Made by a program: the position numbers and the translations under genes | Source: an uncultured Candidatus Peribacteria bacterium | Lineage (GTDB): Bacteria > Patescibacteriota > Gracilibacteria > Peribacterales > Peribacteraceae | NCBI GenBank assembly: GCA_964645935.1 | Contig: CAZYAK010000003.1 | Span: 1 to 57,899, forward strand | Direction of reading: 5' to 3' | Length of the DNA: 57,899 nt | The notes under the pieces: model-generated | Databases searched by the model: none | The model's input: only the letters and a program-made list of their open reading frames with translations | What the model was told of the DNA's origin: nothing | Shown here: piece by piece, positions 1 through 57,899 of the stretch | How the letters are laid out: the number at the start of each line of letters is the position of its first letter | How positions within the stretch are numbered: position 1 is the stretch's first letter

Positions 1-30
1 GCCTTGGTATCCGCATGGCCGGCTCCACCA

Positions 31-392
31 AGGGTTTCCCGTTTCTTTGTCGCCACAAAGAAACGGGGGAAAGAAAACGCCGACCGCGACAAGCCACCGG
101 CCTCCAGCGGATAGGGGTCCCTCTAGCGGGTGCAATGCTCAAGGAACAGGATCCCTGCGGCCGTAACCGCCTACCCGCCGTGTCCGGTCGAGGGGTAAGG
201 CGAAGACCCTGCTCGGAAGGGGTCAGTGGCTCCAGAAGAATGCCGTATCGATTGCACCCGCGCGCTACCCCTACAACCCAGCCGCAGGTCTTCGACCTGC
301 GGGTGACGATCAAAGCGGCCGCGACCAAACACACACATATCCCCAGTCGCACTGGTCCCGCGGTGCGGACTGGCGATCATGGCGTCCGCCCG
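31..392. repeat. ORF-less structured repeat element, copy A (hairpin 38-67; blocks shared with 27905-28145; inverted TTGATCG-hairpin module at 260-313)
   Basis: Block-wise nucleotide similarity to 27905-28145 and 36594-36703. Perfect 13-bp stem CCCGTTTCTTTGT/ACAAAGAAACGGG. No ORF with coding-like composition. Confidence 0.6.
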
Positions 393-1163
393 TCACGCCG
401 CCATCGCCTCCTGCGCGAAGACTCGCAGACCGTCCTTCTGGCGGGCCAGCTGGCGGATGCGCTCGCGGGTGACGCCGAAGTCCAGGGTCTGTTCGCGCAT
501 GACGTCATAGTCGTCGGAGACGAGCTCCAGGCTTCCGGGGACCTCCGCGTCCTGGGCCACCATCGCGGCCGTCTCGGTGAACTTGGTGGAGGTGATGATC
601 GTGGGATCCTCGGTGTCCTGGGACGCCTCGACCACCGTGGCGACGCCGTTCTTGATCTGCACGGCGGCCACGTCCTGCACGGCCTGCTGGGTGTGCTCGT
701 ATTCGTGCGCGCCCACGCCTCCGGCGGCCTTCTTGTCCACGACGGTGGTGGTGCCCACGGTCTTGGCGGCATCGAACTTCTGCGTGCCCTCCTGGTCCAG
801 GTACGCGGTGCCGAGGATGTTGCCCTCGTGCTCCTCGTGCTTGAGATCCCACTCTTTGGTGGAGTCGTGGAGATCCTTGGCGCCCTGCTCCAGGTGTTCC
901 GCGGCCTCGGCGATCACGTCGGCATCGGCATCCGCGGCGCCCAGGCGCTCTAGGTCCTTGGCGGTCTCCTCCCGGTCCTGCGGGGACGGCGGCGTGGCCC
1001 GTTCCTCCAGGAGCTCCTGGGTCTGGCCGCGCGAGGCGTCGGCGTAGGACTGGAGGCGGGTGGCGCGCTCGCGGACGGCGTTCGCCACCTCCGCGGCGCT
1101 CTTGCCGTCGGCTTCCTTGGCGACGTCCACGTAATGGTCTTGGGCGAGATGCAGGCTGTTCAT
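393..1163 (-). CDS. hypothetical acidic protein with HEYEH (HExxH-like) motif, C-terminus AMAA
   Basis: ORF 393..1217, trimmed to the ATG at MNSLHL (start uncertain; a GTG at 1217 is possible). High GC3 and a K/E/D/T-rich real-protein composition, unlike the R/G/H-rich antisense ORF. Confidence 0.6.
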   Translation of the reverse strand: MNSLHLAQDHYVDVAKEADGKSAAEVANAVRERATRLQSYADASRGQTQELLEERATPPSPQDREETAKDLERLGAADADADVIAEAAEHLEQGAKDLHDSTKEWDLKHEEHEGNILGTAYLDQEGTQKFDAAKTVGTTTVVDKKAAGGVGAHEYEHTQQAVQDVAAVQIKNGVATVVEASQDTEDPTIITSTKFTETAAMVAQDAEVPGSLELVSDDYDVMREQTLDFGVTRERIRQLARQKDGLRVFAQEAMAA

Positions 1164-1330
1164 GCCACTATTGTGGGGCTTCCTCCGGCCAAGTCGCTCC
1201 TCAGTGCGGGGGAACACGGGGAGAATCTCTTTTATGGCTTACAGAAGCCATAGTACGTATGCATGCGATCTTCGTTTCCGGACGCGGAGGGCTCGCAATC
1301 GCCGGGATTCACCGATCCCGTGAACGGCCA

Positions 1331-1361
1331 AAAAAAGCCCCGGGCTCATGGACCCGGGGCT
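1331..1361 (-). terminator. rho-independent terminator
   Basis: The minus strand reads GCCCCGGG-UCCAUGAG-CCCGGGGC followed by UUUUUUU, 20 nt after the stop at 1381. Confidence 0.8.
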
Positions 1362-1380
1362 CCTTCCCTTTCGGACGGTG

Positions 1381-1602
1381 TCAGGCCGCCATGGCCCGGC
1401 TGGCCTCGACGACGGCGGTCTCCTCTTCCTCTTCTTGTACCTTGGCGATGATGTCGCGGAGCTCCTCCTCGTAGGTGGCGGTGAGTACGCGGATCTGTTC
1501 GGTGACGTCCTCTTGCTCCTTCGCCTGCTCCCTCTGCTCAGGCATCTGGGGGGCCTCGACGGTGTCGATGGCGGGGGTGGTCTCGAGAGTGGCGTGAGCC
1601 AT
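1381..1602 (-). CDS. small acidic hypothetical protein (73 aa), C-terminus AMAA
   Basis: ORF 1381..1686 trimmed to MAHATLETT. A C-rich tract CCTTTCCCCATCCGATC lies directly upstream of the ATG, and a terminator follows. Confidence 0.55.
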   Translation of the reverse strand: MAHATLETTPAIDTVEAPQMPEQREQAKEQEDVTEQIRVLTATYEEELRDIIAKVQEEEEETAVVEASRAMAA

Positions 1603-2053
1603 GATCGGATGGGGAAAGGTGATGAGTACGCGCTTAGTATGCCCCGTCCGCAGCGTGTGCAAATGCAAGAAGCCGACAATCTGCACGTGCGAACCATCCG
1701 CGCCTGTACAAAGCCGAAGTCGGCGGGTTCACGAACCGCGGATGGAAAACGGGCTGTACGGATCGGGCTGCCGCTTTGCCACGTTTCGCCGCGGCGCGCC
1801 GCACCTCGTACTCCAGCTTGAGGATGTCGCCAGTCTTGGGCGCGCGATCCACGGGCTTCCGCGAGCCGAGCATCGCCACCCCCTCCTCATACGCGGACTC
1901 GAACTGCTTCTGCCTCTCGTCCCTGCAATTCGCGAGACGCTCGCACGCCTACTGCACGCATCGGCCCCTCCGCCAGGCATTCTTGCATGCCGCCCACAAC
2001 ACGAACCAGGCGGAGACCGGTGTTTCCGTCTGGCCGATGATCCGTTCCAACCG

Positions 2054-2530
2054 TCAGGCGGCCATCGCCGTCTGGGCCTCCTCGGGAGCGTCGGCGGGCG
2101 CCGCAGGGGCGGGGTCCGACGTGTTCGGCTCCAGCGTCTCGACGACCGGCTCGGCAGCCTCGGGCACAGTATCCGTCACGACGACGGGCTCCTCGCGGGG
2201 AGCGGCCTCGGGCTCCGGGAACTTGTCGTCCTCGTGGACGCGGATCTCGCCGGCCTCGTTGACCTCCACGCCAGCCAGGCCTCGGTGCGGGGTAAGGTCG
2301 GTGACGGGCGTCTCCGCCGCGGATACGGCCACGCCGCCGCTTTTGGCCTGCATCGCGGTGCTGCGGTTCAGCGCGCGCTTGATCTCCGTGCCCTGCTTCG
2401 CGCGCAGCAGGGTGACGTCCAGTTCCGCCTTGAGCGTGACGGCGAGGCTCTCGGCCTCGTGGTCCTTGAGCGTGCGCTCGTCGCGCTCGCGCAGGGCCGG
2501 GAGAAGTTCGCTTCGATCCAGCTTCCGCAT
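2054..2530 (-). CDS. hypothetical acidic protein (158 aa), C-terminus AMAA
   Basis: ORF with high GC3. The ATG is preceded by CCTTACCCCCCTTCCCCC. Confidence 0.6.
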   Translation of the reverse strand: MRKLDRSELLPALRERDERTLKDHEAESLAVTLKAELDVTLLRAKQGTEIKRALNRSTAMQAKSGGVAVSAAETPVTDLTPHRGLAGVEVNEAGEIRVHEDDKFPEPEAAPREEPVVVTDTVPEAAEPVVETLEPNTSDPAPAAPADAPEEAQTAMAA

Positions 2531-2697
2531 GGGGGAAGGGGGGTAAGGAATGAAAGCGCCCCAAGTATCGTCCGTATCCCCTCAGGCGGTACCGAAGCGC
2601 CGTCCGAAGTCCGGGCACGTGCCCGATGCGACCGCCGTACGGGAAGCACACGATGCACCCAATCCTCATCTTCCGTGCTCGCGGTCAAGGTGTGGGA

Positions 2698-3192
2698 TCA
2701 GCGCAGCCGCTCGTAGTCCTCAAACGTGAACGCATGCGCGTGCCGGTCGTCGGCGTCGTGGCGCTCGCCAAGGACGCGCTTCCACTCCCCTCCCGGGAGC
2801 GGGGGGAACACCGTGTCGCCCTGGAAGTGTGCATGCACGCGGGTGAGGCGCACGCGGTCGGCCAATGGCAGCGCGGCGCGGTAGATCTCGCCGCCACCGA
2901 AGACGATGGCCTCCTCCGCCCCTCCCGCTTTCGCCATGGCAATGGCGCTCTCCAGCGACGAGGCGTGCTCGGCGCCGGGCAGCACTCGCTCCGCATCGCG
3001 CGTGATGACGATGTTGCGCCGCCCCGGCAACACGCGCCCGATGGACTGGTGGGTTTTCCGGCCCATCAGGAGCGGCTTGCCCATGGTGATGGCCTTCATA
3101 CGGGCGAAATCGTCCGGGAGGGACCACAGCAACGTATTTCCGCCCCCTATGACGTTTCCTTCATCCGCGGCGACGACGAGGGTGAGAATCAC
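2698..3192 (-). CDS. folA: dihydrofolate reductase
   Basis: VILTLVVAADEGNVIGGGNTLLWSLPDDFARMKAITMGKPLLMGRKTHQSIGRVLPGRRNIVITRD aligns with the DHFR N-terminus. GTG start chosen by homology; the ORF extends to 3333. Confidence 0.9.
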   Translation of the reverse strand: MILTLVVAADEGNVIGGGNTLLWSLPDDFARMKAITMGKPLLMGRKTHQSIGRVLPGRRNIVITRDAERVLPGAEHASSLESAIAMAKAGGAEEAIVFGGGEIYRAALPLADRVRLTRVHAHFQGDTVFPPLPGGEWKRVLGERHDADDRHAHAFTFEDYERLR

Positions 3193-3329
3193 GCCGCAAT
3201 CATACGCAAAAAACCCGCCGAAGGCAGGCGAGCCTGTCCTGAGCCTGTCGAGGGGCCTGCCTGGAGGCGCCCCTTGCCGGAAGGAGGGCCCACGGGAGGA
3301 AACCGGAGGGTTCCTTCCGTGCCGGAAGG

Positions 3330-4904
3330 TCATGGTTGGACGACGTAGCGGACCGTCTTCACCGACGGGAATTGCTTGAGGTTGGCGGAGATCGCGCGCT
3401 GCGCGGAGGTGGAGCTCTCGGTGTCACCCTGGAAGATCTCGGCCAGCGGGCGGGCCAGCCGCACCGTGGCCGTGCCGCCCTGGATGACGACGCCGCGGTA
3501 ATCGTCTCCCGAGAAGCCCCACACGCCGTTGCAGGGCTGGGCCTTCTCGTCGGCGGAGATGGAGGCGTGGAGCATCGCGCGGAGCGTCATGTCCGCCACG
3601 GAGGAGGACTGGGGCACGGTGCGCGTGAGCTTCACGGTGGGCGCCGGGACGTCATGCACGCCCGAGCCGTAGGGGCAGAGCAGGATGCTCACCTCCATGG
3701 TGGGAGCCTCCTGCGCGGCGGGCGCGGGCGCGATGTCCACGGTGTCCAGGAACGCGCGGAAGAGCTGGTCCTGCCCGTCGGAGGAGAGGTATCCGTCCTG
3801 TTGTTGATTGCAGTCCACCGACCGTACGATCACGAGCGTGCGCGTCGCGTCCATGGGGACGAAGGTCGTCTCCCAGCCCTCGCACTCGAGGCCCTCGAAG
3901 TACGAGACGCCTTGGCGCCCGTCCACGGTGACATTCTGGGCGAAGTCCTCGTCGAAGGAGTTGAAGCCGAGCCGCGCGTACACGAGCGGCCGGTCCAGGA
4001 CGCCCACGGAGATCGCCAGCTTGCTCACGGAGGGGCGGCACGGGGCGTCTGGGCCCGCCATACCGTTGCAGCCCTCTGCGGTCTCGTGGCGGCGCACGTG
4101 CGCGACATCCAGGGAGTGCATGCGCTGCAGGTCGCCGGGTACGTAGATGTCACGCACCGTCAGCACGCCTTCCTTGGCGCTGAAGAGCGATCCGGGGTAG
4201 CTGAAGGAGACGTCACGCAGCACGGACGACACCTCGTCGCTGCGCACGTCGTCACCGTCCTCGATGCCGGAGAACCATTCCAGCGACGTGCGGCCGGTAT
4301 CCAAGCGATAGCGCAGCTCCGCCATCTCGCCGCGCGTGAACGGGGCGTCGTAGGCCTCCACGGTGGGCGGCACGGCGTGGCGCGCCAGGAGGGCGGAGGC
4401 GTAGGGCGCGTACCAGCGGTGGTCGTACGCGTCCGCGGGGAGGATGGGCAGCTTGTAGGCGGTGGCGGCGATCTTGGCGGCCTCGGCGTAGTTGATCCAC
4501 GCGTGCGGCGCGAAGCCGCCGTCGGGGTATCCCGAGACGATGCCACGCTCCTTGGCCACGCACACGTACGGCGCGAACCACTCGGTCCTGGGGACGTCGG
4601 GGAAGATGATCTGGGATTTAGCCACGCAGGCCGAGCGCTCCTCGGGGGTGGAAGCGTCCACCACCAGGAGCTTGGTCAGCTCCGCGCGGGTGATGAGGCC
4701 GTCCGGACGGAACGTGCCGTCGGGGTAGCCCTCCACGCTCCCCTTCCCGCGCAGGAACTCGATGGCGGGCGCGGCGGACACGCATCCGCGGACGTCGGAG
4801 AAACCCGTGGCCGCGGCGTTGCAGCCGGTGGTGGCCAGCGCGACGGGAACGGCCAAGAGGGACGTCGACGCGACGGCGGCGGACAGTAGGAGGGAGAGGC
4901 GCAT
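3330..4904 (-). CDS. secreted SLH-domain protein with C-terminal GerMN-like domain
   Basis: Signal peptide MRLSLLLSAAVASTSLLAVPVALA. Two SLH-type repeats (GYPDGTFRPDGLITRAEL, SGYPDGGFAPHAWINYAEAAK). The C-terminal ...GGTATVRLARPL...ANLKQFPSVKTVRYVV looks GerMN-like. Confidence 0.7.
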   Translation of the reverse strand: MRLSLLLSAAVASTSLLAVPVALATTGCNAAATGFSDVRGCVSAAPAIEFLRGKGSVEGYPDGTFRPDGLITRAELTKLLVVDASTPEERSACVAKSQIIFPDVPRTEWFAPYVCVAKERGIVSGYPDGGFAPHAWINYAEAAKIAATAYKLPILPADAYDHRWYAPYASALLARHAVPPTVEAYDAPFTRGEMAELRYRLDTGRTSLEWFSGIEDGDDVRSDEVSSVLRDVSFSYPGSLFSAKEGVLTVRDIYVPGDLQRMHSLDVAHVRRHETAEGCNGMAGPDAPCRPSVSKLAISVGVLDRPLVYARLGFNSFDEDFAQNVTVDGRQGVSYFEGLECEGWETTFVPMDATRTLVIVRSVDCNQQQDGYLSSDGQDQLFRAFLDTVDIAPAPAAQEAPTMEVSILLCPYGSGVHDVPAPTVKLTRTVPQSSSVADMTLRAMLHASISADEKAQPCNGVWGFSGDDYRGVVIQGGTATVRLARPLAEIFQGDTESSTSAQRAISANLKQFPSVKTVRYVVQP

Positions 4905-4992
4905 GGCTGGAGCATAATCCAGAAGCACCAACCTCCAAGCATCAAATTCCAAACCGTTTGGTACTTGGAGGTTGGAAGCTGGTGCTTCGCCG

Positions 4993-5853
4993 TCACACGG
5001 CGATGGGCGCCTTGATGGAGGGCAGCGGGTCGTACCCGACCACCTCGATATCCTCGAAGCGGAACGCGAGGAGGTCCTTCACATCCGGATTGAGCTTGAG
5101 GGTGGGCAGCGGACGCGGCTCGCGCGTCAGCTGCTCCTTGGCCTGGTCCAGGTGGTTGAGGTACAGGTGCGCGTCGCCCATGGTGTGCACGAAGTCGCCG
5201 ACCGCGAGGCCGCACACCTGCGCGATCATGTGCGTGAGCAGCGCGTAGGACGCGATGTTGAAGGGCACGCCCAGGAAGATGTCCGCGGAGCGCTGGTACA
5301 GCTGGCAGCTCAGCTCGGGCTTTCCTGCCCGAGCCCCATCAGACACGTAGAACTGGAAGAGCGTGTGGCACGGAGGCAGCGCCACTTCGTCGGCTTCCGC
5401 GGGGTTCCAGCCCGTCACGATGTGGCGACGGCTGTCGGGGTTCTTCTTGATCCCGTCTACGAGCTTGAGGATCTGGTCGACGCCGTCTTTCTTGAAGGTG
5501 CTGTCCGCGTTGCGCGTCGCGCCGAAGTTGCGCCACTGGTGGCCGTACACGGGCCCTAAGTCCCCCGCCTCGCGGCCGAAGCGCGCGGTCTGCTCCGCAG
5601 TGGCCCACTCGTCCCAGATGGTGACGCCCTGGGCCTGCAGCGTCTTTACATTCGTGTCGCCGGAGAGGAACCAGAGCAGTTCCTTGAAGATGGACCGCGT
5701 CGCGAGCTTTTTGGTGGTGAGCAGCGGGAAGCCTTGGCGCAGGTCGTAGCGCGCCTGGTACCCAAAGACGGACCGCGTCCCCGTGCCCGTGCGGTCGGAC
5801 TTCTCGGTGCCGTGCTCTAGGACATGGCGGAGGAGATCGAGGTACTGCTTCAT
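4993..5853 (-). CDS. thyA: thymidylate synthase (ThyA type)
   Basis: [38 protein letters not shown] is the canonical ThyA N-terminus. Full length, 286 aa. Confidence 0.97.
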
Positions 5854-5973
5854 GGCCCGCGCACACTACCACAAGAATGCGGCGCCGGAACGGCGGCGGG
5901 AATCGCGGCAACAAGACGGCTCCCCCGGTCAGAGACCGGGGGAGGAGCCGCTCAGGGGAGGACGGGGGGGCGG

Positions 5974-6117
5974 CTAGTAGCCGCCCGGAACTGGGTGCTT
6001 GCCCCAGTGGGCGGGTGTTTTCCACCCGCAAACCATGGTGACGTATCCATACCCACCGACGACCACGACGGTCACGATGAACGCGATACGGACGACGTTC
6101 CAGACTTTTCTTAACAT
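5974..6117 (-). CDS. possible small membrane protein (47 aa)
   Basis: Hand-translated as MLRKVWNVVRIAFIVTVVVVGGYGYVTMVCGWKTPAHWGKHPVPGGY. One clear TM helix. GGGAGA lies 7 nt upstream of the ATG. Below the ORF-track size cutoff. Confidence 0.4.
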   Translation of the reverse strand: MLRKVWNVVRIAFIVTVVVVGGYGYVTMVCGWKTPAHWGKHPVPGGY

Positions 6118-6130
6118 GGCATTGTCTCCC

Positions 6131-6165
6131 GAATGAGCGGCTGTACCTGTGGCAGCCGCTCATTC
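6131..6165 (-). other. 13-bp perfect hairpin (GAATGAGCGGCTG / CAGCCGCTCATTC), a 5'-UTR structure or a U-less terminator
   Basis: Inverted repeat seen directly. It lies between a candidate promoter (6201-6209) and the small ORF start at 6117, and downstream of the gene ending at 6361. Confidence 0.5.
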
Positions 6166-6200
6166 GTTACGAGTGAGGACTGTGATCACAGGTAGTGAAT

Positions 6201-6209
6201 ATTATATCA
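6201..6209 (-). promoter_or_regulatory. candidate extended -10 (TGATATAAT on the minus strand)
   Basis: An AT-rich island in GC-rich DNA. TGnTATAAT reads on the minus strand. No good -35. Confidence 0.35.
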
Positions 6210-6360
6210 TGCTTGTTCAATAAGTACATTGTCCTCCTTCCGCGCGCACCATCAAAAGAGGCCTGGCGACGGGTGTCGCCAGGCCTCCTGCCAGGAGTAG
6301 ATGGTCTAGAGGGTTCCTCCCGCTTTGCGTGGCAGGAGGGGTTGTTACGTCATAACACGA

Positions 6361-7518
6361 TCAGTAGGGCTGCAGATTCTTCTCCTGCCCCAGCAGGACG
6401 CGCACGAGCTTGTCGCTGTACGCGTCCCAGAGGTAGACGCCCACGCGGTTCTTTCCCGCGTGGGTGTCGGCGTTGTAGCCGACGATGGTCACGATCTGCT
6501 GACTGTCGGGCGTGAAGGCCGCCGCCTCCACGTACGTGCTCCACCCGTGGTGGATGGCGTGGTAGACGGTCTTGCCACGCTGGGGCTTGAACAGACTGCA
6601 AACTTGCAGCTCACTGATCTTGTAGCCGCAGCAGAGCTTCCCGTCCGGGGAGACGGCCAGCCCGCGGTGCCGCCAGAAGCCGGTGCCCAGGTCCGTGAGC
6701 CTGCCACCCGGGGTGACGGCATGCTGGTCATCCGCCAGCACGAACGCGCCAGTGGCGAGATCCAGCAGGCCACGGCCCTTCTTCATGACGTGGGCTTCGG
6801 CCTTGCCGTTAGCCACGTAGTGGAGCCGGTAGACGTTCCGCAGCGACGTCGCCTTGGCGTCGCCCTCGACCATCGAGAGGATCCGGCAGCCGTCCGGCTG
6901 CACGGCGAAGAGCTTCGTGCCTTCGCTGGTGCCGACGGCGAGCTGCGTGCCATCCTGGCTGACGCTGACGGAGTTCAGGGCCATCCCGTAGAGGCTCTCC
7001 TGGATCCAGCCTCCGAGCTGGATCACGCACGGCCGCTTCTCGCGGACGATATGGATCTCCAGCGACTCCTTGCGCCTCTTCGTGATCCGCTTCTCGTTGG
7101 GATTCACGAACGACGGGTACGTCGTCTCTAGCACCTCGTGCCCGATGCGGTACGCGACAACGGGTTCCCCCGCGGGGGTAAAGGCGACGGCCACGACGGT
7201 GTGGCCCTTGCCGATCACCTGGGTGGCCCCCGTCTTGACGTTGATCAGCAGCGCGCCGTCGCTGCCGCCGACCAGCACCTGCGTGCCGTGCGGGTGCATG
7301 GCGAGACAGCTGAGCGCCTTGGGCTGCTTCCCGTCGAACTTCTGGACGACAAACGGCTTGGAGATGGGCGGGAGCGCCGGCTGGTACCGCGCCTGGGCCA
7401 CCGCGTCGATGACGAGCGACGTCTGGGGCTTGGCGACGACGTGGGGGGCGGCGGCGTGGGCCGCGCCGACGAGGGTGAGGACGGCCATCGCGAGGATGGC
7501 GGAGCTGTACTTCTTCAT
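6361..7518 (-). CDS. secreted beta-propeller-like (WD40-like) repeat protein
   Basis: Start at MKKYSSAILAMAVLTLVGAAHA (signal peptide). Repeated ...GGSDGALLINVKTG..., ...VAVAFTPAGEPVVAY... strand-like units. Confidence 0.6.
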   Translation of the reverse strand: MKKYSSAILAMAVLTLVGAAHAAAPHVVAKPQTSLVIDAVAQARYQPALPPISKPFVVQKFDGKQPKALSCLAMHPHGTQVLVGGSDGALLINVKTGATQVIGKGHTVVAVAFTPAGEPVVAYRIGHEVLETTYPSFVNPNEKRITKRRKESLEIHIVREKRPCVIQLGGWIQESLYGMALNSVSVSQDGTQLAVGTSEGTKLFAVQPDGCRILSMVEGDAKATSLRNVYRLHYVANGKAEAHVMKKGRGLLDLATGAFVLADDQHAVTPGGRLTDLGTGFWRHRGLAVSPDGKLCCGYKISELQVCSLFKPQRGKTVYHAIHHGWSTYVEAAAFTPDSQQIVTIVGYNADTHAGKNRVGVYLWDAYSDKLVRVLLGQEKNLQPY

Positions 7519-7668
7519 GGACTTGTTCTCTGCGGTACCCGGGCCACCTTGCGGCGGCGTCAGGTACCGGTCTGTGATGCGAATGACCATCACCCCTGGC
7601 AGGGTGGGAACGGGCAGATGCCCGCTCCGGCTTCCCCGGTTCCACACGGAACCTGATGGGAAGAGAGC

Positions 7669-7696
7669 ATTTTGCTGATTTATTGCAAAATGTCAA
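7669..7696 (-). promoter_or_regulatory. candidate sigma-70 promoter (TTGACA-16 nt-CAAAAT) for the 7518 gene
   Basis: The minus strand has TTGACA at 7696..7691 and CAAAAT at 7674..7669, within an AT-rich intergenic region. Confidence 0.4.
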
Positions 7697-7862
7697 CTAC
7701 AGAGCACCATTTGGGATGGTAGGTAAATTTTGGCGTCAAAAAGCCAAAATACTCTTGGTTTTACGAAACGCTCAGGGAGATCCACGATGTATGTTCGTGG
7801 ATTTCACGTCTTCCGTGAATCCGCGATCCGGCGTCTCTGACTGCCCGTTTCCAATGGGCCTC

Positions 7863-9047
7863 TCAGCGCCCCGCGCACTCCTCGGGCCACGGGGGGAGAT
7901 CCTTCATCGCGCCGTATGCGGGGGTGTAGTCATTGCGGGCGTTCCAGACCGTGTACCCGCAGAGACCCGCATCCTGCACGGCGGCCATCTGGTCCCGCAG
8001 GTCCCGGGCCGAGACGTAGTACCCCTGGATCCACGGCCGAAGCTTCCGCCAGTGCTCCTCGCCGAGCAGCTGCTTGTAGCCGTCGAGCGTGCGCCACACC
8101 AGATAGTACGAGCGGCTTCCCGGGTTCTTGCCCGGCACGTAGTACGCACCCGCGGCGAAGGTCGACGGGTAGGCCATGGGGGAGATGACATCGACGTACG
8201 GGGCGAAGCGCACGAAATCCTGCCCGATCGCCTCCAGGTTGATGGGGTAGTTCCACCCCAGGATGGCGTACGTGCTGATGCCAAAGACCGTGCCGGGGCT
8301 CACCTCGTCGATGGTCTCGCGCACCATGCGGATGAAGGGCTCGATGCGGTCCGCCTTCTCCTTGCCGCTCAGTCCGATGGACGCCTGCGCGTATTCCGTG
8401 GGGTAGCGGATGTAATCGAGGTTCACCTCGTCGATCCCCGTCAGGAGGAGGTCTCTCAACACTTGCTGGTTGTACTCCAGCGTCACGGGCATGGAGCCGT
8501 CCACCCAGACGGTTCCGATGCTGCGGCCCGTGGAGGGATGGCGAATGTGCGCGTCGGGGCGGCGCGCGGAGAAGAGCGGATCCTTGAGCGAGATGAACCG
8601 GCCGATCACGTAGATGCCGCGCGCATGGGCCTTGGAGACGACGTCCGCGAGATCGAGGACCGGACGGACGAGGCCCAGCTCGTGAGCGATGGCCGCGGTC
8701 GTGGGGAAGTACACGTTGGACCCCTTCACGTCGACCACGAACGCGTTGCCTCCCAACGCTTCCAGGCGATCAAAGGTGGCATCGAGGAACTCGGGGTTGG
8801 CCGCGGTCGTCGCTCCCAGGTAGACGCCGCGGGCCCGGAGCGCGCTCGCGGACGGACGTCCGCCGAGCATGCCGAAGAAGTACCCGGAACCCGTGTTGGT
8901 GCGACCGCGGTTCGCCTCGCGGCGTTCCAGCCGCCGCTGCATCCGATCCTGGGCGCTTGCCATGGCCACCAGCGTGGGCCGAGGAGCGGTCGCGAGCGGT
9001 TCACGAACAAGCTCCAAAAGTACGGCGACGGCGAGAAGACTGCTCAC
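7863..9047 (-). CDS. putative glycoside-hydrolase-like TIM-barrel protein (GHL/DUF4015-type)
   Basis: GGNAFVVDVKG..., ARGIYVIGRFISLKDP, GIDEVNLDYIRYP match motifs recalled from hypothetical glycosyl-hydrolase-like families. GTG start. Confidence 0.5.
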   Translation of the reverse strand: MSSLLAVAVLLELVREPLATAPRPTLVAMASAQDRMQRRLERREANRGRTNTGSGYFFGMLGGRPSASALRARGVYLGATTAANPEFLDATFDRLEALGGNAFVVDVKGSNVYFPTTAAIAHELGLVRPVLDLADVVSKAHARGIYVIGRFISLKDPLFSARRPDAHIRHPSTGRSIGTVWVDGSMPVTLEYNQQVLRDLLLTGIDEVNLDYIRYPTEYAQASIGLSGKEKADRIEPFIRMVRETIDEVSPGTVFGISTYAILGWNYPINLEAIGQDFVRFAPYVDVISPMAYPSTFAAGAYYVPGKNPGSRSYYLVWRTLDGYKQLLGEEHWRKLRPWIQGYYVSARDLRDQMAAVQDAGLCGYTVWNARNDYTPAYGAMKDLPPWPEECAGR

Positions 9048-9240
9048 GGAAATTGATTCTACTCCTCATATGCCGCATCCCACAAAACCTGCTCTGCTCC
9101 TCCGGGTCCCGACCCGCAGCTCGGGTATCGCGGAGGGCGGTTCACCGTCGAGAGCCGGCGTACCTCCACGCCATCTCGTCCTTCGACACGCTCAGGATTC
9201 CAAGGTCATGGCCTGCGAAGAACTCCTCACCGATACGCGC

Positions 9241-10002
9241 TCATCGTCTGGAGCCCGCGTATCTCCAAGCCATTTCAAAGATCTGTCGCTGCGTCTCCGC
9301 CACCTCCTTGCTCTCGATGATGACGCCGAACATGTCGGTGTCGCCCGTGAGGCCGGAATCAAAGGAACAAATAGCCACCTTGTGGTCGTAGACGTTGATC
9401 TCGTTGGTAAAATCGAACTCGCTGGCCGGGACCAGGCGGATCTCGCGCATCTTCTTGCGATCCTCGCCGTGCACCTTGCGACCCGCGTCGTCGTCGGGGG
9501 CGATGCCGCGCAGGTGGATCCCCCGCTCCACACGCTTGGCCACGTAGTCCTCGTCGTAGTCGGGCCAGAACCGGCGCACCACGGCGGAGTTGGCGAAGTT
9601 GAGCAGTTCGCTCTTGGCCGTGAGCGTGTCCTCGTACACGGTGCGAACGCCGTCCCACCCCTCAAAGAAGCGCACGTGGGGCTTGCGGTAGCCTGCTCCC
9701 CTCAGAGACCGCAGCTCCGGCAACGAGCGGTGTAGGGCATCGGCGTTCTTGCGCGCCTCGAGCGCCAGGTACTCGGGGGCCACGGGCGCGTACCACTTGG
9801 CGCGGCGCTTCTGCACCACCGTGAACTGCCCCGCGCGCACCAGTTCCTCCAGCATGGAGTAGGCCGTAATGCGGTTGATGGACGTGGTCTTGGCGTACTC
9901 GGAGGCGGGCGCGGTCCCCAGCTGCAACCCCGCGAGGTAGAGCTGCGCCTGCTTCTCGCCGAGGCCGGTGGATTCGAGGATGCGCTGTAAGTCTTTCGCC
10001 AT
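9241..10002 (-). CDS. TrmB-family transcriptional regulator
   Basis: N-terminal winged HTH LGLGEKQAQLYLAGLQLGTAPASEYAKTTSINRITAYSMLEELVRAGQ, typical of TrmB. Confidence 0.75.
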   Translation of the reverse strand: MAKDLQRILESTGLGEKQAQLYLAGLQLGTAPASEYAKTTSINRITAYSMLEELVRAGQFTVVQKRRAKWYAPVAPEYLALEARKNADALHRSLPELRSLRGAGYRKPHVRFFEGWDGVRTVYEDTLTAKSELLNFANSAVVRRFWPDYDEDYVAKRVERGIHLRGIAPDDDAGRKVHGEDRKKMREIRLVPASEFDFTNEINVYDHKVAICSFDSGLTGDTDMFGVIIESKEVAETQRQIFEMAWRYAGSRR

Positions 10003-10284
10003 AGGTGAGGAGGGAGGTCTGCCCGGCGTAGCTCAGCAGAGCGAAGTCGGGTCTTTGGCCATGGAACGGACGAGTGACAACGTGTAATGGAAGCCGACGC
10101 GGCATCGCAGATACGCCGCCCGGAAACCCTAGCTCCACCCGTGCGGGGATCCGAAGGCGGATGACTGCGACTCATGGTGTTGTTACAAAAATGAACAGTG
10201 CAACGATTGTGCGCAACGAACGCTGGCGGCCCGACGAGCGCCCTCGGTACAAGCGCGTTGATCGATCTCTTTCCCCCCCACCGT

Positions 10285-11781
10285 ATGAACCCCGCAACCG
10301 CCAAGACACTGGAAGAGAGCCTCCTGCGCATCCCCCGCCCGCACGCCGGTGAGGATCTCACGTTTACGCCCAAGATGCAGACGGCCAAGGACGTGGTCGA
10401 GTTTGCCAAGAAGCACGAGGCCACGGTCCTGGATCTCACGTTCGTGGATGTGCCGGGCACACTGCAGCATACGAGCAAGCCCATCCACGAGCTGGAGGAC
10501 GTGCTCGAGGGCGGAGCCGGGTTCGACGGCAGCTCCATCCGCGGCTTCAAGCAGATCCACGAGTCGGACATGCTCCTGATGCCCGACCCGACCTCCGCGG
10601 TATTGGATGTCTTTCAGTCCGAGCAGACGCTCTCCGTCCTGTGCGACGTGCGCGAGCCCACGTCCGGCGAGCTCTACGGCTCCAGCCCCCGCACCATCGC
10701 CAAACGCGCGGTGCAGTACCTCAAAGACAGCAACGTCGCCGACTGCGCGTACTTCGGCCCGGAGGCCGAGTTCTTCATCTTCGATGACGTGCGCTACGAG
10801 ATGAGCGCCAACGGCGCCATGTACTCCGTGGATTCCAACGAGGCCGTGTGGAATACCGGCCGTAAGGAAGAGGGCGGGAACCTTGGCTACAAGATCCGCC
10901 ACAAGGAAGGGTACTTCCCGGTGTCACCCGCCGATTCCCAGCAGGACATCCGTGCCACGATGGTGCGCGAGATGGAGCGCATGGGCATCAAGATCGAGAC
11001 CTTCCACCACGAAGTGGCCACCGCGGGGCAGGCCGAGATCGACATGGAGCGTGATGAGCTCCTGCCCATGGCCGACAAGCTGATCCGCTACAAGTACGTG
11101 GTCCGGAACGTCGCCAAGCGCTTCGGCAAGACCGCCACCTTCATGCCCAAGCCCATCTACGGCGACAACGGCTCGGGCATGCATGTGCACCAGAGCCTCT
11201 GGCTCAACGGCAAGCCGCTCTTCGCAGGCACCGAGTACGCCGGCCTCTCCACGATGGCGCTGCAGTACATCGCCGGTCTGCTCAAGCACGCGGGCGCCCT
11301 GTGCGCCCTCTGCAACCCCACCACCAACAGCTACAAGCGCCTGGTACCGGGGTTCGAGGCACCGGTAAACCTGATCTACTCCGCCCGCAACCGCTCAGCC
11401 GCCATCCGCATCCCCATGTATTCGCAGAACCCCAAGGCCAAGCGCGTGGAGTTCCGCATGCCGGACCCCGTGTGCAACCCGTACCTCGCCTTCTCGGCCC
11501 TGCTCCTCGCAGGGATGGATGGCATCGAGAACGGCCTGGAGCCCGGAGCCCACACCGACGAAAACCTCTACGCCATGGACGCAGGCAAACTCGCCAAGAT
11601 CCAACACGCCCCGGCCACGCTGGCCGACGCGCTGGATGCGCTGGAGGCCGACCACGCCTTCCTCACCAAGAGCGGCGTGTTCACCGAGGAGTTCCTCGCC
11701 GGGTACATCGCCTCCAAGCGCGAGGAGGCCGTGGACATGCGCCCGACGCCCACCGAGTTCTTCCGCTACTTCGACGCCTGA
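10285..11781 (+). CDS. glnA: glutamine synthetase type I
   Basis: Full-length GS-I signatures (FDGSSIRGF, GSGMHVHQSLW, NPYLAFSALLLAGMDG). Start at MNPATAKT. Confidence 0.95.
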   Translation: MNPATAKTLEESLLRIPRPHAGEDLTFTPKMQTAKDVVEFAKKHEATVLDLTFVDVPGTLQHTSKPIHELEDVLEGGAGFDGSSIRGFKQIHESDMLLMPDPTSAVLDVFQSEQTLSVLCDVREPTSGELYGSSPRTIAKRAVQYLKDSNVADCAYFGPEAEFFIFDDVRYEMSANGAMYSVDSNEAVWNTGRKEEGGNLGYKIRHKEGYFPVSPADSQQDIRATMVREMERMGIKIETFHHEVATAGQAEIDMERDELLPMADKLIRYKYVVRNVAKRFGKTATFMPKPIYGDNGSGMHVHQSLWLNGKPLFAGTEYAGLSTMALQYIAGLLKHAGALCALCNPTTNSYKRLVPGFEAPVNLIYSARNRSAAIRIPMYSQNPKAKRVEFRMPDPVCNPYLAFSALLLAGMDGIENGLEPGAHTDENLYAMDAGKLAKIQHAPATLADALDALEADHAFLTKSGVFTEEFLAGYIASKREEAVDMRPTPTEFFRYFDA

Positions 11782-11794
11782 GCCTTCCCAAAGC

Positions 11795-11824
11795 CCCCGC
11801 GGAGATCGTGCGGTCTCCGCGGGG
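11795..11824 (+). other. 11-bp perfect hairpin between glnA and amt (no U tract)
   Basis: CCCCGCGGAGA-TCGTGCGG-TCTCCGCGGGG. Confidence 0.6.
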
Positions 11825-11856
11825 ACACCCGGTCCCCTTCCTTTCCCTCAATCCCC

Positions 11857-13065
11857 ATGGAGATCAATTCCGGCGACACCGCGTTCGTGCTGCTCTCGGC
11901 CGCGCTCGTCGCCATCATGACCCCGGGTCTCGCCTTCTTCTACGGCGGCCTGGTCCGGCACAAGAACGTCCTCACCATCATGATGCAGAGCTTCATCTCG
12001 ATGGGCGTGGTCACGGTGCTGTGGGCGCTCATCACCTTCTCGCTCGCCTTCGGCACGGACATCGGCGGCGTGATCGGCGGCCTGGACTTCGCGCTCCTCA
12101 AGGGCGTGGGCCTCGCGGCGCACCCCGTCTACGGCGTGGACATCCCCTTCTCCGCGTTCTTCGTGTTCCAGATGATGTTCGCCATCATCACGCCCGCGCT
12201 CATCACGGGGGCCTTCACCGAGCGCATGAACTTCAAGGCGTACCTCGTGTTCCTCGTCATCTGGAGCGTGCTCGTGTACGCGCCGCTGGCGCACTGGGTG
12301 TGGGGCGGCGGCTTCATCGCGAAGATGGGCGCCATCGACTTCGCCGGCGGCACCGTGGTGCACATCAGCGCGGGCATGGCGGCGCTCGCGTCGGTCTTCG
12401 TGCTGGGCAAGCGCCGGAACACGGAGCACCTGCCGCACAACATCCCGTACGTCGCGCTCGGCACCGGCCTGCTCTGGTTCGGGTGGTACGGCTTCAACGC
12501 CGGGAGCGCGCTCGGCGCCAACGCGCAGGCGGCGCTCGCCTTCGCCAATACGGACATCGCGGCCTCCGTGGGCATGGTCACGTGGCTCGTGCTCTCGTGG
12601 ATGATCGACGGACGCCCCAGCATGGTGGGCGCGCTCACGGGCGTGCTGGCGGGCCTCGTAGCCGTCACGCCGGCGGCCGGGTTCATCGAGCCGTGGGCCG
12701 CGTTCCCCATCGGCATCATCGCCTCCATCGTGTGCTTCTCCGCGGTGAAGTTCCGCATGCGCATGGGATGGGACGACGCGCTCGACGTGTGGGGCTGCCA
12801 CGGCGTGGGCGGCATCGTGGGATCGCTGCTCACGGGCGTGTTCGCCTCCGGCAAGATCAGCGGGGTCTCCGGATTGATCGAGGGCAACGTCACACAGTTC
12901 CTCGCTAACGTGTACGCCACGGCCATCGCCATGGCATTCGGCTTTGTGATGACCTACGGCATCCTCCGCATCCTCAAGGCCTTCATGCACGTGGGCGCCG
13001 AGCCCAAGGAGGACGATCAGGGACTGGACCGCATGCTGCACGGGGAGGAGGCGTACGCATTCTGA
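11857..13065 (+). CDS. amt: ammonium transporter
   Basis: MEINSGDTAFVLLSAALVAIMTPGLAFFYGGLV... is the canonical Amt N-terminus. Multi-TM, 402 aa. Confidence 0.95.
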   Translation: MEINSGDTAFVLLSAALVAIMTPGLAFFYGGLVRHKNVLTIMMQSFISMGVVTVLWALITFSLAFGTDIGGVIGGLDFALLKGVGLAAHPVYGVDIPFSAFFVFQMMFAIITPALITGAFTERMNFKAYLVFLVIWSVLVYAPLAHWVWGGGFIAKMGAIDFAGGTVVHISAGMAALASVFVLGKRRNTEHLPHNIPYVALGTGLLWFGWYGFNAGSALGANAQAALAFANTDIAASVGMVTWLVLSWMIDGRPSMVGALTGVLAGLVAVTPAAGFIEPWAAFPIGIIASIVCFSAVKFRMRMGWDDALDVWGCHGVGGIVGSLLTGVFASGKISGVSGLIEGNVTQFLANVYATAIAMAFGFVMTYGILRILKAFMHVGAEPKEDDQGLDRMLHGEEAYAF

Positions 13066-13139
13066 TTCCGACACGTCCGCCCGAGAGACGGACAGGCCAG
13101 AGACGATCTGCGGACCGGGGGGTCCGCGTTCGTCGTGTC

Positions 13140-13164
13140 AAAAAAAGCGGGCCCGGAGGCCCGC
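13140..13164 (-). terminator. rho-independent terminator of the 13188 gene
   Basis: Minus strand: GCGGGCC-UCCG-GGCCCGC followed by U7. A second hairpin at 13110-13127 may serve amt. Confidence 0.8.
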
Positions 13165-13187
13165 TCTGTCGCACGAGAGACGACTGC

Positions 13188-13760
13188 TCAGTCGATACTG
13201 TTGACGGCGTACGTGGAGCTCGCGCGGGCGCGGGTGGCCCAGTGGATCTTGCCGCGCTTCTCGCGCAGACCCACGGCGTCGATCTCGTTCCAGCCGGCGA
13301 CATCCTTGGAGGCGAAGTACAGCTTCACGCGGCGGACGGGGAAGTGCACATCCACGGGGATGACGGCAATTCCGTGCCCCTCGCCGACGCCCACGGGGTC
13401 GGTACCACTCCACACCTCCACTTCCTTTGTGCCGTCCATCACCGTCACGCGCGTGAGGGCGCCGGTGTTGTACGACTCGTGCACGATGACTTCCTTGGCA
13501 TCAAAGGCCTTGGCGTAGGTAAGGAGGAGCCATTCGTCCTGATCATCTTCCGTGAGGGAGGCCCAGGCCGTGGGCAGGTCGCCCGACACGGGAGTGTTGG
13601 GAAGGCCCGTGGCCTGCTCGGCGCCCCAGGCGCAGAAGCCCATCTGAAACCACGTGGGGCTGCCGTTGTCGCCGGGGGCGGGCGCATCGCCGCACGCGAA
13701 CGCGGAGGACGGCACAGCTGCGAGGGAGACGAGGACAGTGGCGAGAACGACACGGTTCAT
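13188..13760 (-). CDS. secreted hypothetical protein
   Basis: Start at MNRVVLATVLVSLAAVPSSAFA (signal peptide). High GC3. Confidence 0.6.
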   Translation of the reverse strand: MNRVVLATVLVSLAAVPSSAFACGDAPAPGDNGSPTWFQMGFCAWGAEQATGLPNTPVSGDLPTAWASLTEDDQDEWLLLTYAKAFDAKEVIVHESYNTGALTRVTVMDGTKEVEVWSGTDPVGVGEGHGIAVIPVDVHFPVRRVKLYFASKDVAGWNEIDAVGLREKRGKIHWATRARASSTYAVNSID

Positions 13761-14034
13761 GGGGAGGGCGAAAAAAGTGAGGAGGTCACTGTACCGCATG
13801 CGTCAATACCCGCCAGCCCCACCGACTTCCGACCGATTCTTGTTTCTCAAGAAGGCAGGAGCGAATTCTGGCCGTTTACCGGGGAACACACTGTAATCAC
13901 TCGTTCGAGTATTGCGCTCGGGCAGGCTCGTTGGAACACGCGTCATCCGGGCCAGACCCGCTCCGTCATCTGTGACGGCGCGGCTGCTGGTCCGGCCAGC
14001 AGCATGGAGGTATTCGCCCAGGAGAAAACGAATC

Positions 14035-14415
14035 ATGATCGAGACCAAAACCATGAAGATCCAGGTGCAAGCCGTCCGCCCGGACGGCCTCGCGGAAGAG
14101 GCCGTGCTGCAGCCCATGCAGGAAGTGGACTGCCACATGGTCATCACCGACCCCGACCGCTCGCTGCGCGTCCGCGTCACTCGCGTGTGCGAGATCGAGG
14201 AGCAACGCTCCTGGATCGGACGCCTGGAGATCCTCGCCAGCCAGGACTGGCGCTGGACGACCCGCTCACGCCCGCGGCTCATCGCCGAAGGGGCCTCCCG
14301 CGGATTCGTCATCCGGAAGCAAGGCCGCATCCGCGTGCGGCTCGCGCTGGTCGCGCCGGAGGACGAGCGGGAAGAGCGCGTCCGCAATGTGGATATCCTG
14401 TGGCTGCTGCCGTGA
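14035..14415 (+). CDS. hypothetical protein (126 aa)
   Basis: ORF 13912..14415 trimmed to MIETKTMKIQ. Strong GC3 bias in this frame. Confidence 0.6.
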   Translation: MIETKTMKIQVQAVRPDGLAEEAVLQPMQEVDCHMVITDPDRSLRVRVTRVCEIEEQRSWIGRLEILASQDWRWTTRSRPRLIAEGASRGFVIRKQGRIRVRLALVAPEDEREERVRNVDILWLLP

Positions 14416-14458
14416 TCCCGCGAGCAACCGGTTCCTCTTGGAGCCGGTTCTTTTGTGC

Positions 14459-14713
14459 ATGCTGCACGCGATGGACCCCGGACCCGACCCCGCGCAGGCG
14501 GACGACCGCTGCACCGTCTGCGGCGGCACGCTCATCGACCGGAAGCTGAAGCGCACGTGCGTCCGGTGCGGGCAGTTGTGCGAGACGTGCTGCGACGGGG
14601 GGCATCCATGTTTCGTGTTTGACAAATATATATTTAATAGTATAATAATACCAATACCCTCCCCATCCCTCATATGTCCTTGCAAAAACTTGAACGCGAA
14701 ATGGCGATGCTGA
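14459..14713 (+). CDS. possible small Cys-rich (zinc-ribbon-like) protein
   Basis: CTVCGG...CVRCGQLCETCC pattern with high GC3 for the first ~50 codons. The tail runs through the AT-rich promoter and overlaps the next gene. Confidence 0.3.
   Translation: MLHAMDPGPDPAQADDRCTVCGGTLIDRKLKRTCVRCGQLCETCCDGGHPCFVFDKYIFNSIIIPIPSPSLICPCKNLNAKWRC
14619..14646 (+). promoter_or_regulatory. near-consensus sigma-70 promoter (TTGACA-16 nt-TATAAT)
   Basis: TTGACA at 14619-14624 and TATAAT at 14641-14646, ~28 nt upstream of the ATG at 14674. AT-rich island. Confidence 0.7.
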
Positions 14714-15042
14714 GCAAAGCACTGCCTCCGGATGAGAAGAAGCTGGTCATGGGTTTGGGCGCCGAGCAGCGCAACAAGGGCACGAGCTATCTCAAGGATG
14801 ATGAGGAGCGTAAGACGGCAGAGCGGTTGGTGGCGACCAAGGATGAGGCGCGCGCGCTCCTAGCCAAATACCTAGAATACCACGATGCCGCCACCGGCGG
14901 AGAGTCCGAGCGCTTGGCGCTCCAACGTGAGCAAGCGGCCGATCCAGGGGTGCGTGGCGGCAAAAGCGTGGATATCGGCAGCGGTGACGCAGTGTTTCCG
15001 AACACGGATGGGGATTCGCTGATGCAAGACCGCTTCAACTGA
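14674..15042 (+). CDS. hypothetical protein (122 aa)
   Basis: ORF downstream of the consensus promoter. Short C-rich leader CCCTCCCCATCCCTCAT before the ATG. Confidence 0.65.
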   Translation: MSLQKLEREMAMLSKALPPDEKKLVMGLGAEQRNKGTSYLKDDEERKTAERLVATKDEARALLAKYLEYHDAATGGESERLALQREQAADPGVRGGKSVDIGSGDAVFPNTDGDSLMQDRFN

Positions 15043-15046
15043 GCGC

Positions 15047-15703
15047 CTATGCCTTCGCCTGGTCCTCCCGCCCCATCGTCAGGGACGAGGGGCAGGCCTT
15101 GGCAAAGGGACAGGCTTCGCACCGGCGGTTGCGGGCGGTGCAGAGGCTCCGCCCGTGGCTGATGAGCAGCGTGTGCAGTTCGCCCCACTCCTCGCGCGGG
15201 GTCTGTTCCATCAGATCCCTCTCAATCTTCTCTTGTGTCTTCGCCACGGTGAGCCCCAGCCGCTTGCTCACGCGCCACACGTGCGTGTCCACCGCGATCC
15301 CCTGCTGCTGGCCGAACGCCGCGTACAGCACCACCGTGGCGGTCTTGCGGCCCACGCCCGGGAAGGCCGTGAGCTCCTCCATGGTCTCGGGGACCTTGCC
15401 GCCGTGGCGCTCCAGGATCATCCGCGAGGTCTCGCGCAGATACTTGGCCTTGATACGATAGTGGCCAGAGGAGCGGATGTCCTGCTGCAGCTCCTCTTCC
15501 GGCACAGACAGGATGTCGGCGGGGCCGGGATACTTCCGGAAGAGGCGCGGCGTGATGCTGTTGATCATCTTGTCCGTGCACTGGGCGCTGAGGATGGTGG
15601 CGAGGAGGAGGTGGAACGGCGTGTCGAAATCCAAGAAGGTGCGCGGCGGCACGTGGGCGCTGCGGAGCTCTCGGAGCACGGTGGGGACGGGGACCTTCTT
15701 CAT
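15047..15703 (-). CDS. nth: endonuclease III
   Basis: HhH-GPD motif (LTAFPGVGRKTATVVL) and C-terminal 4Fe-4S cluster loop CTARNRRCEACPFAKAC. Start at MKKVPVP. Confidence 0.92.
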   Translation of the reverse strand: MKKVPVPTVLRELRSAHVPPRTFLDFDTPFHLLLATILSAQCTDKMINSITPRLFRKYPGPADILSVPEEELQQDIRSSGHYRIKAKYLRETSRMILERHGGKVPETMEELTAFPGVGRKTATVVLYAAFGQQQGIAVDTHVWRVSKRLGLTVAKTQEKIERDLMEQTPREEWGELHTLLISHGRSLCTARNRRCEACPFAKACPSSLTMGREDQAKA

Positions 15704-15834
15704 CGGGAGTGTCAATCCAGCATGCGATCCCGTCGGGCGGAAGGCAAATCCTCCGCAGGCGATTCCCACCGCACCGCAATTCGTCCGCCGGACAATGCCC
15801 ATCGCCACCGGAGCCCGTGCTATCGTCGGCCCCC

Positions 15835-16419
15835 ATGACGACCCTCCCGCCGCTCACGTTCTTCGACCTGGAGACCACCGGACTCGACCCCCGGAAGGGC
15901 CACCGCATTATCGAAATCGCGGGGATTCGCATCGAAGACGGCAAGATCCTGGAGGAGCGCAATTTCGTGTCGATGGTCAACCCCGAGCGCGACATCCCCT
16001 GGGAGGCGCGCCAGGTAAACAAGATCTCCGAAGAGCAGGTGAAGGACGCTCCCACCATCGACGCCGTGCTGCCGCAGTTCCTGGAGTTCGCCCGGGGCAC
16101 ATCGCTCGTGGCGCACAACGCGGCGTTCGACTACGGGTTCCTCCAGGTGGAAAAAGAGTACTGCTGGGGCTACGTAGAGCTACCTGAGTGCTTCTGCTCC
16201 ATGCTGCTCTCCCGCTCGCTCTACCCCACGGAGTTCCGCCACTCGCTGGATGTGCTCTGCAAGAAGTTCGATCTGACCATGCCCGCGGAGCGCCACCGCG
16301 CGCTCGCCGACACCGTGCTGGCCGCACAGGCGTTTATGAAGATGCTGGAACTCAACAACATCACGAAACTCGAGAGTCTTCGGAAGCGCTGCGCGTTGCC
16401 GCAGCTGGCGAAGGCGTAG
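15835..16419 (+). CDS. DnaQ/DEDDh-family 3'-5' exonuclease
   Basis: Exo motifs FFDLETTGL, HNAAFD and HRALADTVL. Start at MTTLPPLT. Confidence 0.85.
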   Translation: MTTLPPLTFFDLETTGLDPRKGHRIIEIAGIRIEDGKILEERNFVSMVNPERDIPWEARQVNKISEEQVKDAPTIDAVLPQFLEFARGTSLVAHNAAFDYGFLQVEKEYCWGYVELPECFCSMLLSRSLYPTEFRHSLDVLCKKFDLTMPAERHRALADTVLAAQAFMKMLELNNITKLESLRKRCALPQLAKA

Positions 16420-16423
16420 ATGA

Positions 16424-16522
16424 GGAGTTAGGCCGTAGGCTTTAGGTTGTAGACCGGCAGCAAGGGCAGGTGCCCCGGAGAAAGGCAGCACTACCACCTA
16501 CACCCTAACCCCTAAGGCCTGC
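16424..16522. repeat. imperfect long inverted repeat (about 19 of 24 bp paired, by hand count) in the dnaQ-def spacer
   Basis: GTTAGGCCGTAGGCTTTAGGTTGTAG ... CTACACCCTAACCCCTAAGGCCTG. Confidence 0.45.
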
Positions 16523-16593
16523 CCAGGGCTTGCCCTAGACAATTTTCCGCCCTCCCCCTGGTCCGCCGCGGCCCCCTTCTTTACCATTCGCGC

Positions 16594-17076
16594 GTGCCCG
16601 CCCTGCCCATCCTCACCGGCGCCGACAATCCCATCCTGCGGAAGAAGACCGAGAAGGTCCCCCAGGTCACCAAAAAAGTGCAGAAGCTCATCCGCGATAT
16701 GAAAGCGAGCATGAAAGCCGCTAAGGGCGTGGGTCTCGCCGCGCCGCAGGTGGGCGAGAGCCTGCGCATCTGCATCGGCCGTGTGAACGGCAAGGATACG
16801 CCGCTCATCAACCCCGAAATCACGTGGAAGAGTGACGAGAAGGCCATCGACGAAGAGGGCTGCCTGAGTCTCCCCAACACCTGGCTCCAGATCCCCCGGT
16901 CAGTGGAGATCGCCCTCACGTACCTGGACGACAAGGGCGTGCGGCAGGAGCGCCGCCTCCGGGACTTCGACGCGCGCGTGGTGCAGCACGAGGTGGACCA
17001 CCTGGACGGCATCCTCATCGTGGATTACGCCATTCCCACGGCGCTGCCGGTGCGCGCACACCACGAGCAGCTCTGA
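16594..17076 (+). CDS. def: peptide deformylase
   Basis: GVGLAAPQVG, EGCLSLP and QHEVDHLDG motifs. Confidence 0.95.
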   Translation: MPALPILTGADNPILRKKTEKVPQVTKKVQKLIRDMKASMKAAKGVGLAAPQVGESLRICIGRVNGKDTPLINPEITWKSDEKAIDEEGCLSLPNTWLQIPRSVEIALTYLDDKGVRQERRLRDFDARVVQHEVDHLDGILIVDYAIPTALPVRAHHEQL

Positions 17077-17079
17077 GGG

Positions 17080-17457
17080 TCAGCCGAGGAGCTCCTTCAG
17101 GCGCGTGATCGCGTTGCGCAGGATCCGGTCCATCTGCCCCACCGTCTCGCCGCGGCCGCGGGTTTCGGCCGTCTCGCGGAGCGTCCGGCCTTGGCGGCGC
17201 GCTTCCAGCAGCTCGCGCTGGTCCGGGTCCAGCTGCGCGATGGCTTCCTCCAGGCGTTGGCGCTCCTCGGCGTCCAGCGCGTCCTCCGGCGGGACGAAGC
17301 GCCCCGAGAGCGCCTGGGCGACGGCCGCGCCGCCGCGCCGGAGCAACGCGTCGAAGGCCGCCTGCTTCTCGGCGCCGGCGCCCGTGCCACGCAGCACCGT
17401 GACGGCATCGGTCACGGGCGGCCCGGCGGAGGGAGGGGTCTCGGCGGTCACGGTCAC
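17080..17457 (-). CDS. truncated sigma-like protein (region 2.1-like start plus region 4 only, 125 aa)
   Basis: LDPDQRELLEARRQGRTLRETAETRGRGETVGQMDRILRNAITRLKELL resembles sigma-70 region 4. Regions 2.2-2.4 are absent. The GTG start overlaps the upstream sigma stop (GTGA). Confidence 0.6.
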   Translation of the reverse strand: MTVTAETPPSAGPPVTDAVTVLRGTGAGAEKQAAFDALLRRGGAAVAQALSGRFVPPEDALDAEERQRLEEAIAQLDPDQRELLEARRQGRTLRETAETRGRGETVGQMDRILRNAITRLKELLG

Positions 17458-18083
17458 GGCAGGAACGCGTCGAGGTCGATCTCCCGTTCCCGGCTGAGCT
17501 TGCTGATGACGGACTTCAAGCGGCGGCGCGCGTCGTGCAGGCGCCGCTTCACCGTGCCGAGGGGCACGTTCACCGCGGGGTCCGTCTCGTTTGCCGGCGT
17601 GCCGAGTGCACGCTGCATCTGCTTCAGGCTCATCCCGCTGAAGTAGAACAGGTCGATGACCTGGGCATCGATGGGCCGCAGGAGCGCGATGACGCGATCC
17701 AGGACATTCTGCACCTCATCCTGCACCAGCTCCGCCTCCGGGGAGGCTTCCGGCGAGGGCACGGTGTCGAGGTCGCAGGCCTCCGTGCGCATGCACAGGG
17801 ACTTGCTGCCCGCCTTCGTCAGCTCGTTGAGCGCCATGTTCCGGGCGATCCTGCAGATCCAGCTACGAAATGCGCCTTCTTCCCGCAGCTGGCCAAACTT
17901 GCGCAGCGCCTGCATCGCCACCAGCGACGCCAGGTCCTCGGCGTCATGCCGGTCGCGCAGCAGGGCGAGGAGGAGGTTGAACACCTGTCTCCGGGAGCCC
18001 TCGTAGAGCTCCAGGAACCGCGCGGCGTCTGGCGCCGCGGGGGTCTCGAGCCGCGGCTCGTCGAGGCAGTCGGGAGTGTGCAT
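17454..18083 (-). CDS. ECF-type sigma-70 family factor, paralogue 1
   Basis: Region 2 (FLELYEG...DAEDLASLVAMQALRKF...FRSWICRIARNMALN) and region 4 (...GTVKRRLHDARRRL). Start at MHTPDC, preceded by CCCTCCCCATCCGCCC. Confidence 0.85.
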   Translation of the reverse strand: MHTPDCLDEPRLETPAAPDAARFLELYEGSRRQVFNLLLALLRDRHDAEDLASLVAMQALRKFGQLREEGAFRSWICRIARNMALNELTKAGSKSLCMRTEACDLDTVPSPEASPEAELVQDEVQNVLDRVIALLRPIDAQVIDLFYFSGMSLKQMQRALGTPANETDPAVNVPLGTVKRRLHDARRRLKSVISKLSREREIDLDAFLP

Positions 18084-18154
18084 GGGCGGATGGGGAGGGT
18101 CTCGGGGAACGTGTCCCCTTCTTGCTGCTGCGAACGGGATCACGGCCGGCAGGG

Positions 18155-18778
18155 TCACGACAGGAGCGCGTCCACATCGATCTCGTTCCGCTTGCCCATC
18201 TCAACGAGGACGGCCTTCAGGCGGCGATGGGCGCTGTGCAACCGTCTCTTCACCGTGCCCATCGGCACCTCGATTGCAGGGCCGGACTCGGTCGCCGGCG
18301 TGCCGAGCTCGCGCGCCATCTCCTTGTAACTCAGGCCGCGGCGATAGCGCAGATCGATGATCTCGCCATCGAGAGGCCGCAGGAGCACGATGACGCGCTG
18401 CAGGATCTCCCCGAGCTCCGCGAGCTCCAGCTGCTTATCCGGGCCATATCCCGGTGAGCACACATCATTCAGGGTGCGGTCCTCGCGGCTCCGGCGGAGG
18501 GCGTTGCGCCGCGTCAGCGCGTTGATGGCCATGTTCTTGGCGATCTTGCAGATCCAGGCGCTGAACGCCCCTTCGTCCCGCAGCTGGCCGAACTTGCGCA
18601 GTGCCTGCATCACCACGACCGACACCAGCTCCTCGGCATCGTGCCGATCGCGCAGAAGCGAGAGGAGGACGGCGAACACCTGGGCCCTGCAGCCCTCATA
18701 GAGCTCCATGAACCGCGCCGCGTCGGGTGCGACGGCTTCCCCGGTTTCCAGAGAGGCTGGGCAATCGGAATGCTCCAT
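18155..18778 (-). CDS. ECF-type sigma-70 family factor, paralogue 2
   Basis: Collinear with paralogue 1 (FMELYEG..., FSAWICKIAKNMAIN, GTVKRRLHSAHRRL). Start at MEHSDC. The longer ORF to 19153 would overlap gatB. Confidence 0.85.
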   Translation of the reverse strand: MEHSDCPASLETGEAVAPDAARFMELYEGCRAQVFAVLLSLLRDRHDAEELVSVVVMQALRKFGQLRDEGAFSAWICKIAKNMAINALTRRNALRRSREDRTLNDVCSPGYGPDKQLELAELGEILQRVIVLLRPLDGEIIDLRYRRGLSYKEMARELGTPATESGPAIEVPMGTVKRRLHSAHRRLKAVLVEMGKRNEIDVDALLS

Positions 18779-18935
18779 GGGCGGATGGTAAGGATCTCGA
18801 ACGACTTGTCCACTTCTTGCTCCGCATCGGACGATTTGGGGCTGGAAACAGGGAAACGATGCCCTTGCCGGTGGCCGTCCGCCATCCGCCGACCGCCCAT
18901 TGCGACGGAGACGCCGCGTCGTTACGCTGGTCCCC

Positions 18936-20363
18936 ATGGCCGAGCTCGAAGCCATCATCGGGTTGGAGGTGCACGCGCAGATGAACACGAAGACGAAGAT
19001 GTTCTGCGGCTGCGACAACGACGCGTTCGGCAAAGAGCCCAATGTCACGGTATGCGAGGTGTGCATGGGCCACCCAGGCTCGCTGCCGGTGGTCAACAAG
19101 GAGGCCGTGATCAAGGCTATTCGGATGTCGCTCGCTCTCCAATGCACCGTCAATGAGCAGAATCACTTCGATCGCAAACACTATTTCTACCCGGACCTCC
19201 CCTCGGGTTTCCAGATCTCGCAGTACGACTTCCCGCTCGCGAGCAAGGGCGAGGTGCACTACGACTTGGGCGGCAAGGAAATGTTGTGCCGCATCACACG
19301 GCTGCACATGGAGAACGACGCGGGCAAGCTCTCGCATCGCGGATCTGTCACGCTCTGCGACTACAACCGCGCGGGCACGCCGCTCATGGAGATCGTCACG
19401 GAGCCGGACCTGCGCGGTGCCGACGAGGCTGTGGCCTTCGCCCAGGAGCTGCGCCGTATCCTGGTAGCGATGGGCAGCAGCGAAGCCGACATGTTCAAGG
19501 GCATGATGCGCTTTGACGCCTCCATCTCCCTCCGCGAGAAGGGCACGGAGAAGCTCAACCCACGCAGTGAGATCAAGAACCTCAACTCGTTCAAGGCCCT
19601 AGAGAAGGCTCTCGTCTACGAGGAGGCCCGCCTGCGCGGCCTCTGGCAGGAGACGGGCGGACCCCTCAAGGGCAACATCACCGTGGGTTGGGTGGACGAC
19701 GAGGAGCGCACGCGGACGCTCCGGGACAAGGAGGACGCGGCCGACTACCGCTACTTCCCCGAACCCGACATCCCGCCACTCCGGATCACCGCGGCGATGC
19801 TGGCCGAGATCCGCAAGGACCTGCCATCCCTCCCGCGCGCGGGCAAGCTGGCGTACATCGCGCTCGGCCTCTCTCCCGCCGAAGCCACGCTCCTCGCGGA
19901 CGAGGCGGCGCTGCGCGCGCTCTTCGACGCCGTGCACGCGAAGACTCGCGACGCCAAGCGCGCGTCCAGCCTGGTGCTCACGCAGCTGATGGGCTTTCTG
20001 CATGCGGCCGGCAAGGCCATCGCGGATGCGCCGTCTTTGGAGGCCATGCTCGCCCTCGTCACCGCCATCGAGAGCGGCAAGATCTCCGGTAATAGCGGCA
20101 AGGCCGTGCTGGAAGAGATGGTGGCTACGGGCAAGTCCCCAGACGCCATCATCGCAGAGAAGGGCATGGGCCAGATCTCGGACACGGGCGCGCTGGAGGC
20201 GCTGGTAAAGGAAGCCCTCGCAGAGAACCCCAAGGCCGTCGAGTCATACAGAGCCGGCAAGGCCGCTGCGCTCGGCGCAATTGTGGGCGCCGTCATGAAG
20301 AAGTCCAAGGGCCAAGCCAATCCCGGCATGGTGCAAGAAATCCTCGGAAAACTCATCGCATGA
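18936..20363 (+). CDS. gatB: Asp/Glu-tRNA(Asn/Gln) amidotransferase subunit B
   Basis: MAELEAIIGLEVHAQMNTKTKMFCGC... is the canonical GatB N-terminus. 475 aa. Confidence 0.95.
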   Translation: MAELEAIIGLEVHAQMNTKTKMFCGCDNDAFGKEPNVTVCEVCMGHPGSLPVVNKEAVIKAIRMSLALQCTVNEQNHFDRKHYFYPDLPSGFQISQYDFPLASKGEVHYDLGGKEMLCRITRLHMENDAGKLSHRGSVTLCDYNRAGTPLMEIVTEPDLRGADEAVAFAQELRRILVAMGSSEADMFKGMMRFDASISLREKGTEKLNPRSEIKNLNSFKALEKALVYEEARLRGLWQETGGPLKGNITVGWVDDEERTRTLRDKEDAADYRYFPEPDIPPLRITAAMLAEIRKDLPSLPRAGKLAYIALGLSPAEATLLADEAALRALFDAVHAKTRDAKRASSLVLTQLMGFLHAAGKAIADAPSLEAMLALVTAIESGKISGNSGKAVLEEMVATGKSPDAIIAEKGMGQISDTGALEALVKEALAENPKAVESYRAGKAAALGAIVGAVMKKSKGQANPGMVQEILGKLIA

Positions 20364-20728
20364 TCCACCGTCCGCACCCCGTCCGGGAGCGCCACCCCCT
20401 CCTCACGCTGCCGAAGGACGAAGAAGTGCGTAAAGCACTGCAGGAGAAGCTCGTGAAGTACCGCACGCGGCTCCAGGGGTACGGGCGGTACGGTTCGACG
20501 GATGCGGAGGCGGCGGAGATCATCGCGGACGCGCGCTTCAAGATCGCTATCATCGAGGCGCTGTTCGCGAAGGGATCCGTGAACGCGCCGCACCTCTTCC
20601 TGGAACTCATCACCGCGGACCGCCGGGCCAGCGGGGATCGGTTCCGCAGGGCATTTCTGACTATCCAGGCCTACGTGACGGGCAACGCCGGGAAGGTGAC
20701 GGGCGGGGACGGATTCGGCCAGCGGTGA
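20360..20728 (+). CDS. hypothetical protein (122 aa)
   Basis: ORF whose start overlaps the gatB stop (ATGA). Coding-like composition. Confidence 0.55.
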   Translation: MIHRPHPVRERHPLLTLPKDEEVRKALQEKLVKYRTRLQGYGRYGSTDAEAAEIIADARFKIAIIEALFAKGSVNAPHLFLELITADRRASGDRFRRAFLTIQAYVTGNAGKVTGGDGFGQR

Positions 20729-20753
20729 CCGTCGGCGCATTTCCGGGGTGTAA

Positions 20754-20781
20754 TGGACTTTTTTTGTTATAACAGTATATT
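20754..20781 (+). promoter_or_regulatory. candidate promoter (TGGACT-16 nt-TATATT) placing the TSS at or near the ATG at 20788
   Basis: AT-rich island. The -10 ends 6 nt before the start codon. Confidence 0.4.
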
Positions 20782-20787
20782 CATACT

Positions 20788-21969
20788 ATGAACGACACCC
20801 CGCTCCCCGGCGTCCCCGAATCCGACGACGTGCCCGCGCAGCCCGAACGCGCTGAAGCCGCCGACCTCTCGCAACCCATGCAGGACACGCGTGAGCACGT
20901 GCTCGGCACGCTCTCCGAGCGCACGCGGCAGCGCGATGCGTCAGAGATGTCGTTGGCCGCACTGCTCCAGGGCGAGGGCCCGTGGACGGACCGGATGCGC
21001 GCTCAGCTCGGCGTGCTCCACGGACAACTGCAGCTGGCAGAACACTCCGCGCGCATGCCGCTCTCCGCGGGCGAGGCGGCGCTGTACGCGTACTGCGCCA
21101 TCGGCACGGGCAACACGGATGCTGCGCGCAACGTGGAATCCCTTCTGCAGGCGGCCATCCGCCTCGGCGGCGTGGACGCCTCGGAAGCACGCTATCTCCT
21201 GGGCAAGATCGCCGCGATGCGCGCGGGCAAGGCGGAGGGCGCAGAGCGACTGGCACTGACGCAGGCTTCCGTGACGCACTGGAGCGCGGTGGAGGCGTTC
21301 GCCGTCTCCCGCCGCGGATTGCTGCTCCCGGGCACGCGCTCGGAGCTCCCCGCGGAGATGCTGGATGGGGACATCGCCGTACCCGAGGGCGCGGACGCCG
21401 TCGCGCACGGCATCCTTCCGCCAGACCGCTACTGCGCCGCCGGCGAGGTGGCCGTGGCTACGCAACTCCTGCATCTCGATCCCGCGGCCGCAGCCCTCCA
21501 TGCCCGTCGGGCACGCGGGCACGTCCAAAGCTGGATCCACCGCCGCGGTGAGAACGAGACGCGCTTCGGACGCCTCAACGTGGAGACCTGCGACGTCGCG
21601 GCGCAAGCCACCCTCGTGCTCGCCGAACGCGGCTCCCTCGCCGATGCGCTCTCCGTGCGCTCCGCAGGCGACGACCTCATCGCCCACATCCGCGGCGAGG
21701 CCCACGTTCCCGCCGTGAAGAAGGCCGAGTGGGAGGCGTACGTCCTGGCCGGCCAGGCCATGATCACGCCGCCCGCCGAGCGCGGGGCGCTGCTCGCCGC
21801 CATGGTGGCGCGCATCACCGAGACGCTGCGCATCCGCCCCGCCGCCGCGGGCATCTTCCGTTTCGACGGCACGTACGTGGTGGCGTTCCAGCTCCTGGAC
21901 CCCCGAGACCGCGCGGATCTGGAGAAGATGCTTCATGACGCCGATGCCGGGAAGAAACCGGGCGCCTGA
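20788..21969 (+). CDS. hypothetical alpha-helical protein (393 aa)
   Basis: Long ORF with high GC3 and an Ala/Leu/Arg-rich, helical-repeat-like sequence. Confidence 0.65.
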   Translation: MNDTPLPGVPESDDVPAQPERAEAADLSQPMQDTREHVLGTLSERTRQRDASEMSLAALLQGEGPWTDRMRAQLGVLHGQLQLAEHSARMPLSAGEAALYAYCAIGTGNTDAARNVESLLQAAIRLGGVDASEARYLLGKIAAMRAGKAEGAERLALTQASVTHWSAVEAFAVSRRGLLLPGTRSELPAEMLDGDIAVPEGADAVAHGILPPDRYCAAGEVAVATQLLHLDPAAAALHARRARGHVQSWIHRRGENETRFGRLNVETCDVAAQATLVLAERGSLADALSVRSAGDDLIAHIRGEAHVPAVKKAEWEAYVLAGQAMITPPAERGALLAAMVARITETLRIRPAAAGIFRFDGTYVVAFQLLDPRDRADLEKMLHDADAGKKPGA

Positions 21970-22227
21970 GGCCTGGGGAAGGAATCCGGTCTTTGGAAGA
22001 TGGCTTCCTTCAGGGCAAATCCTGGCATGCCGGCAGGCTCTGGCCAAACGGGTGTTTTAGTTGGATAATACACCTGATCCATCCCCACCGGATGGACCGA
22101 TCCTTGGCCCACCGGCAGGTCACACCGCGTGGCGGGCAGAGGGCGACCCTGAGGGCCGTCATCCGCCCGTCATGCACGGGTACAGCTCCATCAATGGCGA
22201 TGGGGCACGCAACGCAAGAGAACGACT

Positions 22228-22719
22228 ATGTTTCGTTTCCTCGTCCTGGCCGCGGCGCTTCTCCTTCTCTCCGGCACCTCCGGCTCCACGCAGGAGAAGA
22301 AGGAAACCGTGCCTTCCAAGGCCACCCTGGCCCGAGTCGGCGACGTCACCGACAAGGACTTCCCCAGCGCGGTCGGCGTCTACGAACGCGTCCTCAAAGA
22401 CGCGTACGGAGTCCCGGTCTACGCGGAAATCCTGGCGGACGTCAGCTACCTCAAGGGCACGCTCCCGCAACGGAAGCTCGACAACGCCGCAGAGCTGAAG
22501 GAGCGCCTCAGCAAGCTCGGCACCGACGCCGCCCAGCGATTCATCTGGAGCGTGCAGCTCCATGACTCGCTGCTCAAGCGGGCGGAGACGATTCAGGAGC
22601 GCGCCGACATGGCGCAGCTCATCAAGGAAAACGGCGAAAAACATTTCAAGAAATTCGAGGCCGACATCCAGGCGGCCCGCAAGAACGGCTGGCAGCTGCC
22701 GGCAGAACCCAAGAAGTGA
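22228..22719 (+). CDS. secreted hypothetical protein (163 aa)
   Basis: Signal peptide MFRFLVLAAALLLLSGTSGS. Lys/Glu-rich mature part. Confidence 0.65.
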   Translation: MFRFLVLAAALLLLSGTSGSTQEKKETVPSKATLARVGDVTDKDFPSAVGVYERVLKDAYGVPVYAEILADVSYLKGTLPQRKLDNAAELKERLSKLGTDAAQRFIWSVQLHDSLLKRAETIQERADMAQLIKENGEKHFKKFEADIQAARKNGWQLPAEPKK

Positions 22720-22740
22720 CCTGACCGCACGGCTAAGATC

Positions 22741-22768
22741 CCCCGCCCGTTCATGTGAACGGGCGGGG
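22741..22768. terminator. 12-bp GC hairpin between convergent genes (bidirectional terminator candidate, no U tract)
   Basis: CCCCGCCCGTTC-ATGT-GAACGGGCGGGG. Confidence 0.55.
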
Positions 22769-22787
22769 GTCAGCCATGCGTGCGTGG

Positions 22788-23348
22788 TCAGTCTGCGCGG
22801 GACATGTACTCGCCCGTCTCCGTGTTGATCTTCACCTTCTCGCCCTCGTGGATGAAGAGCGGGACGTTCACGAGCAGGCCCGTGTCCATGGTGGCGGGCT
22901 TGTTGCCGCCGGTGGCGGTGTCGCCCTTCACGCCGGGGATCGTCTCCTTCACCGTGAGGACCACGGTGGACGGGAGCTTGATGCCGATGGCGTTGTCCTC
23001 GTACATGAGCGCATCCACCTCCATGCCCTCGGCGAGGAACTCGACGAGGCCTTCCAGCGAGTCATTCTGGAGCGCGAACTGGTCGTACGTCTCCAGGTCC
23101 ATGAACGTGGAGGCCGTCGCGTCCTTGTAGAGGAACTGCACGTGCTTGTAGCCGACATCGGCCTGCTCGATCTTCTCCGAGCCTTGGAAGTTGCGCGCCA
23201 TGATGACGCCCGTCTTGAGGTTTTTGAGCTTGCACTGCATGTTGGCCTTGGACTGGCTTTTCCGGCCGAACTGCGAGGCGAGGACGAGGTAGGGCTGGCC
23301 ATCGATGGAGATGGCGCGGCCGGGCTTGAGATCGGTGATTGTGTACAT
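22788..23348 (-). CDS. efp: elongation factor P
   Basis: MYTITDLKPGRAISIDGQPYLVLASQF...CKLKNLKTG... is collinear with EF-P. 186 aa. Confidence 0.93.
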   Translation of the reverse strand: MYTITDLKPGRAISIDGQPYLVLASQFGRKSQSKANMQCKLKNLKTGVIMARNFQGSEKIEQADVGYKHVQFLYKDATASTFMDLETYDQFALQNDSLEGLVEFLAEGMEVDALMYEDNAIGIKLPSTVVLTVKETIPGVKGDTATGGNKPATMDTGLLVNVPLFIHEGEKVKINTETGEYMSRAD

Positions 23349-23400
23349 AGGTGGAGATTTTGCTGGGCCCTGCGGGCAGAGTCAACTCCCTCATGGCGGA

Positions 23401-23514
23401 GGGGACCGATGCGACCGAGGCCACCAAAGGGACCGAGAGCCAATTTTCGCCGATTCCCTTGCAAAAAGCCGCACCACTTCGGTCCCATCGGCCCCCTTGG
23501 TTCCCTCGGTCCCC
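23401..23514. repeat. 114-nt palindromic intergenic element, copy 1 (GGGACCGAG-type arms)
   Basis: Left arm GGGGACCGATGCGACCGAGGCCACCAAAGGGACCGAG. Right arm CTTCGGTCCCATCGGCCCCCTTGGTTCCCTCGGTCCCC. A homologous copy lies at 48036-48148. Confidence 0.7.
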
Positions 23515-23520
23515 TTTCGC

Positions 23521-25530
23521 TCAGCAGCCCGATCCTGTGCAGGCCTCGCCCGTGACCTTTTGCTGCTGCTCGGCTGCGGCGCGCTGCATCTCGATGCGAA
23601 CGTAGCTGGCAAGGGTAACGTCTGGCATCTCGTGCACGAGACGGCGCAAGATGCGGCCGCGTTCGGGGTTGCCCTGCAGACGCTGGAACTCCAGCCACAA
23701 CTGGCGCTGGCGGCCTTTCTCGGTGTGATAGCCCTCCACCACACGGTTGCGGATCTGCGTGACCACGTCCTGCAGGGCGCTTTCGCTGAGCGGCTCGTGC
23801 GGTGCGCTGGACGACAACCCTCGGCGTCCACCCAACGCGACGACACGCAGCGTCCTGCTCGTGGCGCGGCTGATCTCCTCGGCGATCTGCGGGGGCTCGT
23901 CGGCAACGGCGGGCTGTGTCTCCACCGCTGCGGTGACCGTGGAGAACGTGGCCTCCACCTCTTTGCGCACATCTGGATTGGTGCCCTCGGGGAGGACGGA
24001 GTTGAGCTGCTCGAGGTCAGCCTTGGCCTCCTGCACGTCGCCCTCGTCGGCACGGCGCTTCACGGCGGCCAGCTCGTCAAGGAGCTCCGCAGTCTGAGTG
24101 TCGGGCTTCTGCAGGGAGTCCGGCAGCGCGGCGATCGTCTCGCGCACCGTCTGCTTGAGGGGGTAGGCGCTGTCGTCGGGGAGGGCGGCCGCGAGATCGG
24201 CGGCAGCCTCGGCCACCACTTCGTGCTCGAGGAGAGACTCCACGGCGGGGCTCACGAGAGCTCCGCTCGCGACGGCCAGCATGCTCTCGCGGTACTCGCG
24301 CAGCGGCTGCTCGGCGGCGGCAAGGTCCGATCCGCTCCCGCGAGAGAGGATGGCAGCGGCCTCGTTGAGGCGCGTGTTGGCATGGGTGATGATCTTGCGG
24401 GCGCGATCCTCGTCGTTCAGGGTAAAAAGCACGTCCACGGCCTCGGCGAAGCGCTTGGCGCGGTACAGCGTGGAATCTGGCAGGATGCCGGCGGAGGCCG
24501 CGCGGCGTTCCTGCTGGAGGAGGGCGATCTCGCGCTGGTGGGCGCCGTCGCGCGCGAGGTTGAGGTCCACCCACGCGTCATGGTACGCATCGGCCGGGAT
24601 CTGGGTGACGAGCGGGCGGCGCGACTTCTCCAGCGTCAGTTGCTCCCCCGCTACGAGTGATACGGTCTGGCCGCGGCGCGTGACGGTGGCACTGCGATGC
24701 AGCACGCGGACGTCAGTCTGGCCGCCGTCGGCGATGGACACACTGCCCTCATGCACCGCGATGCGTCCATGCGCGGTGCCGATGGAGATACCTTCGAGGT
24801 GCCGCGGCACGAGGCCGAGCACCCAGAGCGTGCCGCCCTGCAGGAATACCGTGGGACTGGCGACGGGCGCGCTGGGGCGGTCCGAGAAGTCGTTGATGGC
24901 CAGCGTGGTGTTGGGGCCCATGCGGATCACCGCGTCGTCGTAGAGGACGACCGTGGCCGAGCCCTCCCGGGTCTGGAGCATGGTGGCCTGGCGCAGGAGC
25001 GTCTCGTTGTCCAGCGGCTGCCAGAGACCACCGATGAGCACGCTCACCTCGCCGCCCGTGGGCATCACGCTCACGGAGGCGTCGGCCACAGTGACGGGCG
25101 CCAGGAAGAGCAACGGGCTCGCACGGACCACGAAGAGCAAGATGGTAAACGCCGCCGCCCACTTGACCGGGCGCGACAGCAGGATGGCGCCGTATGCCGG
25201 CTGCATACGGGGCAGGATGCGGCTCCAGAGGCGGGCACGGGCCTCGCGGGCGGGGGTAAGGGCCTCTCGGATGGCCGCCCAGACAGGCAAACGCTCGGGG
25301 CGGAACGCAGCGGAGACGCGCTCCCACACGCGAACGGAAGCAGAGGGATCCGGCGTGAGGACATCGCGCGCCGAAACCAGCAGGTCGGGGGCGGACGTGC
25401 GGCGCAACACGCGCGCGCGGATACGTTCTTTGGCTTGCTGCTGCGGATCAACAGACTTCCCCGCCTCCTGGAGGAGGCGGACGGACGCGAGAGCCGAAGG
25501 CGGAAGGTCGTGCTCCAACATGGCTTTCAC
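23521..25530 (-). CDS. membrane-anchored FecR/DUF5667-like protein, putative anti-sigma factor
   Basis: Lies immediately downstream of the ECF sigma gene. One TM segment (WAAAFTILLFVV), a FecR-like beta segment and a long helical C-terminal region. GTG start (alternative ATG at 25521). Confidence 0.55.
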   Translation of the reverse strand: MKAMLEHDLPPSALASVRLLQEAGKSVDPQQQAKERIRARVLRRTSAPDLLVSARDVLTPDPSASVRVWERVSAAFRPERLPVWAAIREALTPAREARARLWSRILPRMQPAYGAILLSRPVKWAAAFTILLFVVRASPLLFLAPVTVADASVSVMPTGGEVSVLIGGLWQPLDNETLLRQATMLQTREGSATVVLYDDAVIRMGPNTTLAINDFSDRPSAPVASPTVFLQGGTLWVLGLVPRHLEGISIGTAHGRIAVHEGSVSIADGGQTDVRVLHRSATVTRRGQTVSLVAGEQLTLEKSRRPLVTQIPADAYHDAWVDLNLARDGAHQREIALLQQERRAASAGILPDSTLYRAKRFAEAVDVLFTLNDEDRARKIITHANTRLNEAAAILSRGSGSDLAAAEQPLREYRESMLAVASGALVSPAVESLLEHEVVAEAAADLAAALPDDSAYPLKQTVRETIAALPDSLQKPDTQTAELLDELAAVKRRADEGDVQEAKADLEQLNSVLPEGTNPDVRKEVEATFSTVTAAVETQPAVADEPPQIAEEISRATSRTLRVVALGGRRGLSSSAPHEPLSESALQDVVTQIRNRVVEGYHTEKGRQRQLWLEFQRLQGNPERGRILRRLVHEMPDVTLASYVRIEMQRAAAEQQQKVTGEACTGSGC

Positions 25531-25558
25531 CCGTTAAAACGGGGAGAAATGGCTTCTG

Positions 25559-26128
25559 TTACGCTCTATCGCGCATTTCGGGGGGTAAAATGGCTTCCAG
25601 CTTCTTGAGGGCGCGGAACTTGAGGATACGAACGGCACCTTCCGTAAGCCGGAGCGTCCGGGCCACCTCGTCCGTGGGCAGCTCTGCCACGTAGGTGAGT
25701 AGCAGTACTTCGCGGTAGCGCCGGGGCAGTTTGTCCACAGCCGCACGAACCACGCGCAACGTGTCTTCCGAGCGCGTGCGGGCATCGGCGCGGTTCCAGG
25801 CATCGGTGTCCTCCAGCTCCTCGGTGACCTCCTCGGTGTCACGCTCCTTGCGGTACGAATCGACCACCGCATGGCGTGCGATGCGAAAGATCCACGCGCC
25901 AAACGGCACGCCCGCCTGGGGCCTATACTGGTGCAGCTTCTCCCAAACCTTCACGAAGACATCGGCCACGATGTCCTCCGCCAGGTCCTGCGGGACACGG
26001 AACGCCGTGTACCGGTAGACGGCCAAGAAGAACTGGTTGTAGAGGCGCTCGAAGGCGCCGCTGTCGCCGTCCCGGGCGAGCGCCACGAGGCGCTGCAGCT
26101 CCGGTTCTGGAAGGGGCTCCGGGGCCAT
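25559..26128 (-). CDS. ECF sigma factor
   Basis: Region 2 (DLAEDIVADVFVKVWEKL..., FGAWIFRIARHAVVD) and canonical region 4 (EVARTLRLTEGAVRILKFRALKKL). Confidence 0.9.
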   Translation of the reverse strand: MAPEPLPEPELQRLVALARDGDSGAFERLYNQFFLAVYRYTAFRVPQDLAEDIVADVFVKVWEKLHQYRPQAGVPFGAWIFRIARHAVVDSYRKERDTEEVTEELEDTDAWNRADARTRSEDTLRVVRAAVDKLPRRYREVLLLTYVAELPTDEVARTLRLTEGAVRILKFRALKKLEAILPPEMRDRA

Positions 26129-26223
26129 GACAGGCGCGCAGTGTACAGGATAACGGACGGAACAGGGGCGGCGCTCACCGGAAAGAACGCGATTTTGCGG
26201 GATTCGTTACAATCGAATGGGCT

Positions 26224-26832
26224 TCAGGCGAGCGGCAGCGCGACGCGACGCGCTGTCTCCGGCTCCAGGATCCCGTCCAGGAAGCGCAGCAGTCGATCAC
26301 GGATGGTCTGGACGGATCCGCCGAGGGATTTCTGCAGGAGGACGAGCGACTTCTTGAGCGCGGCATGGCCGGGAGCGCGCTCATTCGGGCCTTGCAGGTG
26401 TAGCACACCGTAGCCCTTCTGGGCATGCTCGATATCCAGGAATTGCGAATCGGCAGACAGCTTGTCGATCTCGAAGCGATGCGCGAGGAGCTCTTCCGTG
26501 GACAGGCCGAAGAGATGAGCGACCTCGGCGAGCTGAGCGATCCGCTTGCTCACGGCGACATCGCTCTGACCTTCGTAGAAGTGCCCGCAGGCCATATTAG
26601 TGGAAGCCCAAGGGCAATCGGCGGCCATCGTCCCCTCGTCCTCATGGAGCACGCCGCAGCAGACGATCTTCAGCTCCCGCGCCTTGTCCAGGATGACGCG
26701 CGGGACCGCGCCCTTGAGCATCTGCCGCTGGTACTCATCCAGCCACGCGAAGCCCTCCGGATGGCGGGCGGAAGGCAGGGCCTGATCGAGTTGGTCGGCG
26801 GAAAGCACCGGCGGATGGTAAAGATGTTTCAT
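26224..26832 (-). CDS. hypothetical protein (202 aa)
   Basis: ORF trimmed to MKHLYHPP. High GC3. Confidence 0.55.
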   Translation of the reverse strand: MKHLYHPPVLSADQLDQALPSARHPEGFAWLDEYQRQMLKGAVPRVILDKARELKIVCCGVLHEDEGTMAADCPWASTNMACGHFYEGQSDVAVSKRIAQLAEVAHLFGLSTEELLAHRFEIDKLSADSQFLDIEHAQKGYGVLHLQGPNERAPGHAALKKSLVLLQKSLGGSVQTIRDRLLRFLDGILEPETARRVALPLA

Positions 26833-26990
26833 CCGGATGCAACATGGGACGGGGGAAATTCCCTCTTCTCCGCCGAGCGAAGCCACGAAAATACCCAAAA
26901 GTTGACGGAAAACGGCCCGATGTCTAGGGTTTCCGGCCCGGTCCGCTTCGGACCGGTCGCCTGCTCCTTTCCATCGGAGGATCTCGGACC

Positions 26991-27362
26991 ATGCTGCCTC
27001 GCCGTCTCTACTGCGCGACGTACACCTGCCGCTGCACCATCGAATCGTATGCCATCGAAGGCGACGTCGACCCCGACCGCGTCCCCGCCCTCGTCCCGTC
27101 CAGCCCGCACCGGGTGGGCTACCGGCTCCACCACCGCGTGGGCGACGTGGATACTGGCGGGGCCGAGGACTACGGCTGTCTGCACCTGCACAACGCCGTG
27201 CCGGTGGCGATCACGGAGGTACTGCGCCTCCTTCGCACCATGCCGAGCATCGACGTGGGCGACGGCATCACCGACGTGGCGTACGTGGTGACCTGCCGCG
27301 ACTGCGGCAAAAAAGCCCTCGTCCAGGTCACATCGTCCGTCGGCGTCACACTCATCAAGTAA
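26991..27362 (+). CDS. hypothetical Cys-containing protein (123 aa)
   Basis: ORF with YCATYTCRC and TCRDCGKK motifs (possible Zn site). Confidence 0.5.
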   Translation: MLPRRLYCATYTCRCTIESYAIEGDVDPDRVPALVPSSPHRVGYRLHHRVGDVDTGGAEDYGCLHLHNAVPVAITEVLRLLRTMPSIDVGDGITDVAYVVTCRDCGKKALVQVTSSVGVTLIK

Positions 27363-27434
27363 TCCGCCGTCTGGCGCAGGCGTGGGGCATCTCCGGGAGG
27401 TGCCCCATTCGTCATGCTCGCCCCTCGTACGGGT

Positions 27435-27576
27435 GCCGGATTGATCGCCACCCGCGGGGCGGGACCCCCGCGGCTGGGTTAATAGGCGGGTCGGGCCTGG
27501 AAGAGATCATGCTTCTTCAGCCGTACAGCGTCATCAACCGAGTCGAACTTTTCCCGTCTCTACGCTGACACTTTTT
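27435..27576 (+). repeat. TTGATCGCCACCC-hairpin repeat module, copy D
   Basis: The first 45 nt are identical to 36751-36795 (GCCGGATTGATCGCCACCCGCGGGGCGGGACCCCCGCGGCTGGGT). The 3' part is homologous to 36817-36873. Confidence 0.75.
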
Positions 27577-27730
27577 GCACCGGGGTGGGTCAGGAAGGTA
27601 AGGGAGGTCCAGGAGGGGGTAGGGAACCGGACAAGGTTCCCTCCTCTTCCTGGGACCAACCCCTGCCGGAACTATCGGATGAAGGACGACCGAAGCGATG
27701 CGCTTCTGGATCGTACGAAAAAAATGACTG

Positions 27731-27816
27731 CCTCACTCCCACTCAATCGTGCCCGGCGGCTTGTTGGTAAGGTCCAGAAAGACGAGATCGACGCCATCGA
27801 GCGCCAAGACACGCTC
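27731..27816 (-). pseudogene. orphan duplicate of the guaA 3' end (last 27 codons, stop and 2 nt); left copy of an 86-bp direct repeat
   Basis: 86/86 identity with 28392-28477. Encodes ERVLALDGVDLVFLDLTNKPPGTIEWE* but has no upstream guaA sequence. Confidence 0.9.
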
Positions 27817-28391
27817 TGTTATCAAGCCGAGGACGTCGCGTCGTGGGCTTGGGACGCGATCCCCTGGGACAAAGAACTGGAGAACGAAAGCCTCGATCTG
27901 CGAAGAGCTTCCCATTTCTTTGTACGCGACAAAGAAATGGGAGAAAGAAAACGCCGACCTGCCAAGCCGCCGGCCTCCAGCGGATAGGGCTCCGCCGCTC
28001 ACTCGTTGAATCACACGTACCCTCACGCTCCGGCCGCAACCACTGACCTACTGTGGCAGGTCGAGGGGTACGGCTCAGGCCCTGCTCGGAAGGGATCAGT
28101 GGTTTCAGACGAGTGTTGCCAAGGAACCACACAAACAATCACACCCATCTCTGGAGCCCGGCCCCCTCCATGAAGATCGCGCATGCTGTCTGAGGAGGGC
28201 CTGCGGGCCCGACGAGTTCTTGCGCGGGCGCCTTTCTTTCCGCCGTTTCTTTGGCGCGTACAAAGAAACGGCGAACCCTGGCGGAGAAGACTCCCGCTCG
28301 AGAACATGTAGCCCCAGGATCGCACACAAAAAGTACCACCCTCGGTGGTGCGGATGGCACGAGGAGAACAGACGGTTCCATTGATCGCCAC
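27817..28391. mobile_element. 575-bp ORF-less hairpin-rich insert between the guaA-tail repeats (integrated-element remnant or non-autonomous element candidate)
   Basis: Flanked by the 86-bp direct repeats. Inverted copies of the GTTTCTTTG..CAAAGAAAC hairpin at 27911-27941 and 28242-28272. Blocks homologous to 31-270. Ends in TTGATCGCCACC. Confidence 0.45.
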
Positions 28392-28393
28392 CC

Positions 28394-30196
28394 TCACTCC
28401 CACTCAATCGTGCCCGGCGGCTTGTTGGTAAGGTCCAGAAAGACGAGATCGACGCCATCGAGCGCCAAGACACGCTCCGTCATGCTCTGGAGCACGGAAG
28501 GCGGGAGGACGAAGGCGTGGGCCGTCATCGCGTCGGTAGAGACGATAGGGCGCAGCACCACAGACTGGCCACCGGCGCGTGTGCCGAATGGCAGCAGCAC
28601 TACGGGGAACTGCCAGATCTCCCCATCCAAAGCGGCGCGCACCATCTCTTCGTGCACAGCGGCGTCGGCCTCGCGCAGGAGGTCAGCACGCTGACGCGTG
28701 ATGGCCCCGGGGGTGAAGGTGAAGGCGACAGGCGGAGCGGTACGTGAGGTGCAGAGCAGCACGCGATTGAGCGTGGGGTGGGAATTCGGGACCGACGTGG
28801 CTAGATGCAGGTGCTCTTCGGTGACGACGGTTGGCCGGTCCGAGAAGAGCGCCACCGCGTGGCGGTACGTGCGGCCGTCACCCTGCACGCCCACGGACTT
28901 CACGGGGAGGATGGCGTGCGTGCCTAGGCGTGCGGTGTCGCTGCGCCCGGGAAGGTCGGGGCCATTGGCGCAGAGAATGCGCACCCCAAGTCCCGGTCCC
29001 GGGAACGGATGGCGCCACACGAGAGCTTTCGGCAGACCCAGCTCCTCGCCAAGCAGGCGCACTTCGTCTTTGTAGAGCTCCTTGAGCGGCTCGATCACGA
29101 GGCCGGCGTCGATCATCTTCTGCACCGCATCTACACGATTGTGGTGCGTCTTAATATGGTCTGCATGCTTGGTACCGCCAGTCTCGATGGTGTCGGGGTA
29201 GATGGTCCCCTGGCCCAGCATCCAGCCATCCTCCACGCGAAGGTTCAGCCGCTCACTCACGCGCTTCTGCACAGCCAGGAACGTGTCGCCGATGATCTTC
29301 CGCTTAGCCTCGGGCTCGGTCACGCCCTCCAGGTTCTTGAAGAATTCGGCCGAAGCGTCCTCCACTTTGAGGTTGGTGATGCCAAGCTTCTCAAAGGCCT
29401 CCGTAATGAGCGCAACTTCGTTTTTCCGCATCAGGCCCGTGTCGACGAGCAGGCCCTGCACGCGGTCCGCGCCAAGCACCTTGTTGAGGAGCGTGAACGC
29501 GACGGAGGAATCCACGCCGCCGGAGACGAGCATGAAGACCTTGCGATCGCCGACCTCTTTGTTGAGCGCCGCACCCACATGGTCCTCGAAGCTGGTCATG
29601 GACCAGGGCGCAGGCTCGCAGAGCATCACGAAGTTCTTGAGGAGATCCATCCCGTGCTCCGTGTGTGTCACCTCCAGGTGGAACTGCGCGCCGTAGAGAC
29701 GACGCTTCTCGTCCGCCATCGCGGCGTAGTCGCCCACCGCGGTCTTGGCGGACTGCGAGAAGCCCTGGGGCAGGACGCTCACCTCGTCGCCGTGGGACAT
29801 CCACACCGTGAAGGTTTTGGGCAGACCCTTGAAGAGCGCGCCGTGGCTGGTGACGGTAAGGGGCGTCTTGCCGTACTCCTTCACCTTCCCCGGGGTGACC
29901 TTGCCGCCGAGGACCTGGGCCAGCCACTGATGGCCGTAGCAGAGGCCGAGCACGGGGATGCCGAGCTCCAGGATCGTGGGGTCCGCCTGGGGGCTCCCCT
30001 TCTCATACACGCTCTGCGGTCCTCCGGAGAGGATGATCCCCGCGGCGCCTGTGAGCTCCTCAGCCGGCGTCTCCGCCACGCGGATCTCCGAATACGCCCC
30101 CAGACGCCGGACGCGGTTGGCGATGAGGTGGGCGTACTGCCCGCCGAAATCCAGGATGACAATGGAGCCGGGGTGGATGGGAGGCGGGCCCTTCAT
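28394..30196 (-). CDS. guaA: GMP synthase (glutamine-hydrolysing)
   Basis: GATase (ILDFGGQYAHLIANRVR, LGLCYGHQ), the ATP-PPase P-loop SGGVDSS and the canonical C-terminus KPPGTIEWE. Start at MKGPPPIHPG. Confidence 0.95.
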   Translation of the reverse strand: MKGPPPIHPGSIVILDFGGQYAHLIANRVRRLGAYSEIRVAETPAEELTGAAGIILSGGPQSVYEKGSPQADPTILELGIPVLGLCYGHQWLAQVLGGKVTPGKVKEYGKTPLTVTSHGALFKGLPKTFTVWMSHGDEVSVLPQGFSQSAKTAVGDYAAMADEKRRLYGAQFHLEVTHTEHGMDLLKNFVMLCEPAPWSMTSFEDHVGAALNKEVGDRKVFMLVSGGVDSSVAFTLLNKVLGADRVQGLLVDTGLMRKNEVALITEAFEKLGITNLKVEDASAEFFKNLEGVTEPEAKRKIIGDTFLAVQKRVSERLNLRVEDGWMLGQGTIYPDTIETGGTKHADHIKTHHNRVDAVQKMIDAGLVIEPLKELYKDEVRLLGEELGLPKALVWRHPFPGPGLGVRILCANGPDLPGRSDTARLGTHAILPVKSVGVQGDGRTYRHAVALFSDRPTVVTEEHLHLATSVPNSHPTLNRVLLCTSRTAPPVAFTFTPGAITRQRADLLREADAAVHEEMVRAALDGEIWQFPVVLLPFGTRAGGQSVVLRPIVSTDAMTAHAFVLPPSVLQSMTERVLALDGVDLVFLDLTNKPPGTIEWE

Positions 30197-30322
30197 GGAC
30201 GGAGTGTACGGAACGCAGACGACGCACCGCAACGCACGGTTATTTCCTCTGTGTGCCGCGAGAAACTAAAAACACATCATTCATCATATTGCATTTCTTG
30301 GCAACCAGCGGAGAATACACCC

Positions 30323-31549
30323 ATGTCACTCGAGTCGCAGCCCACATCTGGGATCGACGAGCATGATGCCATCGTCCAGCAGACGGTGCTGGATCCAACC
30401 AGGAGTCCTACAGATATCCATCAGGTGCGGCCGCGAATTCGGCAGGTCCTCAATACAGACACGCCCCCCGTCAACTATCTAGAGCCCACGATACACACGC
30501 CGACCCGGGTCCGTGGGTACTCCACGCCCTCTCGCGCCGTGCAACGGCTCTACCCAACAGCCTTGGAGATCGGGCATGGAGCGGAGAGCGTGGTCTTTCA
30601 TAGCCACAAGCCCAGCCTCTTGGCCATACTCCACGAGGGAGAGCACCCTGTGGACCCACTGAGCGGGAATAGAACGCCTGGTAATTACTTCTCGGCCGTG
30701 ACCAAGGCGTGCGAGCACCCCGTGGACGAGGACGAGTTAGCCCGCGAATACCTGCGGTACCGCGAGCGCCTGAATGTCCTCCAGCGCATCTTGGCGCGGG
30801 ACGAGTACCTCGGCCCGGCCGAGGCCAAGGACGCAGTGGTGAAAGTGGTGCCCTCCCAGATCCCGGACGGAGACACCGACCATCCGGTCCTGAACCAGCG
30901 CTTCGTGCCGGAACAGTCGCTCAACCGCTGCCTCCAAGTGCGCGGCTGGTACGCGGAACTGGTACGGAATGGTGACGAGGACCCGGAAAGCCGCCTTACG
31001 ACTCCAGAGGAGCAGGACGACTACCAGGCAATCACGGAGATCACGCTGCTCGGGCAACACATGGATGGCTTTAATCGCGACAAGTTCTTGGATATCCAAG
31101 GCTGCGCGCAGCTGCGGACGCTGGTGCGCTCGTGTGACCATCGACCCACTCGCAAGGCGTACGTCACGCGCCTGCTTGCGGGCATGATGGCCGTCACGAC
31201 GGAAACCCAGGAACTCTTCGATACCGCGGGCTTCGGGAATATGCTCGTGTTCCACCGCGGCGACGATCTCACCGAGCACACCTCGCGCCTGATCGATCCG
31301 TACTTCTCCGATGAAGACATTTTGACGCGGGGGTGGAACGGACTCGAGCGTCTTCGGTCTGGGGAGACGCCGCATCTGGGAGATTTGATGGCCACGATCA
31401 ACTACGTCAACTCGCAGCGCACCGTGCGCGGGCTCGCGCTCGCGCTGGGGATGCAGCTCCCTCCCCCGCCGCTCCCTCCGGGATGGACCCGCGCCGAAGT
31501 GAACTTCCGTCCGCTTATCGAGGCGTTCCGGACCCGGATCCCCCACTGA
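30323..31549 (+). CDS. hypothetical protein (408 aa), weak kinase-like features
   Basis: 3' part of ORF 29009..31549, from the first ATG after the end of guaA. IGHGAESVVF Gly-rich loop, D-x5-N (DTAGFGN), LIDP. Confidence 0.6.
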   Translation: MSLESQPTSGIDEHDAIVQQTVLDPTRSPTDIHQVRPRIRQVLNTDTPPVNYLEPTIHTPTRVRGYSTPSRAVQRLYPTALEIGHGAESVVFHSHKPSLLAILHEGEHPVDPLSGNRTPGNYFSAVTKACEHPVDEDELAREYLRYRERLNVLQRILARDEYLGPAEAKDAVVKVVPSQIPDGDTDHPVLNQRFVPEQSLNRCLQVRGWYAELVRNGDEDPESRLTTPEEQDDYQAITEITLLGQHMDGFNRDKFLDIQGCAQLRTLVRSCDHRPTRKAYVTRLLAGMMAVTTETQELFDTAGFGNMLVFHRGDDLTEHTSRLIDPYFSDEDILTRGWNGLERLRSGETPHLGDLMATINYVNSQRTVRGLALALGMQLPPPPLPPGWTRAEVNFRPLIEAFRTRIPH

Positions 31550-32903
31550 GCGCAGCGGCCGAGAGCAGCCACAGCGTAAACGCCACTGCGGCGTCCTCCC
31601 ACGCGTGCAGAAAAAGCGCCCCCACGGCGATGCCCAGCACGGCCAGGCGCAGCCCCGTCACTCCCGGGCCCGCGCGGCCGAGGCGGACGATCAGCAGAAT
31701 GGTCAGCGCCAGGAAGACCGCAAAACCCAGCACACCCAACTCCACACCGATCTGCAGATACCAGTTCTCCGGCAGGAAGGGACACACGCACGCACGGTCC
31801 GTGGGCTGCACCTGCTGGTCGCCCACGAGCACACAGAGGCTGGGCCGATCCGCGGCCCACGACGCGTCCGCGCCCGCGTCCAGGAACACACACGCGTCGC
31901 TGACGCGATTGCTGGCGGGGCCTGCGGCGCCGAGGCCCTCGCCAAGCGGGCTGCGGACGATGCGCTGAATGGCCTGAATGGGACGCGTGATGTGGTCGCG
32001 CGAGGAAGCAAATCGCAAGAAGACGGCAGGTGCGAGCAGCGATAACGCGAGGATGACGAGTGTGGCGAAGCCCGCGGCGGACGCCAGCAGCCACACGCGC
32101 ACCTTGCCCGGCACGGTGAATGCGACAGCCGTGAGCCCGATGGCGAAGGCGCCGATCCACGCCGAGCGCGAGTACGACAGCAGCACGCACAGGCCCGACG
32201 CCATCATCAGCGCGAGCGCGAGCAACGTCGCGCGGTTGCCGGCGCGGGAACGCAGGGCATTCACCAGCATCGCGGCGGCCACGCTCCAAGGCAGCAGCAT
32301 CCAGAGGCCCAATTGGTTGGGGCCGCTCATGGCGCTCTGCATCCGGCGCAGCCCCGTGCTCCCGATCTGCTGGTACGCGGCCAGCGGCCCACCGGGGACG
32401 TAGAGCGAGTGGAGGTCGGAGTAGCCCAGCGCAGAGAAGAACGCGTCGGGGGCCAGGAGCGCCAAGAGCCCGTACGCGGCAAGGACGGCGGCGGCCCCGG
32501 CCAGCACCTTCCCGGCGAGGCGCAGGAAGGCGGGAGACCACTGCGCGCGACGCAGCACCACGAACGCCAGCGGCGCGAGGAGGTCGTACTTGAAGCCGAG
32601 GGCGAAGAGCTTGGGGTCGCCGTGCGTAAACGCTGTCACGAGCACAGCCAGGGCGCCAAGCGCGAGGATCAAGGCATCGAGCTCGTCGATTTTTTTCCAA
32701 TCCGCGCGTCCCCGGCCGATGATGATCTCCGCGGCGGCAAGCGCGAGGAGGACCCCGAGCAGCCCCTCCTTCCAGAGCGCGAGCGCGGCCATCGGCGCGT
32801 GACCGGGGCCCGTGAGCACGCGCGTCCCGACGGTGACGAACAGGGCATGGAACGGGAGTAGGCCGATGAGGACGAGCGAAAGCGCTTCGCGGAGACGGCG
32901 CAT
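31515..32903 (-). CDS. O-antigen ligase/polymerase-like (Wzy_C-type) membrane protein
   Basis: ~12 predicted TM segments, a central loop typical of the family, and a glycosylation gene neighbourhood. Start at MRRLREAL. Confidence 0.6.
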   Translation of the reverse strand: MRRLREALSLVLIGLLPFHALFVTVGTRVLTGPGHAPMAALALWKEGLLGVLLALAAAEIIIGRGRADWKKIDELDALILALGALAVLVTAFTHGDPKLFALGFKYDLLAPLAFVVLRRAQWSPAFLRLAGKVLAGAAAVLAAYGLLALLAPDAFFSALGYSDLHSLYVPGGPLAAYQQIGSTGLRRMQSAMSGPNQLGLWMLLPWSVAAAMLVNALRSRAGNRATLLALALMMASGLCVLLSYSRSAWIGAFAIGLTAVAFTVPGKVRVWLLASAAGFATLVILALSLLAPAVFLRFASSRDHITRPIQAIQRIVRSPLGEGLGAAGPASNRVSDACVFLDAGADASWAADRPSLCVLVGDQQVQPTDRACVCPFLPENWYLQIGVELGVLGFAVFLALTILLIVRLGRAGPGVTGLRLAVLGIAVGALFLHAWEDAAVAFTLWLLSAAALSGGSGSGTPR

Positions 32904-32934
32904 GGCGAAAGTGTAGCACCGCCCCACGGCCCCC

Positions 32935-34266
32935 TCAGAACCCTAGCCGCTCCTCCTCCGACCGGAAGGCATCGCCCTTGGCGAGCACCGCCTCCACGGC
33001 GTCGATGCAGCGAGCGCTGACATCCTTGCCGTAGAGTTTTGCTGCGCCACGCATGGCGGGATGATCCCAGGCGTACGCGATGAGGCTCTGGATGACGCCG
33101 GCATGGAGCGGCGGGGCGATGATGTTGCCGCCGTTGATGGCGGACTCGGCGCGATCGGACCCAAAGCGCAGCGTGACGCAGGGCACCCCGAGCACATTCA
33201 TCTCCTCCTGCATGGAACCCGAATCCGTGGCGCAGACGGCCGCCTTGCTCATGGCGGCGATGACGTCGCCATACTCCGGCCAGACGGGCGAGAGGATGAA
33301 GTTCTTGTGCGTGTTGGCCAGCCCCGTGATTTCCTCCCGCAGGCCAAAGCGATCAAACGCGGCCTCGGTCTGGAACATGGTGATGAGGAGGACGTTTCGC
33401 CCCTCTTGGATAAGCGACACCATCGCATCATAGATCGCACGGAAGCGCTTCTCCGAGAGGCAGTTCTCCCGGCGGTGGATGCAAAAACGCACGAAGTCTC
33501 CATCCGCGAGGAGCGGAAACTTGGTGAAGATGGACGATGCACCGGCGTTCCGCAGCGACTCCTCCGTGGCGTCCACGACGGAATTGCCCACCACGGCGAT
33601 ACGGTCCTCTGGGTATCCCTCGCCCAGGAGGAACTCGCGGTCCAGCTCCACGGGCGCCAGGTGGATGCCCGTGGCGGCCTCACTTGCACGCGTGTTGAAC
33701 TGCTCGGGGTACGGTTCCAGCGAGCCGCGTCCCCAGTGCGCGCGGTCCTGCTGGAACGCATGCCAGGCGGTGCAATCGAGCTGCTTCCCTGTGAACGCCT
33801 CCTTCCCGAAGCCCGCGAAGTCCGGCGTGAGGGTGCGGATACCAGCCTCCACGTGCACGGAGGCGAATCCGTGGCAGAACCCCGCGTTGCTCGCGGCCAT
33901 CGCGGTGGTGGTGTCGCCGTGGACGTAGGGCACTACGGTCTTGCCGCGCTTCTTGAGCTCTTCGATGACGCTGCCCAATCGCCCGATGATCTGGCTGACG
34001 ACCTCGTGCATGGACCCACGCACGCCCAGGTTGAAGTCCGGCTGCACGCCAAACTCCCTGAGCATGCCTCCGCTCAAGTTCTCGTCATAGTGCTGACCCG
34101 TGTGCCCGAGCACGACGTTGTGGCCGCGGCGCAGGAGCTCTTTGTAGAGCGGCACCTGCTTGATGATGTCGGGCTTCGTGGCGATGAGGATGAGGTGCAC
34201 GTGCCGGCCGGGCTTGGCGGCGACCTGGTCGAAGAATCCGGGATCGGTGAACGTGATTTCCTGCAT
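32935..34266 (-). CDS. UDP-N-acetylglucosamine 2-epimerase family protein
   Basis: LIATKPDIIKQVPL, GQHYDENLSG, VHGDTTTAMAAS and HVEAGIRT are characteristic epimerase_2 motifs. Start at MQEITF. Confidence 0.8.
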   Translation of the reverse strand: MQEITFTDPGFFDQVAAKPGRHVHLILIATKPDIIKQVPLYKELLRRGHNVVLGHTGQHYDENLSGGMLREFGVQPDFNLGVRGSMHEVVSQIIGRLGSVIEELKKRGKTVVPYVHGDTTTAMAASNAGFCHGFASVHVEAGIRTLTPDFAGFGKEAFTGKQLDCTAWHAFQQDRAHWGRGSLEPYPEQFNTRASEAATGIHLAPVELDREFLLGEGYPEDRIAVVGNSVVDATEESLRNAGASSIFTKFPLLADGDFVRFCIHRRENCLSEKRFRAIYDAMVSLIQEGRNVLLITMFQTEAAFDRFGLREEITGLANTHKNFILSPVWPEYGDVIAAMSKAAVCATDSGSMQEEMNVLGVPCVTLRFGSDRAESAINGGNIIAPPLHAGVIQSLIAYAWDHPAMRGAAKLYGKDVSARCIDAVEAVLAKGDAFRSEEERLGF

Positions 34267-34379
34267 GGGAAGCCACTCTAGCACAGGCCACGGAATGTTG
34301 ACATAATGATTTATTTTTGTGATAATCATCATAATCCAGGCCTGACCTGGTACACGTTCCTTGCGAATCGGAGCTTCCG

Positions 34380-34652
34380 ATGTCCGCGTTCAACGGCTGG
34401 GATAGGTTCGAATACGCCCACTGCATCTGCTACAGACGGCAGCTGGCCGATGGCTTCCAGATCGAGGCCAGCGGCAGGGTCCAGGACGGCCACATCGATG
34501 TGGCCGGCTACTTCGGCGGCCTCAATGGCCGCGGCACCTCGCTGCACGTCCTCGCTGTCGCGAACCCGGCCCAGCTCGACGAGCTGAAGGTCGCCTGCAC
34601 GCACACGTTCGGCAATCTGCCCATTGTGGACCACGACGGGCGACCGCTCTGA
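34380..34652 (+). CDS. hypothetical protein (90 aa)
   Basis: Strong GC3 bias in this frame; the overlapping antisense ORF lacks it. Confidence 0.55.
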   Translation: MSAFNGWDRFEYAHCICYRRQLADGFQIEASGRVQDGHIDVAGYFGGLNGRGTSLHVLAVANPAQLDELKVACTHTFGNLPIVDHDGRPL

Positions 34653-34707
34653 TCCCGGAACCTCCCCTGCGCCCACCGGCGCGGGGGAGATCCTCATGCG
34701 TGCATGG

Positions 34708-35352
34708 TCACTTCTTGCTGGCGTCTTGCGTCTTCTGGATCCCGGGAACGTCCAGCATCTCGCGCTTCACGACCTTGTCGCCATCGAAGGTGTAGACGTA
34801 GGGCGTGACGAGACCGATCTCCATGCTGGAGGCCGCCTCTTTATCCAGGCCTTCCAGGAACTTCATGATGGGGCGCAGGCTGTTGCCGTGCGCGGCGATG
34901 ATGACATTCTTGCCGGCGACGAGGTGCGGCAGAACGTACTGATGGAAGAACGGCATCGTGCGGCGCTCGCAGTCCTCCATGCTCTCGCCGTTCGGGGGAC
35001 GCGTATCGTAGCTCCTTCGCCAGAGCTTCACCTGCTCCGCGCCGTACTTCTCCGCGGTTTCGGCCTTGTTGAGGCCCTGGAGATCACCGTAGTGGCGCTC
35101 GTTGAGGGCGGAGTCGTACTCGGTGGGCACCGAGATCCCCATGGCCTCCAGGACGGCCCTGAGCGTGTCATTGGCTCGCTTGAGGCGGGAAGTGAAGGCG
35201 AGGTCAAAGGCGTACTTGCCTTTGAGCGCCTGGCCCGTGAGGGCAGCATCGGCGGCGCCGCGCTCGGTGAGCGGAACGTCGGTCCATCCCGTGAAGCGGT
35301 TCTCCAGGTTCCACTGGGACTGGCCGTGGCGGATGAGGACGAGGGTGCTCAT
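34708..35352 (-). CDS. gpmA: 2,3-bisphosphoglycerate-dependent phosphoglycerate mutase
   Basis: MSTLVLIRHGQSQWNLENRFTGWTDVPLTERG is the canonical GpmA N-terminus. Confidence 0.93.
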   Translation of the reverse strand: MSTLVLIRHGQSQWNLENRFTGWTDVPLTERGAADAALTGQALKGKYAFDLAFTSRLKRANDTLRAVLEAMGISVPTEYDSALNERHYGDLQGLNKAETAEKYGAEQVKLWRRSYDTRPPNGESMEDCERRTMPFFHQYVLPHLVAGKNVIIAAHGNSLRPIMKFLEGLDKEAASSMEIGLVTPYVYTFDGDKVVKREMLDVPGIQKTQDASKK

Positions 35353-35452
35353 AACGGGGAGGGTGGGGCGGACAGGCAGAGATGCTAGCAGGGCTGTTCC
35401 AGGAGGCCAAATCTTGCTATACTGGATGCGAAAATACACTCCTCCACCGGAT

Positions 35453-35830
35453 ATGCACTTCCACCTCTCCCAGCTGACGCAGCGGTTCAAGTTCACCCAC
35501 ACCTACGCGTGGGCCCTCTTGGTGAGCTGCCTCGTGGTGGCGCTGGCAGCGACACTCGCACGCGCGTCGCTCAACCTCGCAGGAGCGCTCGTGAATAAAC
35601 CCGATATCGCGGTACTCATGCTCCTGCCAGAGGAAGAGGTCACGGCCTCCTCGCTCCTGCGCGCAGAAGGCGACACGCGCGACTACTTGGTGATGACCAA
35701 AAACGGCGCCAAGCTCGTGAAGCTCCACAAGGGCGTCGAACACTGGTTTGTGCAGGAGACGATCCCGCTGCACGAGGGGCCGGCCCTTCATGAGGGTCCG
35801 CCCATGGGCACCGGCGCGGCGCGTCCGTGA
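35453..35830 (+). CDS. hypothetical membrane-anchored protein
   Basis: MHFHLSQ... with the TM segment WALLVSCLVVALAATLA. An alternative ATG lies at 35426. Confidence 0.45.
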   Translation: MHFHLSQLTQRFKFTHTYAWALLVSCLVVALAATLARASLNLAGALVNKPDIAVLMLLPEEEVTASSLLRAEGDTRDYLVMTKNGAKLVKLHKGVEHWFVQETIPLHEGPALHEGPPMGTGAARP

Positions 35831-36552
35831 CGAAGCACCAGCAACGGAAACACGACGACCGCGTTGAGGATGCGGCCGATCCTTCGCGGTTCCTGGATCA
35901 CCCGCCACAGCCACTCCAGATGCAGACGACGAAGCCACGACGGCGCCCTCACCTGCACGCGAGAGAGGAAATCAAACGTGCCACCCACTCCCATTGCCAC
36001 GCGCACCGTGGGCAGGAGCGGCAGCTGCTCCGTGATCCACAGGTCCTGCGCAGGAGCCCCAAACGCCACCAGCAGCAGCCGCGGTCCGGCAGCGGCAATA
36101 CGTTTGCGGATCTCCGGCGCATCCTCCGGGCGTGGTGATCCTGCGTACGTTCCGGCCACCACGAGCTTGGGGTTCTGGGCATGCAACGCGGCGGCGGCGC
36201 GCTCGGCCACTCCCGGCGCGGCGCCCAAGAGGAACACTGGGCACGCCCCATCGAGCGTCGCACACACCGCCTGCACTGTGTCCACGCCCGTTACCCGCGC
36301 GGGGAGATGCTGGCCCGTCAGACGCGCGGCGAAGAGGAGCCCCGCGCTGTCGGGCAGAGCGAGGTCGGCGGTCTGGAGGGTCTCGCGGAACGCGGCGCTC
36401 TTGGCCGACGCCACGAGCATCTCGCTGTTGGGCGTCACCACGTGTCGACGCCCGGGCGTCTCCAGGAACTCCCGGATGCGCGCCACACCCTCGGCGGCCG
36501 TGACGGCGTCGATGGGGACTCCAAGGAGAAGGACCGTCCGGCGGGTGGACAT
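35788..36552 (-). CDS. WecB/TagA/CpsF-family glycosyltransferase
   Basis: LLGVPIDAVT..., VVTPNSEMLV, LPDSAGLL, FLLGAAPGV and ...FGAPAQDLWI are typical of the family. Start at MSTRRT; the ORF extension to 37236 is rejected. Confidence 0.8.
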   Translation of the reverse strand: MSTRRTVLLLGVPIDAVTAAEGVARIREFLETPGRRHVVTPNSEMLVASAKSAAFRETLQTADLALPDSAGLLFAARLTGQHLPARVTGVDTVQAVCATLDGACPVFLLGAAPGVAERAAAALHAQNPKLVVAGTYAGSPRPEDAPEIRKRIAAAGPRLLLVAFGAPAQDLWITEQLPLLPTVRVAMGVGGTFDFLSRVQVRAPSWLRRLHLEWLWRVIQEPRRIGRILNAVVVFPLLVLRHGRAAPVPMGGPS

Positions 36553-36593
36553 GAGGGAATCGTAGCATGGGACGAGGCTTGGCAGCCGCAACC

Positions 36594-36873
36594 AGACACA
36601 CACAAACGCCCAGCCACACTGGTCCCACGGTGCGAACTGGCAAGGGAAACGGCTGCGCTGATCGCCGCCCGCAGGTCGAAGACCTGCGGCTGGGGTATAG
36701 GGAGGGCTGACCCGGGAGGGAACGATCGGAATGTGTGTTGTCCGGTCGATGCCGGATTGATCGCCACCCGCGGGGCGGGACCCCCGCGGCTGGGTATAGG
36801 GGGTAGCGCGCTTTTCCAGCCGTGCAGCGAGAAAACCGAATCGAACTATCCCCGTCTCTCCGCTGACACGTTT
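36594..36873 (+). repeat. mosaic of repeat modules, copy C (ACACACA/CACTGGTCCC module, then two TGATCGCC-hairpin modules)
   Basis: 36594-36642 is homologous to 325-377. 36658-36703 is homologous to the reverse complement of 260-313. 36751-36873 is homologous to 27435-27576. Confidence 0.75.
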
Positions 36874-36898
36874 CCCCCGACCCGCTACTCTACGCCGG

Positions 36899-37687
36899 AT
36901 GACCCCCCGCCTCGCCCTCCTCGCCCTCATACTTGCCCTGCCCCTCGCGGCCTGCGACGCGCTCCTAAACGAGGACGCGATGAACGACCTGGTTCCCTCG
37001 GTTTCGGAAATCGCAGTCTCCTCGGCCACCGCTTCGTCGGAGGCTCCGTTGCCGCCGGAGGATCCCACGGCGCCCTTGGAATCAGGCGACGTGTCGGTGA
37101 CGGCGTCAGGGTCAGCGGCGGTCGCGGCCATGCCCCCGGAGGATCCCGGCTTCGCAGACGACGAGCGCGTACTCGACAGCGGAGTGCTGCAACTGGGCGA
37201 CGTGAACGCGCCAGTACTCGTGACCGTGTACATCAACCACGCGTCGCCCTACAGCCGCGCCTTCACCGACGACTACCTGCCCAAGCTCCTGGCCGGATTC
37301 GTGCGCCGGGGCGAACTCAAACTCACCATTGTGTCGATACCGTTCCAGAAGTACCCCAACTCTCGCGCCGAGGCCGCCGGCCTCCTCTGTGCCGCGCGGC
37401 AGGGCAAGGGCCTCGCCATGCACCGCGCGCTTGCAGCACTTTCCGTGCGCACGGATGCGAGTATGCGCACGGCCGCGACGGACCTGGCGGTGGACCCCGC
37501 CGCCTTTGACGCGTGTCTCCGGGACCCCGCCACCTCAACCGCCATAGACGAGCAGGCAAGTCTAGCAGCCAGTAACGGCGCAACGCTCGTGCCGTCCTTT
37601 GATTTCGACGCCGAGACCGAGATGGTGCAGGGGCTGATGGACTACCCGGACCTGCGCGGACGGATCGAGCGGACGCTCCGGCACTGA
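36899..37687 (+). CDS. DsbA-like thioredoxin-fold lipoprotein with SPYS in place of CxxC
   Basis: Lipobox LALPLAAC. VLVTVYINHASPYSRAF aligns with the DsbA-family F/D-x-C-P-x-C-x-x-F site. Confidence 0.6.
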   Translation: MTPRLALLALILALPLAACDALLNEDAMNDLVPSVSEIAVSSATASSEAPLPPEDPTAPLESGDVSVTASGSAAVAAMPPEDPGFADDERVLDSGVLQLGDVNAPVLVTVYINHASPYSRAFTDDYLPKLLAGFVRRGELKLTIVSIPFQKYPNSRAEAAGLLCAARQGKGLAMHRALAALSVRTDASMRTAATDLAVDPAAFDACLRDPATSTAIDEQASLAASNGATLVPSFDFDAETEMVQGLMDYPDLRGRIERTLRH

Positions 37688-37812
37688 GCGGGGCTTCCCG
37701 CGCAAGTACCGCCACGACACAACGCGTGGTTCCGCGTAGGCGGAAGATGCTGCGAAGTAAGAAATGTAGCAGATAGTCGTCTTCCAACAGTCCCCTTCCC
37801 CAAGACACCCGT

Positions 37813-38487
37813 ATGAAGACCCATTTTGCCTTGTCCGCCGCCGTCGCTACGGTGTGCACCCTCGCGGTGAGCGCCACGGCGTTCGCGCAGCAGCAACCGT
37901 TCCGCAGGGATCCGTTCACGGACGTACCCTCCAGCAGCGCGCAGTCCGAGGCCATCGAGTACCTCCGCAAGGGCAACGTGCTCAAAGGCTACCCCGACGG
38001 CACCTTCCGCCCCGGGAAACAGATCACGCGCTCGGAGTTCATCTCGCTCCTTACCAACCCGTTCTTCCTGAGCGGCCGCGAGAACGACTGCCTCAAGGTG
38101 CACTTCTCCACCACGAGCAGCTCGGCCCGCGTGTTCTTCACCGATGTGCCCAAGGATTCGTGGTACGGCCAGGACGTGTGCGAGGGCATCGTGCACGGGA
38201 TCATCAACGGCTACCCCGACGGCACCTTCAAGCCCCAGCACTGGGTGAACTTCGTCGAGGCCGCCAAGATCACGGCCAACGTGCTGGCCATCGACGTCAC
38301 CACGGACCCTGCCGACGAGCGCTGGTTCGTCCCCTACGTGAAGTACGTGGCCAAGGTGAAGGCCATCCCCACGTCCATCAAGCGCTTCGACCAGGAGATC
38401 ACCCGCGGCGAGATGGCAGAGATGGTCTACCGCCTCAAGGTGGGCAACTCCACCAAGGCGAGCGCCTCCTTCGAGAGTCTCCGCTGA
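37813..38487 (+). CDS. secreted SLH-domain protein (3 SLH repeats)
   Basis: Signal peptide, then FTDVP...GYPDGTFRPGKQITRSEF, FTDVPKDSWYG...GYPDGTFKPQHWVNFVEAAK, and ...ITRGEMAEMVYRL. Confidence 0.85.
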   Translation: MKTHFALSAAVATVCTLAVSATAFAQQQPFRRDPFTDVPSSSAQSEAIEYLRKGNVLKGYPDGTFRPGKQITRSEFISLLTNPFFLSGRENDCLKVHFSTTSSSARVFFTDVPKDSWYGQDVCEGIVHGIINGYPDGTFKPQHWVNFVEAAKITANVLAIDVTTDPADERWFVPYVKYVAKVKAIPTSIKRFDQEITRGEMAEMVYRLKVGNSTKASASFESLR

Positions 38488-38507
38488 GCGGACGGTTCCG
38501 CAGTCAC

Positions 38508-38534
38508 GGCCCGGGGAGACCTGGGCCGTTTTTT
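38508..38534 (+). terminator. rho-independent terminator
   Basis: GGCCCGGGG-AGA-CCTGGGCC followed by T6. Confidence 0.75.
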
Positions 38535-38675
38535 GGTGTGCAGGAGGAAGGAACACCAGGGTGTCATGGTTCGACGGGCTCACCATGACAGGTGGGGCTC
38601 GTTCATCATGAAACAGCCACCAGGAAAGCATGTCACGCTGAACCCGTCGAAGCGCGACATGCGGCCCCGAAGCCC

Positions 38676-38957
38676 TCACCCGGGCCGCACCCGCACCACC
38701 TTCTTCCTCCCCGTCTGCCCCACCACAATCTCCACGCAGGCGCGCGGCACGCTGAGCGTTTCCGAAAGGAACGTGACGAGTTCCTCGTTGGCCTTTCCAT
38801 CCTCCGGCGCGGCTGCGAGGTCGATCTTCCAGGTGCCGTCGGCCATGACGGAACGGAAGCGCGTCTTGGCCGCCCCCGGGTGCGCGCGCACGGAGAGCGT
38901 GACGCTCTCCCCCGCCGCGAGCGCGGAGCGCGCGGCGGCGACATGCCCGTCGGTCAT
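38676..38957 (-). CDS. DUF167/YggU-family protein
   Basis: ...KIDLAAAPEDGKANEELVTFLSETLSVPRACVEIVVGQTGRKKVVRV is the typical YggU pattern. Start at MTDGHV, overlapping the upstream stop. Confidence 0.75.
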   Translation of the reverse strand: MTDGHVAAARSALAAGESVTLSVRAHPGAAKTRFRSVMADGTWKIDLAAAPEDGKANEELVTFLSETLSVPRACVEIVVGQTGRKKVVRVRPG

Positions 38958-39364
38958 GCGGCAAACAGGACCATGGCGGCGAGCGCAAAAACCATCCCCA
39001 GCGCCTGCCGGGCCGTGGGCGTCTCGTGCAGGAACAGTGCCGCGAGGATGATGGTCACCACGGGATACAGCGCTGTGAGCGTCACCACCACCGACGCCGG
39101 CCCTCGGGCCAGCGCCGCAGCGTAGCAGGCCGTACCGAGCGTGACGCAGAGCCCCGAGAAGACGGCGAAGGCGATGCCCGCGGGCGGCGTGCCGATCTGA
39201 GCGGGCGCAAAGAGCAGCACGATCCCCAGCCCAATAGCCGAGCCAATCGTGCCGTAGATGAGGATGCCCTGCGTATTGAGGTGCCCCGCGGCCAGCTTGG
39301 TAAAGATGCCCCAAAAGCCCCACAACACGAGAGAGACGATTGAGAACACGATCCAAGGACGCAT
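38954..39364 (-). CDS. small EamA-like (DMT superfamily) membrane protein
   Basis: 136 aa with 4 TM segments and the EamA-type ending ...LFLHETPTARQALGMVFALAAMVLF. Confidence 0.65.
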   Translation of the reverse strand: MRPWIVFSIVSLVLWGFWGIFTKLAAGHLNTQGILIYGTIGSAIGLGIVLLFAPAQIGTPPAGIAFAVFSGLCVTLGTACYAAALARGPASVVVTLTALYPVVTIILAALFLHETPTARQALGMVFALAAMVLFAA

Positions 39365-39390
39365 GCGAGAATGCTACCCGAGACGCCACC

Positions 39391-40050
39391 TCAACGCACC
39401 TGCCCCTTGCGCCACTCCGCCACCTTGCCGTGGTGGCCGGAGAGCAGGACATCGGGGACGCGCATCCCGCGGAACTCCTCCGGGCGCGTGTAGTGGGGGT
39501 ACTCCTTGCGGCGCCCGAGTATTTTGGAAAAACTCTCTTCCTGCGCCGACTCTTCTTTTCCCAGCACGCCGGGCACGTGCCGCGCGACGGCGTCCAAGAG
39601 AACCATAGCGGGCAGCTCCCCGCCCGTGAGCACGTAGTCGCCGATGGAGACCTCCTCGTCGATCCACCCGTCGATGACACGCTGGTCCACGCCCTCGTAG
39701 CGGCCGCAGAGGAGCAGGAGCCACCCGTGCTTCTTGGCCATCCGCTCCACGCGCGTCTGCGTGAGCCGGTTGCCGCGCGGCGAGAGGTACACGCGGTGCG
39801 GCTTCTTGTCCGCGGGTCCGTCCGCGGACACCTTCTCGATGAGCTTCACCAGCGGTTCGCACATCATGAGCATGCCCGCTCCTCCGCCATACGGGCGGTC
39901 ATCCACCTGGCGGTGCGACCCCGTCCCGAACTCCCGCAGGTCGTGTACATGCACATCCAGGAGCGCCTTCTCCCGCGCCTTCTGCAGGATGCTCTCCGTG
40001 AGCGGGCCGTCGAACATGGCCGGGAAGAGTGTCAGGATGTCGATTCTCAT
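39391..40050 (-). CDS. trmD: tRNA (guanine37-N1)-methyltransferase
   Basis: MRIDILTLFPAMFDGPL..., DDRPYGGGAGMLM and SIGDYVLTGGELPAMVLLDAV. Confidence 0.95.
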   Translation of the reverse strand: MRIDILTLFPAMFDGPLTESILQKAREKALLDVHVHDLREFGTGSHRQVDDRPYGGGAGMLMMCEPLVKLIEKVSADGPADKKPHRVYLSPRGNRLTQTRVERMAKKHGWLLLLCGRYEGVDQRVIDGWIDEEVSIGDYVLTGGELPAMVLLDAVARHVPGVLGKEESAQEESFSKILGRRKEYPHYTRPEEFRGMRVPDVLLSGHHGKVAEWRKGQVR

Positions 40051-40126
40051 GGAATGGAAGAAAGGATGCCTGCCCGGCGGAGCTCCGGCAGGAGCAGAGT
40101 CGGGTCGATGCGCATGCGCCCAGCAT

Positions 40127-40161
40127 ACGCGAAAGCCGCCACGGGAGGAGCCGTGGCGGCG
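40127..40161 (-). terminator. 35-nt hairpin module, copy 1 (terminator of the 40175 gene)
   Basis: Minus strand: GCCGCCACGG-CUCCUC-CCGUGGCGGC-UUUCGCGU. Identical 35-mer at 40705-40739. Confidence 0.6.
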
Positions 40162-40174
40162 GATGTCGGAAGCG

Positions 40175-40483
40175 CTAGGCCTCCGGCGGGGAGGAGAGAC
40201 GGATAACGTCGCCCGTCAACGTGACGGTGAGGACGTCATCCAGGCTGAACAACGCTCCCCTGAAGGGCGCCAGACGCCGTCCGTCCGGCAGGACGAGCGC
40301 GGCGACCTCGAGCCAGACCAGGCTCGAGAGCCCGGTCCTGTGGTGCTCAGACAGGATTTTGCGCTGCACCAGCCCGCTTTCAACCCATTCCATCTCCCAC
40401 ACTCCCCACGGGCGATGGAAGAGACTCAGTTCCCCCTCGAATGGAAGTATCTCCCCAACCGACGTCTTCCAGGTCTCGATCAT
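40175..40483 (-). CDS. hypothetical protein (102 aa)
   Basis: ORF trimmed to MIETWKTS, with GGGAGG 6 nt upstream of the ATG. Confidence 0.6.
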   Translation of the reverse strand: MIETWKTSVGEILPFEGELSLFHRPWGVWEMEWVESGLVQRKILSEHHRTGLSSLVWLEVAALVLPDGRRLAPFRGALFSLDDVLTVTLTGDVIRLSSPPEA

Positions 40484-40670
40484 CGGACACCTCCCACGGC
40501 ACCCGCGCTCGCCCTCCTGCGGCGAGCTGTTACCGCCTCGGGTCAACGGACGCCCGGCCGCGACGTGCGGCAAGGCCCCTCGGTGAGCGAGGGTGGATGG
40601 GAGGTCGGTTCCAAGGAGCGGACACCCAGTATCGCTGCAGCGGCACGGCGGACAACCGATCTGGCCGCGC
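40484..40670 (-). promoter_or_regulatory. structured 5' leader, copy 1 (riboswitch/attenuator candidate)
   Basis: Shares a 30-nt identical box (40489-40518 = 41411-41440) and a 20-nt box (40585-40604 ~ 41510-41529) with the leader of the 41407 gene. The boxes are mutually complementary and sequester GGGAGG. Confidence 0.55.
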
Positions 40671-40704
40671 TTCCAGGAAGACGCGAAACACCGGGAATCC
40701 GCGC

Positions 40705-40739
40705 ACGCGAAAGCCGCCACGGGAGGAGCCGTGGCGGCG
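40705..40739 (-). terminator. 35-nt hairpin module, copy 2 (terminator of the 40766 gene)
   Basis: Identical to 40127-40161. Confidence 0.6.
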
Positions 40740-40765
40740 CGCCGGAAACCCCGGGGGGCCTCCGG

Positions 40766-41407
40766 TCAGAGGGTCAGGACCAGTGTCTGGCCGCCGCGTT
40801 CGGCGACCCAGAGCTTGGGCATCTGGCTCGGATCGAGCGGGGACGGGTCCAGGAACACCAGGCCGTCGAACGACGGCACCAGAGTTCCGTTGGGGAGAAC
40901 CAGGTCGTCTCGCACATGCATGGGCAGCTGGGACACGGCGACCCATGACGAGTGTGACTCACCCCGACGGATGAAGTACGCCACCCAGCCACCTCGATAC
41001 ATGAACAGACGCACGCCGCTCTTGGGTTCGAGGGCCTCGTGCAGGCGTTCGTGTGTCCAGGCCGTAAGATGGCCTGACGTACCCACAGACGCATGGGCAG
41101 GGAAGACGTGCGTGCGGCCGCCAGCGTCCGCAACCCAGACGACTCCCCCGACATCTGGATCGGCGATGATGACGCCCGTGAAGGGCTCCATCACGCATGC
41201 TCCTAACACGAGCAGGTTACCCTCGGAGACGAGAACGGGGTGGTGGTGCGCCAGCCGGTGGTGCGAGCCACCCGTGACGATGGTTTCGGGTCGGTACAAC
41301 ACCGACCAGTCCCCTCTGTACTCGTCTTCCGGTGCGAGGATGACTCCGGGGTCGCGCAGCTGGTGCGCGACACGTTCGTTCGATTCCCAGAAACTGATAC
41401 TGGACAT
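40766..41407 (-). CDS. hypothetical protein (213 aa), His-rich N-terminal part
   Basis: ORF trimmed to MSSISFWES, with GGGAGG 4 nt upstream of the ATG. Confidence 0.6.
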   Translation of the reverse strand: MSSISFWESNERVAHQLRDPGVILAPEDEYRGDWSVLYRPETIVTGGSHHRLAHHHPVLVSEGNLLVLGACVMEPFTGVIIADPDVGGVVWVADAGGRTHVFPAHASVGTSGHLTAWTHERLHEALEPKSGVRLFMYRGGWVAYFIRRGESHSSWVAVSQLPMHVRDDLVLPNGTLVPSFDGLVFLDPSPLDPSQMPKLWVAERGGQTLVLTL

Positions 41408-41651
41408 GGTACCTCCCACGGCACCCGCGCTCGCCCTCCTCGGCGAACAGGTATGCCGCGAAGTGAAGCGTGGACCCAACCGCGGAGCGCGGCCAGACCC
41501 CCTCGCGATGAGCGAGGGTGGGTGGGAGGAAATGCCAAAGAGCGGCCGATCAGTGTGCCAGGGCCACCCGCGGACGCAAGTGCAGGGGTGTGGCAACCAG
41601 CGTGTGCGCCAGTTATGTTGTGGCTCATCCCCCCCACGCGGGACAACCGGC
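41408..41651 (-). promoter_or_regulatory. structured 5' leader, copy 2 (riboswitch/attenuator candidate)
   Basis: See copy 1. It fills the whole korB-to-ORF spacer. Confidence 0.55.
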
Positions 41652-42569
41652 TCAGATGAAGTCCTTCCAGAGCCCGCTCACGTCCACCCGCTCCACCTCC
41701 TCCACGGCGGTGGTCTCCCTCCCTTTCCGGGGCTCTAAGCGATCGTAGAAGCTGGGGACATCCGTGCGGCGGTAGAGGACACCGGTGGCGATGCGCTCGG
41801 AGACGTCCAAGGTGAGCGCGCGGGCCTTCTGGATATCGCAGGCCGGATCGTGGCCCTCCGCGTTGGCGTCGTAGCACTTGGCCAGGAGGTACTCGTGCGT
41901 GGCGAAGCGGTTGTAGGTGGGGCAAGCCTGCAGGACGTCCACGAACGCGAAACCGTGCTGCTGGTGGAGGATGGCCTGCTTGAAGAGCTGCGTGAGCTGC
42001 ACAATGTCGCCCGAGAACCCGCGCGCCACGAACGTGGGCTCCAGCGAGTACACGAAATCCATGGAGTTGATGGTGTGCTCGGGGATGCCGTTGGGAGAGG
42101 AGTTCATGGGCTGGCCCTGCCAGGTCAGCGAGCTAGCCTGGCCCGTGGTGAGCCCGTAGTTGGCGTTGTTGTGGAGAACGAACGTGATGGGGTAGTTGCT
42201 GCGGATGCTATGGACGAGATGACCCACACCCTCCGAGAAGCTGGCGCCGTCGCCGCCAAAGGCGATGACGGGCAAGCGCGGGTTGGCGAGCTTCGCACCG
42301 GCGGCGAAGGGCAGCACGCGGCCGTGCAGTCCGTGGAAGCGGTACCCCTTGAGTTTGTCCGAACCGTTGCCATGGCAGCCCACGTCGTAGCAGAGCAAGG
42401 CCTGCCACGGGGCGATGTTTAGCTCCACAAGTGCGCGCTTGATGGCCGTCCAGATGCCGTAGTCGCCGCAGCCGTCACACCACGTACACCTGTTCGCGCA
42501 GGCGTACTGCCCCATGGTGGGAGCCTGTGTGGAGTCTGCCGAGGGATCAATGTGGAGGGGAATGCTCAT
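41652..42569 (-). CDS. korB: 2-oxoacid:ferredoxin oxidoreductase, beta (TPP-binding) subunit
   Basis: CDGCGDYGI, GCHGNGS and AFGGDGASFSEGVGHL TPP motif. Start at MSIPLH, overlapping the alpha stop (ATGA). Confidence 0.9.
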   Translation of the reverse strand: MSIPLHIDPSADSTQAPTMGQYACANRCTWCDGCGDYGIWTAIKRALVELNIAPWQALLCYDVGCHGNGSDKLKGYRFHGLHGRVLPFAAGAKLANPRLPVIAFGGDGASFSEGVGHLVHSIRSNYPITFVLHNNANYGLTTGQASSLTWQGQPMNSSPNGIPEHTINSMDFVYSLEPTFVARGFSGDIVQLTQLFKQAILHQQHGFAFVDVLQACPTYNRFATHEYLLAKCYDANAEGHDPACDIQKARALTLDVSERIATGVLYRRTDVPSFYDRLEPRKGRETTAVEEVERVDVSGLWKDFI

Positions 42570-44395
42570 GCGGCGCGGGGACGGGGCTGACGGGCAGGGA
42601 CCTTCTGCGTGGAGGCAGCGCGTTCGGTGACGAGCGCGAGCAATTCGTCGTAGAAGAACGGGCGGCCGTCGTACTTGAGGATACGGTCCTCGATGCGGAT
42701 GCCGGTCTCCTGCGCCAAGAGTATGCCCAGCTGCCCCTGGTGGTTCTGCTCCACGAGCGTCACGTTCCCGGCTTTGCCTGCAAGCTGGCGGAACCGCTCG
42801 GTCTTGAGGGGCCACATGTAGCTCCAGTGGAGGTAGCCGATCTTCTTGCCGCGAAGTTCCGGACTGGTGAGCACGTCCATGACGACGCTCTTCGTGCTCC
42901 CCCACCCTACGAGCAGGAGGTCCAGCGCCGGAAGCTTTTCCGCCGCGCGTACCCAGTCGCCCCCGCTGCCAATCCAGAGGTCGGGCTCTGGGAGCATGTT
43001 CTTCAGGGCGTCGTGCTTGCGCATGCGCTTCTCCATCTGCAGGCGCGCGTTCTCTGCGGATTCGTCCACGGTACCGTCGCCATCGTGTTCGTCGCCTTGG
43101 GCGTTCCATGTGGCGGCATCCGTGCCCGGGAGCCAGCGTGGGGAGACACCATCCTCTATGTGGGGATCAAAGCGATCGGTGCCCTTGAGCGTCTTGAGAT
43201 GCGCGGGATCCGTGATATGCCCGCGCCGGATCTCGGCCACGGAGAGATCGTAGGGGGCCTGAGTGTAGAGCGCCTCGGCAATCTGCTTGTCCGTGAGGAC
43301 GATAGTCGAGAGCTGATACTGCTCGGCGATGTTGAAGGCTTCGGGCATGAGGTGGAACGCGTCATGCGCGTCGGACACCGACACCACACAACGCGGGAAT
43401 TCGCCATGCGCGGTGAAGACCGCCAAGAGCAGGTCTCCCTGCGCGGTCCACGTGGGCAGGCCCGTGGCGGGGCCGGGGCGCTGCGCAAGCACGAACACGG
43501 TGGGATTCTCGATGATGCCGTTGAGGGAAAGCGTTTCGCTCATCAGGTCGAACCCGCCGCCCGAAGTGCCCGTGAGCGCACGGGTGCCGGCGTGCATGGC
43601 GCCCGAGACCATCTGTGCGGCGGTGATCTCGTCCTCCGCCTGCTTGATGACCATGCCAGTCTTGTTCTGGATATCCGCGATGTAGCTCAACAAGGGGCTC
43701 GATGGCGTCATGGGGTACCCCGCATAGAAGCGCACGCCCGCGTGCACGGAACCCAGACCCATCGCCTGGCTGCCCGTAATGAGGAGATGGTGCGTCCACT
43801 CCGCGGACGGTTTTGGGAGCGTCACCGTCACCTTTCCATGCTGAGCGTCGGTGTGGCCGTACCCCTCCTCAATGCACTGCATGTTGGCGTCTAAGAGGTT
43901 CTTCTTCTTGGCGAAGCGCTCGCCCACGAGGGTCTTGAGGGCGTCCATGGGCAGCCCCAGCGCCGCCCACACGAACGCGGCGATGAGCACATTGCCGAGG
44001 ATGGGCTTGGCGCCCATCTTGGCCAGGATGGCGTCTACAGGGAGCTCGATGACGCGGATCCCCTGCTCACGGAGATACGCGAGGTCGGCCGCCGGGAACG
44101 TCCAGTGCGGCGTGTAGTGCACCACGATGCCGCCGGGTTTCACCTCACGGAGGTTCAGTTCCAAGCCGTGGTGGTTGAAGGTGACGAGAATGTCTACCGT
44201 CCGCTCCGTGGATTCTAGGCGCTCGGCCGCACAGTCCAGCTGGTAACTGGCATGCCCGCCCTTGATGAGCGAGGGATACTCGCGGTAGCCGAACACGCAG
44301 TAGCCGGAGCGCTTGAGGCCTTTGGCGAGAATTTCGCCCACAGAGTTAATGCCCTGGCCCGACGCGCCGACAATCTTGAGGGAGACGCGCCTCAT
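42566..44395 (-). CDS. korA: 2-oxoacid:ferredoxin oxidoreductase, alpha (fused gamma-alpha) subunit
   Basis: N-terminal gamma-like IVGASGQGINSVGEILAK, then the alpha domain (GYPMTPSSPL, TSGGGFDLM). Confidence 0.9.
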   Translation of the reverse strand: MRRVSLKIVGASGQGINSVGEILAKGLKRSGYCVFGYREYPSLIKGGHASYQLDCAAERLESTERTVDILVTFNHHGLELNLREVKPGGIVVHYTPHWTFPAADLAYLREQGIRVIELPVDAILAKMGAKPILGNVLIAAFVWAALGLPMDALKTLVGERFAKKKNLLDANMQCIEEGYGHTDAQHGKVTVTLPKPSAEWTHHLLITGSQAMGLGSVHAGVRFYAGYPMTPSSPLLSYIADIQNKTGMVIKQAEDEITAAQMVSGAMHAGTRALTGTSGGGFDLMSETLSLNGIIENPTVFVLAQRPGPATGLPTWTAQGDLLLAVFTAHGEFPRCVVSVSDAHDAFHLMPEAFNIAEQYQLSTIVLTDKQIAEALYTQAPYDLSVAEIRRGHITDPAHLKTLKGTDRFDPHIEDGVSPRWLPGTDAATWNAQGDEHDGDGTVDESAENARLQMEKRMRKHDALKNMLPEPDLWIGSGGDWVRAAEKLPALDLLLVGWGSTKSVVMDVLTSPELRGKKIGYLHWSYMWPLKTERFRQLAGKAGNVTLVEQNHQGQLGILLAQETGIRIEDRILKYDGRPFFYDELLALVTERAASTQKVPARQPRPRAA

Positions 44396-44847
44396 GCGGC
44401 ACGAGAAAGCAGGTCTTTGGCCCACGCCTGTACCGCACCTTCCTGACCGTAGGGATCGTTGAGGATTTTGAGGGTGGGAGCCGCTATCGCTCCGCCGTGC
44501 GACACGACGAAGGCCTCCATGTGTAGGGCCGCGTTGGCTTTGTAGAAATATCGCTCATCCCCCAGCGCCACGAGAGCCACCTTCTTGCCCGCAAGCACGA
44601 CGTCCTTGGCACGGTCCAGGAGCAACGTCCACATGTGCGGGTTGAGCTGACCCTCCACGTTGCCCGTGTTCCAGGTGGAGGACAGCAGCACCAAGACGTC
44701 CCCCCGCAGGAGGTCCTCGGCCTTGGCCAACTCTGCACGCTGCATCTCCGTCTGCATCCCGCTTGCACGCAGCGCTTCTGCGAGCACGCCCGCGACGTGC
44801 TCGGTGTGTCCGCTCGTGGACGCGTAGACAAGGTGGAAGGAGGGCAC
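44392..44847 (-). CDS. flavodoxin
   Basis: LVYASTSGHTEHVA FMN phosphate-binding loop. 151 aa. The stop overlaps the korA start (ATGA). Confidence 0.85.
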   Translation of the reverse strand: MPSFHLVYASTSGHTEHVAGVLAEALRASGMQTEMQRAELAKAEDLLRGDVLVLLSSTWNTGNVEGQLNPHMWTLLLDRAKDVVLAGKKVALVALGDERYFYKANAALHMEAFVVSHGGAIAAPTLKILNDPYGQEGAVQAWAKDLLSRAA

Positions 44848-44887
44848 GGGGCCAGTGTAGCGGTCCGGCGCGCCGCGTCATCCCCTC

Positions 44888-45610
44888 ATGCGCCCAGTTC
44901 CTTCCGAGAAGCGGGGCTTCTTCCGGATGGCCGCCGCGTCCGGTATCCTCCCCGGTCGTATGCCCATCCCCTCCCCCGAAAGCGCCCCGCAGCCCTCCGA
45001 AACCAACCGCCCGCCGGACGCGACCGATGATCCGCGCACGGGCGTCCGCGGCCGCACCACGCGCGCCACCGAGGACGCCGGGGCGCTGCGCGACTCGCTG
45101 GACAAGCGCCGTCCCATTCGCGTCATCGCGCCGCGGGGGGCCACGATCACCCCGGCGGAAGAGGAGACCGTGATGCGGCTCGCGCGCACGCTCCTCGCCG
45201 GGAGCGCGCCGGGAGGGGCGGAGGCGCGGGTGGGACCCCAGGAAAACGGCGCCCGCCGCGTGACGCTGGTCACGGCGGACGCAGTACAGCGGCCGCTCGG
45301 GACGTTCGTGTTGCGCGGAGGCGCGGCGGATCAGGTGGTGATGGCGGGCGCCGGAGAGGCGCCGGCGCCCGGCCCCGAAACCGGCACCGGTGAGGAGAGC
45401 CTTCCCGCCGCTTCGGACCGCGGACGGCGGATTCTGGCGCTCATCGATGAGCGTGAGCGCCCCGCCCCCGGCGCGACCTTGCGCATCCGCATCTCGCCCC
45501 TGCCCGGAGCCGGCTACGACGTCTCCGTGGAGGACGCGTCCACGGGACGGCGGATCTGGAGCAACGCCGTCACGGCGCCGCAGCCGCCCTTCGTGCCCGA
45601 CGCGCGCTGA
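44888..45610 (+). CDS. hypothetical protein (240 aa; start uncertain)
   Basis: High GC3 in frame. Pro/Ala/Gly/Arg-rich with no recognisable motif. Confidence 0.5.
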   Translation: MRPVPSEKRGFFRMAAASGILPGRMPIPSPESAPQPSETNRPPDATDDPRTGVRGRTTRATEDAGALRDSLDKRRPIRVIAPRGATITPAEEETVMRLARTLLAGSAPGGAEARVGPQENGARRVTLVTADAVQRPLGTFVLRGGAADQVVMAGAGEAPAPGPETGTGEESLPAASDRGRRILALIDERERPAPGATLRIRISPLPGAGYDVSVEDASTGRRIWSNAVTAPQPPFVPDAR

Positions 45611-45658
45611 GCATCCACGCGGTTGACGCGGCGCGCGGCGCTGCGTATACGGGTGCGC

Positions 45659-45922
45659 ATGCCGATCGCCCTTCCCGCCGTCGACACCTCCGCGGACCCC
45701 TACGAGCACCAGGTCGTCCCGTCCCTCAAACACCCGCGCGACTCCAAGACCCTGCAAAACATCCTGGCGCTCATCGAGCACGGCAGTGAAGGCACGCGCC
45801 GGAAGATGCTCAAGGTCCTGGCCAAGATCGAGGCACGGCAAGTTGGCATCCGTACGTGCGGCGCGGAGATCGATCCCGACACGGGCGAGAGCTTTACGTG
45901 CGTGTGGGCACCGATGGCGTGA
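45659..45922 (+). CDS. hypothetical protein (87 aa)
   Basis: ORF 45623..45922 trimmed to MPIALPAV. Good GC3. Confidence 0.5.
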   Translation: MPIALPAVDTSADPYEHQVVPSLKHPRDSKTLQNILALIEHGSEGTRRKMLKVLAKIEARQVGIRTCGAEIDPDTGESFTCVWAPMA

Positions 45923-45966
45923 GGCCCAAAACGCTGGAGAGGAAGCCGAAAACCTGCTATACTGGA

Positions 45967-48033
45967 ATGAACATGTCCCTCCTCTCCCCCCGTTCCGTTG
46001 CCGTCATCGGCGCCTCGGCCGAAGAGACCAAGGTGGGGCACTACGTGCTCAAAAACATCCTCACCCAGGGCTACCAGGGCGAGGTGTATCCGGTGAACCC
46101 CAAGGGCGGGGAGATCCTCGGCAAGAAGGCGTACGCGTCCCTCACGGAGATTCCGGGCAACGTGGACCTGGCCATCGTGGTGACGCCCGCCAAGACCGTG
46201 CAGGCGCTGGCCGAGGAGTGCGGAAAAAAGGGGGTGCAAACCCTCGTGGTGATCTCCGCCGGCTTCGGCGAGACCGGCACGCCGGAAGGTCATACGCTCG
46301 AAGCCGCTCTCGTGGAGACAGTACGGAAGTACGGCATCCGCCTCGTGGGCCCCAACTGTCTGGGCGTCGTGCGTCCGTCCATTGGGCTCAATGGGTCGTT
46401 CGCAGAGAACCTGGAAGGCAAAGGGAACGTAGCCCTTCTGAGCCAATCAGGCGCCATGGCCGTCGCGTTGCTGGATACCGCAGCGGGCCTCCAGCTCGGC
46501 TTCTCGTTGGTGGTGAGCATGGGCAACAAGGCTGCCCAAGACGAGTGCGACTTCCTGGAACTCTGCCGCGACGATCCGGAGACAGGGGTAATCGGCATGT
46601 ATCTGGAAAGCATCAAGGACGGACGAAGGTTCTTGAAGGTAGCCGCCGAGGTGGCCGCCAAGAAGCCCATCGTTCTCATTAAGTCCGGCACCTCTGAGCG
46701 CGGCCAGCGCGCCGTGAGCTCGCATACCGGGGCGTTGGCCGGGTCCGACGCCGCCATCGACGCCGCGTGCCGGCAGACGGGCGTGCGCCGGGCCAGGACC
46801 TCCGAGGAGTTCATGGACGCCATCCGCGTGCTCGCGTTTCAGCCGCCGCTCCTCTCCGACCGCATCGCCGTTATCACCAACGCCGGCGGCCCGGGCATCC
46901 TCGCCACCGACGCCGCGGAGCGCGCGGGCGTGCGCCTGGCCGTGCTGGAGACGGAGACGGAGGAGTTCCTGCGCAGCGTCCTGCCCCCCGCCGCCTCGCC
47001 CCACAACCCCGTGGACGTGTTGGGCGACGCCGGCACCGACCGCTACGCCGCCGCCGTCGAGGCCTGCGCCAAGGACCACGACGTGGACGGCATCGCCGTG
47101 GTGCTCACGCCCCAAGTGATGACGCCGGAGACAGAGATCGCGGGGGCCATCGCCACGTCCATGCGCTCACGCCCGCTCCTGCCCATTGTCACGAGCTTCA
47201 TGGGCGACAAGAACGTACACGCGGCCGCGGCCATCCTGGCGGCCAAGGGCATCCCCAATTTCCCTACGCCCGAGCGCGCCATCGCCGCCCTCGCACTCCT
47301 GCGCCCCGTGACGCCCCCGCCGCACCGCGACCCGCCCGTGTGCCAGTCCACGCGCCTGGTGCGCGCGCTCACCGACGGCAAGACGGGCTTGCTCTCCGAG
47401 GAGGACACCGCCGAGCTCTTCCGCCTGTACGACCTGCCACTCCCCTCCGGCGCAGTAGCCAAGACCGCGGATGACGCCGTGTCCCTGGCCCAGAAGATGG
47501 GCCTGCCGGTCGTGGCCAAGATCAGCTCCCCGCAGATCCTCCACAAAACCGACATCGGCGCCGTGCGCATCAATCTCAAGACCGAGGACGAGGTGCGCGC
47601 CGCATTCTGCGAGATCATGCAGAACTCCAAGACACACATGCCCAAAGCCGATCTCCAGGGCGTACTCATTCAGCAGTTCCTCCCCGCCGGAAACGAGTTC
47701 ATCGTGGGTGCGGTGAGGGACTCGAGCTTCGGGCACCTGGTGATGGCGGGACTCGGCGGCATCTACACCGAGCTCTTTAAAGACGCATCTTTCCGCATCG
47801 CCCCGCTCAGTGAGGAAGACGCGTACGGGATGCTCCGGGACCTCAAGGCCTGGAAGCTCCTCCTGGGGCTGCGCGGCAAGGCGCAATCGGACATCGCAGC
47901 GCTGGCCAAGATCATCGCCGGGATCTCGCACCTGGTGACGGACTGCCCGCGCATCAGCGAATTGGACCTGAATCCCGTACTGGTATGGCAGGACAGGGTG
48001 GTGATCGCGGACGCCAAGGTAGTTCTTGGGTAA
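45967..48033 (+). CDS. ADP-forming acetyl-CoA synthetase (fused alpha/beta, NDP-forming acyl-CoA synthetase family)
   Basis: CoA-binding start SVAVIGASAEETKVGHYVLKNIL, a succinyl-CoA-synthetase-like domain with SSHTGALAGS, and a C-terminal ATP-grasp. Confidence 0.88.
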   Translation: MNMSLLSPRSVAVIGASAEETKVGHYVLKNILTQGYQGEVYPVNPKGGEILGKKAYASLTEIPGNVDLAIVVTPAKTVQALAEECGKKGVQTLVVISAGFGETGTPEGHTLEAALVETVRKYGIRLVGPNCLGVVRPSIGLNGSFAENLEGKGNVALLSQSGAMAVALLDTAAGLQLGFSLVVSMGNKAAQDECDFLELCRDDPETGVIGMYLESIKDGRRFLKVAAEVAAKKPIVLIKSGTSERGQRAVSSHTGALAGSDAAIDAACRQTGVRRARTSEEFMDAIRVLAFQPPLLSDRIAVITNAGGPGILATDAAERAGVRLAVLETETEEFLRSVLPPAASPHNPVDVLGDAGTDRYAAAVEACAKDHDVDGIAVVLTPQVMTPETEIAGAIATSMRSRPLLPIVTSFMGDKNVHAAAAILAAKGIPNFPTPERAIAALALLRPVTPPPHRDPPVCQSTRLVRALTDGKTGLLSEEDTAELFRLYDLPLPSGAVAKTADDAVSLAQKMGLPVVAKISSPQILHKTDIGAVRINLKTEDEVRAAFCEIMQNSKTHMPKADLQGVLIQQFLPAGNEFIVGAVRDSSFGHLVMAGLGGIYTELFKDASFRIAPLSEEDAYGMLRDLKAWKLLLGLRGKAQSDIAALAKIIAGISHLVTDCPRISELDLNPVLVWQDRVVIADAKVVLG

Positions 48034-48035
48034 GA

Positions 48036-48148
48036 GAACCGAAGGCGCCGAGGCCACCGAAGGGACCGAGGTGCGGTTGTATTGATCGTTCCCTGCTGAG
48101 CCGGCAACACCGCCGCTCCCTTCGGTCCCGTTGGTTCCCTCGGTCCCC
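48036..48148. repeat. ~113-nt palindromic intergenic element, copy 2
   Basis: CCGAGGCCACCGAAGGGACCGAG ... CTTCGGTCCCGTTGGTTCCCTCGGTCCCC. Homologous to 23401-23514. Confidence 0.7.
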
Positions 48149-48175
48149 AGCCGCTACTCTGGAATCCTCCCGCCT

Positions 48176-49150
48176 ATGCCCCCGCGCATCTCCATCTGCG
48201 TGCCCACGTACGAACCGGACCCTTCGCATCTGCGGGCGGCGCTGGATTCGGTGCTGACGCAGTCATTCCGCGACTGGGAGGTGCTAATCCACGACGACTG
48301 CTCCACCCGCGACGTACGGGGCATCGTGGAGATGTATCTCAAGGACCCGCGCGTCCGCTTTGTGCGAAGCCCTCGGCGCCTGGGCATCGGCGGAAACTGG
48401 AACGCATGCCTCACCCTCACTCGGGCACCACTGCTGCAGTACCTCTTCCAGGACGACATGTGGGAACCACAGTACTTGGAGCGCGCCGAGGCGCTGCTGG
48501 AGCAGGAATCTCGCATCGGCATCGTGGCATCGCATCACAGCTACTACTTCGAGGGCCCCATCGATCCGCTGCGCGCCGCCGGCTATCGCGATCTCGAGAG
48601 CGAGCGCTCCGCCACGTTCCGCCCCGGCAAGGCCGACGGCCGCAAATTCCTGCGCGAGTGGATCCGCCGGGGCCTGCGCCCCAACCTCATCGGCGAGCCG
48701 AGTTTCGTGCTCATGCGTCGCCCCGTCGTGGACGCCGTGGGCCCGTTCCGGGAGGACATGCCACAGGGCCTAGACGTGGAGTACTGGCTGCGCTGCCTGG
48801 TGCACGACGATCTGGGCTGGATTGCGGAGAAAGGCGGAGCATTCCGTGTGCACGGCAAGGCGGCCAGTGCGCAGAACGAGATGCAAGGCCACGGACTCTT
48901 TGACCGCGTGGGGTACTTTGACACGCTGCTTCGGGTCCTCCCCCCCGGCGAAACACGGACGCTCACCAAGCAGTCTCTCGTGGAACAGTTCTCCAAGATG
49001 ATCGGCAAGTTCGTCCGCCGCCGCCGCGAGGGCGGTAAGGTGGGTGTGCGCGGAGGTGGTACGAGCGTGCTGGTGGGCGCGGTGCGGCGCCATCCCCTAC
49101 TCGTATTGCGGGGCGGGCTGCGCTTCCTGCTCACGCGCGAGACGGAGTGA
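48176..49150 (+). CDS. family 2 glycosyltransferase
   Basis: ISICVPTYEPDPSHLRAALDSVLTQSFRDWEVLIHDDCS is the GT-A/GT2 signature. Confidence 0.88.
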   Translation: MPPRISICVPTYEPDPSHLRAALDSVLTQSFRDWEVLIHDDCSTRDVRGIVEMYLKDPRVRFVRSPRRLGIGGNWNACLTLTRAPLLQYLFQDDMWEPQYLERAEALLEQESRIGIVASHHSYYFEGPIDPLRAAGYRDLESERSATFRPGKADGRKFLREWIRRGLRPNLIGEPSFVLMRRPVVDAVGPFREDMPQGLDVEYWLRCLVHDDLGWIAEKGGAFRVHGKAASAQNEMQGHGLFDRVGYFDTLLRVLPPGETRTLTKQSLVEQFSKMIGKFVRRRREGGKVGVRGGGTSVLVGAVRRHPLLVLRGGLRFLLTRETE

Positions 49151-49233
49151 GCGGCCATTGGCGACACGCGACACCTTTACTTCCGTCATCACGGGCATCT
49201 ACCCTACGGCCCGAACCTTCCTCATTTCGTTGT

Positions 49234-50214
49234 ATGAAACTCAAGACCCTCTTCAAGCGCTCCGTGGAGATCGGCATGGACGCGGATCCGCGCGGCAAAA
49301 AGGCCATCGATAAACTGCTCAAGAAGCACCAGGACCGCCTCGAGAAGGCCACGGGCAAGGACAAGGAGTACTTCGACCGGGAGCGCCTCTGGAACCCCTA
49401 CAGCGACTCGCGCATCATCAACGGTTCTGGCGAGGAGGAAGTGCAGACCCTCATGGTGGGCATCGATATCGAGACGCAGGAGTTCCTCCTGGCGGATCGC
49501 CTCCGCGAGAAGGGCCAGAAGATCGACGCCGTCTTCATCCATCACCCGGAGGGCCGCGCGCTCGCCGACCTCGACAAGGTGATGAGCCTCCAGGTGGACA
49601 TCCTGGCCCAGGTGGGTGTGCCAGTGAACGTCTCCGAGGCGCAGCTGCACCCGCGTATGGCCCGCATCTGGCGCGCCATCCACCCCGACAACCTCTTCCG
49701 CGGTGAACGCGCCGCCGAGCTCCTGGGCTTCCCGGCGTTCTGCTGCCACACCATCACGGACAACCTCGTGTGGCGCTTCATCGAAGACCGCATCTGCACC
49801 CGCGAGTACGACGACCTCAACGGAATCCTCAACGCGCTCAACGAGCTGGAGGAGTACGACCACTACTCCCGCAAGGGCAACCCGCCCATCATCGTCAACG
49901 GCTCGGGCTCAGGGAGGCCCGGCAAGGTGGTGGCCACGGAGTTCACCGGGGGCACCAACGGCCCGGAGGATTTCCTGGAGTCGCAGGCACGCGCGGGGGT
50001 GGGCACCATCCTCACCATGCACGCCACCGAGCGCACGCTGGAGGAAGCCAAGAAGCACCACGTGAACATGATCCAGTGCAGCCACATGGCCTCGGACGCG
50101 ATGGGCATCAACCTGCTCTTGGACGAACTGACCAAGGAAGAGAAGAACCTCAAGACCATCGATGTCTCCGGCTTCGTACGCGTGTCCCGAAGCGGCAAAG
50201 CCAAGCGGAAGTGA
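49234..50214 (+). CDS. NIF3-like (dinuclear metal centre) family protein, tentative
   Basis: IDAVFIHHPEG, ..CCHTITDN.. and ..TMHATE.. resemble the conserved NIF3 His/Glu ligands. Start at MKLKTLF. Confidence 0.45.
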   Translation: MKLKTLFKRSVEIGMDADPRGKKAIDKLLKKHQDRLEKATGKDKEYFDRERLWNPYSDSRIINGSGEEEVQTLMVGIDIETQEFLLADRLREKGQKIDAVFIHHPEGRALADLDKVMSLQVDILAQVGVPVNVSEAQLHPRMARIWRAIHPDNLFRGERAAELLGFPAFCCHTITDNLVWRFIEDRICTREYDDLNGILNALNELEEYDHYSRKGNPPIIVNGSGSGRPGKVVATEFTGGTNGPEDFLESQARAGVGTILTMHATERTLEEAKKHHVNMIQCSHMASDAMGINLLLDELTKEEKNLKTIDVSGFVRVSRSGKAKRK

Positions 50215-50265
50215 ACGGCGTTCCTCTGGTACAATCAGGCCCTCCCTCGCGGAGGGCCTTCTGGT

Positions 50266-51147
50266 ATGCCATCACGCCTCCCCACCCTCTCGCTCCTCGG
50301 CCAGGCCTGGGCGTTCTACCGCAAGAACGCGGTGTTCAACGCCATCCTGCTGTGGCTCGCCGTGATACCGCTCACCGCCGTGCAGGTACTCGGCCCCCTG
50401 CTGGCACCGGAAGAGCCCCGATTGAAGCTGGCCTTCGACATTGCACTGCTGGTCTTCCAGGTCTTCCTTCTTGCGTGGAGCTCCGCGGCGGTGCTGCTGG
50501 TGGGAAAACGAATGATCCAGAACCGCGCCGGGCGGTCGCGCACGTCGCTCAGGTCCGTGGTGCAGGAATCCGCACCCTCCGTGCTGCCGCTGCTTCTGAC
50601 GGGGCTACTCAGAGCCTGCATCGTCTTGCAGTACTCACTGCTCTTCATCCTGCCCGCCATCGCCGTGGTGCTGGCACCGGGGCTGTGCGGCGGCATATTC
50701 GCCTCCGTGCCCGGCACGGGTGGTGTTGCGCTGATGAAGACCCTCTCCCGCTGCACGGCGCTGCCACTGCTCCTGCCACTCCTGGTACCCGCCTTCGTGT
50801 ACGGTGTGCGCACCGCATTCTATGCTGTGGCCCTGGTGGTGGATGACGCCCCGTACCGCGAGGCACTCAGGCGCAGTACGGACTTCGCGCGCGGTCGCTT
50901 TTGGGAGACGCTGTGTCTCCTGCTGGTTCCGGCCCTGCTCCTCCTGGTGCCTTCGGAGATCCTGGGAGTGGCGTCCGTGCGGATGCTCGTCCTCATCGAT
51001 CCCCAGTGGGAACCCGTGGGCGTGCTGCTGGCCACCGCCGTGACGGAGTTCGCCGCGCTGCTCTACGCCCTCACCCTGGTGGCGGCGTACGGGAGGCTGC
51101 GCGGACGCAAGGCCGCGGACGCGGTGCACGCGCTCCAGGGCGATTGA
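50266..51147 (+). CDS. hypothetical polytopic membrane protein
   Basis: 293 aa with ~6-7 hydrophobic segments. Confidence 0.6.
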   Translation: MPSRLPTLSLLGQAWAFYRKNAVFNAILLWLAVIPLTAVQVLGPLLAPEEPRLKLAFDIALLVFQVFLLAWSSAAVLLVGKRMIQNRAGRSRTSLRSVVQESAPSVLPLLLTGLLRACIVLQYSLLFILPAIAVVLAPGLCGGIFASVPGTGGVALMKTLSRCTALPLLLPLLVPAFVYGVRTAFYAVALVVDDAPYREALRRSTDFARGRFWETLCLLLVPALLLLVPSEILGVASVRMLVLIDPQWEPVGVLLATAVTEFAALLYALTLVAAYGRLRGRKAADAVHALQGD

Positions 51148-51202
51148 TACTGTTCCGATGAGAGAGGGAACCGGATTTTCGCGTGGGAGGAGCGCGAAAT
51201 TC

Positions 51203-51229
51203 CAAACAGCAAGCAGCAAACCACAAACG
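51203..51229. repeat. left inverted repeat flanking the four-helix-bundle gene
   Basis: CAAACAGCAAGCAGCAAACCACAAACG matches the reverse complement of 51647-51675 at 21 of 27 positions. Confidence 0.6.
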
Positions 51230-51269
51230 AAGTGCTGCTCGGAAACGAGAGCGCTGTCATACCGGACGC

Positions 51270-51644
51270 ATGCGTGAATCCGGATACGACCTTGAAGATC
51301 GCACCTTCGCGTTCGCCCGAGCCGTACGGCGCCATCTGCCGACGTTGCCCCTGACGGTATCCAACCGGGAGGATGGCAAGCAGCTCATCCGCTCATCGGG
51401 ATCGGTCGCCGCCAACTACATCGAAGCGAATGAGTCGCTCAGTAAGAAGGACTTCTTGGTGCGACTCAAGATCTGCCGCAAGGAAGCCAAGGAAAGCATG
51501 CTCTGGCTCAAGCTTCTCATCATCGGTCGCATCCCGGCCATTACAGTCGAACATTCCCGACTGCAGCGCGAAGCAGGCGAAATCCTCCGGATCTTCTGCG
51601 CCATCATCCGCAAGGTCGAATCCGCATCCGGCATTGAGTCCTGA
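51270..51644 (+). CDS. four-helix-bundle protein (23S rRNA intervening-sequence-protein family)
   Basis: FAFARAVRRH..., GKQLIRSSGSVAANYIEANESLSKKDF..RLKICRKEAKESMLWLKL is the typical family pattern. The cassette is visibly less GC-rich than its flanks. Confidence 0.8.
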   Translation: MRESGYDLEDRTFAFARAVRRHLPTLPLTVSNREDGKQLIRSSGSVAANYIEANESLSKKDFLVRLKICRKEAKESMLWLKLLIIGRIPAITVEHSRLQREAGEILRIFCAIIRKVESASGIES

Positions 51645-51646
51645 TG

Positions 51647-51675
51647 CCTGTTTGTGATTTGATGCTTGTCGCTTG
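51647..51675. repeat. right inverted repeat flanking the four-helix-bundle gene
   Basis: CCTGTTTGTGATTTGATGCTTGTCGCTTG. Confidence 0.6.
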
Positions 51676-52518
51676 ATGATTTCTTCCCGCAGGAAGACCT
51701 GGGGTCTGGTCCTCTCCGGCGGCAACGCGTACGGCATCGCCAACGCCGGCGTCATCGCGGTGCTGGAGCGCGAGGGCTTTCGCCCGGACTACGTGGCAGG
51801 CAGCAGCATGGGCGCCATCATCGGGGCGCTGTACGCGCTGGGGCACGGGCCGGAGACGCTCAAGCGCCTCTGCGACGACCTCCGCCTCACCAACGTGGCG
51901 GCCGTCCACTGGCCATGGCGCGAGGGCATGTTGCGTCAACGCCTGGAGGAGCACCTGCAGGAGCTCGTGGGCGACAAGCGCATCGGCGACTGCGCCATCC
52001 CCTTTCTCTGCGTGGCGGGGCGCGTGCGCGACCGCGTGAAGTGGCTCAAGATGCTGCGTCCCGGCTTCGCCGCGCACATGCGCTCCTGCGTGGAGCCGTA
52101 CGTGTTCCCGCCGGAGACCCGTATCCTGGACGCCCTGCGCGCCTCCAGTGCGGTGCCGCTGCTCTTCCGCCCCGCCACGGTGGGGCAAGACACGTTCGTG
52201 GACCTCCTGAGCTTCGGGTCCATGCCGGTGCAGGAGCTGCGCGACGCGTTCCATCCGGACGCGGTCATCGCCACGGACACCAACGAGCGCTGGAGCGCGA
52301 TCCTGCGCCTGGCTCCCGTGGGCTGGCAGGAGGCGCTGCGCGAGGGGCACGCGCAGATCGCCAAGAGCCGCGCCGCGAGCGACCTCGTGCTGGATCCCGT
52401 GCTCCGTGGCAGCCCCTTCCGCTACGACCGCGCAAGGCGCTTCTACACCGCCGGCGAAGCGGCGGCCGAGCAGGCGCTTCCCGCGATCCGTGCGCTGTTT
52501 AGCGGGGATTGTTCCTGA
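51676..52518 (+). CDS. patatin-like phospholipase
   Basis: Oxyanion GGNAYG and nucleophile elbow GSSMG. 280 aa. Confidence 0.85.
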   Translation: MISSRRKTWGLVLSGGNAYGIANAGVIAVLEREGFRPDYVAGSSMGAIIGALYALGHGPETLKRLCDDLRLTNVAAVHWPWREGMLRQRLEEHLQELVGDKRIGDCAIPFLCVAGRVRDRVKWLKMLRPGFAAHMRSCVEPYVFPPETRILDALRASSAVPLLFRPATVGQDTFVDLLSFGSMPVQELRDAFHPDAVIATDTNERWSAILRLAPVGWQEALREGHAQIAKSRAASDLVLDPVLRGSPFRYDRARRFYTAGEAAAEQALPAIRALFSGDCS

Positions 52519-55024
52519 AGGTCACGGCCATACCGTCCCATGCGACCGTGAAACCCTGTCCCGCGAGGGTCGTGGTGGCACCGGGATCCTCATTGAGGCC
52601 TTGCAGCAGCGTGTCGGCATCGTCGCCCACGGCGGCGAGAATCGGGGCGAGCGTGTCGGCTGCGGTTTTGCGACCCTCCTCGGTGTACGACGCACAGAGC
52701 CGGCGTAGTGCCAGGTGCATTTGGTGATTCCGTTCGAGATGGCGGGCGCGGGCGCGGGCGTAATTGCTGGTGAGCGGGCGCCAGAACGCTTCACCCCCCG
52801 AATAGCGCAGGACCATGACGGTGTCCGCTTCGCCGAGGATGCGGCGCTCCAGGCGCTCGCCGTCACCAAGGCGGTACTCGAACATCACAGGCACAGGATT
52901 TTCGCCATCGGCCAATCCTGCCGTCCACGCGTGGGGCGATTCCGCACGCATCATGACGTCCCGATAGAACGTGCGCCACCTGCCCACGGGGATGGATGCG
53001 GCTGTCTCGTTGCGCAGAGCGACGAGCAGACGCACCTCCAGCTGAGAGATTTGGTTCTCGAGTGCCGTAAACCCGGGCCCGGACGTGACCCCAGACACGC
53101 GCATCTCCACCTGGCGGTTGCGCAGGCGGCTGATCTGCAACCTCAGGAAGCCAGACTGCGTGTTGACGAGCTCCGCTGGTGTAAACCCGAATCCCGCCTC
53201 CTGCTCGGCAGCGCCGCGGGCCAGCGCCGCAGTAGTGGCTGTCGCGGCGGCGTCGGTCATCACGGTCCGCACGGGGCGGGGCGGCAGGACCGACGCGCCG
53301 TTCAGGCGCAGGTCGCGGAGATCCGAGGTGGCGGAGATCCGCACGCGCTCCGGGCCGGAGCCGGAGTAGTCGGGCCGTTGGATGACAAAGCGGTACGCGG
53401 GCTTGCCAGCGACGGTGGCCACGCGGACGCCGTAGTAGGCACTCGTGTTGCACACCAGGGCCTGGGGTTCGCCATCCAGGAACACCTGCAGATGCTCTGC
53501 GGAGCCGCGCGGGACGCGCAGCTCGTACTGATAGTGGTAATGGGTTTCACCCACACCTTCTACCTCGCCGCCCACGGCGCGTAGGCCGTAAGGGTTGGCT
53601 GCTCCGGCGCGCTCGGCAAGCACACGATCCTCAGCGGCTTTGAGAGCGGCCAGGAGGTCTTGGAACTCCTTCTTCTCCTCCTCCAGGAGACCGTCGCGCG
53701 TATAGAGCGCGAGGAGCGCGTCCAGGCGGGAAAGCTGTGCCGGCGTGGCGGCGTCGGGGTACTCGGTGCGGAAGCGCGTCACCAGGGCGCGTGCGGAAGC
53801 CACCGTGGTGCGGCGCTCCGCGGCGGAAACCCCATGGGTGGGATCGGCAGCTTGCTGGTCGGTGAGGATGCCCTGCAGCTTGGCACGCAGCGCCGTCAGC
53901 TGGGTCTCGAAGGGCGCGGTGTCGTCACCCGAGTCTGCGGAGATGCGCTGCTGTGTGTACTCGATGCGACGGATGAGCAGGTCCACGAGTGTCTCGCGGT
54001 GCTGATCCACTTCGCGGTCTAGTGCGGTACGGGCCGTCGAGCCGGGAGTAAGCATGCGCGCCTGGTCCAGCAGGAAGACGACGCGCCGCTCACGGGCGGC
54101 GATGGCGCGGTCCAACAGGGCGTGCAGGCGCTCCCGGGCGGCGGTGATATCCCGGTGGAAGTTGGGCGCGGTCGTGCCCGCGGCCTGGATGCGGCGGATG
54201 TCCTCGTGGATTCCGAGCTCCTCCTTGCGGAGGGCCTCAAGGTCACGGTCGAAGTCGCCGCTGCGGTCGGACGCGACGCGCTCGCGCTCGGCGCGGTGCA
54301 TCACATCGATGACGGCGCTCTTGTTGCTCTGCAACACCGTAAACGTGCCATCGAACGATTCGTCGGCGTCGAGGATGATATACGGGCGGCCGCCATTGGT
54401 GACGCGCTGCATGTGCACAAGTCCGGAGATGCGCGAACCGGTGGTGTTGGCGGAGAAATTCATCGTGCCCACCAGCATCGACGGGCGGTCCGTGAGGCGG
54501 GGGCTGCGGATGTAGGCCAGTGAGAAGGCGGTGCCGTCGTCGGGGATCCAGTAGCGACGCGTGCCGTCGTTGCGATCCTCGGGCTCCACGGTGAGCGCTT
54601 CCTGGGTGCCCAGGCGCTGGTTCTGCTCCACCTGGAACCCGGCATAGCTCACGAGGTGGTCGATCTCCCGGAGGATCTCCTGACGCTCCTCCTCAAACTT
54701 CGCACGCGACTCGAAGGTGCGCGTGCGGATGCCCTCCAGACGGGCACGGATGGACTCGCGCTGGCGTTCGATGGCCTGTCCACGGGGGCTGGAGAGCCGG
54801 GCGTTGTCCTCCACGCGTCCGCCGTTCTGAGTGGCAAAGGTGACGCCCTTGTCCCGCTCCACCTGTCGGATCATGCGCTGGAAGCGTGTGTCGAGCTCCG
54901 TCACGTCCTTTTCCAGGCGCTCCCGGTCACCGGAGGATTGCGTCCAAGGTTCGGGCACCACATCCCCAAGGTGCACGAGCCGTCGCTCCCGCAGGTCTGC
55001 CGATCGGAACGCGGGCTTACGCAT
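52499..55024 (-). CDS. large hypothetical protein (841 aa)
   Basis: Long ORF with real-protein composition, an Arg/Glu-rich helical N-half and a beta-rich C-half. No recognised motif. Confidence 0.7.
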   Translation of the reverse strand: MRKPAFRSADLRERRLVHLGDVVPEPWTQSSGDRERLEKDVTELDTRFQRMIRQVERDKGVTFATQNGGRVEDNARLSSPRGQAIERQRESIRARLEGIRTRTFESRAKFEEERQEILREIDHLVSYAGFQVEQNQRLGTQEALTVEPEDRNDGTRRYWIPDDGTAFSLAYIRSPRLTDRPSMLVGTMNFSANTTGSRISGLVHMQRVTNGGRPYIILDADESFDGTFTVLQSNKSAVIDVMHRAERERVASDRSGDFDRDLEALRKEELGIHEDIRRIQAAGTTAPNFHRDITAARERLHALLDRAIAARERRVVFLLDQARMLTPGSTARTALDREVDQHRETLVDLLIRRIEYTQQRISADSGDDTAPFETQLTALRAKLQGILTDQQAADPTHGVSAAERRTTVASARALVTRFRTEYPDAATPAQLSRLDALLALYTRDGLLEEEKKEFQDLLAALKAAEDRVLAERAGAANPYGLRAVGGEVEGVGETHYHYQYELRVPRGSAEHLQVFLDGEPQALVCNTSAYYGVRVATVAGKPAYRFVIQRPDYSGSGPERVRISATSDLRDLRLNGASVLPPRPVRTVMTDAAATATTAALARGAAEQEAGFGFTPAELVNTQSGFLRLQISRLRNRQVEMRVSGVTSGPGFTALENQISQLEVRLLVALRNETAASIPVGRWRTFYRDVMMRAESPHAWTAGLADGENPVPVMFEYRLGDGERLERRILGEADTVMVLRYSGGEAFWRPLTSNYARARARHLERNHQMHLALRRLCASYTEEGRKTAADTLAPILAAVGDDADTLLQGLNEDPGATTTLAGQGFTVAWDGMAVTFRNNPR

Positions 55025-55391
55025 GGGGGTCCAGTCCGATGGCGGGGAAGTCGTGCTCGGCCACCTGCGTGAGCATGGCGCCGGCGCGGGTCACCAGGCC
55101 TTCCTGGTGTTCGGTATTGCGGAGCAACGCGGTATTGAGCGTCTCCAGGTGCTGGGCGATGGCCTTGCGCTGATCATCGGTGAGACCGTCGGCAAGACCC
55201 TCCAGCTCCGCGCGGCGACCAGCCGGGACGGCCGTGAGGGTCTTGAGGAACGCGAGGAAGGCGGATGCGGACATTCCGGCCAGTATACCAAAAAAAGACC
55301 ATTTCCGCAATTCCCCCCACGGCAAACCCCCTTCTCTAGGAGGAGAGGGTGCCGCTGCCTCGGAAGAGACAGCGAGAGCTGTGGAGGTCAT
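55017..55391 (-). CDS. hypothetical protein (124 aa) with one TM segment
   Basis: Overlaps the downstream gene by 8 nt and the upstream gene by 4 nt (translational coupling). Confidence 0.6.
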   Translation of the reverse strand: MTSTALAVSSEAAAPSPPREGGLPWGELRKWSFFGILAGMSASAFLAFLKTLTAVPAGRRAELEGLADGLTDDQRKAIAQHLETLNTALLRNTEHQEGLVTRAGAMLTQVAEHDFPAIGLDPHA

Positions 55392-55909
55392 CGCAGATAG
55401 AACCGGACCCGCCCCGCACAGCTCGTGTATTCCAGACGCGTGTACGTGACCCCGAGATGCGTGTAGCTCGAGGGGTACCTGTACGTCAGCGGGCTATAAC
55501 AGCACGGCTGGAAGTGCACCTCGATGTACGGATTCGGCGGCGGCGTCATACCGCTGTGACTGCTGGGAGGGGTAGTCCCCTTCTCGACCGCGGCGACGCG
55601 GCCTTCCAGATTGTTGACTGCGGTTTTGACGGTGCCGAGATCCGTCTTGAGCCCTTCGATCGCGAGGAGGGCGTCGTCTGCCTTCTTCTCGGCGGACTTG
55701 GCCTTGAGCGCTGCCGCGTCAGCGACGGTCTTAGCGGTGGCCGCATCGTTGATTGCCTTCTGGGCTTTGTCCTCGATCTCCTTGAGGCGTTCGTCCAGGG
55801 TCTTGGGTTGCGGGACGATATCGTCCCCGGCCCGGGTGTTGCTGGTGGCGCCCGCGAGGGCGAGGATGGCGACGATGAGGCCCGTCGCGGCCGTGGTGCG
55901 AAAGCTCAT
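55388..55909 (-). CDS. secreted alanine-rich coiled-coil protein with Cys/Tyr-rich C-terminus
   Basis: Signal peptide, an Lpp-like heptad region (KAINDAATAKTVADAAALKAKSAEKKADDALLAIEGLK), and AGGAGA 6 nt upstream of the ATG. Confidence 0.7.
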   Translation of the reverse strand: MSFRTTAATGLIVAILALAGATSNTRAGDDIVPQPKTLDERLKEIEDKAQKAINDAATAKTVADAAALKAKSAEKKADDALLAIEGLKTDLGTVKTAVNNLEGRVAAVEKGTTPPSSHSGMTPPPNPYIEVHFQPCCYSPLTYRYPSSYTHLGVTYTRLEYTSCAGRVRFYLR

Positions 55910-56066
55910 GGCTTTCTCCTGGGTGGAGGACAGGCGCGAGCCCGTCCAGTGGTGGTTGTGCCGGGTTCGTGATCTTCATTGACCTTCCCCACAGCCTTCT
56001 GCCCGCGGGTCGCGTGCGCGCAGGAGGGTGTGGGGAACCGGCGGAGACAAGGAGCCGCGTAGGCGT

Positions 56067-56095
56067 AGTATTAGTCTTTTATACTACAATGTCAA
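56067..56095 (-). promoter_or_regulatory. candidate sigma-70 promoter (TTGACA-17 nt-AATACT) for the 55909 operon
   Basis: Minus-strand TTGACA at 56095..56090, within an AT-rich island. Confidence 0.4.
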
Positions 56096-56210
56096 TATGT
56101 CGATAACTGAATTTTCCTCTTCCTAAAGCCAAAATTCACGCAAAGCAGGGCCCCGGTCACGTGACCAGGGCCCTAGCGATGGCTGCCTTCCTTGTCAGCC
56201 GGAGACTGCG

Positions 56211-57899
56211 TTACTTCTTCGTGCTGAACTCCGCGGGGACCACGCGGAGGATCAGGTCATCGCCGTCGATGACCGCATACGCACCCGTGGCGGGGTGATA
56301 CGCGCGGTTGGTCGCGGTGACCTTCAGCTCGGCGTTGAGCTTGGCGTCGGCGGGGGCCAACGTCTGCATCGGAAGCTTCTTCGCTTCGATGCTAATGCCT
56401 CGTTCCGCCACAACCAGGTCCATGATGTCGTGCTTGCGCACGCCCTTGGTGGCGGGGGCGTCGCCCGCCCCGATGCGCCACAAGGCGAACTCGGTCCCGA
56501 CCGCCGCTCCGACGGATTTCTCCGTCATCACGACCGCCGTCACCTTGCCCTTCAACCCCTTGTACTCGGTCGGCGCGCCACCGCCCATCGAGTACACGAG
56601 GATCTTGCCCGTGTCCGTGCCGAGGACCACCGACTTGCCGTCCTCGCTCAGCTTCATCTGCGTGACACCCTTCTCGACCTTGACGGTCGTGACGGGCGAA
56701 AGCTTCTTCAGCTTCGCGACGAGGGGGTCTTCGTCCTTCAGCAGCGGGACCACGTCCTTGGCTTTCACGAGCGCTTCGTCGCGCTCGCGTTCCGCCTTGG
56801 CCAGGGCGGTTTTCAGGTCCTGGACGTCCTTGGCCTTAGGGGCCTCGTCCAGAGCCTTCTGCACGCGGGCGGCTTCGGCCTTGGCGTCGTCGAGGTCTTT
56901 CTGCTTGGGGGCTTCATCCAGTTGCCCTTTCAGTTTCTTGGCCTCGGCGAGAGCGTCCGCCAGCTCCTTGGCCTTCGGCGTCTTCTCCAGCGCCTTCTCC
57001 AGACGCGCGACTTCCGCTACGGCTTTGTCGAGGTCAGCCTTCTTAGGGGCCTTCTCGAGTTCGGCTTTGACGTCGTCACGCTCCTGGGTCCGGGTGGCCA
57101 GAGCGTCCACCGCGTCCGACAGCATCTTCGCCGTCGGTCGCTTGGCCAATTCGCCGTTTTCCGCCTTCAGGCCCGCGACCTCTTCGTCACGGGTCTTCAG
57201 GAGGGCCACCTTGGCTTCCAAATCGCGCGCCAGCTTGCCCTTCTCCTCGGACAGCTCGGCGAGCTTCTTGGTCACTTCGGTGAGCTTCTCCGCGTCGCCC
57301 TGCGGTTCGGGGATGACGTCGGCTTTGACCGGCTCCGTCTTGCTGGTGAGGTAGCGGTAGGCCGGGGGCCCACCGAACACCGTCGCCAGCAGGAGCGCCA
57401 GGCCGGTCACGCCGACGATCACGACCCCGTAGCCGCGCTTCTTGGCGGGGGGGCTGAGCAGGTCGTCGGCCGCGTTGCCGTCGTCGTTGCCGGTCTTCTT
57501 GGAGGACAGGTCTTCTTCGACCTCTTCCTCTTCGTCGTCTTCGATCTCCTCCTCCACGTAGTCGGGCGACTCCGGGCACTTCTCGTTGTGGCAAACCCCG
57601 TCCTGGTTGAGGAAGGGCTTGTCGCACTCGAGGCAGAGCGTCGGACGGGGCAGGGGCCGGCTGATCGGGCCGCTGTCCTCATCGCTGGGCAGGGGCAGCT
57701 GAAATTCGGGGCTGCTGTCTGCGGCGAAGTCGGGGGACTTGTCGCACTTCACGTTCCGGCAGACGCCGGACGTGACGGGCTGGCCGCACTCCACGCAGAG
57801 CTTGGTGCGAGACAAGGACGTCCCGCTGTCCTCGATATCCGCGAGGAAATCGTCCAGGGCATCCTGCCCGCTCGAATCGTCCTCGTCGTCATCCTCGTC
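56211..57899 (-). CDS. double zinc-ribbon / TM / coiled-coil / beta-propeller-like protein (5' end probably beyond the window)
   Basis: CVECGQ...CRNVKC and CLECDK...CHNEKC ribbons, an acidic linker, the TM segment VVIVGVTGLALLLATVF, four ~23-aa repeats, and a beta-rich C-terminus. The frame stays open to the window edge. Confidence 0.7.
   Translation of the reverse strand, partial: DEDDDEDDSSGQDALDDFLADIEDSGTSLSRTKLCVECGQPVTSGVCRNVKCDKSPDFAADSSPEFQLPLPSDEDSGPISRPLPRPTLCLECDKPFLNQDGVCHNEKCPESPDYVEEEIEDDEEEEVEEDLSSKKTGNDDGNAADDLLSPPAKKRGYGVVIVGVTGLALLLATVFGGPPAYRYLTSKTEPVKADVIPEPQGDAEKLTEVTKKLAELSEEKGKLARDLEAKVALLKTRDEEVAGLKAENGELAKRPTAKMLSDAVDALATRTQERDDVKAELEKAPKKADLDKAVAEVARLEKALEKTPKAKELADALAEAKKLKGQLDEAPKQKDLDDAKAEAARVQKALDEAPKAKDVQDLKTALAKAERERDEALVKAKDVVPLLKDEDPLVAKLKKLSPVTTVKVEKGVTQMKLSEDGKSVVLGTDTGKILVYSMGGGAPTEYKGLKGKVTAVVMTEKSVGAAVGTEFALWRIGAGDAPATKGVRKHDIMDLVVAERGISIEAKKLPMQTLAPADAKLNAELKVTATNRAYHPATGAYAVIDGDDLILRVVPAEFSTKK

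Follow-up and report, generated by a model that had tools for sequence, protein, structure and literature searches.

What would lead three neighbouring genes that have nothing else in common to end in the same four amino acids? The window analysed here, a contig of 57,899 bases (65.7% G+C) from an uncultured Candidatus Peribacteria bacterium, carries three consecutive genes, which we call g1, g2 and g3 (Table 1), for which a sequence-only reading had reported a common orientation and a common C-terminal AMAA. The ORF listing and the sequence itself bear this out, as AMAA is followed by TGA in all three, on the minus strand, with Met at position -3 and Ala at -4 throughout, and the tail codons differ at wobble positions just as had been described. 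The proteins are indeed acidic (pI 4.6-4.8) and their genes have coding-type GC3 values (0.83-0.91). Pairwise BLASTP found no similarity among the three beyond the shared four residues, in agreement with the earlier impression that the remainder could not be aligned.

The likely starts are the ATG codons at 1163 for g1 (MNSLHLAQ, kept in its orthologues), 1602 for g2 and 2530 for g3. The objection that corrected gene models might move the stop codons fails, since Logan contigs confirm them: those of one wastewater run (X1) matched 349-2303 and 2312-2700, and those of another (X2) 348-875, 995-1904 and 1901-2700, with 0 differences in either case, while positions 1291-1557 were unchanged in a 2024 run of another study. 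The source sample of the contig may be among these runs. Because the Logan contigs match exactly, we can say that the AMAA stop codons are not assembly errors. Between g3 and g2 lies what may be a fourth ORF (1634-1879), which matched no family and lacks an AA end. An Rfam scan of positions 1-6000 gave nothing above one chance-level match, and a search for tRNA and tmRNA genes in the window and seven related loci found none.

Table 1. Features of the three-gene region and the adjacent folA gene (coordinates are those of the window).
Feature	Position	Strand	Description
g1	393..1163	-	256-aa acidic protein, end AQEAMAA; zincin-like (HExxH...E), unannotated Peribacteria family; GC3 0.91
g1 HEYEH codons (residues 153-157)	693..707	-	Invariant HExxH; predicted active-site helix 144-159
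g1 E197 codon	573..575	-	Invariant Glu, helix 192-207; candidate third metal ligand, gluzincin-type
g1 AMAA codons GCG ATG GCG GCG	396..407	-	Then TGA 393-395; protein end ...VFAQEAMAA*
g2	1381..1602	-	73-aa acidic protein, end SRAMAA
g2 AMAA codons GCC ATG GCG GCC	1384..1395	-	Then TGA 1381-1383; protein end ...VEASRAMAA*
G+C-rich hairpin + T-run	1335..1361	-	Directly 3' of g2; putative, terminator-like (consensus scan)
g3	2054..2530	-	158-aa acidic protein, end QTAMAA; Pro/Glu/Ala-rich tail
g3 AMAA codons GCG ATG GCC GCC	2057..2068	-	Then TGA 2054-2056; protein end ...EEAQTAMAA*
folA (dihydrofolate reductase)	2698..3333	-	Assigned by ORF-translation likeness to DHFRs of related loci

A product of chance and composition might be suspected in a contig of such high G+C content, as Ala-rich, high-GC proteomes often end in AA, and three other genes of the window do so as well (RAA, RAA and FAA). 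However, AMAA is expected at a rate of ca. 1e-5 to 1e-4 per terminus, and here we have three adjacent cases, confined to 2.2 kb of the 57.9-kb contig, while a six-frame scan of the whole contig detected exactly these three AMAA-stop sites and no other. Among 619 stop-to-stop ORFs, AMAA was the sole C-terminal tetrapeptide to occur three times. Moreover, AA ends were found in just 4 of ca. 95 unrelated genes, drawn from the window and the related loci, against 18 of the 27 family genes (g1, g2, g3 and their relatives; Fisher p 1.6e-11), and the tail is kept in orthologues with 52-63% G+C. Within the limits of the available sequence the chance reading is refuted, so that the earlier judgement of a negligible chance origin holds, and the proviso attached to it, compositional bias, fails.

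The comparison with other Peribacteria indicates at which level the tail is conserved. In another Peribacteria MAG (L005), the orthologue of g2 (75 aa), 34% identical over 70 aa (BLASTP, E 2e-6), ends in MPAMAA, and that of g3 in a third MAG (L006; 121 aa), 40% identical over 72 N-terminal aa (BLASTP, E 8e-15), ends in PTAMAA. In this last case the C-terminal halves cannot be aligned and the lengths are 37 residues apart, but TAMAA is still kept. Both orthologues use Ala codons different from those of the window genes and have TAA stops, and TGA, TAA or TAG were found among the eight g1 relatives whose DNA was read. As orthologues differ in both their Ala codons and their stops, the tail is not a DNA or RNA element, and conservation of the peptide and not of a DNA copy, as had been proposed from the window alone, stands. 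A dispersed DNA repeat or RNA element across the stop is likewise rejected by the differing wobble bases of the three copies and by the TAA or TAG stops of the orthologues; a nucleotide repeat search at the tails found only a 17-nt family (88% identity). All three window stops lie in a TGA-C context, and the occurrence of TAA or TAG in orthologues led us to reject the idea of TGA read-through.

It could also be argued that the tail is a historical trace without function, left when new ORFs acquired a copy of the g1 3' end or when gene conversion made the ends alike, and in fact g1 and g3 are 72% identical at their 3' ends over 43 nt, 19 nt of which lie past the stop. However, the part of g1 beyond the stop holds TGATCGCC, a dispersed intergenic repeat motif of the contig, and this likeness need not mean that the tail was duplicated. 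Besides, the tail survives, with different codons and stops, in orthologues that are at 30-40% identity or have diverged past recognition, and the g1 family as a whole is enriched in it. This reading is already disfavoured and we give it hardly any credit.

Within the g1 family (23 members) an Ala-Ala end was found in 14, when 1.9% would be expected from the Ala content of the family (binomial p 7e-19). Ala also occupies position -4 in 14 members, and 13 have Leu or Met at -3, the tails including YALAA (in one member), FALAA, YAVAA, VALAA and PALAA, with the consensus Y-A-[L/M]-A-A. The other nine relatives lack AA and have ends such as KKVA, LSHS, AQAI, AMAV or MMA. The spacer between the last conserved helix and the C-terminus ranges from a few to ca. 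20 residues, and the end is kept. These comparisons argue that the tail is under selection as a terminal peptide, independently of codons and neighbouring sequence, and that what fixes its position is the C-terminus and not the folded domain.

Through encoded ssrA-like tails, native proteins can be made short-lived or have their lifetime regulated. To our knowledge, such tails have so far been described from a few model bacteria only, and we know of nothing on regulated proteolysis in the Candidate Phyla Radiation (CPR). The tails are specific to this gene set and converge on the ssrA consensus, the g1-family Y-A-[L/M]-A-A matching the ...YALAA end of the E. coli tag (AANDENYALAA), and as far as sequences can be compared, the ssrA class suggested by the sequence-only reading is supported. 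The Ala-Ala-COO- of that tag is the main ClpX determinant, and native proteins are also targeted through related Ala-Ala degrons (PMC7652416). The "C-motif 1" degrons of native ClpX substrates (Flynn et al., 2001, 2003, as summarized in PMC7652416) have, like the ssrA tag, the same Ala plus aliphatic residue plus Ala-Ala, locked to the C-terminus. When C-terminal degrons were screened in E. coli, the top 100, all of them ClpXP-dependent, ended in Ala-Ala in 91% of cases, and the preferred residues were Ala at -4 and Leu at -3; Ala-Ala was necessary but not sufficient, and neutral or positive tags were the best (PMC10862746). An ATP-dependent Clp protease is encoded in Peribacteria genomes (PMC4736985). 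Because the AMAA tail is conserved in relatives and matches the end of the ssrA tag, its most likely function is that of a degradation signal, and we think it reasonably probable that these tails are genetically encoded ssrA-like C-terminal degrons.

If so, ...A-[M/L]-A-A-COOH would stand free at the end of each of the cytoplasmic proteins g1, g2 and g3 and present to the axial pore of ClpX, or to other AAA+ proteases that take ssrA-type ends, the determinant that is also found on the tmRNA tag. A Clp-type protease would read the tails, with degradation as the result, and the three proteins, all turned over by this one protease, would have a common short or regulated lifetime. In this scheme g2 and g3 would be small accessory proteins whose abundance is coupled to that of g1 by the shared tail; alternatively, their tails may compete with g1 for the protease. 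The AMAA tails differ from the ssrA tag in being gene-encoded on three neighbouring native proteins, and the host is a CPR bacterium, whose ClpX specificity and tag may differ from those of E. coli. Some observations speak against a degron. The tails have Met instead of the canonical Leu at -3 and are preceded by acidic or neutral residues (QE, SR and QT), the AMAA of g1 is the end of a confidently modelled helix (residues 245-255, pLDDT ca. 96) and may be harder to reach than a free tail, and nine of the 23 g1 relatives lack AA.

A comparable case is sigmaAntA, an orphan ECF sigma factor of Streptomyces, the degron of which was, like AMAA, first suspected from a C-terminal Ala-Ala. This end is present in 67 of 71 sigmaAntA orthologues, compared with 14 of 23 in the g1 family, and ClpXP degrades the protein unless AA is changed to DD (PMC7142297). 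There, the stabilisation was seen in vitro and in vivo for one protein, whereas for AMAA the evidence is that of sequence, from three different proteins. The kind of signal is already known, and what would be new are its carriers, three neighbouring native proteins, and their CPR host. An ssrA-like signal is now seen in the CPR, on three unrelated neighbours at once and with comparative evidence of selection, and the degron reading yields a prediction about the tmRNA tag of Peribacteria.

Among the related loci, g2 and g3 occur only beside g1, and only in some lineages. The AlphaFold model of g3 consists of one long N-terminal helix (residues 6-63, pLDDT above 90), residues 74-158 being mostly below 50, and because this region is predicted to be disordered the tail should be accessible. 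Probably g2 is built in the same way, with a helix, a disordered acidic linker and the terminal motif. Two identities were considered for these small proteins and rejected. A ribbon-helix-helix antitoxin was ruled out for g3 by the single-long-helix model and by the lack of any Pfam match, and a Pup/UBact-type modifier for g2 by its end, AMAA and not Gly-Gly-Gln/Glu, and by finding no PafA/Dop-like gene in any of the neighbourhoods.

The largest of the three, g1, represents a protein family of its own. A full HMMER search retrieved 21 homologues, and H153, E154, H157, Q160 and E197 are invariant across 22 sequences (HExxH...Q...E). Two HExxH-like motifs had been pointed out in this protein, of which HEYEH is the invariant one, whereas relatives do not keep HEEHE (111-115) in this form. 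The AlphaFold model (pLDDT 94.6, pTM 0.89) places HExxH and E197 on the two helices indicated in Table 1. Gluzincins (for example YugP-like Zn_peptidase_2, PF04298, and minimal zincins such as Wss1/WLM) have, like g1, an HExxH and a downstream Glu, which in g1 is on a helix 40 residues further on, but nothing in them corresponds to the N-terminal four-helix region of g1 or to its C-terminal helices. Residues 146-197 gave a weak Pfam match to Zn_peptidase_2 (E 0.012; 15.6 bits, the cutoff being 27), and Foldseek matched ca. 80 residues weakly to TACE, ADAM10 and Wss1. NCBIfam, PADLOC and PHROGs gave no match, a PDB profile search returned only designed helical bundles, and the best Foldseek E against PDB and BFVD was above 1. 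In all, no significant likeness to a recognised peptidase family was found in Pfam, NCBIfam, PDB sequences or PDB folds. Word-indexed homologue searches with g1 and g3 returned only the queries themselves; with the g1 alignment such a search added two other members, and a search of genome contigs with a g1 sub-alignment detected two Peribacteria loci. Metagenome scans with the g1 sub-alignment and with the g3 alignment gave no match. From its residues and its model, g1 is a putative gluzincin-type metallopeptidase, and its family is previously undescribed, with a confidently predicted fold that has no PDB neighbour.

The genomic context of this family is conserved. Wherever the contig of a related locus extends upstream (seven loci), folA precedes the g1-family gene; DHFR_1 was called upstream of the homologues in L001, L005, L006, L012, L013 and L014, while in L009 and the window folA was assigned by translation likeness to those DHFRs rather than by a Pfam scan. 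The gene faces folE-folK-folB and sits between folA and folE in Peribacteria, in a conserved neighbourhood of folate and thymidylate metabolism in which no secretion genes were found. Fixed in this position, the g1 family is a candidate folate/thymidylate step or control point in these reduced genomes.

With these proteins in mind, other uses of a shared tail can be weighed against a degron. One is docking, with A-[M/L]-A-A-COOH binding a common non-proteolytic receptor. This receptor could be the zincin cleft of g1, bound in cis by its own tail (auto-inhibition), with the tethered tails of g2 and g3 competing or getting trimmed. Such a role would suit g3, and probably g2, which look like tethered ligands (helix, long disordered linker, conserved terminal motif) and are found only beside g1, and it would also suit the invariant HExxH...E site of g1, its own tail, modelled as ordered and not floppy, and the use of Met at -3 in all tails of a genome (3/3 in the window and 2/2 in L006). 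However, most g1 homologues keep the tail without g2 or g3 (L003, L008, L012 and L014), a single fixed intramolecular docking geometry is hard to reconcile with tails that extend to such different lengths beyond the last conserved helix, and the convergence on YALAA points to ssrA readers; we see docking as unlikely. A further reading, to which we can give only a small chance, takes the A-[M/L]-A-A tail as the handle of a regulatory module around a new zincin in the thymidylate/folate cluster of Peribacteria, that is, as a degron-mimic tail-competition switch and not as a means of plain constitutive turnover. Here g1 would be a metallopeptidase with a link to folate, its substrate being for example a pathway protein or an amide of the pterin/pABA-glutamate type. 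Its own ssrA-like tail would compete with the tethered ones of g2 and g3, either for a single reader or for the g1 cleft, and this competition would determine how much g1 is present or how active it is.

Very improbable, in our opinion, is an export or sorting signal for a secretion ATPase, in which case the presumably host-dependent CPR cell would secrete g1 as a zincin effector and export g2 and g3 along with it. Many HExxH toxins are secreted, and C-terminal tails of small residues, hydrophobic and preceded by acidic ones, resemble the signals of some type IV secretion substrates; the tails described here are C-terminal, position-locked and made of small residues, with a hydrophobic one at -3 and acidic runs before (in g2, ...EEEEETAVVEASRAMAA). 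However, we know of no secretion system that uses Ala-Ala-COOH, a signal peptide is absent, and the conserved neighbourhood is free of secretion genes. The secretion repertoire reported for Peribacteria is also limited to type II secretion and type IV pili (PMC4736985).

As for the expression of the trio, given the terminator-like hairpin that follows g2, g1 probably has its own transcript start.

Three neighbouring minus-strand genes (g1, g2 and g3) lie within the first 2.6 kb of the window and all terminate in Ala-Met-Ala-Ala followed by TGA. The ORF listing, the sequence itself and a six-frame scan confirm what the sequence-only reading had reported, and across the 57,899 bases of the contig the scan located just three AMAA-stop sites, those of g1-g3. 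GC3 is strong in all three frames, as for real genes (0.91, 0.83 and 0.90, respectively, with a contig G+C of 65.7%), and the products are acidic (pI 4.6-4.8). Pairwise BLASTP recovered the four terminal residues as the sole similarity, so the remark that the proteins are otherwise unlike each other holds. The region is contained in wastewater and activated-sludge metagenome runs, and contigs from separate wastewater runs match it with 0 differences, so the stop codons, once named as a possible source of refutation, are not assembly errors. GC3 periodicity in the g3 frame continues past the g3 stop, and the 451-nt spacer between g3 and g2 holds a possible ORF that matches no family and lacks an AA tail; it may be a decayed gene.

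Coordinates of the features discussed (window unless a locus is named)
Feature	Position	Strand	Details
g1	393-1163	minus	256 aa, counted from ATG at 1163
g2	1381-1602	minus	73 aa
g3	2054-2530	minus	158 aa
Directly past g1 and g3 stops	360-392, 2021-2053		12/19 nt alike; g1 side includes TGATCGCC
GC3 periodicity, g3 frame	1634-2053	minus	about 300 nt beyond g3 stop
Possible spacer ORF	1634-1879	minus	81 aa, basic, GTG start, end ...HAADGAY
SLH-domain protein gene	3330-4952	minus	540 aa; stop overlaps folA start (3330-3333)
Conserved gene order	393-5853
Membrane protein gene	38954-39364		end ...VLFAA
Two overlapping Arg-Ala-Ala genes	42566-44425 and 44392-44847	minus	ends ...PRPRAA, ...LLSRAA
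L001 ORF	7609-7890		93 aa, end ...GGSAGGGGA
L003 P0024	3590-4258

A word-indexed homologue search with g1 returned no relatives, and exhaustive phmmer against 1.84 billion representatives gave 21 (E 1e-49 to 1e-4). Five columns of the family alignment are invariant (H153, E154, H157, Q160 and E197), i.e., HExxH, a Gln and then a Glu 40 residues on. Of the two HExxH-like motifs noticed earlier in this largest protein, HEYEH belongs to the invariant pattern and HEEHE is not conserved. AlphaFold modelling, which had been proposed as a check, gave a very confident g1 fold from 22 sequences (pLDDT 94.6, pTM 0.89), with four N-terminal helices, the HEYEH helix (144-159), a small beta sheet, a helix (192-207) carrying E197 and more helices to the C-terminus; the predicted layout is that of a gluzincin active site. 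The best Pfam match (Zn_peptidase_2, residues 146-197, E 0.012) was under the cutoff, NCBIfam, PADLOC and PHROGs gave no match, and a PDB profile search retrieved designed helical bundles only. Foldseek with the model against PDB and BFVD gave no match below an E of about 1; the closest were 80-residue pieces of TACE, ADAM10 and Wss1. No recognised family claims g1, which belongs to a zincin-like family not described before.

Ala-Ala ends 14 of the 23 full-length g1-family members, against ca. 2% expected from the 13.9% alanine of the family (p 7e-19), with Ala at -4 in 14 and Leu or Met at -3 in 13 (e.g., TKYALAA, TQFALAA, QTYAVAA, NRVALAA, AEPALAA, PQVTMAA and ANMRMAA; P0013 ends in FALAA and P0014 in YAVAA). 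Since the distance from the last conserved helix (...F-A-x-E) to the C-terminus varies from about 3 to 20 residues, the motif is bound to the free C-terminus and not to the fold. One orthologue each was found for g2 and g3. That of g2, in L005 (GCA_040384425.1; 75 aa, 34% identical, E 2e-6), sits between folA (DHFR) and the g1 orthologue and ends in ...EAMPAMAA; that of g3, in L006 (GCA_964423795.1; 121 aa), has the same place and ends in ...ETPTAMAA. The latter is 40% identical to g3 across the N-terminal 72 residues (E 8e-15), and its C-terminal half is unalignable and 37 residues shorter, yet AMAA is kept. Because the tail Ala codons (GCG, GCC or GCT) and the stops (TGA, TAA or TAG) vary, no nucleic-acid element is conserved, and the early view of conservation at the peptide level, not of a copied DNA repeat, stands. 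Among unrelated genes AA ends are rare (window 3/48, related loci 1 of about 47) compared with 18/27 in the g1, g2 and g3 families (Fisher's p 1.6e-11), which bears out the claim that the trio is not due to chance. The shared tail is thus a selected feature and not a copied one. Just three other genes of about 50 in the window have AA termini: one for a membrane protein, one for a pyruvate:ferredoxin oxidoreductase subunit and the overlapping 151-aa gene upstream of the latter, these last two both ending in Arg-Ala-Ala.

The g1-family consensus, Y-A-[L/M]-A-A, corresponds to the last residues of the ssrA tag that tmRNA adds (AANDENYALAA in E. coli), and at the level of sequence this supports the first assignment of the tail to the ssrA-type class. 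In an E. coli random-pentapeptide screen, 91% of the top 100 C-terminal degrons had terminal Ala-Ala; all of these degrons depended on ClpXP, and Ala was preferred at -4 and Leu at -3. Ala-Ala by itself was insufficient and the best tags were neutral or positive (PMC10862746). Native proteins with related Ala-Ala degrons go to ClpXP (PMC7652416), a close precedent being Streptomyces sigmaAntA, with Ala-Ala in 67/71 orthologues, which ClpXP degrades and an AA-to-DD change stabilises (PMC7142297). Among the proteases reported from Peribacteria genomes are an ATP-dependent Clp protease and one for C-terminal processing (PMC4736985). We consider it probable that all three proteins have ssrA-like degrons built in, encoded in the genes themselves, and that one common AAA+ protease would degrade them. 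The -3 residue is uniform per genome (Met in 3/3 in the window and 2/2 in L006), which fits one common reader. In the g3 model a single long helix (residues 6-63, with pLDDT above 90) leads into ca. 85 disordered Pro/Glu/Ala-rich residues that may present the terminal tail, and g2 looks like a small-scale version of this build. Both are accessory to g1; the g1 homologues of L003, L008, L012 and L014 keep the -AA end without g2 or g3, L005 holds g2 alone and L006 g3 alone, and L009 and L013 also have neither, their g1 homologues ending in AMAV and YMMA.

The step from a selected ssrA-like tail to a ClpXP substrate is one that we infer, and against it an ordered helix ends with the AMAA in the g1 model, the residues before the tails are acidic or neutral, and 9 of the 23 g1 relatives are without AA. 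A non-proteolytic docking motif, possibly for the cleft of g1 itself, would suit the tethered-ligand build of g3 but leaves the variable spacer and the convergence on YALAA unexplained, and we regard it as unlikely. Still less probable is an export signal, for which there are no supporting genes nearby. Less credible again is a functionless copy, which the orthologue data contradict; the 3' ends of g1 and g3 are 72% identical over 43 nt, and this identity runs on into sequence containing TGATCGCC. Chance or composition is excluded. A degron of this sort would be a known kind of signal; what is new is the CPR bacterium and the three neighbours at once, with the signal located on a newly found zincin-like protein family.

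The window and nine related Peribacteria loci (L001, L003, L005, L006, L008, L009, L012, L013 and L014) reveal a conserved order, (TrmB - DUF4015 -) thyA - folA - [0-2 small acidic genes] - g1 family, then convergent folE - folK - folB. The g1-family gene is directly downstream of folA in 7/7 related loci whose contig reaches upstream, often with a gap of only about 110 nt, and thyA lies farther upstream wherever the contig reaches. Convergence with folE-folK-folB was found where the contig extends downstream (L001, L005, L006, L008, L013 and L003, the last without folA); the window stops 392 bases past g1, with the folE side outside it. The gene for this previously undescribed HExxH protein has a constant place in the folate/thymidylate neighbourhood. 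As the position is fixed in spite of only 23-46% identity among the g1 proteins, a tie to folate/thymidylate metabolism is hinted at, although it may instead reflect inherited gene order, all genomes being from one class. A 2016 Peribacteria paper (PMC4736985) reported that it identified no folate biosynthesis genes in its genomes. In L001, the place of g2/g3 ahead of the g1 homologue is taken by an ORF that is unalignable to g2 and has a Gly-rich end, not AA. The neighbourhood between thyA and folA accepts insertions, given the SLH-domain protein gene in the window, where relatives have nothing, and a YafQ-like toxin pair on the opposite strand in L013.

Follow-up and report, generated by a model that had tools for sequence, protein, structure and literature searches.

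When the 3′ end of a conserved gene is found twice in the same orientation, which of the DNA around the two copies was gained, and how? An att-like repeat alone does not reveal what was inserted, and the DNA that it brackets may itself be native to the locus. The question arises at guaA in a Peribacteria genome, a member of the CPR bacteria, which have tiny genomes and few recognized mobile elements and in which gene gain is poorly understood. The window analyzed here is the entire 57.9-kb contig. In the original prediction, the duplicated guaA end was read as the product of site-specific integration, and the 575 bp between the copies as a decayed island or a small mobile element.

The duplicated guaA terminus and its distal flank

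The repeat comprises the following features.

28394..30196, minus strand: guaA, glutamine-hydrolysing GMP synthase, 600 aa, intact (from the ORF list)
28392..28477, minus strand: T_R, the resident 86-bp copy (last 27 codons, stop codon and GG), which contains GAGTGGGA
27731..27816, minus strand: T_L, the orphan 86-bp copy
27817..27834, minus strand: e, a diverged in-frame extension of the orphan, reading VLGLIT versus VLQSMT in guaA

As predicted, positions 27731-27816 and 28392-28477 are identical (86/86). Each copy consists of the final 27 codons of guaA together with the stop codon and another 2 nt (on the minus strand of either copy: ERVLALDGVDLVFLDLTNKPPGTIEWE, the stop codon and GG), and it is the right copy alone that runs on into guaA (28394-30196, 600 aa). 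Approximately 6e-43 repeated 86-mers are expected by chance in the window. If two mismatches are allowed, the repeat spans 92 nt (27731-27822 versus 28392-28483); both mismatches are A in the orphan and G in the gene. The guaA product is a 100% match to P0001, carries GATase, NAD_synthase and GMP_synt_C domains, and has its nearest relatives in Peribacteria, at 79% identity or less.

The predicted extent of 27 codons holds for the perfect block only, as homology between the orphan and guaA reaches 33 codons (27834-27736), with 30/33 identity over 33 aa by both BLASTP and tblastn. Next to the perfect block, e differs at 7/18 positions, and its three single-nucleotide differences each fall at a third codon position. 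Its reading, VLGLIT, obeys the GuaA family pattern VLxx[M/I]T, and this fit identifies the orphan tail as what is left of the guaA 3′ end of another functional allele. The view that the direct repeat is a true, displaced guaA terminus is supported. In the orphan frame, a possible 'AFVL' match lies another 45 nt upstream but was not significant at the nucleotide level. No third, degenerate tail was found in the window near the sigma factor gene or between the ORFans, a 30-mer from the guaA tail had 0 matches in metagenome contigs, and the collections searched yielded no conspecific sequence.

Beyond the orphan, the distal flank contains two repeats and two genes, followed by a conserved neighbor.

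27434..27575, plus strand: full B module (family D15)
27588..27672, unstranded: C, a long imperfect hairpin
26991..27362, plus strand: ORF123, lineage-specific gene without a family, GC3 0.88
26224..26898, minus strand: ORF224, strict ORFan, GC3 0.77
25559..26128, minus strand: ECF sigma factor, a conserved neighbor that lies directly after guaA in relatives

Compared with 5.8 billion proteins, ORF224 matched itself only, and it had no Pfam, PHROG or NCBIfam match. The Rfam matches of C were all spurious and miRNA-like, reflecting a hairpin. The first 46 nt of the B module at 27434 are identical to 36750-36795, a block of 100% identity within flanks at 78%; perfect blocks of this kind inside diverged repeats make short-tract homogenization plausible in this genome. 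The earlier remark that no recombinase is in sight is true of the whole contig, since Pfam families of integrases, transposases, HUH proteins and reverse transcriptases (RT) had no match among the GC3-supported ORFs of the 57.9 kb.

Resident repeats make up the 575 bp between the tails

The stretch separating the two tails, together with a related copy at the contig start, was resolved into these features.

27817..28391, unstranded: X, the 575-bp non-coding stretch separating the repeats, folding as a long inverted repeat
27881..28115, plus strand: A2, full copy of the dispersed element A, head motif 27905-27960, 77% to 30-242
28219..28300, minus strand: A3, partial inverted element A, head motif 28223-28278, 82% to the reverse of 23-93
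23..242, plus strand: A1, the third element A, located where the contig begins, head motif 32-86
28124..28190, minus strand: D module, a CA-rich tract and a hairpin resembling a minus-strand terminator, recognized by eye only
28325..28349, minus strand: terminator-like hairpin and U-run, 45 nt past the guaA stop
28380..28393, plus strand: truncated B module (ATTGATCGCCACCC; family D6), lacking the hairpin and overlapping T_R by 2 nt

The absence of a credible ORF from X was borne out: ORFs there have GC3 values of 0.50-0.70 and no coding signal, compared with 0.77-0.88 in neighboring genes and 0.84 in guaA, and a Pfam search of these ORFs returned nothing except the GMP_synt_C tail itself. Instead of genes, the 575 bp holds dispersed structured repeats of its own genome: two inverted A elements, one D and a truncated B. 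The fold of X has a z of -4.2, with A3 pairing with A2, and the covariance model R1 scores 56.1 bits on A2 and 58.4 bits on A3. The two inverted hairpins that had been described are present at 27910-27942 and 28241-28273 with perfect stems of 13-14 bp, and the recurrence of these blocks at the window start is likewise seen, both for 27903-28115 versus 30-242 (77% over 216 nt) and for 28219-28286 versus the reverse of 23-93 (82%). By eye, the D module recurs at 321-385 and 36590-36645.

The edge of X next to guaA falls within a recurrent motif. The window contains 7 matches to TTGATCGCCACCC at up to 2 mismatches, versus 2.05 expected, a count reached by 0/100 shuffles. A GC hairpin follows this motif directly at 27441, 36658 and 36757, as had been noted, and likewise at a minus-strand match at 301-313; at 28381, the guaA tail is next in place of the hairpin. 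The 575 bp adjacent to guaA is made up of resident structured repeats, which supply a terminator-like hairpin. In the related lineage L092, a head-motif element lies immediately 3′ of guaA, so elements of this kind can be native guaA flank. Overall, the 575 bp is probably the native flank of guaA rather than a mobile unit.

Several origins of this stretch were rejected. The 661-bp unit, which comprises X and one tail, is not taken to stem from a phage or plasmid, as it had no match in collections of either. A simple tandem duplication of the same unit is contradicted by the extent of sharing, which is 86-92 nt with chance-level similarity beyond. A transposon or MITE does not fit either, since the inverted A2/A3 arms (39 nt, 87%) sit inside the stretch, at a distance of 35-110 nt from the tails, and no short duplication accompanies them.

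Orphan guaA termini in other Peribacteria and the origin of the duplication

The spacer between guaA and the sigma factor gene was compared across 12 lineages. This spacer is hypervariable. Orphan termini in direct orientation occur in L094 (5843-5866, 30 nt past the real stop) and in L006 (7903-7926, 75 nt past the real stop), and a possible third, decayed one in L093 was judged by eye. The orphans are closer to the tails of other lineages than to their own resident tails (24/27 versus 19/27 in L094; 21/27 versus 17/27 in L006). Other Peribacteria therefore also carry short orphan tails of xenologous origin at this position, and within the clade the guaA terminus has been a target repeatedly, in L094, L006 and likely L093.

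Orphan termini were found in 3-4 of the 5 lineages with spacer ORFans and in 0/7 with an empty or ORF-free spacer, an association for which the Fisher estimate is approximately 0.01-0.05, based on 12 lineages and including the L093 orphan called by eye. The orphan always lies between guaA and the lineage-specific ORFans. In the relatives, only 30-75 nt separate the two tails, and genes specific to each lineage come after the orphan, as do ORF123 and ORF224 here. Orphan tails mark the guaA-proximal edge of lineage-specific ORFan DNA. There is no homology among the spacer ORFans, ORF224 and ORF123 being unrelated to the relatives' spacer ORFs, and no tail copy was found at the sigma edge of L006, L094 or L093. 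The orphans in relatives suggest that the guaA end is a recurrent landing site for new DNA and not the home of one tiny mobile element. A recurrent scar at a universally conserved gene end, beside ORFans in several Peribacteria, suggests a specific way of gaining genes that can be put to the test.

We tentatively favor, at somewhat less than an even chance, an explanation in which the duplicated tail is the scar of a DNA gain that joined two different 'downstream-of-guaA' segments tandemly at the conserved terminus. Incoming DNA from a related genome, starting within the donor's guaA tail and carrying T_L, the B and C repeats, ORF123 and ORF224 as cargo, would have been attached behind the resident guaA and X, the repeat-rich native flank of that gene. 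The joining would need a homologous anchor in the conserved sigma-side genes, and the second joint, at 27817-27838, would be illegitimate and microhomology-assisted. The two tails, 661 bp apart, would later have been homogenized over 86 bp by gene conversion, or else the donor would have been nearly conspecific; guaA would have stayed intact at every step. As for how the joint was made, the main alternative would be that an integrase supplied in trans acted on the GAGTGGGA core.

Such a sequence of events would be a case of homology-facilitated illegitimate recombination, which accompanies the uptake of related DNA, combines one homologous anchor with one microhomology joint, places foreign DNA beside a conserved gene and can leave a partial, diverged donor gene end at the joint. 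The layout here (guaA, native spacer, foreign tail, ORFans) matches that process, whereas the clustering of breakpoints in the last 24-104 nt of guaA and the perfect homogenization of one copy do not. No experimental system is known for CPR bacteria. The recurrence of the X modules in the contig, the lack of a recombinase there and the mutually unrelated ORFans favor the scar. Against it, 86/86 identity beside 7/18 mismatches needs gene conversion or a mosaic donor, and the distal flank is not obviously foreign, since resident-type repeats (B and C) are also found there. Furthermore, illegitimate joints within at most the last 100 nt of the donor guaA in 3-4 lineages look too regular for a random process and hint at a site-specific activity. 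Phage 21 and e14 carry a long replacement copy of the icd 3′ end on integration, and they share with this locus the long duplication of a gene 3′ end, the silent differences and the orphaned displaced copy; however, they are prophages with integrases, and their duplicated copies flank the whole prophage.

The original reading takes the 661-bp unit as a non-autonomous element or island remnant between attL and attR, with its integrase, of the tyrosine type, encoded elsewhere or lost. Some of its premises stand, namely the direct repeats drawn from a gene 3′ end with guaA itself kept whole, the shared core and the recurrent site, while the 575 bp is not supported as the integrated element; as a whole the reading is rather unlikely. 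Use of the guaA 3′ end as an att site is documented (PMC4844618, PMC4701971, PMC5704250), and the GIsul2 integrase uses the core GAGTGGGA at guaA (PMC9376610), a sequence that lies inside both copies of the 86-bp repeat. GIsul2, Tn5801-like islands and streptococcal ICEs/IMEs likewise show a direct repeat of the guaA terminus beside an intact guaA, and elements that target guaA reuse this conserved site across lineages, as is seen here. The att-like imperfect repeats in L094 and L006 also agree with integration, and the extension e resembles an element-borne mimic of the gene end. However, there is neither a coding ORF between the repeats nor an integrase in the 58 kb, the DNA between them being resident repeats without a match in the phage or plasmid collections. 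At 86 bp without a mismatch, the repeat far exceeds the 8-19 bp of GIsul2 and the 11 bp of Tn5801 (PMC9376610, PMC4844618). A decayed island would not be expected to keep its repeats perfect. The lineage-specific genes lie outside the repeats, distal to the orphan, here as well as in L006 and L094, with no third repeat at the far edge in the relatives. Long direct repeats flank none of the ~80 other loci with the hairpin motif.

The att-flanked, integrase-less remnants of ICEs known as CIMEs also have direct repeats at a gene 3′ end and lack recombination genes, but they span several kb versus 575 bp here, and the content of X (resident A, B and D repeats) has no sequence relation to an ICE, an IME or any other mobile element. 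Neither a cognate ICE nor an integrase was found on this contig, and mobilization of X is hypothetical. IS200/IS605 or REP/RAYT elements with HUH enzymes would fit the breakpoint at a hairpin foot but not the 86-bp duplication, and no HUH gene was present on the contig or recurrent near the head motif across 77 loci.

The tails could instead stem from a single slip of replication within the genome, a templated insertion like those of MMBIR/FoSTeS, in which a fork on guaA stalls, switches template into a B-A-D-A repeat cluster where the B hairpin has its foot, copies ~575 nt and switches back ~92-104 nt upstream, so that the tail is copied again. This needs no recombinase and predicts identical tails, both being copied from one template; it also accounts for an insert made of resident repeats, for a first junction exactly at the start of the GC hairpin of full B copies with 2 nt (GG) shared with the tail, and for imperfect microhomology at the second junction. 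It is nonetheless unlikely, and clearly more so than integration, as the contig has no source copy of X (best match 77-82%), the differences in e track codon positions and the family pattern, unlike random junction microhomology, and foreign-type orphans at the same site in relatives point to a systematic, transfer-driven process. Those orphans, in independently assembled relatives, also make it very unlikely that the assembler looped through a shared 86-bp node, merging two strain haplotypes or a small circle. The contig is metagenome-assembled and the arrangement was observed once, and its end falls within repeat A1 at position 1, yet the tail-X-tail topology demands reads that link the tail to X on both sides, and an 86-bp repeat should be spanned by ordinary reads and by the largest k-mers. 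Even less probable is a functional repeat, either a DGR-like template/variable pair or an orphan kept identical through antisense transcription from a promoter-like B. The A-versus-G mismatches of the 92-nt repeat would suit the former and the resemblance of the B module at 27434-27575 to the region upstream of the gene at 36899 the latter; however, no consensus promoter was found, and GuaA is not a diversification target. A diversity-generating retroelement was rejected, as the contig has no RT, only 2 of 16 adenines differ while 14 are unchanged, and the further mismatches are not A-specific.

A broader reading goes beyond the scar: the guaA terminus would be a dedicated landing pad for tail-tagged ORFan cassettes, and the A elements a new mobile structured class. 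As a whole this is unlikely. Its parts are that ORFan cassettes, each with its own copy of the guaA tail, may be stacked downstream of guaA; that this may be an integron-like system with a putative recombinase in trans; and that the A elements of the spacer, whose head is common to several phyla and to TwoAYGGAY repeats, may be mobile RNA or DNA, joining in or exploiting the site.

The head motif of the A elements

The head hairpin of the A elements is a predicted pseudoknot motif that is conserved across phyla and absent from Rfam. Its candidate structures are an H-type pseudoknot with an A-rich linker and, on the opposite strand, a U.A-U triplex. The hairpin family occurs beyond this genome and is not private to the organism from which the contig derives; conservation of the hairpin-pseudoknot head reaches from CPR lineages as far as Clostridia and Gammaproteobacteria. 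Rfam searches of the window gave no match at the gathering score, and none to the A copies even with E raised to 5. A search with a 20-mer from an A element returned only chance matches in coding sequence. ORF clusters from 77 loci comprised only generic ABC ATPases and histidine kinases, with no candidate protein partner of the motif, and crude gene calls showed no bias in motif orientation relative to genes.

Like REP/BIME/REPIN repeats and TwoAYGGAY RNA (RF01731), the A elements are multi-copy, structured and intergenic, and they occur in either orientation, sometimes as inverted pairs. In contrast to REP/RAYT systems, they have no linked transposase, RAYT-like or otherwise. Assignment of the A elements to TwoAYGGAY was rejected, as their bodies have no RF01731 match and only the flanking head motif is common to both; the head motif is not mentioned in the accessible part of the 2010 TwoAYGGAY supplement. 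In Halothiobacillus-like genomes, the head hairpin directly adjoins TwoAYGGAY matches, and the motif extends this unexplained RNA family.

Duplicated guaA terminus and the DNA between its copies

The GMP synthase gene guaA (28394-30196, minus strand, 600 aa) has its protein matches solely in Candidatus Peribacteria/Peregrinibacteria, the closest at 79% identity. The original prediction described an 86-bp duplication of its 3' end, and this is borne out: positions 27731-27816 and 28392-28477 share 86/86 nt (92 nt if 2 mismatches are allowed), whereas chance would give ~6e-43 repeated 86-mers across the window. Each copy contains the final 27 guaA codons, the stop codon and 2 further bases, and the right copy alone runs on into guaA, leaving the left copy as an orphan tail. 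Given this identity, this codon content and the non-coding nature of the intervening 575 bp, the description is correct. ORFs inside the 575 bp have a GC3 of 0.50-0.70 (guaA, 0.84; neighbouring genes, 0.77-0.88) and no family match other than the guaA tail itself, in agreement with the prediction that none is credible. The stretch is instead a mosaic, the modules of which recur elsewhere on the contig:

27881-28115, plus strand: A2, colinear with repeat element A1 (window 23-242), 77% identity
28219-28300, minus strand: A3, a partial inverted copy of element A
Between A2 and A3: D module, a CA-rich tract and hairpin recognised by eye (further copies at 321-385 and 36590-36645)
28380-28393: truncated B module, the final 14 nt ahead of the guaA tail being the B-module start

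In full B copies a GC hairpin comes next; the junction at 28380-28393 has the B start only. Folded as a single strand, the 575-bp piece gives one extended inverted-repeat structure in which A3 pairs with A2 (z = -4.2), and it carries a terminator-like hairpin 45 nt past the guaA stop. The distal flank of the orphan tail is also repeat-bearing, with a full B copy and a long hairpin, C.

Genes were called by codon-position GC, and Pfam was searched with every called gene. On the 57,899-bp contig, which the window covers whole, this gave no integrase, transposase, HUH enzyme or reverse transcriptase, and thus the predicted lack of a recombinase holds contig-wide. Neither tRNA genes nor Rfam families at gathering score were found on the contig. 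An ORF at 51183-51644 matches PF05635, the 23S rRNA-intervening-sequence protein family, on a contig without an rRNA gene. Two lineage-specific genes, ORF123 (26991-27362) and ORF224 (26224-26898), are located between guaA and an ECF sigma factor gene. Neither matches Pfam, PHROGs or NCBIfam, and the sole match of ORF224 among 5.8 billion proteins is itself.

Orphan tails in relatives and their possible origin

The guaA locus was obtained from 11 further lineages (12 with the window). Gene order is conserved (Wzy - guaA - ECF sigma - DUF5667 - EF-P - GatB), but the guaA-to-sigma spacer varies. It is empty (39-270 bp) in L001, L004, L091, L095, L096 and L102, is occupied by mutually unrelated, lineage-specific ORFs in L003, L006, L093 and L094, and spans 2.27 kb in the window, with ORF123 and ORF224. 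In L092 the contig stops 369 nt past guaA, with no ORF called there. Spacer ORFs of different lineages, including the window, share no similarity. A search of the spacers for the conserved terminus found two clear additional copies, and a third apparent copy was seen by eye:

L094, 5843-5866, direct: orphan terminus PGTIEWE*, 30 nt past the real stop
L006, 7903-7926, direct: orphan terminus PATIEWE*, 75 nt past the stop, followed by AT-rich DNA and an ORFan
L093, about 5825-5870: apparent decayed orphan terminus with a 16-nt insertion

Orphans thus occur in 3-4 of 5 lineages with spacer ORFans and 0 of 7 without, and in every case, as in the window, lie between guaA and the ORFans. No matching repeat was found at the sigma-proximal ORFan edge in the window, L006, L094 or L093. 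The L094 orphan is closer to other lineages' tails (24/27) than to its own resident tail (19/27), and similarly for L006 (21/27 versus 17/27).

In the window, protein comparison extends orphan-to-guaA homology to 33 codons; nucleotide similarity upstream of this stretch is at chance level. The orphan reads VLGLITERV... and guaA VLQSMTERV..., and since the pattern across 120 GuaA relatives is VLxx[M/I]T, the orphan's VLGLIT is legal for the family. In addition, the three single-base differences there (ATA/ATG, ACA/ACG, GTC/GTG) each fall on the third base of a codon. The orphan therefore descends from a functional guaA tail unlike the resident allele. Despite this other-allele extension, its final 86 nt equal the resident tail exactly. 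Uniform divergence cannot give 7 mismatches in 18 nt adjoining 0 in 86 nt, and 27816/27817 marks a recombination or gene-conversion boundary.

The guaA 3' end had been named as a known integration hotspot in Firmicutes. It is a classical att site in the literature: GIsul2 recombines there at GAGTGGGA within a 19-bp attB (PMC9376610), and Tn5801-like islands leave 11-bp repeats behind (PMC4844618). Both repeat copies in the window contain the GIsul2 octamer. Within this clade, the recurrence of orphan tails among relatives shows that the terminus is a real recombination site, and makes a pure assembly artefact or random one-off event unlikely. The proposal of an inserted element between the repeats is not supported. 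Single-crossover insertion always leaves two repeats bracketing the inserted DNA. However, the DNA between tails is short (30 and 75 nt in relatives, 575 nt in the window), non-coding and, in the window, composed of resident repeats, and it is past the orphan that the lineage-specific genes are located, in relatives likewise. Integration of the 661-bp unit (the 575 bp plus one tail) by an integrase acting in trans is rather unlikely. Template switching during replication, at the B-hairpin foot, is quite improbable. It would account well for a B module cut short at the junction and for the overlap of 2 nt, but leaves unexplained both the codon-aware differences of the orphan and the foreign-type orphans in relatives. 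The best-fitting reading of the layout, tentatively held, is a foreign fragment added beyond guaA and its native flank. DNA from another genome would arrive as a fragment beginning inside the donor's guaA tail and be attached on the far side of the resident guaA plus that gene's native flank, and the two nearby tails would afterwards be homogenised.

Repeat modules and the A-element head motif

The full B copy in the distal flank has its first 46 nt (27434-27479) in common with 36750-36795 at 100%, within flanks at only 78% identity. This perfect block shows that short-tract homogenisation or copying occurs in the genome, with recent copying or short-tract gene conversion indicated for the B hairpin repeats. 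A second B subtype (279-305 and 36666-36692) has a ~27 nt hairpin core at 100%; taking both subtypes, flank identity is only about 70-78%, and identical B cores occupy loci 9-36 kb apart. The contig start (window 1-400) falls inside an A element. After A1 come a B module in inverted orientation (269-321) and a terminator-like D module abutting the stop codon of gene 393-1217; a repeat is probably where the assembly broke. An older tandem duplication (17817-18126 and 18512-18821, period 695 bp, 76-81% identity) spans the 5' part of an ECF sigma-factor gene (17454-18158), its second copy appearing degenerate, with in-frame stop codons. Inverted similarity between 4460-4749 and 37987-38281 (71-78%) links two genes with SLH (S-layer-homology) domains, separated by 33 kb; it reflects paralogous SLH repeats and is separate from the guaA finding.

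The hairpin of the A elements follows the pattern TTTCTTTG-N6-7-CAAAGAAA-YGGNN-GAAAGAAA and is part of a 55-nt head, a putative hairpin-pseudoknot:

Window 32-86, plus strand
Window 27905-27960, plus strand
Window 28223-28278, minus strand
Loci L007-L083 in other genomes

The head consists of a 13-bp stem with TTTCTTTG/CAAAGAAA, the invariant GAAAGAAA linker and, last, a loop complement. Representative genomes of many phyla carry it, in multiple copies per genome and in 77 stretches overall; among them are Peribacteria, Peregrinibacteria, Chisholm-, Uhr-, Woese- and Gottesmanbacteria, Clostridia (one MAG with >13 copies), Halothiobacillus-like Gammaproteobacteria, Chlorobiaceae, Ignavibacteriales and Thermodesulfobacteriota. 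Covariation is strong at the five outer base pairs of the stem, and the loop is complementary to 4-6 nt after the linker (mean helix 3.87 nt versus 2.60 +/- 0.10 with permuted partners), which suggest an H-type pseudoknot. The following 150-220-nt body is lineage-specific. The head has no protein gene as a consistent neighbour, its orientation relative to genes looks random, and it is absent from Rfam. In L092, a 74% identical relative, a head-motif element directly follows guaA, and such elements can therefore be ordinary guaA flank; this diverged head (5820-5871, GGCACTTCTTTG-GCGCG-CAAAGAAGTGCC-CAAGAAA-CGC) lies 11 nt past the stop.

In Halothiobacillus-like genomes, every match to the TwoAYGGAY RNA (RF01731) has a head immediately 3' on the opposite strand, and the same holds for every match in other Pseudomonadota MAGs. 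Paired loci are as follows:

L033, 7207-7414 and 7549-7757
L010, L012, L013, L027, L030, L035, L038, L044, L046, L069 and L077

The head may represent a 3' domain (UUUCUUUC plus hairpin) that the TwoAYGGAY RNA model lacks, possibly forming a U.A-U triplex.

Follow-up and report, generated by a model that had tools for sequence, protein, structure and literature searches.

A hairpin-and-box module of a “Candidatus Peribacteria” genome as a probable member of a widespread group of non-autonomous intergenic repeats

Three copies of a non-coding module (A, B and C) are present in the window, i.e., the whole stretch of 57,899 nucleotides analyzed here, which is a contig of an uncultured “Candidatus Peribacteria” bacterium (65.7% GC). 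The copies are real and go beyond ordinary intergenic sequence, and base pairing of the nucleic acid is under selection. On balance, the modules are probably lineage-specific members of a widespread group of non-autonomous fold-back intergenic repeats similar to REP/REPIN, NTS or MITE elements. A preliminary description of this DNA had offered a structured RNA or a mobile repeat (MITE); the mobile-repeat half of that proposal fits best, whereas an RNA is not demonstrated and several features of classical MITEs are missing.

Organization of the module copies

Copy A (positions 23 to 262, forward strand) is separated from the contig end by 22 nt and consists of a leader (23-37), a hairpin (38-67), a box (69-77) and a body (78-262) that contains two conserved blocks (91-116 and 186-231). 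Copy B (27903-28150, forward strand; nhmmer E = 1.6e-74) has its hairpin at 27911-27941, its box at 27943-27951, its body at 27952-28117 and an ACA-rich tail at 28124-28150. Copy C (28219-28286, reverse strand; nhmmer E = 2.4e-9) is inverted and truncated but retains a leader, the hairpin (28241-28273) and the box (28233-28240), and thus corresponds to the third, inverted hairpin with box of the preliminary description. In self-BLASTN comparisons, positions 30-242 were 77% identical to 27903-28115 over 216 nt (E = 1.5e-35), and A (23-93) was 82% identical to C (28286-28219; E = 6e-9).

The ordered blocks that had been reported as common to A and B are all in place. Following the hairpin, GAAAGAAAACGCCGACC is found at 69-85 and 27943-27959, AAGCCRCCGGCCTCCAGCGGATAGGG (block 3) at 91-116 and 27964-27989, and GGTCGAGGGGTA...CCCTGCTCGGAAGGGNTCAGTGG (block 4) at 186-231 and 28059-28103, with a spacing from block 3 to block 4 of 95 nt in both copies. 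The hairpins themselves are CCCGTTTCTTTGT-cgcc-ACAAAGAAACGGG in A and CCCATTTCTTTGT-acgcg-ACAAAGAAATGGG in B, and comparison of the two confirmed the compensated stem change that had been claimed (G/A in one arm, C/T in the other), which gives G-C in one copy and A-T in the other. Similarity among the copies already begins 5' of the hairpin, and in the pairwise alignment of A and B identical blocks alternate with spacers of near-random identity, which disfavors recent neutral duplication. Against shuffled controls, the box-plus-flank pattern was found twice with 0.00 expected, and the hairpin pattern two to three times across pattern searches with 0.02 expected.

The ACACA-rich tail attributed to the module is present at both loci, but in A it is set off from the module by a small extra repeat (262-321). 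The tail beyond copy A (322-345) lies in a segment with a small hairpin (322-378, forward strand) that recurs at 36582-36641, with 83% identity between 315-374 and 36582-36641 in self-BLASTN. Copies B and C form a tail-to-tail pair with the hairpins pointing outward (a heads-outward doublet), in which the inverted repeat comprises 39 nt at 87% identity. The hairpin of C (to 28273) lies 121 nt past the guaA stop codon (28394-28396), and the head of B, i.e., its hairpin and box, faces a displaced guaA fragment; the sequence preceding A falls outside the contig.

Coding capacity and similarity to known RNAs

Two indels distinguish A from B, one in the hairpin loop and one in the spacer between blocks 2 and 3, and these shift the frame across a stretch of 100% nucleotide identity, so that the two copies have no reading frame in common. 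Stop codons interrupt each of the six frames of copy B, and none of the three copies is coding. A profile of the longest shared A/B frame matched nothing among 5.8 billion proteins. The possibility that the blocks are remnants of a protein-coding gene, raised as an alternative in the preliminary description, was rejected on the basis of the frame-shifting indels within nucleotide-identical stretches, the stops in B and the empty protein search.

No Rfam 15 family was hit at the gathering threshold in the window or in 13 family loci, and permissive searches returned just chance miRNA-like hairpin matches (gathering and permissive runs together covered the window and 23 family loci). The preliminary description, too, had not matched the module to RNase P, tmRNA, SRP, 6S, a group I/II intron core or any riboswitch class. 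No tRNA or tmRNA genes were found in the window.

A hairpin head found in distant bacteria

The head is composed of an AT-rich hairpin core (TTTCTTTG/CAAAGAAA), a covarying stem extension of 3 to 5 bp and an AAAGAAA box 5 to 6 nt downstream (6 nt from core to box in A, B and C). The core with a loop of 5 to 8 nt between its arms is present in A, B, C and 103 distinct heads elsewhere. Further copies, on which the preliminary description had made its reading depend, do exist beyond the window: in a relative (locus L044), in metagenome contigs and in Ralstonia. L044, located between gatB and def, was the one match outside the window to an nhmmer profile of A and B, and its head reads CCCCTTTCTTTGT-cgcg-ACAAAGAAAGGGG-c-AAAGAAAACGC. 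The stem extensions are CCCG/CGGG in A, CCCA/TGGG in B, CGCCG/CGGCG in C and CCCC/GGGG in L044; the variable stem position is therefore G-C in A, A-T in B and C-G in L044, i.e., it occurs in three compensated variants.

A head pattern was defined from the features common to A, B, C and L044 (TTTCTTTGT N4-6 CAAAGAAA N5-6 AAAGAAA). The exact 24-base head pattern occurs in at least 120 metagenome contigs and in 4 viral contigs. The head-bearing metagenome contigs listed span 28 to 70% GC and include one of Bacteroidota type, in which the gene upstream of the head encodes an enzyme of type GH9 bearing a T9SS sorting tail. A large cluster of head contigs belongs to Ralstonia, and BLASTN with one family member (L054) matched 134 Ralstonia megaplasmids, at up to 13 places per record; a family member searched against E. 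coli genomes gave no match. In most family members, a GC-rich hairpin immediately precedes the head and a long hairpin follows it.

No description or name of the motif was found in the searched literature, in Rfam 15 or in Pfam (via spurious ORFs), and the family may already exist under a repeat name that the literature search missed. Across genomes of 28 to 70% GC, a reduced CPR genome among them, the 24-base core stays near-unchanged while the bodies diverge. This extreme conservation implies that whatever recognizes the head is itself highly conserved.

Genomic setting of the heads

Heads lie 15 to 250 nt, mostly 58 to 101 nt, past the stop codon of genes on the same strand, and the end of a convergent gene often follows 200 to 350 nt past the head. 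The upstream genes are mutually unrelated and of housekeeping type, encoding DcuA/B, RadA, GlgB, UvrC, M20 peptidases, MdoG, GH9, a molybdopterin oxidoreductase (MoCoBD) and an FAA hydrolase (FAH). Clustering of the ORFs within 2.5 to 3.5 kb of ~130 heads yielded no recurrent protein family, and no tnpA, tnpB, iscB or Cas gene is adjacent to any of these copies. A neighboring partner gene (TnpB, RAYT, integrase or small nuclease) was therefore rejected: the ORF clusters that did form are spurious frames running over the element, which belong to no Pfam family and have few database relatives.

Heads-outward doublets comparable to B/C are frequent in the family, with examples at L095, L116 and L082 and in the glgB-glgX spacer of Ralstonia, and tandem arrays occur at L132, L075 and L087. 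In Ralstonia strains MAFF301560 and UW386, the doublet occupies glgB-glgX spacers of roughly 610 bp or more, whereas the spacer of strain SL2330 is 144 bp long and keeps the outermost leader hairpin only, without heads or bodies. This difference indicates that the family is gained or lost between close strains, although a deletion, instead of a site never occupied, could account for the “empty” allele of SL2330. No short target duplication was found at the ends of L095 or of the Ralstonia doublet, nor any consistent insertion signature, and the Ralstonia doublet has no duplicated gene end around it. Among the loci compared, long flanking repeats are confined to the window and the tandem arrays.

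Covariation of heads and bodies

The pairing suggested by the compensated change between A and B is supported by covariation, a check that the preliminary description had put forward. Among the 103 distinct heads, 86% of the stem extension positions are Watson-Crick pairs, compared with 49 ± 2% for shuffled partners. Furthermore, the loop tends to match the nucleotides that follow the box, with a mean complementary run of 3.68 versus 2.82 ± 0.07 after shuffling (z of ~12), which gives the head a pseudoknot-type topology. In A and B this loop/post-box pairing amounts to 3 bp each, which is the background level, and the loops (TCGCCA in A, TACGCGA in B) are roughly the reverse complement of a sequence able to pair with ACGCC, as would result from a flip of the hairpin. 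Copy C, with 5 bp (GCGCC/GGCGC, counting the C after the loop), is the only copy in the window that pairs in this way.

The bodies of the family are variable and strongly self-complementary. Ralstonia units are conserved over ~250 nt, with conservation starting and stopping sharply and with unrelated flanks, and their body is an interrupted hairpin of ~45 bp in which 19 pairs covary with double compensatory changes. The paired cells of the Ralstonia alignment comprise 1248 Watson-Crick, 21 A-C, 12 G-U and 9 other combinations. Wobble pairs are thus rare and unbiased by strand, as expected for DNA palindromes or for structure used on both strands. In positions 1 to 4 of the head stem extension, by comparison, the non-Watson-Crick pairs on the motif strand are 39 A-C versus 7 G-U, contributed by about two lineages.

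Between lineages, the bodies are wholly different, and a short CCCTG...GCTC motif alone is loosely common. Loci L117 and L168 have a head identical to that of B (CCCATTTCTTTGT...TGGGAGAAAGAAAACGCC) and nothing in common with blocks 3 and 4. The two-anchor pattern of blocks 3 and 4 was found nowhere else in the scanned metagenomes, so the body is so far unique to this genome. The block-3 18-mer gave nothing in viral contigs and 38 genome-contig matches, which were rejected as chance since none had any other block.

This lineage supplies 2.5 copies of its body, so few that the structure of the body is barely testable. Single-sequence folding of A and B gave z-scores of about -2, and consensus folds of A and B had similar energy on either strand, a comparison of two sequences only and hence uninformative. 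Long-range helices start at the same alignment column in the two copies but have unrelated sequences: GCGGGTGCAAT/ATTGCACCCGC in A, an 11-bp perfect helix, and CACTCGT/ACGAGTG in B, with 7 bp plus an extension.

The guaA insert carrying copies B and C

The gene content of the window is that of an ordinary chromosome (DHFR, ThyA, GlnA, Amt, EF-P, GatB, sigma factors and PFOR), and copies B and C lie downstream of guaA (28394-30196, reverse strand), which encodes a GMP synthase of 600 amino acids. The last 92 nt of guaA recur at 27731-27822, so B and C belong to an insert of 569 bp (27823-28391) with one direct repeat on each side. One repeat (28392-28483, reverse strand) is the functional 3' end of guaA and the other (27731-27822, reverse strand) consists of its displaced last 29 codons and stop and gave a GMP_synt_C hit; the two are 98% identical. 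An assembly artefact was rejected as the source of the duplication, since the copies differ at two positions and the displaced repeat lies outside any intact guaA. The 82 nt adjoining the displaced repeat have no likeness to guaA, and the idea that they are diverged guaA sequence was rejected because 173 of 500 shuffles scored equally well.

The inverted heads of B and C are 89 and 120 bp away from the repeats that enclose them. In addition, the insert holds the present guaA terminator, a canonical intrinsic terminator (28325-28349, reverse strand; ACCACCGAGGGTGGT then ACTTTTTGTG) located between the guaA stop codon and the head of copy C, at the position where other family members have a GC hairpin ahead of the head. 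The insert contains no credible ORF and gave no BLASTN match to plasmid and phage collections. No integrase, transposase, reverse transcriptase, RAYT, TnpB or small nuclease is encoded within the 58-kb window, and a simple motif scan of the window detected no GIY-YIG-like small ORF.

All close GuaA homologues bearing names are from Peribacteria. At four related Peribacteria loci, insert and module are absent, and the sigma-70 and DUF5667 genes come next to guaA, either at a distance of 126 to 270 bp or with one small unrelated gene in between. The 92-bp guaA duplication resembles none of the known transposition footprints.

Comparison with known repeat classes

REP sequences and REPINs are mobilized by RAYT (TnpA-REP) and clustered as BIMEs, and reach tens to hundreds of copies in 3' untranslated regions and between convergent genes. 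They are non-autonomous, depend on a single trans-acting gene located elsewhere and have secondary roles in termination and mRNA stability. The family described here resembles them in its short hairpin with an oriented tag, in inverted doublets that form long hairpins, in mosaic arrays and in its location at gene 3' ends. However, REP stems are GC-rich and lineage-specific and have a GTAG or CGTC tag, whereas the head stem is AT-rich, near-invariant and tagged by AAAGAAA. Moreover, the units of the family are ~130 to 270 nt long (20 to 40 nt in REP), and the 58-kb contig contains no RAYT (Y1 HUH) gene. The AAAGAAA-tagged head motif is also absent from a catalogue of tagged REP families (PMC3733652).

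NTS/SRM hairpin repeats are recognized as single-stranded DNA by Ssn (GIY-YIG) nucleases, and the NTS is a CGTC-tagged sequence of 28 nt, CGTCATTCCCGCGMAVGCGGGAATCYRG (PMC11893778). The family shares with NTS a hairpin with a conserved oriented flank, an occurrence in distant bacteria and hundreds of copies, and Ssn, too, is usually encoded elsewhere (PMC11893778). The NTS nevertheless differs in sequence and, at 28 nt, has no long body attached.

MITEs and fold-back elements such as Correia and ERIC are likewise non-coding, self-complementary, intergenic, 100 to 600 bp long, polymorphic between strains and probably co-transcribed with their neighbors. In contrast to MITEs, the module has no short target-site duplication, and its flanking repeat measures 92 bp rather than 2 to 10 bp. 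Single units (copy A and most members) have one head only, A being without a second inverted end, and the head family spans phyla, whereas known MITE families are restricted to a genus or family. We know of no cognate insertion sequence for this repeat family. Guide RNAs of IS200/IS605 elements or of TnpB/IscB fit poorly, as none of the corresponding genes is near the ~130 heads.

Alternative explanations

A doubtful but possible alternative is that the element acts as RNA, either in 3' untranslated regions or as a stand-alone structured RNA, with the head folding as an H-type pseudoknot. The strand with two UUUCUUU tracts and one AAAGAAA tract could form a major-groove triple helix of U-A-U and C+-G-C triples; such a fold could end transcription, block 3' exonucleases or both, and copies would have spread since the cassette is useful. 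The covarying loop/post-box pairing is consistent with a pseudoknot topology, and the sequence of the third strand, AAAGAAA/UUUCUUU, is an exact mirror of the stem core, central G/C included. Read on the opposite strand, the head is UUUCUUU - N - UUUCUUUG - loop - CAAAGAAA, which with the loop pairing makes a triplex possible, and A and B present a small hairpin followed by UUUUCUUUC, which was scored as terminator-like. The combination of two pyrimidine tracts and one purine tract (UUUCUUU, UUUCUUU, AAAGAAA) recalls ENE/MALAT1, telomerase RNA, SAM-II and Cas12e/TnpB scaffolds; as in triple-helix pseudoknots, the central C/G could give C+-G-C, and the pseudoknot helix has covariation support. 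This resemblance is one of sequence logic only, and the strand order of the head differs from that of ENE. The fixed short distance of heads past stop codons and the common alignment column of the long-range helices of A and B, despite their differing sequences, also point toward RNA. The A-C excess of the motif strand (39 versus 7) becomes G-U on the opposite strand, but it comes from essentially two lineages. Furthermore, wobble pairs make up 1 to 2% in the Ralstonia body and are unbiased, unlike those of typical structured RNAs, and the geometry would be strained in either pseudoknot reading, with a stem of 13 bp to be crossed by a strand of 8 nt. Copies A and B are without the pseudoknot pairing, no promoter-like site is close to either of them, and no Rfam family was matched even at permissive threshold.

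The surroundings of B invite a different explanation, which we consider unlikely: B may lie within the degraded remains of an att-flanked, CIME-like element that lacks an integrase and had targeted the 3' end of guaA. The hairpin-plus-box pairs would then be arm sites for a recombinase or accessory proteins flanking the core, and A would represent the same part of another such element. A direct repeat derived from the 3' end of a gene, here 92 bp long, is the classic footprint of an integrase insertion that restores its target gene, and the inverted heads at 89 and 120 bp inside the repeats, the relatives without the insert, the small non-coding nature of the insert, and its supply of a new gene end and terminator for guaA agree with such an event. 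Against it, the window encodes no integrase, nothing in the plasmid or phage collections matched, neither copy A nor the L044 copy is located at guaA, and heads occur at hundreds of unrelated loci of many other site types without a long flanking repeat. It is very improbable that the palindrome is the operator of a dimeric DNA-binding regulator and that the remainder is intergenic sequence conserved by recent duplication. The perfect 13-bp inverted repeat with its spacer of 4 to 6 bp and invariant half-sites has the form of an operator; however, the outer stem positions vary with compensation within one genome, which a single regulator would not need, and heads come after genes rather than before them and carry a covarying hairpin of ~100 to 200 nt.

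Proposed mode of spread and significance

The B/C doublet reached the 3' side of guaA within the 569-bp insert bounded by the guaA-end duplication. If the modules are non-autonomous repeats, the reading favored here, the head would be the recognition site of a trans-acting nuclease or transposase acting on the DNA hairpin, by analogy with the GTAG-REP/RAYT and CGTC-NTS/Ssn pairs, and we infer that this protein is encoded elsewhere in each genome. The mobilizing protein itself is purely inferred. The hairpins and T/A tracts of an inserted copy may in addition act as terminators or 3'-end protectors for neighboring genes. A 24-nt core kept across phyla is unusual for transposon ends and could instead indicate a host RNA function.

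The head spans CPR bacteria to Betaproteobacteria and Bacteroidota. It is conceivable, although we advance this as speculation, that it represents an undescribed cross-phylum motif in its own right, either a pseudoknot with a seven-layer U-A-U/C+-G-C triple helix that caps transcripts or the recognition site of a third superfamily of tagged hairpins alongside GTAG/RAYT and CGTC/Ssn.

Dispersed hairpin repeats affect bacterial genomes as recombination hot spots, as terminators and through mRNA stability. In addition, such stretches yield spurious ORFs and break assemblies, as copy A at the contig end illustrates, which makes their recognition useful for annotation. The well-understood repeat classes all proved to have an enzyme of their own (RAYT in the case of REPs, Ssn in that of NTS), and these enzymes were later adopted as tools. 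Identification of the partner of the head, or proof that the head is a triple-helix cap made of RNA, would thus mark genuine progress.

Variation within the main hairpin repeat family

The hairpin loops of copies A (hairpin at 38-67) and B (hairpin at 27911-27941), compared with those of L117 and L168 (contigs carrying other heads of the family, i.e., AT-rich hairpin plus AAAGAAA box), approximate the reverse complement of the loop required for pairing with the bases ACGCC just after the box; the loop is TCGCCA in A versus TGGCGA in L117. The perfect palindrome of A and B looks as though it has flipped its loop, with consequent loss of the pseudoknot-type pairing, which is absent in both copies and retained in the truncated copy C (28219-28286, minus strand).

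Many family bodies, the variable self-complementary parts downstream of the head, are capped by a conserved mirror-symmetric internal loop composed of AAACTCG, a small variable hairpin, and CTCAAACAG (e.g., L054, at approximately 470-500, L077, and L100). This apex is a second conserved motif of the main family, and it has no recognizable form in the window copies.

Arrangement also varies among contigs. L132, from a low-GC genome, carries full as well as degenerate heads arrayed in tandem (8555-9200), every one preceded by an identical 37-nt AT-rich leader (TTTTAATGTTAAAAAACCAGTAAAAAATCTTACGTTC). The ends of the inverted doublet (paired elements with heads outward) of L095 (2070-2605) are TGTTTCAC...GTGAAACA, each corresponding to one half of the canonical parS palindrome. 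In Ralstonia leaders, the equivalent position is occupied by TGTTTCAT. The parS likeness is possibly a coincidence. The glgB-glgX spacer of Ralstonia megaplasmids (L169-L171) differs in length between strains by approximately 470 bp or more: some strains contain an inverted doublet of the main element, strain UW386 has additional tandem leader units (TTGGTGGTGCAT-CCC..GTTTCAT-CCCCTGCCGGGG), and strain SL2330 has a leader-type hairpin only.

Other duplications in the window

Diverged sigma-70 family genes lie in tandem (17435-18126 and 18136-18821; 71% over 700 nt), and two SLH-domain paralogues occupy opposite strands (4400-4766 and 37951-38338, inverted); both pairs are ordinary gene duplications. 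Two short repeat pairs, intergenic or genic, are found near the trmD/PFOR region: 40127-40161 and 40705-40739 (100% identity) and 40489-40604 and 41411-41529 (78% identity).

Additional repeat families and mosaic intergenic regions

Comparison of repeats within the window revealed a second small family with copies at 262-338 (minus strand) and at 27434-27575, 36650-36702, and 36731-36873 (plus strand), in which ATTGATCGCCACC is followed by a GC hairpin of variable sequence and then GGCTGGGT-ATAGGGG(GTAGCGCGC). The copy at 262-338 separates copy A from its ACACA tail, and a truncated form, the bare 13-mer ATTGATCGCCACC (28380-28392), adjoins the guaA stop codon precisely at the boundary of direct repeat 2 (28392-28483). 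Because this 13-mer contains GTAG, the family may be a conventional REP-type element.

In a third unit (315-374 and 36582-36641; 83% identity), the hairpin CCAGTCGCAC...TGCGGACTGG comes after a stretch rich in ACACACA. The second family adjoins it at both sites; this small CPR genome thus has intergenic regions with a mosaic, BIME-like makeup.

Follow-up and report, generated by a model that had tools for sequence, protein, structure and literature searches.

A probable REP-RAYT system with three hairpin heads on one foot in an uncultured Peribacteraceae bacterium

Introduction

What kind of element are the hairpin-forming repeats that fill a spacer between two divergently transcribed genes of an uncultured Peribacteraceae bacterium (CPR/Peregrinibacteria), and what could have brought them there? 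The spacer lies in a stretch of 57,899 nucleotides, all of which was analysed and is called the window here; it is contig C3 of a 1.63-Mb assembly (64% G+C, 130 contigs, designated below by C and a number). An original prediction, made from the letters of the window, had taken the repeats for a family of shuffled and inverted modules resembling BIME/REP mosaics, and had pointed to HUH enzymes of the RAYT or IS200-like kind as those that cut at the feet of such hairpins. REP-RAYT systems have been characterised mainly in Proteobacteria. From a census of the repeats, a search for enzymes and a comparison with relatives, we conclude that the repeats probably belong to a REP/BIME-RAYT ('REPtron') system, a reading to which we assign a probability of about 0.72.

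Results

The focal spacer and its repeats

The two identical 45-nt copies, 9 kb apart, on which the original prediction was built were recovered by a repeat finder in the window and extend to 46 nt at 100% identity (27434-27479 and 36750-36795). As had been described, both continue into a homologous tail (36810-36873 versus 27511-27575, 81.5% over 65 nt), and a sister version of the hairpin at 36650-36702 has its inverted partner near the start of the window (269-321, 87% complementary over 53 nt). These stretches resolve into the following features, in which the hairpins are read as REP units named H1, H2 and H3.

36586-36610, plus strand: arm L (CCGCAACCAGACACACACAAACGCC), an ACACAC-rich motif (nhmmer module L), before H1 in 24/24 H1 copies
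36610-36641, plus strand: REP unit H1, tag-first and slightly degenerate, CCAG CCACAC-TGGTCCCACG-GTGCGA ACTGG (genome consensus CCAGCCGCACTGGTCCCGCGGTGCGGACTGGC)
36659-36702, minus strand: REP unit H2, tag-first on this strand, CCCAG CCGCAGGTC-TTC-GACCTGCGG GCGG CGATCA (profile search and alignment)
36703-36727, no strand assigned: linker K (AGGGCTGACCCGGGAGGGAACGATC) between H2 and arm R (nhmmer module K, 6 copies)
36728-36757, minus strand: arm R (GGAATGTGTGTTGTCCGGTCGATGCCGGAT), the arm L motif in inverted form, adjoining H3 (profile search)
36758-36810, minus strand: REP unit H3, on this strand CCCAG CCGCGGGG-GTCCCG-CCCCGCGG GTGG CGATCAA, including the GGGGGTAGCGCGC end
36811-36873, plus strand: D tail (CAGCCGTGCAGCG...CCGTCTCTCCGCTGACAC), a separate repeat module, here joined to H3 (5 clear genome copies and a partial one on C72)
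27434-27486, minus strand: solo H3 unit, identical over 46 nt to 36750-36795 (repeat finder and profile search)
27500-27575, plus strand: second copy of the D tail (homology to 36811-36873)
261-312, plus strand: H2 unit in the opposite orientation, tag-first on the plus strand, CCCAGCCGCAGGTCTTCGACCTGCGGGTGACGATCA (repeat finder and profile search)
321-374, plus strand: arm L and H1 unit, directly after H2 (profile search)
28323-28393, plus strand: degenerate arm, H1, linker and TTGATCGCCACCC, adjoining the guaA stop codon (local alignment against shuffles)

The 46-mer at 36750-36795 covers the end of arm R and most of the H3 unit. At the start of the window H1 follows immediately upon H2, so that the two units stand there in direct, not inverted, order. 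The original prediction had further distinguished an ACACACA/CACTGG module, found at 36586-36641 and 321-374, with opposite orientations relative to the adjoining hairpin at the two loci; the orientations held, but the module is not a separate one, since its hairpin is the same REP in opposite polarity. In a similar way, the 13-mer TTGATCGCCACCC does abut the guaA stop codon (28381-28393), as had been noted, but what adjoins guaA is not the 13-mer only, as a degenerate arm, H1 and a linker precede it. This copy reached a local alignment score of 24, against 9.3 +/- 1.7 (maximum 17) for shuffles, and is truncated precisely at the 5' foot of the next hairpin, which is missing. No tRNAs were found in the window.

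The D tail and further pieces represent separate repeat families that are joined combinatorially. The D tail and the ~90-nt piece that follows it (CCAGGAGGGGGTAGGGAACCGGACAAGGTTCCCTCC...), with 5 clear and ~10 copies respectively, were located at 36811-36873 and 27500-27730 of the window, C56:735-985, C126 and C8:15182-15470, and only some loci have them joined to H3. A further dispersed repeat (GTGAGCCCGTCGAACCATGAC ... CTTCGACGAGCTCAGGGTGAC) occurs in the window at ~38560-38650 (minus strand), at C4:14928-15047 and at ~14 more places; unlike the H1/H2/H3 family, it is also found in the same-genus genome G001, in at least 15 places and with 68-94% identity.

A dispersed intergenic family

A census of the 13-mer and its hairpins, which the original prediction had called for, showed a family that reaches well past three loci. 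The 13-mer has 16 exact occurrences in 1.63 Mb, against ~0.05 expected (2 x 1.63e6 / 4^13), and blastn with 36580-36880 returned about 30 loci in the assembly. The whole ~230-nt composite is present at 8 loci (C2:242, C3:36580, C4:15636, C5:24769, C20:12846, C37:9592, C40:5348 and C56:512), and hairpin profiles derived from these full copies detected 24 H1, 18 H2 and 21 H3 units across the assembly, 63 in all, at 32 loci. All 32 loci are intergenic, with 0/63 units inside called genes, although gene context rests here on a crude GC3-based caller that made at least one error at the focal locus. As a contig end lies within ~600 nt at 17/32 loci, the repeats break the assembly, and the unit counts are therefore minima.

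The copies are very much alike: over 32 nt there is no difference among 18/24 H1 copies, and the H3 head hardly varies, which argues for recent copying from a master sequence. An exact H1 25-mer had 0 matches in 185,579 species genomes and a single match among metagenome contigs, in a contig from a microbial mat (ENA ORBV01173399, here L155, 870-925). That copy, the sole exact H1 found outside the genome, has unrelated flanks and adjoins a variant of a fold-back family (TTTCTTTGT...ACAAAGAAA). In the focal genome H1 is fused directly to this fold-back family at three contig ends (C2:64486-64890, C64:8354-8462 and C78:6229-6348), and the family is also present at 23-76 and 27905-28290 of the window. 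Second in frequency among the 16-mers of the genome, at 20-21 copies, are those of a tandem 8-mer, (GAGTGACG)n, located at C7:3, C55:4, C19:23757, C13:20244, C10:2818 and C59:8678, several of these places being contig ends.

A constant foot under variable heads

Each unit is a ~30-nt imperfect palindrome, and H1, H2 and H3 share foot and flanks, CC-CAG CCGC...GCGG (A/G)(C)TGG CGA(TCA), when aligned with the CCAG tag first, H1 as written and H2 and H3 reverse-complemented:

H1: CC-CAG CCGCAC TGGTCCCGCG GTGCGG A CTGG CGA
H3: CC-CAG CCGCGGGG GTCCCG CCCCGCGG G TGG CGATCAA
H2: CC-CAG CCGCAGGTC TTC GACCTGCGG G TGG CGATCA

On this foot H1 carries the loop GGTCCCG over an upper stem of A-T/C-G/T.G, H3 the same loop over G-C/G-C/G-C, and H2 the head GGTC-TTC-GACC. 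The 12-bp stem of H1, with its bulged A, is paired in 88-100% of the 24 copies. H1 and H3 differ at three stacked pairs (9-22, 10-21 and 11-20), and the differences are fully compensated: the pairs are A-T/C-G/T.G in 24/24 H1 copies and G-C each in 17-19/20 H3 copies, the H3 exceptions being G.T wobbles, one compensated A-T and one A.C mismatch. A compensated A-T pair was seen in one H3 copy (C72) and in one H2 copy (C103). In one copy, on C65, the H2 slot holds the head of the REP type that belongs to the second RAYT of the genome (see below). The 5' tag is CCAG in 60/62 aligned units, where GTAG-tagged REPs would have GTAG. Folding of the whole composite as single-stranded DNA, on both strands, was no better than that of shuffles (z = 0.19 and -1.65), so the case for structure is one of covariation. 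By these alignments, H1, H2 and H3 are the same REP element with three different heads. The claim that the hairpin itself is the selected feature holds, given compensated head changes on a constant foot, and it extends to the ACACACA/CACTGG module.

Compensated stems are also what would be seen if these were RNA elements (3'-end stabilisers, terminators or a structured small RNA), kept for the fold of their transcript and spread by recombination with no enzyme. In line with this, the wobbles are mostly G.T on the tag-first strand (T.G at 11-20 in 24/24 H1 copies; 3 G.T versus 1 A.C in H3), the crude gene calls place most loci behind the ends of genes, in spacers of the tandem or convergent kind, and REPs elsewhere are reported to function as RNA elements (Di Nocera 2013, PMC3733652). 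We nevertheless consider it unlikely. Rfam gave no match at gathering score in the whole window and none at E <= 1 in 36500-36950, and the family is missing from a congener at orthologous sites. Opposite-polarity units stand side by side, so that no one transcript direction reads all of them in the same sense. Duplicated terminators, the case that the original prediction had set against itself, do not describe the repeats either: no T-run follows the hairpins, the sole terminator-like match is a weak 5-bp stem, and the focal copy lies between divergent gene starts. A mobile REP that has a role as RNA in second place would agree with the RNA explanation.

Composites of alternating polarity

The order in the composite is arm L-H1(+), a ~17-nt linker, H2(-), K, arm R-H3(-) and, in some copies, the D tail. 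A cyclic permutation, H3(-)-arm-H1(+), is present at 6 loci (C34, C36, C42, C43, C46 and C103), together with short H1-H3 forms that lack H2 and single units of H1, H2 or H3 alone. REPs in alternating orientation joined by few conserved linkers are the mark of BIMEs, and the predicted likeness to shuffled BIME mosaics was borne out by the alternating polarity and the fixed linkers. Arms L and R are homologous, as inverted copies of one motif; their pairing as a helix was rejected because their differences are uncompensated between copies, and they are treated here as a sequence motif. The composite has H2 and H3 in direct order and is therefore no simple REPIN, and the inverted doublets pair unlike heads (H1 with H2, H3 with H1), their feet being complementary and their heads not.

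Gain relative to a same-genus genome

The presence/absence differences between relatives that the original prediction had asked for were seen at two orthologous sites of the congener G001, a genome with no copy of the H1/H2/H3 family. The focal divergent spacer (window 36552-36899, bounded by the starts of the upstream minus-strand gene and of a DsbA-like lipoprotein gene) measures 346 nt here versus ~40 nt in G001, and the clpP-tgt spacer, which includes the composite C5:24537-24769, ~360 nt versus ~80 nt; at both, the composite is there in full or missing in full, as a block. Between an ECF sigma gene and guaA (window 26128-28394) there are ~2.26 kb here, with two ORFs and ~1 kb of repeat mosaic, and ~270 nt in G001 (C4:12070-12340), a difference of ~2 kb that, because it includes the two ORFs, is no clean insertion. 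At the C4 locus an extra gene in the congener makes the orthologous comparison uninformative. On these sequence comparisons, the family appears to have been gained relative to G001.

Presence or absence as a block is also what would be expected of a MITE, with the ~35-nt ACACAC arms L and R as terminal inverted repeats mobilised by a DDE-type or other classical transposase, and the arms are indeed inverted copies of one motif that enclose H1-H2-K. Yet H3 lies outside the arm pair and is part of the composite in 8/8 full copies, while modules occur alone (H1, H2 or H3) or reordered (H3-arm-H1). Moreover, searching the genome by blastn and with profiles revealed no full-length element with such ends, target-site duplications could not be delimited, and TnpB and IS110 transposases are absent from the assembly. 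A MITE is thus a very improbable explanation for the composite.

Two RAYT genes

Pfam Y1_Tnp matched two genes in the whole assembly, C43:11256-11780(-) and C22:20185-20622(-), and none in the window, from which an HUH enzyme had been predicted to be absent. Both proteins pass the NCBIfam model NF047646 for REP-associated tyrosine transposases (82.9 and 87.6 bits, cut-off 80) and fall far below the cut-off of the IS200 model (22.7 and 18.9 versus 55 bits). The best match among solved structures was E. coli TnpA_REP (4ER8, E = 1e-5); against it, PDHVHLL in the HUH motif aligned with PEHMHCI, and RYIHLNPV in the tyrosine motif with DYIYINPV (YIxxNPV). An IS605-type TnpB and an IS110 transposase, which had been considered as candidate enzymes, were not found in the assembly. 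An IS200/IS605 element or a PATE derived from one was rejected, with the Y1 proteins under the IS200 cut-off and no TnpB found.

The C43 RAYT, whose reading frame and catalytic motifs are intact, lies downstream of groEL, and between the two genes there are a terminator-like hairpin, H3(-), an arm and H1(+). This doublet is ~75-250 nt upstream of the RAYT, H1 ending ~75 nt before its first possible start. Copies of the family are on the 5' side only, and the two-sided REPtron layout is not seen at this gene. An over-represented 16-mer in the extragenic flank of a RAYT is the criterion by which REPIN-RAYT pairs are recognised (Bertels et al. 2017, PMC5581495), and in the 5' flank of the C43 gene lies the H1 core, which at 22 copies is the commonest 16-mer in the genome; the top 16-mer of spacers has a median of 1 occurrence, and 2% of spacers reach 15. 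The flanking 16-mers of the C22 RAYT reach a maximum of 2. By adjacency alone, the C43 RAYT would be the one of the two that serves the H1/H2/H3 family. The C22 RAYT (145 aa; C22:20100-20800) has on both sides inverted pairs of a different, related, low-copy REP, GGGAGCGGCCTTTCTGCCCGCGGTCC, with ~7 convincing copies among 11 pattern matches.

RAYTs and REPs in relatives and other lineages

The single RAYT of G001 is 52-56% identical to both RAYTs of the focal genome. Homologues of the C43 RAYT were found in 65/121 sampled genomes of the family, up to 10 per genome, and 8/8 of those tested pass NF047646. No orthologue with a known REP head could be assigned to the C43 RAYT, since its top relatives are all 55-59% identical and have various heads. 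Many RAYTs of these relatives stand between a REP(+) on the upstream side and a REP(-) on the downstream side, both built on an NNAG-C(C/G)G foot and with various heads. Tags seen in relatives are CCAG, TTAG, ATAG, CTAG and, occasionally, GTAG. The exact H2 head is present in 8/121 family genomes, with 23 copies in G071, where a RAYT on C20 has it on both sides, as one copy upstream and as an array with a 42-nt period downstream. In G059 and G122, too, a RAYT has the H2-head hairpin no more than ~2 kb away, and in G015 a close variant is found at such a distance. Co-occurrence of head and RAYT (7/8 head-bearing genomes, against a background of 65/121) is weakly informative.

A 19-20-nt hairpin, CGC(A/G)GGTC-TTC-GACC(C/T)GCG, is multi-copy in unrelated phyla (among them Planctomycetaceae Gx481_bin193, Planctomycetia F1-60, Terriglobales SRP237561_co1_275, Prevotella MAGs and Opitutaceae), with flanks that differ per lineage, some of them GTAG-tagged. 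The H2 head with a true GTAG tag was found in a Peribacteria genome, in Opitutaceae and in a Prevotella genome. Opposite the TTC, the top strand of H2 reads C-GAA-G, which is the central part of d(GCGAAGC), a DNA mini-hairpin of unusual stability, and this may be the reason for the recurrence of the H2 head in unrelated phyla.

The units could also be relics that owe a passive spread to gene conversion and to recombination, illegitimate or homologous, and the RAYT beside them could be there by coincidence or be inactive. Chimeric joints are frequent, as would be expected then (H1-H3 without H2, the truncation at the guaA stop, joints to two other repeat families), and the C43 RAYT has copies on one flank only. 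Such passive spread is nevertheless improbable given the near-identity of the H1 copies and H3 heads, the presence of the top 16-mer of the genome in the RAYT flank, the recurrence of the REP-RAYT-REP layout in many relatives, and the intact reading frame and catalytic motifs of the RAYT.

Discussion

The repeats thus probably represent a REP/BIME-RAYT system in a Peribacteraceae genome, a reading that draws on the family itself, the constraint on its hairpins, the RAYT genes, their adjacency to the repeats and the absence of the family from the congener. Cleavage, the strand used and transposition itself would follow the pattern of the systems of E. coli, Stenotrophomonas and Marinomonas (PMC8266576), from which we infer them. 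The lagging-strand template is the one preferred by HUH elements of the IS200/IS605 family. By analogy, the C43 RAYT, as an HUH/Y1 enzyme, would recognise the folded single-stranded hairpin through its conserved foot and tag, with cutting and rejoining to follow next to the hairpin; in this way new intergenic sites would receive copies of single units or of blocks, and these would also recombine among themselves. Four observations go against a simple fit, namely the CCAG tag in place of GTAG, the one-sided flank of the C43 RAYT, the direct order of H2 and H3, and the doublets of unlike heads.

The known REPtrons of Escherichia coli, Stenotrophomonas and Marinomonas (Ton-Hoang 2012; Messing 2012, PDB 4ER8; Corneloup 2021, PMC8266576) have in common with this system short imperfect palindromes with a bulge or mismatch close to the foot and a conserved 5' motif that is unpaired, intergenic copies that number in the tens, an HUH/Y1 enzyme of the RAYT kind encoded beside copies and, in related genomes, the REP(+)-gene-REP(-) polarity. 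They differ from it in their GTAG tag (CCAG here, NNAG in relatives), whereas this system has three heads on one foot, copies on the 5' side only at the C43 RAYT and a 1.6-Mb CPR host. The numbers of RAYT genes differ too, as relatives of the focal genome have up to 10 paralogues per genome and RAYTs have been reported at about 1-2 per replicon (PMC5581495).

Enterobacterial BIMEs resemble the composites in their REPs of alternating polarity, their small set of fixed linkers and a cluster composition that varies by locus. The linkers here are, however, of their own kind (ACACAC arm, K and D tail), H2 and H3 are in direct order, and no IHF- or gyrase-type linker motif is known here, so the likeness is one of architecture only. 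With the REPINs of Group 2/3 RAYTs in Pseudomonas and Enterobacteria (Bertels and Rainey 2011, PMC3116915; Bertels 2017, PMC5581495), the family shares the commonest 16-mer of the genome in the extragenic flank of a RAYT and inverted doublets, H3(-)-arm-H1(+) at 6 loci and H1(+)-H2(-) in composites. It differs in its modest copy number (63 units) and in the numerous RAYT paralogues of the bacterial family; moreover, doublet members with different heads could not fold into one long perfect hairpin, as REPINs do. The superfamily of GTAG-tagged REPs (Di Nocera 2013, PMC3733652) likewise combines a palindrome with an unpaired tag ending in AG at one end, but essentially all copies of the focal genome have CCAG in its place.

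Systems of this kind are known, but we found no paper that describes one in this lineage. Our literature search returned no paper linking RAYTs or REPs with Peregrinibacteria or Peribacteria, and a broad phylogenomics paper on HUH enzymes does not mention CPR groups (PMC6006769).

We tentatively suggest, at somewhat short of an even chance, that Peribacteraceae (~1-1.6 Mb) keep diversified RAYT paralogues, each paired with REPs that have an NNAG-C(C/G)G foot and different heads, and that in the focal genome one such pair expanded, the foot staying constant while heads are swapped (H1, H2, H3 and that of the other RAYT). Foot and tag, not the head, would in that case be what recognition depends on. 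One foot with three or four heads, with H1 and H3 set apart by three fully compensated pairs, is a ready series of substrates for finding which part of a REP a RAYT reads. The repeats at 17 contig ends help to explain the fragmented assemblies of this lineage. Seen more broadly, ultra-small CPR genomes give intergenic space to elements of this type and keep several RAYT paralogues.

Follow-up and report, generated by a model that had tools for sequence, protein, structure and literature searches.

A probably start-occluding leader RNA shared by two orphan genes, likely old paralogues, in a Peribacteria-like genome

The two orphan genes described here, probably old paralogues, carry a common 5′ leader in which two complementary boxes are predicted to pair with each other and to bury the start codon, and this shared leader is probably functional and, in fold models of both copies, start-occluding. 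The genes lie in a window of 57,899 bp and ~65% G+C, by which we mean the whole stretch of DNA analyzed, a complete NCBI contig. An initial annotation had presented the leaders as an orphan riboswitch or attenuator responding to a common signal. Its argument for conservation at the nucleotide or RNA level held and is supported by the comparison of the two sequences, but no aptamer-like conserved core, covariation or other instance of the element came to light. The leader is not a demonstrated riboswitch, it is not a family, and it does not stand upstream of unrelated genes.

All elements of the locus lie on the minus strand between the 2-oxoacid:ferredoxin oxidoreductase beta gene (OFOR-beta, with TPP_enzyme_C and PFO_beta_C domains), which ends at 41652, and trmD (40050-39391). 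Reading downstream from OFOR-beta, we find leader copy 2 (41408-41545 from the putative transcription start, 41408-41651 for the whole upstream span), the 213-aa orphan ORF (40766..41407), a 35-nt terminator-like hairpin (40705..40739), leader copy 1 (40484..40621 from the putative transcription start, with an upstream region reaching to ~40670), the 102-aa orphan ORF (40175..40483) and an identical terminator-like hairpin (40127..40161; GCCGCCACGG-CUCCUC-CCGUGGCGGC-UUUCGCGU). The TrmD of the window is 66-80% identical to that of the relatives listed, of which the named ones are Candidatus Peregrinibacteria or Peribacteraceae. The OFOR-beta/trmD junction is a variable spot, spanning 40050-41652 in the window and 4665-6000, 4535-6000 and 5968-6001 in the relatives' loci L001, L005 and L006. 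OFOR-beta and trmD adjoin in L006 with no insert, while L001 and L005 have inserts of their own that are unrelated to the window's (three different inserts), and the whole leader-ORF insert was absent from the relatives' junctions examined. In the closest relative, L001, a ACACCUCC ... GGAGGUGU hairpin was seen by eye at 4765-4825 (+), in an unrelated and more A+T-rich intergenic insert; it gave no match to the leader covariance model.

The downstream proteins had been described as lacking any similarity to each other, a view that was overturned by blastp, permutation tests and a three-way alignment, which point to a shared domain. Within the 213-aa protein, residues 30-101 and 137-210 are 32% identical (E 8e-5; permutation p 0.0007), and to judge from this repeat the protein is an internal tandem duplication of a ~100-aa domain. 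The 102-aa protein carries a single copy of that domain and has weak colinear similarity to either half of the larger one (blastp plus permutation, p 0.012 and 0.020). Motifs common to the three aligned segments are a W near the N-terminus, YRG/FEG-W, SHH and LVLP.G..PF.G. Homology between the copies is also found in the start region, as GUCC...AUC...UGG shifted by a 5-nt indel, and around the stop codons, where 63 nt are 83% identical and include the identical 35-nt hairpin; this 3′ homology begins at CCGGAGGCC, at or just past the stop codons. The two genes are probably distant, old paralogues, and a shared leader is therefore expected from duplication and is no evidence of a regulon. The main practical value of this case is one of caution, as a common leader before seemingly "unrelated" genes can simply mark an old tandem duplication.

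Both ORFs have a coding-type distribution of G+C over the three codon positions (0.65/0.45/0.81 for the 102-aa ORF and 0.70/0.46/0.77 for the 213-aa ORF), like trmD. No Pfam, NCBIfam, PHROG or PADLOC family was found for either of them. A word-seeded search for homologues of the ORFs returned the query alone, and a full HMMER profile search of 1.84 billion representatives yielded no homologue, only two extra matches to repetitive junk. For the 102-aa ORF, with its single copy of the domain, the AF2 model is all-beta, with a pLDDT of 63, and Foldseek comparison of this model with the PDB returned nothing with an E below 0.39.

The leaders themselves are homologous and align by blastn over 171 nt, with 74% identity (E 1e-20). 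The 30-nt box AGGAGGGCGAGCGCGGGTGCCGTGGGAGGT has exactly two occurrences, both on the minus strand (40489-40518 and 41411-41440; chance expectation 0), and its match grows to 36-37 nt if one indel is allowed. The resulting 3′ box lies at 40489..40525 in copy 1 (UCGCCGCAGGAGGGCGAGCGCGGGUGCCGUGGGAGGU, with GGGAGG at 40490-40495), where it ends 5 nt before the AUG, and at 41411..41446 in copy 2, where it ends 3 nt before the AUG. The 5′ box, CCTCCCAYCCACCCTCGCTCA, is a C/U-rich 21-mer that also occurs twice, with one differing base (the Y position), at 40584..40604 (CCUCCCAUCCACCCUCGCUCA) and 41509..41529 (CCUCCCACCCACCCUCGCUCA). The identical 3′ box and near-identical 5′ box had been noted correctly in the initial annotation, with two minus-strand copies of each, and so had the CGGTTGTCC and GCTCYTTGG elements common to both leaders further upstream. 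The former is part of a shared 15-nt box, CGGTTGTCC(C/G)(G/C)CGTG, which in copy 1 (40644-40658) overlaps the -35-like element. Its copy 2 version, CGGTTGTCCCGCGTG (41635..41649; family D4, 87% identity to the counterpart), lies directly after the OFOR-beta stop codon, ~85 nt further upstream.

The 3′ box stands in different reading frames relative to the two AUGs. We considered and rejected the boxes as coding sequence, as the two ORFs, when extended upstream in frame, do not read the 3′ box in the same frame. Two plus-strand ORFs (39734-40948 and 40593-41738) read both boxes in one frame, as PPTAPALALL ... SEGGWE, 22 vs 23 codons apart. These were judged to be shadow frames and discarded, since they overlap trmD and OFOR-beta on the opposite strand and G+C by codon position speaks against them.

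A putative promoter precedes the 5′ box in each copy, with TTGTCC, 16 nt and GATACT at 40628..40655 (hexamer at 40628-40633) in copy 1, and TTGCGT, 16 nt and CACACT at 41552..41579 (hexamer at 41552-41557) in copy 2. In both copies, 23 nt separate the 5′ box from the -10-like hexamer upstream of it (GATACT in copy 1, CACACT in copy 2). These two hexamers resemble the TAnAnT type, typically TACACT, that precedes the ATG of many window genes by 6-10 nt. From the position of the -10-like hexamer we infer the transcription start and 5′ end of the leader, so that the 5′ box would fall inside a leader of ~138 nt.

At the other end of the transcripts, the 35-nt hairpin is identical after both ORFs, has a 9-10-bp G+C stem followed by UUU, and is of the same type as other terminator-like hairpins found after genes in the window. 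Its CUCCUC(CC) loop shares the CCUCC(C) motif with the 5′ box and is complementary to GGGAGG and AGGAGG of the 3′ box, and an interaction of the 3′-end hairpin with the 5′ leader, or in trans, is conceivable on the basis of these motifs. The CcsR or "cuckoo" sRNAs (RF02791) carry CCUCCUCCC in their hairpin loops, and CcsR1 gave a weak match at 40686-40749 (19.2 bits vs a gathering score of 65.3; E 0.12). We rejected the hairpin as a CcsR1 homologue, as it scored below the gathering score and is a single hairpin at an mRNA 3′ end, not a multi-hairpin sRNA.

The 5′ and 3′ boxes are complementary to each other and form a long-range helix, as the initial annotation had recognized. The predicted duplex has an energy of -34.1 kcal/mol, a value reached by none of 2000 shuffled 5′ boxes and by 0.2% of random 21-mers from the window. 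CCUCCC:GGGAGG has a pair probability of ~1.0 in both leaders, despite differently folding interiors. This closing helix, in which the 5′ box provides the 5′ strand and the 3′ box the 3′ strand, extends outward so that the AUG region is paired as well, through UUGGA:UCCGA in copy 1 and UUGGCAU:AUG-U-CCAG in copy 2. The AUG is predicted to be mostly paired, with an unpaired probability of ~0.01-0.17, except for the central U in copy 1. In the favored fold of both copies, the AUG and the purine-rich element are paired with the upstream complementary strand. With the AUG drawn into the closing helix, the start of translation would be occluded by default, and the leader would exert translational control. 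Opening the start region costs 11-14 kcal/mol (13.6 in copy 1 and 14.0 in copy 2 for GGGAGG through AUG), and forcing the 5′ box open costs 14.2 (copy 1) and 16.2 (copy 2) kcal/mol. As long as transcription has not reached the 3′ box, a local hairpin is predicted to hold the 5′ box in part. We found no equilibrium alternative fold of comparable energy that frees the start region, and for this reason regulated switching is a guess. The folding energy of the whole leader is no better than that of shuffles, with z-scores of -0.48 and -0.88.

Within the leader, the interior varies and the closing helix does not, not even at its predicted bulge and loop bases. An inner GC-rich hairpin at 40552..40576 in copy 1 (GCCUUGCCGC-ACGUC-GCGGCCGGGC) is kept in both copies via G-C to G-U changes only. 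In the two-sequence alignment, 31 of the 37 consensus pairs are invariant. The six that differ between the copies all keep pairing; in five of them only one side has changed, always from G-C to G-U, and in the sixth both sides have. The single both-sided change sits in a small hairpin 5′ of the boxes, and a count this high, resting on two sequences only, is indistinguishable from shuffles (233/500). The covariation proposed earlier is thus not borne out, and neither of the compensatory changes suggested for the interior survived closer alignment. In CCCUCG/CGAGGG vs CCCUCGC/GCGAGGG, the 5′ strand lies within the conserved box and one extra pair comes from an insertion, and GGCG/CGCC vs CGGC/GCCG reflects register shifts within a shared GCGG...CGCCG. 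The contrast between an invariant closing helix and a variable interior is the opposite of that in a typical riboswitch and fits recognition of the helix or of the boxes themselves.

The explanation towards which we lean is a lineage-specific cassette that was duplicated in tandem, whose boxes have been kept by selection, and in which default occlusion of the start is released by some trigger. A unit made of a promoter, a 5′ leader of ~140 nt, an ORF and an intrinsic terminator would have been duplicated in tandem between OFOR-beta and trmD in a Peribacteria-like (CPR) genome. The coding parts would then have drifted almost to randomness, with one copy duplicating its domain internally, while three short non-coding patches, namely the two boxes and the terminator hairpin, would have been held at 91-100% identity. 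In the RNA, the C/U-rich 5′ box and the purine-rich 3′ box would close a multi-branched domain by a helix that reaches the AUG. Expression would need this helix to be opened or cut, be it by a trans-acting RNA or protein, a helicase, or cleavage by RNase III, and the closing helix may in addition shield the mRNA at its 5′ end. By analogy, the interrupted helix, at ~20 bp, is comparable in size to substrates of RNase III.

Leaders of comparable design are known from other bacteria. In the E. coli rpoS leader the start is occluded by a long-range helix that is opened by the sRNAs DsrA, RprA and ArcZ, and in the adhE leader an inhibitory helix is opened by RNase III cleavage. The leader described here resembles both in that an upstream pyrimidine-rich strand, ~100 nt from the AUG, pairs with a purine-rich element and the start codon, with the closed form strongly favored. 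Unlike in rpoS and adhE, to which it has no sequence homology, an activator RNA or cleavage site is hypothetical here, and the host lineage barely uses Shine-Dalgarno sites. RNA thermometers such as ROSE and fourU are likewise built on an imperfect helix with internal loops that occludes a purine-rich element before the AUG, but the leader helix is G+C-rich and, with a duplex energy of -34.1 kcal/mol, far too stable. Neither ROSE nor FourU was among the Rfam matches listed at E up to 10 for 39900-41900.

Over the aligned codons of the ORF copies, DNA identity is 39-48%, and third positions, at 33-44%, are saturated for the base composition. Along the leaders, the 5′ and 3′ boxes are 91% and 93% identical, respectively (100% over 30 nt of the 3′ box), as against 57% for the 5′ flank, 54% for the middle (63% after realignment, vs 52% for shuffles) and 45% for the start region. 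Because third positions are saturated and the boxes are 91-100% identical, purifying selection probably acts on both boxes and on the terminator hairpin. A recent copy is unlikely because the similarity forms a mosaic instead of being uniform, and the boxes would have been lost had they decayed neutrally since an old duplication. These data bear on the alternative that the leaders have no function, being leftovers of the duplication kept alike by gene conversion, or flanks recently copied onto two ORFs, which we regard as unlikely. The locus does offer an ideal geometry for conversion, with two tandem copies only, 0.9 kb apart, and the two-sequence alignment contains no covariation. However, a recent copy predicts a near-identical leader over the 171 nt, and we see boxes at 100% beside spacers at ~55% with indels; conversion tracts need flanking homology, which the saturated coding sequence and the spacers do not offer; and complementarity of the conserved boxes beyond chance is unexplained by conversion alone.

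We give little credence to a second alternative, in which the two leaders are the only visible members of a new lineage-restricted cis-regulatory RNA, in a CPR bacterium that otherwise hardly ever uses Shine-Dalgarno sites, and its invariant CCUCCC...GGGAGG clamp gates the only strong SD-like starts of the region in response to a ligand, a partner RNA (e.g., the terminator hairpin with its CCUCC loop) or the encoded proteins.

The clearest SD-like sites among ~6 candidates in the window are those of the two orphan genes, and most window genes lack a Shine-Dalgarno site, for example those at 2530(-), 10002(-), 11857(+), 40050(-), 20788(+), 32903(-) and 34266(-). This scarcity fits the published status of the Peribacteria, as Ca. 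Peribacter riflensis is SD-scarce, with an SD in 7% of its genes (PMC10783764). In the same survey, the 16S tails of Peribacteria are listed as GAACACUUCCUUA, which is without CCUCC (PMC10783764), and GGGAGG is a doubtful ribosome-binding site because of this reported tail. From its letters, GGGAGG could pair with CUUCC through G-U pairs; the Rfam scan found no 16S gene of the source organism in the window. The earlier claim that the helix buries an SD-like GGGAGG therefore stands as far as occlusion is concerned, which is predicted in both copies, but not in the Shine-Dalgarno role of the element, which is doubtful. As a separate observation, window genes include one class of starts with a C/U-rich tract directly before the ATG (e.g., TTCCTTACCCCCCTTCCCCC-ATG) and another, seemingly leaderless, in which the TAnAnT hexamer precedes the ATG by 6-10 nt.

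Should the clamp prove functional, post-transcriptional control in a bacterium of the Candidate Phyla Radiation would gain one of its rare documented examples. The locus would then also be a small natural experiment, its non-coding boxes unchanged although the proteins under their control have diverged almost beyond recognition. No generalization follows from this, because the case consists of two orphan genes in one metagenome-assembled genome.

It seems to us quite improbable that the boxes act as DNA, as operators or promoter parts, with the RNA pairing being incidental. The boxes are identical even at predicted loop or bulge positions, and the shared CGGTTGTCC box overlaps a -35-like site, both of which would suit DNA-level elements. 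Nevertheless, the probable -10 element is ~20-140 nt upstream of the boxes, the 3′ box lies right next to the AUG, and the two boxes are significantly complementary to each other, a property that operators do not need.

Searches for further copies and families weigh on the riboswitch interpretation. No Rfam family matched at the gathering score in the whole window, and at E up to 10 the region 39900-41900 gave only sub-threshold noise of sRNA and miRNA type. The initial annotation had named absence of the motif elsewhere as counting against its proposal, and only the two copies were found across genome, metagenome and viral collections and the relatives' loci. A 24-mer of the 3′ box had no match in 185,579 species genomes. 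The 5′ box had four matches in the same genomes (Gemmatimonadota, Sulfomarinibacteraceae and Nitrososphaera), none with a partner box, and because the partner is lacking we take these to be due to chance. A degenerate 3′ box gave only two chance matches in JGI metagenomes, and neither the 3′ box nor the hairpin matched any viral contig. These pattern scans require exact words and could therefore miss diverged copies. The covariance model R1, run over the window and 11 loci, recovered only the two known copies; a 16-bit match at 6208-6352 was unrelated on inspection.

A ligand-sensing riboswitch, in which the closing helix would be P1 and expression platform at once and the enclosed hairpins the aptamer, is in our judgment very improbable. 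Its appeal lies in the multi-branch architecture, whose closing helix takes in the start region, and in the strong conservation of the boxes, the 30-nt box being identical. In this respect the leader resembles platforms that sequester the SD, such as the thiM TPP and SAM-II types, where a multi-stem domain just ahead of the AUG is closed by a helix of the anti-SD:SD type. Unlike those platforms, the leader is without a conserved aptamer core, an Rfam match, phylogenetic spread, covariation or association with metabolic genes. The would-be aptamer interior is the least conserved part (54-63% identity, with indels), no Rfam family was found even at E up to 10, the collections searched held no other instance, and no low-energy alternative fold frees the start region. 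A recurrent link to one metabolic or transport pathway is also absent, as the downstream genes are two paralogous orphans whose proteins have no metabolic or transport link.

The least credible reading, in which the boxes are terminal inverted repeats of a MITE or Correia-like element inserted independently before two genes, does account for conserved, imperfect inverted repeats ~100 nt apart, beside genes and with variable sequence between them, as in Correia/MITE repeats whose hairpins are cleaved by RNase III when co-transcribed, but here the homology runs at least 45 nt past the 5′ box and also into the start region and coding sequence, no target-site duplication flanks the boxes, both copies lie at the same distance from paralogous start codons, and there are only two copies, with no third in the 58 kb window or in any collection searched.

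Only one other contig was found to contain the 213-aa protein, a 904-bp Logan contig (SRR8893623) that is identical to window positions 40710-41613. This contig, an independent assembly of the same population, begins in the upstream leader region and breaks off in the repeated hairpin. Its ends show how the leader and hairpin repeats fragment short-read assemblies.
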